The translations under genes and the position numbers were made by a program. The notes under the pieces are model-generated. The model was not told the DNA's origin, did not search any database, and was given only the letters and a program-made list of their open reading frames with translations. Below, in pieces: positions 1-11,052 of a DNA stretch of 11,052 nucleotides (the first letter of the stretch is position 1; each line of letters starts with the position of its first letter). Source of the stretch: Promethearchaeota archaeon (GTDB lineage: Archaea > Asgardarchaeota > Lokiarchaeia > Sigyniarchaeales > SOKP01); contig JBHLNT010000138.1 of assembly GCA_048941265.1 (NCBI GenBank), positions 1-11,052 on the forward strand. Reading direction: 5' to 3'.

Positions 1-753
1 ATCGAGAAAGAGATAAGTCAAATTAGTAAATAAATCATTTACATTTTGACCTGTTTTGGCTGATGTTATAAAATAATGCATATCAAGTTTTTCAGCTTCA
101 AGTTGTAAATCCTGTTCGTCTATTACAATTTCTTCTACTAAATCTGATTTATTTCCAACTAAAATATATGGAATTTTCTTTGAAACTGCTCTACTAGAAT
201 CCTTATACCACTTTTCAGCGTTTTCTAGAGTTTTCGGTCTGGTCCTGTCCACTACAATAATGGCCGATTGAGCTCCTTCATAAAAATCTTTTCTATATGG
301 TGACATATAGGTAACTTGACCTCCAACGTCCCAAATCACAAGCTTTACATGCGTATCTTCAAAATCTAGTTTTTTAGTCGATATTTTTAGCTGAACCGTT
401 GGTATATACCCGAAATCAAAAGTATTATCAATATATCTTCTTGTAATGGCTGTTTTACCGACTTCATAATCACCGATAATTATAACCTTCATGATATATT
501 CACCTCTTGGGAGCCTTTTTTTGGTCTCTATCTCAAAATCAACTTTTTGATACCCTCGTATTTTAAAATCCTTATCAATGAAAGCTTGAAAATGATGTTC
601 ACAAATTTCATTTTTTTGAATTGAAACCGTTGTTAAAGTTTTATCTTGGCTAATCATGGATTTTGAAATTCTTAATTTTTTTTCAGCTTTACAAACGGGG
701 CACACAAATTTGAGAATTTTCTCATTTTGAGAATTAAATTTATCATCTTGCAT
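1..753 (-). CDS. Small GTPase (Ras superfamily, Rab/Arf-like) with N-terminal Cys/His zinc-ribbon-like domain; 3'-partial (no stop inside window)
   Basis: Not in the ORF track; translated by hand from ATG at 753 (in-frame TAG 5 codons upstream), 251 open codons to the edge: MQDDKFNSQNEKILKFVCPVCKAEKK...ICEHHFQAFIDKDFKIRGYQKVDFE...MKVIIIGDYEVGKT (G1, 474..451)...YIPTV (G2)...IWDVGGQ (G3)...LVGNKSD (G4)...TSAKTG (G5)...LFTNLTYLFLD. All five G motifs are in order. Confidence 0.95.
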   Translation of the reverse strand, partial: MQDDKFNSQNEKILKFVCPVCKAEKKLRISKSMISQDKTLTTVSIQKNEICEHHFQAFIDKDFKIRGYQKVDFEIETKKRLPRGEYIMKVIIIGDYEVGKTAITRRYIDNTFDFGYIPTVQLKISTKKLDFEDTHVKLVIWDVGGQVTYMSPYRKDFYEGAQSAIIVVDRTRPKTLENAEKWYKDSSRAVSKKIPYILVGNKSDLVEEIVIDEQDLQLEAEKLDMHYFITSAKTGQNVNDLFTNLTYLFLD

Positions 754-981
754 TATATCATATACCTATTTGCTATTGGAAAAATTTCTCTCTAATATTT
801 CATTTTAATTAATAAAAGAAAAGATCTAAAATATCTATTAAATTAGCCTATTATATCCATATGATAAATTAAGATTATTTAAAGCTATTTAAATACCTTC
901 GATTATTGAGTTATAGCTGATAATAGATAAAATTAAACCAATATATAGAAAATAGTAAAATGTATATATCCTTTGATAATA

Positions 982-2589
982 TTATGATGAATCTACTTGA
1001 GGAAGAAGCAAAATAAATTTACTTCCTTTAGAATAATCTCCCTTAACTTTATCCTCTACCCAAATCATTCCATTAAAGATTTCAACAATTTTTTTTACCA
1101 AGGAAAGTCCTAAACCCATACCTTTTGTTCCTTTAAATTCACTACTTCTTTTGAAAATCGATACTTTTCTCTCATCTGCAATGCCAATCCCATTGTCAAT
1201 AAATTCTATTTTGATAAAATTTTTATCGTCTCTCTTTATTTGAGAAATTTTTATATTAATCTCTATCTCAGAATTCTCATTATACATGATACCATTTATT
1301 ATAATATTTTCAAAGATATCCTGTAAAAATTCATTAGCAATGGCATAATAGACTTTTTCAGGAGGGGCAATTTTAATCTTAATATTCTTATCTTGGTATG
1401 TTTTCTTTACGTAATTAATGGCAAATTTTAAAAAGTGAATAATCTCTATTTTTTTAGTAGATTGTGGAATTTCTTCTAATTCCGTTAATTTGTGAACATT
1501 AGAAATTAATTTCACACCTCGCTGAACTTGTTTCTTGATATTATTTTTAACCGTTATAATATCTTCAGACTTTACCGAACCATCGAGATAATATGAAAAA
1601 AGGTCCGCAGAGGTGTTCATAACTGTTAAAATGTTTTTTATATCATGAGCGAATAGATCTCTGTAAAAATTTGCTTTTTCATATGCTCTACGATATTTAT
1701 TTTCTGATTCCCTTAATTCTTTCATTCTCTGTTCTATTTTATGCTTTAATTCCTCATTCAATTTTTTTAAATGTTTTTCAGATTCTTTTAATTTTTGCAG
1801 AGTAATCATTTTTTCAGTTATATCATCATAAACAGCAACAATTTCTCCGGAGGATAGTTTATATACATAATTTTCTCGCCACCCTTTAATTCTATCATCC
1901 TCATAAAGTGTAATGGGATGATATTCTGGTTTCCCTGTTTTCCAAACTCTCTGAAAAACATCAAAAAGCCCAAATTTTTTCACTCCAGGAAATACTTCAA
2001 GCACAGATTTACCAATGATCTCCGATTTTTTAATATTATCAATTTTTTCTCCAGCTAAATTGAATTCCTTGAATATAAAGTCTATTCCATTCTTAATGGC
2101 TTCATAAACTGCCACTCCGCTACTCATATGATTAAAAAGCTCTCTAAATTTCTCCTCAGATGATTTCATTATTAGTTCTGATTTCTTACGTTCAGTTATG
2201 TCTTGAATTTGAACTAAATAATTATTAACATTTTCACCTTTTTCAAAATAAATTGGAGTAATTAGTACATCTAAATACATAATTCCTGATTTTAAAGTCT
2301 TATATAATTTTAATTTCTTAACTTTTTCAAAATCAAAGGCAGCTTCATAACGAATACTATTGCCACTCTTTAACTTCTTCAATTCTTTTTTAGGGATATT
2401 AGGATCATTGAACAGATCGAATCCTTTCACGTATGAAAGACTCGGAACACCAAATAATTCTAAACATGTTTTATTCACACTGATTAATTTGCCATTAGAA
2501 TCATATATTTCAATTGCAATTAGTGAATTTAAAAAAATATTTTCGAATTTTTTCTGTGTTTCTTTTATTTTTAGTTCAATTTTAGACAA
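982..2589 (-). CDS. Cytoplasmic PAS-PAS sensor histidine kinase (two PAS/PAC domains, coiled coil, HisKA-like, HATPase_c)
   Basis: PAS/PAC signatures (FENIFLNSLIAIEIYDSNGKLISVN...QIQDITERK; FRELFNHMSSGVAVY...VYDDITEK), H-box FAHDIKNIL, N-box ENIIINGIMYN, G1 DNGIGI, G2 GMGLGL. No obvious TM segment. The TTG start is supported by an SD 7 nt upstream. Confidence 0.95.
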   Translation of the reverse strand: MSKIELKIKETQKKFENIFLNSLIAIEIYDSNGKLISVNKTCLELFGVPSLSYVKGFDLFNDPNIPKKELKKLKSGNSIRYEAAFDFEKVKKLKLYKTLKSGIMYLDVLITPIYFEKGENVNNYLVQIQDITERKKSELIMKSSEEKFRELFNHMSSGVAVYEAIKNGIDFIFKEFNLAGEKIDNIKKSEIIGKSVLEVFPGVKKFGLFDVFQRVWKTGKPEYHPITLYEDDRIKGWRENYVYKLSSGEIVAVYDDITEKMITLQKLKESEKHLKKLNEELKHKIEQRMKELRESENKYRRAYEKANFYRDLFAHDIKNILTVMNTSADLFSYYLDGSVKSEDIITVKNNIKKQVQRGVKLISNVHKLTELEEIPQSTKKIEIIHFLKFAINYVKKTYQDKNIKIKIAPPEKVYYAIANEFLQDIFENIIINGIMYNENSEIEINIKISQIKRDDKNFIKIEFIDNGIGIADERKVSIFKRSSEFKGTKGMGLGLSLVKKIVEIFNGMIWVEDKVKGDYSKGSKFILLLPQVDSS

Positions 2590-2596
2590 AATCCAC

Positions 2597-2603
2597 TCAC
2601 CTC
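2597..2603 (-). promoter_or_regulatory. Shine-Dalgarno GAGGTGA for the histidine kinase
   Basis: Minus strand reads GAGGTGA-gtggatt-TTG(2589); matches the archaeal GGAGGTGA consensus with 7-nt spacing. Confidence 0.75.
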
Positions 2604-2802
2604 GAAGAAATACATGTAATTATACTTTAATCTACCCTTGTCAGAATTATCAATCACGTTTAACTTTATAAAATTTATGCAATAGATTTTATATTAAGGT
2701 GATATGTTAACATAATACATTATACACTCCCATCTTAAAAAGTTAAGTCTCCAAATTGAAGCTTTATAAATGATTTAAATAAACATATGGAAATCTAATA
2801 AT

Positions 2803-2820
2803 AAGAAAAAAAAGAAAAGA
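2803..2820 (-). terminator. Oligo-U tract terminator of the histone gene
   Basis: Minus strand TCTTTTCTTTTTTTTCTT about 30 nt after the histone TAA (2851); typical archaeal U-tract terminator. Confidence 0.6.
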
Positions 2821-2850
2821 TTATGAATTATTTTTTTTGATTTGACTTGC

Positions 2851-3092
2851 TTAGATTAATTTCATTGCCAAGTCCATATCCTCTAAAGTTAATTTCTTTC
2901 TTCCGGCGTGTCGGGTCATTTCAAGGGCTTTGTTGGTTACATTTTTGGCTGTTTTCTCTAAATAATCAATTAAGGCATCAACAGCATCTCTGGCAACCAT
3001 TTCAGCACCATTGTCTTTCATCAACTTACGAACTGGACTCCAGGCAAATTTAAAGAGAATTTGCGAAGTGCTAATCTTACCTTCTTTGCCAT
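2851..3092 (-). CDS. Archaeal histone (HMf-like histone fold), proposed spliced CDS join(3092..3079,3049..2851), 70 aa: MAKKVFAWSPVRKLMKDNGAEMVARDAVDALIDYLEKTAKNVTNKALEMTRHAGRKKLTLEDMDLAMKLI
   Basis: Histone-fold signature PVRKLMK..GAEMVARDA..HAGRKKLTLEDM (equivalents of HMfB R10, H49, R52, K53, D59). The histone identity is near certain; the exon structure is inferred from the BHB motif (14+199=213 nt=70 codons+stop). The ORF track alternative is an unspliced 83-aa ORF from ATG 3102. Confidence 0.9.
3050..3078 (-). other. Putative 29-nt bulge-helix-bulge (BHB) intron in histone mRNA: AAGAUUAGCACUUCGCAAAUUCUCUUUAA
   Basis: Exon helix GGCAAA(3090..3085)/UUUGCC(3048..3043); 4-bp central helix GAAG(3084..3081)/CUUU(3055..3052) with one G-U; 3-nt bulges GUA(3080..3078) and AAA(3051..3049); intron helix AGA/UCU extended by UU/AA and GC/GC around loop ACUUC. 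Cleavage after the 2nd nt of each bulge removes 29 nt and restores the frame. Confidence 0.8.
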
Positions 3093-3103
3093 TTTTTATC
3101 ATT

Positions 3104-3108
3104 CCTCC
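3104..3108 (-). promoter_or_regulatory. Shine-Dalgarno GGAGG for the histone gene
   Basis: Minus strand GTGGAGGAATGATAAAAAATGGCA. GGAGG is 1 nt from ATG 3102 (too close) and 11 nt from ATG 3092. Confidence 0.7.
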
Positions 3109-3124
3109 ACTTTATAATTTTTAA

Positions 3125-3177
3125 TAATATTTCATAAAGTTCGTAATTTTTCATTTGAACTTTATTATTTAATATTA
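3125..3177. repeat. Interrupted inverted repeat in the histone upstream/5'UTR region
   Basis: ATAAAGTTC(3134..3142)/GAACTTTAT(3157..3165) perfect 9-bp arms with a 14-nt spacer, flanked by TAATATT(3125..3131)/AATATTA(3171..3177). Confidence 0.6.
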
Positions 3178-3188
3178 CTTCTTTCAAA

Positions 3189-3197
3189 TATTTAAAA
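3189..3197 (-). promoter_or_regulatory. Candidate TATA box of the histone gene (possibly bidirectional)
   Basis: Minus strand TTTTAAATA would put the TSS near 3165-3170; plus strand reads TTTAAAAG from 3191. The AT-rich background makes this weak. Confidence 0.4.
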
Positions 3198-3216
3198 GTT
3201 ATGTAAAATTCTCGAT

Positions 3217-3351
3217 ATGATATGTTTGGGTTAATAATTTCGTCCGAATATCCAAATTGCGAAGTCTGAGAAGAAAAGCGGCTGAGATAGTTCTGAGCCT
3301 TTAGATCAGAGATCTCTATCTAACTTATATCGCTTGATATCATTACGCTGA
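3217..3351 (+). ncRNA. Candidate structured small RNA (boundaries approximate)
   Basis: Locally GC-richer non-coding island with a three-part hairpin: AAGCGG(3276..3281)/TCGCTT(3330..3335), AGATAG(3285..3290)/CTATCT(3316..3321), TTCTGA(3291..3296)/TCAGAG(3306..3311). Two G-U pairs work only on the + strand. Four CTGA motifs (3266, 3282, 3293, 3348). No family recognised. Confidence 0.3.
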
Positions 3352-3610
3352 ATTACCAAGCTAAAACGTGGAACAATCATAAGAATATTATCATAATAAT
3401 TGATTTGGGTTATCTTATGATATTTTACCAACTATTAATTATTATTTATTCCTAATTATTAAATTTAATGGAGCATTAGTGATATTTTACCTATTAGACT
3501 TGTGAATTTTCATTGATTTAGATTCTACTAAAAACTTTTTACGATATTCCTAATGGTTCTTTAATTACCTGCCATAATATAATCTCGACTAGAAGAAATT
3601 ATGTTTTTTT

Positions 3611-3618
3611 TTTATAAA
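3611..3618 (+). promoter_or_regulatory. TATA box for a probably leaderless transcript of the 3640 CDS
   Basis: TTTATAAA begins 29 nt upstream of ATG 3640 and no SD is visible. Confidence 0.5.
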
Positions 3619-3639
3619 TATTGAGTTTAGTTGATACCG

Positions 3640-4464
3640 ATGCCGACTTTAAGGATTTACTATGATGCATTTTTTGATGCTGAATTAGAAGATATTGAAA
3701 AAAAAATAGAAACACAGTCAGCATACTTTAATGAGAAATACGATTTGCTTCAATCGGGTTTTTATAATAAAAGTAGTATTCTTCAGCAAGTTTTAGAAAG
3801 TTATTATGTAGCTAATTATATTGATAAAGGAAGTAAATCAATACCATCTATTAATTCAGAATTAGCCTACTTTAATTTTGTTGAAGGTAATAGTGAATCG
3901 GAGGAAAAAATATTTCCAATTCTAATAAAATTAATATTTAACAAAAAATTTGGAATTTTATGTTTTTATAGCAAGCAAATAATACGAAATCGAGAGGCAA
4001 ATGCCCTCATTAGAAAGTTACAAACCAAATACGGTTTTAACTTTAAATTCTCGCTTGTTAATAATCATCATGTTTTTAGGAGGAATGAGCTAAATGTGTT
4101 CTTAAATGTTCTAGATATAAGTGATTTTACCGCCATATCTGTGTATGATGCAGATAATGAATTAATTGTTAAGAATACCACTACTCTCACTAAAACAAAA
4201 AAGGTATTGCTTTTTCTTGATGAGGTATTTAGTGGAAATTGGTCTTATGTAAGATTAATTAATGCAAAATTGGAATTCGAAATTCGTTTAAGTAATAATA
4301 AAACACAAAATTATCTTACATTTGAAAATAAGTATATTGATGATATTCATTTAGTTAAAGTTATAGACTATTTAACTAAAAAGATTAAGGAAGCAGAAAA
4401 AGCTTCCGTGTTAAATGAAAAAAAACAAACTTGCTTAGATTATTATCAAAAATTAGTTGTATAA
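3640..4464 (+). CDS. Hypothetical protein (274 aa) with C-terminal PIP-box-like motif
   Basis: Long open frame with globular alpha/beta-like composition. ATG 3640 is preferred over TTG 3631 from TATA spacing. Ends ...NEKKQTCLDYYQKLVV. No family recognised. Confidence 0.8.
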   Translation: MPTLRIYYDAFFDAELEDIEKKIETQSAYFNEKYDLLQSGFYNKSSILQQVLESYYVANYIDKGSKSIPSINSELAYFNFVEGNSESEEKIFPILIKLIFNKKFGILCFYSKQIIRNREANALIRKLQTKYGFNFKFSLVNNHHVFRRNELNVFLNVLDISDFTAISVYDADNELIVKNTTTLTKTKKVLLFLDEVFSGNWSYVRLINAKLEFEIRLSNNKTQNYLTFENKYIDDIHLVKVIDYLTKKIKEAEKASVLNEKKQTCLDYYQKLVV

Positions 4465-4468
4465 TTTT

Positions 4469-7400
4469 TTATTCAATACGATTTATATCTTCTTGGATGC
4501 TATTAAAAACTATCTTAAGCAAGACTTCTTCTGCTTTATTGTAGGTCACAGGTAAAATTTGATTATTTGTCCAAAATTGATAGGATTCCATGAACTTAGT
4601 TAGAGTTTCTGTTGATTTTACAGCGGTTAAAGCTTCATGATATTTTTGAAAATATTTTTCCAATGGATTGAATTCTTCAATGACCTCATCTGGTTGTTCA
4701 ATTGGAATATGTGCTAAAAATTCTTCCTTATATAAAATAATCTTATCATATCCTTCCCGCATCCTTTCAATGTGTTCCATGAAATTTTGATCACTTATAA
4801 ATTTATTAAGTCGTTCGGTCGAAATTTCTCGTGCTTTTTCTATATCATATGATTCCCCTGGTGAAATTAAATTCTTTTCCTTTAGTCCTCTGACCAGTTC
4901 TAAAATTTTATCAAATTCATTCGTAAAATCCCCAATCTTTTCAAAATATGAGGGAAAAATAGCAGGGAGATTTGGATTAATATTTTTAATGATTTCTGTG
5001 AAAGTTAGCAATTCTTTTGCAAACAATATTCTTGAATCTATGATTGGCATACATTTATTTGCTTCGATTATAAGGTCATCCATCAAGCTGAATTTTAACA
5101 TATCGGATTTTTGTTGATCGAGCATACTTTTAAGCCTTATCATTTTTTCTGAATCTTCTGATTCTCCTTCTGAGACCGAACTTTGAATATCTTGATGTAA
5201 TTGTTCGATATTCATTGTATATTCTCTTCGTTTTAATTTGCTAAGAAAGAATTCCAATGATTTCACTTTTATAAACTCTTTATGCTCTTCAAGGAAGTTT
5301 TCAATAAGCTCAAAAGTTTTTTGAAGCGGTTCATACAAATACTTGAGGATATAAATGAATACTAAGCGATCAGCTATCGTAATTTTATTATCATAGAATC
5401 TGGTCAATTCTAAATTATCATACAAATCAAATAACATTTCAAAGAATTCCTTTAGTAAATCTCGGTTTTTAACAGCATCGAGGGGAGTTTCTTCTGATTC
5501 TTTAAGATAATTTTTATTAAAGTTGCGAACCGAATCAATATAATAATATAAGGCACTTAAATTTCCTAAAGTATTTAAACGCCTGATGTATTCGAGAAAT
5601 TCCTTTCCGATATCGTTTAGTGGACTGACATCTTCGAACATATCAACAAATAATTCCGGATAATCCTTTTTAGATATATCAAATGTTTTAATATAATATC
5701 CTTTGAGCGTCAATATAGGGATGATCGATCTTATGGTCATAACTCTTCTCATTATTGCCTTTAAATCTTCTTGCACAATTGCTAAAATTTGCTCATTTAG
5801 TTTTCCTCTTTTATCATCTATAGCAAATTCTCGTTCTTTTAATAATTGTTTTAACTTGATGGCTCGAACCATTGAATTACGCCCGCCATAAATTTCAATA
5901 TAAATTTTAGCTAAGATCATTATGGCCACCGACCCCGTAAGCATCTTATCTGATTTTTTACTTTTAAGAATTTGGCGGGTTAACAAATTCATTAACCGAA
6001 TTGTAAAGAGTTTATCATCATCACGAGGCAATTCATCGATTTTTTGATGAAAGTCTTCTAATATTTTTTGTTTAGGATATGAATTTTCCCATAGTTGATC
6101 GAAAATTTTATTTCCCTCTTCATTCTCTAAAATTTCTAAAAACCGAGGAATTATCGTATTGATAGCGTTAGCCCACTTATAATGTTCTTCAAACACAGGA
6201 AATTCAGAACGAAATTCTTCAATTAATGTATGTACATTAGGGGCTTCTTCAATAGTTTTAGGGCCTTCATATTTACCAAGAGTATAATCAACAATATCAT
6301 CGAAAGTAGGAGTTCTCGATTTTATGGGGGTAGGCCTTTCTATTTCAAGAAACAATTGATATAATTCAAATAAATTTCTGCATTTTCGTTTAGAACGGTT
6401 AATTACATATTGATTAATTTCTTCTTGACTTAACTCATTAACATCTATCAAGGAACGTGTAAACATTAATGATCTAGTTAAAATCTTTTCAATTTCTTTT
6501 GATTCTAAATTTCCCATTGTTTCAGAATATTTAGTTAAAAATCTCGCTATATCAGAGCCTAAATATGAACCATGTTCTTCGGGGATTTCAGAAATAGCCT
6601 CCAACAGATCATTTATAAATGTCTGTGCCTTGACTTCACCTAGTTGTCTAATATATTTTTCTTCTGCTCGCTTTAAAAATCCCCCGACATCAGTGAATTT
6701 TTTGCGTTTCTCTTCAGAGCCAAGAATATGGGTAATAACATCTTCTAAATTCTGAGATGACTGAAGTAAATTACCTTCCTTAGCCATATCTAAGAATGCT
6801 GTAAATAAATCGATCAATCCGCTCATTTTATTCTTACTTCTTCTAATAATTTCTTGATCAACTTGTTTTCGATTCATTCCATTAACATCAGAAAGAGATT
6901 GCGCAAATATGAGAATATGCTTTAAAATATTTCCTAATACCTCGGGATAAAAACGAAAAGTGTCTTCTGAGAATTTGAATACATATTTTGCAATTTCAGA
7001 ATCAGCAGTACCTTTAAAATCATCAACGATATTTTTTAAAGCTTTATTAACTTCTTCTGAGAACTCTGCTGCTTTATCATTCCCAATCTTTTGAGTAAAA
7101 TTTTCTGCAGATCTCTTAATAAATAATTCAAATTCTTCAAATTTAGCAATTTCAATGGATTCACCAACTGTAAAACTAATAATATCTTCAAACCGTTCAG
7201 AACCTTTCAATATTTCGCCATTTTCAGCTTTTGCTACAAATCTTTGTAATAAATCTGATAAATTACGTATTTCGGATTTACTTCTAATTATTAGATTTTG
7301 ATTTACTTGCTTTACATTCTGATTGGCAAGATCTTGAAGTGAGTTAGTGAACATTAAAAAATGATTCAAAATTCCCTCAACATATACATCCGGTATCTTT

Positions 7401-7573
7401 TCTAATCCTTGAGAATATTTGAACAAAAATTTTGTGATTTCTGGTCCAATACTCCCACTATATTCTCCTGGGATTAGATAAAGTGATTTTTTAAGCTGAT
7501 CGAAAATTATTTGTGTTTTTTCTCCAATCTTTTCGTTAAACGGATTTTCTGCTCGCTTTAGAAAAATTTCCAT
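4469..7573 (-). CDS. Large hypothetical, predicted mostly alpha-helical protein (1034 aa) with three N-terminal ~148-aa repeats
   Basis: 3.1-kb ORF, E/K/L/I/F-rich amphipathic pattern, no catalytic motif recognised. Convergent with the 3640..4464 CDS, 4 nt between stops. Confidence 0.9.
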   Translation of the reverse strand: MEIFLKRAENPFNEKIGEKTQIIFDQLKKSLYLIPGEYSGSIGPEITKFLFKYSQGLEKIPDVYVEGILNHFLMFTNSLQDLANQNVKQVNQNLIIRSKSEIRNLSDLLQRFVAKAENGEILKGSERFEDIISFTVGESIEIAKFEEFELFIKRSAENFTQKIGNDKAAEFSEEVNKALKNIVDDFKGTADSEIAKYVFKFSEDTFRFYPEVLGNILKHILIFAQSLSDVNGMNRKQVDQEIIRRSKNKMSGLIDLFTAFLDMAKEGNLLQSSQNLEDVITHILGSEEKRKKFTDVGGFLKRAEEKYIRQLGEVKAQTFINDLLEAISEIPEEHGSYLGSDIARFLTKYSETMGNLESKEIEKILTRSLMFTRSLIDVNELSQEEINQYVINRSKRKCRNLFELYQLFLEIERPTPIKSRTPTFDDIVDYTLGKYEGPKTIEEAPNVHTLIEEFRSEFPVFEEHYKWANAINTIIPRFLEILENEEGNKIFDQLWENSYPKQKILEDFHQKIDELPRDDDKLFTIRLMNLLTRQILKSKKSDKMLTGSVAIMILAKIYIEIYGGRNSMVRAIKLKQLLKEREFAIDDKRGKLNEQILAIVQEDLKAIMRRVMTIRSIIPILTLKGYYIKTFDISKKDYPELFVDMFEDVSPLNDIGKEFLEYIRRLNTLGNLSALYYYIDSVRNFNKNYLKESEETPLDAVKNRDLLKEFFEMLFDLYDNLELTRFYDNKITIADRLVFIYILKYLYEPLQKTFELIENFLEEHKEFIKVKSLEFFLSKLKRREYTMNIEQLHQDIQSSVSEGESEDSEKMIRLKSMLDQQKSDMLKFSLMDDLIIEANKCMPIIDSRILFAKELLTFTEIIKNINPNLPAIFPSYFEKIGDFTNEFDKILELVRGLKEKNLISPGESYDIEKAREISTERLNKFISDQNFMEHIERMREGYDKIILYKEEFLAHIPIEQPDEVIEEFNPLEKYFQKYHEALTAVKSTETLTKFMESYQFWTNNQILPVTYNKAEEVLLKIVFNSIQEDINRIE
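6275..7573 (-). repeat. Three diverged intragenic tandem repeats, period 147-148 aa
   Basis: FLKRA/FIKRS/FLKRA at aa 4/151/299; EITKFLFKYS/EIAKYVFKFS/DIARFLTKYS; LMFTNSL/LIFAQSL/LMFTRSL; IIRSK/IRRSK/INRSK; FEDIISFTVG/LEDVITHILG/FDDIVDYTLG ending at aa 137/285/433. Residual DNA identity TTCTGCTCGCTTTA at 6662..6675 and 7547..7560. Confidence 0.9.
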
Positions 7574-7592
7574 GAATACATAATATAGTTCA

Positions 7593-7600
7593 ATTATAAA
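7593..7600 (-). promoter_or_regulatory. TATA box for a probably leaderless transcript of the 1034-aa CDS
   Basis: Minus strand TTTATAAT begins 27 nt upstream of ATG 7573; no SD. Confidence 0.5.
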
Positions 7601-7708
7601 TATCTATCCAAAAAGAAGATACCCTAAAACTTATTAAAAAACCTATTAAATCTAATTTCTTTATAATTTAATATTATCCAAAAAAATTGAAGCAAAGTAG
7701 TATATCTT

Positions 7709-8773
7709 ATGAAAAAAAAAATCGCTATAACTAAAGGCGATGGAATAGGACCTGAAGTTGTAGAAGAGGGCATCAAGATATTGAAAGTTATTTCTGACTA
7801 TACTGAATTTGAATTTGAATTAATAGAAGCACCTGCGGGAGGAAATGTCTGGAAAGAAACGGGAATAAATATGCCTGAAAAATCATGGGATGTAATTATA
7901 AATTCTGATGCCTTATTGTTCGGCGCAATCGGTATTCCTGGATTACCTCAAGGTATAGCAGAGTCTGCCATCTTTAAAATTAGGCAAGAGCTAGATTTAT
8001 ACGTGAATTTAAGACCAATTAAGTTATTTGATGCTTTGAAAGATAGATGCCCTTTAAAGGAGGAATACATAGGAAAAGGGATTGATATGACAATTGTTAG
8101 AGAAAATACAGAGGGATTATATAAAAAAATTGGAGAACTCAATGATGATGAAGCACATAATATAATGAGATATACAAGAAAAGGTTGTGAGCGTATTATT
8201 AAATATGCATTTGAATATGCAAAAAAAAATAGTCATAACAAGGTGACTTCAGTGGATAAAGCAAATTTACTAAATCCAAGCCAACTATGGCGTAAAATTT
8301 TTCATGAAATTGGTTCAGATTATCCAGATATAAAGAAGGAGGATATTTATGTCGATGCCTTTTGTCAATGGCTTATTCGAAAACCTTATGATTTTCAAAC
8401 AGTAGTTACTGGTAATATGTTTGGAGATATTATTAGTGATGAGGCAGCATTTCTGATTGGAAGCCTAGGGATGGCTTCAAGTGGAAATATCCATCCAAGA
8501 AAAGTGTCTATGTACGAACCAATACATGGATCTGCTCCAGATATAGCAGGAAAAGGTATAGCAAACCCAATTGGCACTATTTTAAGCGTAAAGCTTATGA
8601 TGCAAGAATCGTTTAATCAACCCAAACTCGGAGATGAGATTGAATATGCGGTTGAGGAAGCGTTAAATGAAGCTAGAACTGCTGATATAAAAAATCCAAA
8701 TTTAAAAACTCTTTCGACTAAGGAAATGGGAAATTTAATTTCAGAAAAATTGAAAATACATTTAAAAAAATAA
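7709..8773 (+). CDS. leuB: 3-isopropylmalate dehydrogenase (isocitrate/isopropylmalate dehydrogenase family), NAD-type
   Basis: [28 protein letters not shown] (Glu equivalent to T. thermophilus IPMDH E87 plus substrate Args), [40 protein letters not shown] (NAD-specifying Asp). The family is certain; the exact substrate is inferred. Confidence 0.8.
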   Translation: MKKKIAITKGDGIGPEVVEEGIKILKVISDYTEFEFELIEAPAGGNVWKETGINMPEKSWDVIINSDALLFGAIGIPGLPQGIAESAIFKIRQELDLYVNLRPIKLFDALKDRCPLKEEYIGKGIDMTIVRENTEGLYKKIGELNDDEAHNIMRYTRKGCERIIKYAFEYAKKNSHNKVTSVDKANLLNPSQLWRKIFHEIGSDYPDIKKEDIYVDAFCQWLIRKPYDFQTVVTGNMFGDIISDEAAFLIGSLGMASSGNIHPRKVSMYEPIHGSAPDIAGKGIANPIGTILSVKLMMQESFNQPKLGDEIEYAVEEALNEARTADIKNPNLKTLSTKEMGNLISEKLKIHLKK

Positions 8774-8857
8774 TTTACAAATTGTTCATTATTATATAAA
8801 TCACTTTTGAAAATTATTTATGTTTATTAAAGAATAAAACAATAAAAATGAGTTATT

Positions 8858-10018
8858 ATGGCAACCTATAAAATAGTAGTGCTAGCAGGTGACGGAATTG
8901 GTCCTGAAGTAATAGCAGAGACTTTGAAAGTATTACATGTAATTGAAGAAATTTCCAATAATATAAACTTTGAGTTCATAAAATATGATTGTGGTGGACA
9001 GTACTGGCTAAAGACAAATAAAAAGGAAGAATGGCCAGTAGAGGCATATGAAACGTGTAAAAATGAATCAGATGCAATCTTATTAGGTGCAATTGGCTGG
9101 ACCGATCCTGCTACAGGCAAAACCGTTTCTTATCCGGACGGAAAGATGGTCGGTCTTGAAGTTCTTTTTGGATTAAGATTTGGCTTAGATCTCTATGCGA
9201 ACATACGCCCCACTAAACTATATGAGGGTGTTCAACATCAAATCTCAGGGGAGTTTCGGCAAATCTGGAAACCTGAAAATGTTGATTTCGTATCGATTCG
9301 AGAAAATACAGAAGGATTATATGCCGATACGCATGGATATTTAAATAGAAATCAAAAAATAGAAATTGCAACGGATTGCAGGTTAATTACGAGAAAAGGT
9401 TCTGAGAGAGTGATTACCTTCGCTTTTGAATATTGTAAAAGACGAAATAAAGGTTCTCCTAAAGATGGAAAACTTCGAGTTACTTGTGTAGATAAGAGTA
9501 ATGTGACCGCTGGTTGCAAATTATTCAGAATGATTTACCAAGAAATTGCTCCAAAATATCCTAATATACAAGAAGATTATGCTTTCATCGATGCTTTTAC
9601 CCAATGGATTATCCGCACTCCGGAATGGTTTGATGTATGTGTTATCCCAAATATGTTCGGTGATATTGCTACAGACCTTGCAGCAGTTCTTCAAGGGAGC
9701 TTAGGAATGGCAGCTAGCGGAAATGTGGGGGATAGATACGGTATGTTTGAACCTATACACGGTTCTGCGCCAAAACATGCCGGAAAAAACAGGATAAACC
9801 CAATAGCAACAATTTCAGCAACTCAAATGATGTTAGATTGGTTATCAATGAAAAATGGTAATGATCCGCATTTAAAAAAAAGTGCTAATTTAATTGAAAA
9901 AGCGATTGAATTGATACTAAAAGAGGGTAAAGTTAGAACCTATGATCTGGGTGGATCCTCAAGCACTTCTGACGTTGGAGATGCAATATCCCAAAAAATA
10001 AAAGAAATTGCATCATAA
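8858..10018 (+). CDS. Isocitrate/isopropylmalate/tartrate dehydrogenase family protein, NADP-type signature, substrate uncertain
   Basis: [64 protein letters not shown]. Confidence 0.9.
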
Positions 10019-10034
10019 AAGATATTTCTTAAAC

Positions 10035-10075
10035 AAAGTCGAATGAATTTACTAAATTTAGCATACATTCGCTTT
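10035..10075. terminator. Imperfect hairpin between convergent genes, possible bidirectional terminator/3'-end structure
   Basis: AAAG-T-CGAATG(10035..10045)/CATTCG-CTTT(10066..10075) enclosing the palindrome CTAAATTTAG; followed by T-rich sequence on +. Confidence 0.3.
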
Positions 10076-10167
10076 ATTGCTTTATCATTTGCTTTCACTC
10101 TTAAAATGCTTTTCTCATTCATATCTTTCAGTAAAGAAATTAGCTTAATAAATCATCTAACGATAAA

Positions 10168-10941
10168 TTAAAATCTCATATAAGATACATTTCCTTTTTC
10201 AGGAATCGTTGAATATTTATTAAATCGGACTTTTAAACGCCCTTGAGACATACCAAACCTCCATAACCAGTATATAAAAAACCAAATCAGTATAATCCTA
10301 ATAAAACCATATTTTTCAAATCTTCTTGTCGAAGTTAATACTGCAGAAGTAATACATATAATTTTTCTTCTCCCATATCTCTTTAAACGATGACTAAAAT
10401 CAAAATCCTCACAAATCCAAAGAGGCTTGAAACCATTTAATTCTTCAAAAACAGACTTGCGAACAAAAATAGCATTATCTCCCGGGAATGACTTAAAAAA
10501 TCTAACGAGCCAATTACCCATTTCTTCCCATAAATAATTTAAAAATTTGAGAAGCCTTGTTCGCTTTAATTTAGGATTCCAATTCCATTTTTTTGTAAAG
10601 CCACCCCCTATTTTAGAGGTCCCTTCCATATAATTTATAATATTTATGAATGCATTTTTAGGTAAGAGTGTGTCAGCATGCAGAAAAAGCAAAATATCTC
10701 CTCTCGCTAGTTTTGCTCCGTCATTAAGTTGGTTATATCTACTAGGTCGACCTATAACTACTTTATCAGCTAATTTCTTAGCTAATTCAATTGTACCATC
10801 CGTTGAACCTCCATCACTAACAATGATTTCAATCGGAATAGAATAACCTGGATCGATTTGTGAAGCTTCTATTACTGCTGTAATTGTCTCTTCCAAGTTT
10901 TCAACTTCATTAAGAGTAATGATAATGATACTAACTAACAT
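10168..10941 (-). CDS. Family 2 glycosyltransferase (GT-A), resembling the TIGR04283 / GT_2_like_a group
   Basis: VSIIIITLNE, VSDGGSTDGT, RYNQLNDGAKLARGDILLFLHADTLLP, GDNAIFVRKSVFEELNGF, EDFDFSHRLKR, TSTRRF, followed by a hydrophobic C-terminal helix. Confidence 0.9.
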   Translation of the reverse strand: MLVSIIIITLNEVENLEETITAVIEASQIDPGYSIPIEIIVSDGGSTDGTIELAKKLADKVVIGRPSRYNQLNDGAKLARGDILLFLHADTLLPKNAFINIINYMEGTSKIGGGFTKKWNWNPKLKRTRLLKFLNYLWEEMGNWLVRFFKSFPGDNAIFVRKSVFEELNGFKPLWICEDFDFSHRLKRYGRRKIICITSAVLTSTRRFEKYGFIRIILIWFFIYWLWRFGMSQGRLKVRFNKYSTIPEKGNVSYMRF

Positions 10942-11052
10942 CTCAATATATTGTGTGTGTTTTTGACTACTTTTAGATTTCTGATTTTTTCTTTAATTTG
11001 CTAAATATTCTAAATCGATTATCAAAATCAGAACCCTCCTTTAATACATATT

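Follow-up and report, generated by a model that had tools for sequence, protein, structure and literature searches.

A predicted bulge-helix-bulge intron in the histone mRNA of an Asgard archaeon

The interrupted histone gene

The window, by which we mean the whole 11,052-nt stretch of DNA that was analysed, carries a small gene for a predicted archaeal histone on its minus strand (2851..3092). The Pfam model PF00808 matched residues 22-80 of an 83-residue open reading frame (ORF; 2851..3102) with an E-value of 4.1e-12 and 46.6 bits, compared with a cut-off of 21.4. The recognition of a fold of about 65-70 residues by the family model, together with named relatives that are called histones, assigns the product to the archaeal histones of the HMf type. 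The source genome (G000; 5.0 Mb, 91% complete) encodes four other histone-fold genes and a single copy of the interrupted orthologue at E <= 1e-22. A T-rich run 3' of the stop codon (2800..2823) likely represents an archaeal terminator.

Two ATG codons follow a Shine-Dalgarno sequence, GGAGG, at 3104..3108, one of them 11 nt downstream at 3092 and the other only 1 nt downstream at 3100..3102. According to the ORF list, the histone fold is in frame with the upstream ATG, which happens by chance to be in frame with the downstream exon across the insertion. The 83-residue ORF is what gene callers would report, and we doubt that its ATG is used as a start, which we consider unlikely. The ATG at 3092 opens the reading MAKKV and then leaves the histone frame. 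Without removal of the insertion it gives a 23-residue peptide, MAKKVRLALRKFSLNLPGVQFVS, which ends at the TGA at 3023..3021 (3021..3092). Direct reading of the minus strand thereby confirmed the original prediction regarding its coordinates, the out-of-frame MAKK start, and the stop at 3021.

From direct reading and from the comparison with other alleles, exon 1 is predicted to be ATG GCA AAG AAG GT (3079..3092), encoding M A K K and supplying the first two bases of V5. The predicted 29-nt bulge-helix-bulge (BHB) intron, with an apical hairpin GC-ACUUC-GC, would span 3050..3078, as suggested by reading, folding, and homologous insertions. Exon 2 (2851..3049) would supply the third base of V5 and the histone fold recognized by PF00808, FAWSPVRKLMKDNG...AMKLI, followed by the stop codon at 2851..2853.

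The complete hBHBh' motif occupies 3043..3090. The outer helix of 6 bp is formed by GGCAAA (3090..3085) and UUUGCC (3048..3043), and the central helix of 4 bp by GAAG (3084..3081) and CUUU (3055..3052). Two 3-nt bulges, GUA (3080..3078) and AAA (3051..3049), lie on opposite strands, and the inner helix AGA/UCU (3077..3075 and 3058..3056) bears a small hairpin on top. Two 3-nt bulges, a 4-bp helix between them, and flanking helices h (exon with exon) and h' (within the intron) are what define a canonical BHB. The canonical geometry that had been claimed for the locus is thus found with all its elements, and its arrangement of bulges and helices is common to all eight intron-bearing alleles described below. 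Cutting after the second base of both bulges would take out 3078..3050, exactly 29 nt, and would bring ATG 3092 into the histone frame. The 70-residue protein beginning MAKKVFAWSP that was expected from this removal has the same N-terminus as the intronless orthologues. Reading of the sequence also placed the first pair of the outer helix at the G of the AUG.

The minimum free energy (MFE) fold of the local sequence has the same overall shape as the motif, with a z-score of -1.17 and 26 of 200 shuffled sequences folding equally well, and the motif was absent from the MFE fold of a 131-nt context. The exact BHB structure has an energy of -7.7 kcal/mol compared with -9.8 kcal/mol for the MFE, a difference of 2.1 kcal/mol. 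Several alleles can pair the 5' bulge differently (GU with AU), and this competing fold exceeds the BHB register in stability by 0.3-3.7 kcal/mol. A search against Rfam returned zero matches at E <= 1 in 2700..3400. The fold of the window by itself is statistically unremarkable and constitutes weak evidence; it is the comparison with relatives, not the window alone, that makes the motif more than a chance structure.

Alleles with and without the insertion

With a protein search, we retrieved 205 relatives, which came from Asgard metagenome-assembled genomes labelled Lokiarchaeota, Promethearchaeota, and Hodarchaeota, in keeping with the probable Asgard origin that had been proposed for this DNA. 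The best 120 of the 205 relatives were mostly 70 residues long and aligned only from residue 19 of the 83-residue ORF. Most of the 46 relatives whose sequences we compared start with MAKKVFAWSP(V/I)RKLMKDNG, which is the predicted junction of exon 1 and exon 2, and the others show this stretch after an extension from an upstream start or in closely similar form, have an insertion, or are truncated. At the DNA level, the gene was uninterrupted in 52 of 66 loci (contigs, one genome per species). In the intronless loci, ATGGCNAARAARGTN directly adjoins TTYGCNTGG behind the same GTGGAGGAAT Shine-Dalgarno context, and the arrangement GTGGAGGAAT...ATGGC precedes the start of the intronless orthologues with the spacing seen for ATG 3092. 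Exon 2 is 92-98% identical to the intronless orthologues. The alignment of orthologous loci suggested together with the original prediction, as a search for intronless alleles or compensatory changes, yielded both: 53 intronless alleles and, as detailed below, three base pairs changed on both sides.

We searched 400 genomes of the phylum with a pattern allowing 21-51 extra bases at the position of the insertion, hereafter site A. Five genomes matched, namely G000 of genus g1 and four genomes of genus g11 of the same family (G185, G188, G190, and G198), compared with one match for the reversed pattern as a control. A metagenome scan with a loose pattern added at least three histone loci (three of 120 stretches among the matches listed), L087, L073, and L170. 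This gave eight distinct site-A alleles (the window, G185, G188, G190, G198, L087, L073, and L170) with insertions of 29, 29, 32, 29, 32, 29, 30, and 31 nt, respectively. Since all three classes modulo 3 occur among these lengths, the insertion is not being maintained as a coding stretch, and a fixed frameshift is excluded.

In six of the eight alleles, the histone frame contains a stop upstream of F6 and no ATG, GTG, or TTG after that stop. As far as can be read from these six alleles, a histone would be impossible to make unless the insertion is removed. The two exceptions are the window, where ATG 3102 leaves the frame open, and L073, where an in-frame 30-nt insertion is accompanied by a second, frame-breaking one downstream. 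The claim that histone expression requires splicing is thus borne out by the six closed alleles but not by the window taken alone, in which the open 83-residue ORF means that splicing is not logically required.

The insertion is patchily distributed. Five relatives within genus g1 are intronless at site A, one carries an insertion at a different position (site B, see below), and G188 holds two copies of the orthologue, one interrupted and one uninterrupted. The DNA identity of exon 2 was uninformative about gain versus loss, being 84-88% to intronless alleles of the same genus as well as to intron-bearing alleles of the other genus. A 2023-nt contig from one DNA sequencing run (X1) spans the intron with 0 mismatches; this run may derive from the source sample. 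Six RNA runs were found, each with just 0.03-0.05 of the sampled words. Among X15, X19, and X20, the matching contigs represented only intronless relatives, 86-95% alike, with 27 and 4-6 mismatches to the window gene, and X20 had no contig; neither a spliced nor an unspliced transcript of the window allele turned up in these three runs.

Exon 2 of the intron-bearing alleles is under strong purifying selection, as judged from codons 6-57 of the seven alleles with enough exon 2 (pS 0.589, pN 0.041, pN/pS 0.069). The segment FAWSP(V/I)RKL, upstream of the first internal methionine, is kept while its codons change: serine is encoded by AGT or TCT, proline by CCA or CCT, arginine by CGA, CGC, or CGT, and leucine by TTG, CTA, or TTA. 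A peptide preserved despite such codon changes must be translated, and in the six closed alleles this would be feasible only after removal of the insertion.

Exon 1 behaves differently from exon 2. The sequence ATGGCAAAGAAGGTA is identical in all eight intron-bearing alleles, compared with 17 versions of exon 1 among the 53 intronless alleles, where GCA AAG AAG occurs in one only (L022). None of the four degenerate exon-1 codons varies among the eight intron-bearing alleles, as opposed to 36 of 42 exon-2 codons for conserved residues among the seven alleles with enough exon 2, or 35 of 40 when the paired codons 6-7 are left out. The hypergeometric value for these counts is about 0.001, with the relatedness of the alleles ignored, and common descent could be a partial cause of the frozen exon-1 codons. 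Within the paired segment of exon 2, only one change occurs, GCC to GCU in L073, and it keeps a G-U pair.

An alignment of the eight alleles comprised 15 pairs, with 97.5% of the 120 cells holding standard pairs and three pairs changed on both sides. Only two of 500 shuffles matched this level, and sliding the partners by 1-3 columns left 20-56% paired; the shuffle control overstates the significance because the intron-bearing alleles are related. All six pairs of the outer helix are formed in every allele (100%, 8/8). The central helix has four standard pairs in six of the eight alleles and one non-standard pair in G190 (A-G) and in L170 (G-A). We counted the inner helix outward from the bulges, which makes the count indel-proof. 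Anchored in this way, the basal inner helix has canonical pairs in 29 of 32 cells, compared with 9-19 of 32 when slid, and the pairs include AU, UA, GC, CG, and UG. Among these alleles, it is structure rather than sequence that is conserved, and the helices covary, with the caveat that the alleles are related.

Further insertion sites in the family

Using exon 2 as the query, we found the gene at E <= 1e-22 in 110 of 135 genomes of the family. Of these 110 genomes, 13 carried an insertion; sites A and B accounted for five genomes each, site C for two, and site E for one. Three more odd matches turned out to be contig ends or masked bases. The intron is thus polymorphic among close relatives, occurring at site A in five of 400 Asgard genomes and at any site in 13 of 110 family members. 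When the metagenome loci are included, relatives show insertions at no fewer than five sites of this 70-codon gene, and four of these sites appear to be of the BHB type.

Site B lies after ...HAGRKK and holds 30 nt with stop codons in five genomes (G175, G232, G193, G235, and G247) and 32 nt in the metagenome locus L073. In the site-B BHB, AAAG or GAAG pairs with CUUU, the bulges measure 3 nt, and the outer helix is weak. The cut rule gave ...HAGRKKLT... in four of the six site-B alleles with the scanner, and in L206 and L231 by reading of the sequence only. At site E, between RKL and MKD in G151, a 30-nt insertion contains a TGA and folds with 3-nt bulges and a 10-bp inner helix but no outer helix; applying the cut rule restores the protein. 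The 30-nt insertion at site D, between ARD and AVD in L054, contains two stops and has a CUAG/CUAG central helix with the bulges AGA and AUA, and cutting at sites placed by eye on the fold would give ARDAVD. Site C follows FAWS and holds about 60 nt in G180 and G196 (also L058; loci L235 and L236/L058), and none of the candidates listed for it was a convincing BHB whose excision would give back the orthologous protein.

For comparison, we used the gene for ribosomal protein uS12 (PF00164) as a control. It was matched in 57 of 61 family genomes and was uninterrupted in 55 of the 57, split over two contigs in one, and interrupted in one (G182). The insertion in G182 is 30 nt long and contains a TAA. 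Its top-scoring BHB combines a CUGG/CUAG central helix with a 9-bp inner helix and has AGU and AGA as bulges, and after the cut the protein reads AFLPGDGALNF, just as it does in the intronless G199. Among the coding genes of this family, BHB introns would hence not be confined to the histone gene. The histone gene seems richer in insertions than uS12 in what is a rough comparison, as the samples differ and the profile model is blind to the N-terminus.

The introns at sites A and B are alike in their inner parts, with a mean best score of 9.5 compared with 0.6 for shuffled sequences and none of 500 shuffles as high. This resemblance is only suggestive of a common origin because shuffling also destroys the hairpin. 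One might nevertheless envisage the histone gene of this Lokiarchaeia-type family as a hot spot of recurrent BHB-intron gain, in which the site-A and site-B introns are copies of each other placed in similar lysine-codon contexts (AAG AAR), tRNA-type introns are still spreading into coding genes, those for the histone and uS12 included, and histone output depends on EndA and RtcB, the start codon of the transcript being sequestered until splicing. We put this forward tentatively, as a possible but rather unlikely scenario. If it were true, tRNA-type introns would be actively spreading in the closest archaeal relatives of eukaryotes. A hot spot and additional intron sites among relatives were not part of the original prediction.

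The genome-wide scan for BHB motifs that had been proposed gave no enrichment in G000. Among 8922 geometric candidates, 118 fused ORFs at the true cut compared with 115-133 at offset cuts, and with stricter limits, there were 17 compared with 14-24 at offset cuts. Nor was there any sign of dispersed copies of the intron hairpin with CUUUAAA in G000, where six matches were found as opposed to four in the reversed sequence.

Splicing machinery, competing explanations, and known introns

The genome encodes two EndA paralogues (PF01974, 107 and 69 bits; ORFs of 201 and 198 residues) and one RtcB (PF01139, 569 bits). We take the first EndA paralogue to be the catalytic subunit (alpha) and the second the structural one (beta), presuming a Tyr...His...Lys motif. 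Aragorn detected only 12 tRNA genes in G000, nine of them with introns, in agreement with the heavily interrupted tRNA genes of Asgard archaea described in a 2026 preprint (bioRxiv 10.64898/2026.10.13.758758). Asgard EndA has been reported to be an (alpha-beta)2 enzyme with a broad specificity, cutting relaxed as well as canonical motifs (PMC5829648). The two-paralogue set of G000, as identified from its sequence, would fit such an enzyme. For the cbf5 introns, cutting after the second of the three bulge residues agreed with cDNA (PMC2738675).

On this basis, we propose that the histone mRNA (2851..3092, minus strand) would be transcribed with the 29-nt intron between the second and third bases of codon 5. 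Exon 1, GGCAAAGAAG, would have two pairing partners, CUUU at the 3' end of the intron and UUUGCC where exon 2 starts, and would form the hBHBh' motif with them. A heterotetrameric (alpha-beta)2 EndA would then cut between the second and third bases of each 3-nt bulge, and RtcB would join the exons and probably circularize the intron. In the joined exons, ATG 3092 would be in frame with the histone fold, producing the 70-residue histone, and the two halves of the outer helix would be only 7 nt apart. Both the cutting and joining as such and their assignment to EndA and RtcB are what we infer from the sequences. Because the G of the AUG is the first base of the outer helix, translation of the unspliced transcript may be inefficient.

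Alternatively, the insertion could be retained, with translation from ATG 3102 producing an 83-residue histone that bears an 18-residue N-terminal tail, MIKNGKEGKISTSQILFK. N-terminal tails are known on some Asgard histones, ORF 2851..3102 is open, and a comparable read-through N-terminus is found in one database protein (P0002). However, ATG 3102 sits just 1 nt past the Shine-Dalgarno sequence, whereas the spacing of ATG 3092 is that of all orthologues. The frame is stop-closed and startless in six of the eight alleles with the insertion, the lengths of 29-32 nt indicate no selection for keeping a frame, and the variation in the supposed tail follows the pattern of an RNA helix rather than that of a protein. 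We consider a retained insertion very unlikely. It is more improbable still that the interrupted copies are pseudogenes or decaying genes hit by a small insertion element while other histone paralogues do the work. The low pN/pS among intron-bearing alleles speaks against decay, as do the persistence of the insertion through synonymous change in 36 of 42 exon-2 codons, the intact promoter-proximal sequence, Shine-Dalgarno sequence, and start, and the precise BHB kept in the insertions. The four other histone-fold genes of the genome and the two copies in G188, one of them uninterrupted, would accommodate such a loss of function, but G000 has no second copy of this orthologue at E <= 1e-22.

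The insertion could also be bypassed or removed in another way, by translational hopping, frameshifting, another RNase, or self-cleavage, and the BHB-like fold would then be merely a hairpin. A fixed frameshift is incompatible with lengths of 29, 30, 31, and 32 nt, and hopping would have to connect unmatched take-off and landing codons (GUA before the insertion; AAA and then UUU after it). Self-splicing introns are far larger than 29-32 nt. The unremarkable fold energy and the insertions of about 60 nt at site C of the same gene, for which a BHB was not apparent among the candidates listed, would be in line with such a mechanism. Against this stands the agreement of bulge size, 4-bp spacing, and cut positions with the EndA rule at four sites of the histone gene and in uS12, and we regard removal or bypass by other means as highly improbable. 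We therefore hold it to be highly likely, from the comparison of alleles, that the 29-nt insertion in this histone gene is a genuine mRNA intron of the BHB type. Very probably, these cells must splice an mRNA to make a chromatin protein.

The closest precedent is the cbf5 intron of Crenarchaeota (Watanabe 2002; Yoshinari 2006; Yokobori 2009, PMC2738675). Both are short BHB-flanked introns in a coding gene with a predicted cut between the second and third bulge residues, and cbf5 likewise occurs in hosts with a hetero-oligomeric EndA. The cbf5 intron, too, is patchy among relatives, implying gain and loss, and its removal is needed for the protein (PMC2738675). The histone intron differs in its gene and in its lineage, a Lokiarchaeia-type family of Asgard archaea. 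It has the canonical hBHBh' motif, whereas the cbf5 introns mostly have relaxed motifs. Unlike the cbf5 intron, it lies at codon 5 with the G of the start codon inside the outer helix, and it belongs to a gene with several insertion sites across relatives. Moreover, the splicing of cbf5 is supported by cDNA, whereas that of the histone intron is predicted from sequence. The BHB introns of archaeal tRNAs and rRNAs, removed by EndA and RtcB, share with it the bulges, the 4-bp helix, the flanking helices, the size range, and the presumed enzymes; the difference is that the substrate here would be an mRNA.

A mechanistic likeness to HAC1/XBP1 splicing had also been suggested, and it holds in outline, as both would involve non-spliceosomal, protein-only removal of a short frame-changing mRNA intron. 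In eukaryotes, the HAC1/XBP1 introns are excised under stress regulation by the endonuclease IRE1, which acts on twin stem-loops with 7-nt loops, and in metazoans the ligation is of the RtcB type. The histone intron has a BHB in place of twin loops and does not belong to that system.

To date, the documented BHB introns of coding genes are essentially those of a single gene, cbf5, in Crenarchaeota. For pre-mRNA, a 2018 paper cites only the cbf5 work of 2002-2009, and the reference list of a 2025 EndA paper contains the same three cbf5 papers. A search of the openly accessible full-text literature returned no report of BHB introns in histone genes or Asgard mRNAs. The mechanism is accordingly the known one, and what is new is the gene, the lineage, and the several positions.

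An essential-looking chromatin gene of Asgard archaea would thus need protein-only mRNA splicing. We speculate that histone supply might be coupled to the tRNA-processing capacity provided by EndA and RtcB, and the gene offers a case in which post-transcriptional control over the supply of histone can be tested directly. The intron-plus and intron-minus alleles form a natural series in which the gain and loss of introns can be followed in the lineage closest to eukaryotes. Public databases also contain insertion-bearing 'histones' of 74-87 residues, which may serve as a warning that gene callers mis-annotate BHB-interrupted genes.

Further predicted introns in the histone gene

The histone orthologue has a second insertion site, located 3' of ...HAGRKK (site B), in addition to the site of the predicted bulge-helix-bulge (BHB) intron in the gene of the window (site A). 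Site B is occupied in six loci, L206 (G175), L230 (G232), L231 (G193), L232 (G235), L233 (G247) and L073, by insertions of 30-32 nt, five of which are 30 nt long and contain in-frame stops, while the 32-nt insertion of L073 shifts the frame. The predicted BHB at this site pairs AAAG or GAAG with CUUU and has bulges of 3 nt and a weak outer helix. L073 carries predicted introns at both site A and site B within one 70-codon histone gene.

Two other positions were each found occupied in a single genome. In L054, 30 nt (about 1560-1590) separate ARD from AVD, and in L237 (G151) an insertion of the same length (about 275-305) lies between RKL and MKD. Both insertions contain stops and a BHB, and cutting between the second and third base of each bulge gives back the exact protein, the cuts in L054 having been placed by eye.

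Longer insertions of about 60 nt were found 3' of codon 9 (FAWS) in L235 (G180) and L236 (G196; also L058). They shift the frame and are predicted to have a strong outer pairing of 8 bp; among the candidates listed, there was no convincing BHB that would yield the orthologous protein. The residues following the insertion are TLRK where PVRK is expected.

Among the intronless alleles, only L022 (about 1486-1509) has the intron-type exon-1 codons GCA AAG AAG abutting TTTGCC, a pattern that is possibly the footprint of a precise intron loss. G188 has two copies of the orthologue (G188:C1:1223035-1223223 and 1472154-1472342), separated by 249 kb; one of them bears the site-A intron, and the second copy is known from its match.

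A predicted uS12 intron and the tRNA genes

In a family member, the gene of ribosomal protein uS12 (L240, G182:C27:24700-25400, minus strand) is interrupted by 30 nt containing a TAA. The insertion has a predicted BHB with a central helix of CUGG/CUAG, bulges of AGU and AGA, and an inner helix of 9 bp. Excision by the BHB rule restores AFLPGDGALNF, and on this sequence evidence the insertion is a predicted BHB intron of a gene that codes for a protein other than histone.

In the genome of the window (G000; 5 Mb, 91% complete), aragorn called only 12 tRNA genes, nine of them with introns; one call, of 804 nt, is doubtful. Most tRNA genes of this genome are probably too interrupted for detection.

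Surroundings of the histone gene in the window

About 45-60 nt 5' of the histone start, GAAAAATTACGAACTTT (3136-3152, minus strand) fits the motif GAAAAATGTGAACTTT and its variants, found at equal distance in many orthologous loci. The element is a candidate promoter or regulatory element. Near the histone gene are ORFs of 277 aa (3631-4464, plus strand) and 1034 aa (4469-7573, minus strand), neither of which matched Pfam at E <= 0.001. Two isocitrate/isopropylmalate dehydrogenase genes (7709-8773, PF00180, 6e-108; 8858-10018, PF00180, 3e-84; both plus strand) are paralogues lying side by side. The Ras-family small GTPase (1-753, minus strand; PF00071, 1.4e-37), whose ORF extends beyond the window edge, is extended at its N-terminus by about 85 residues, among which is a CPVC...C..H motif.
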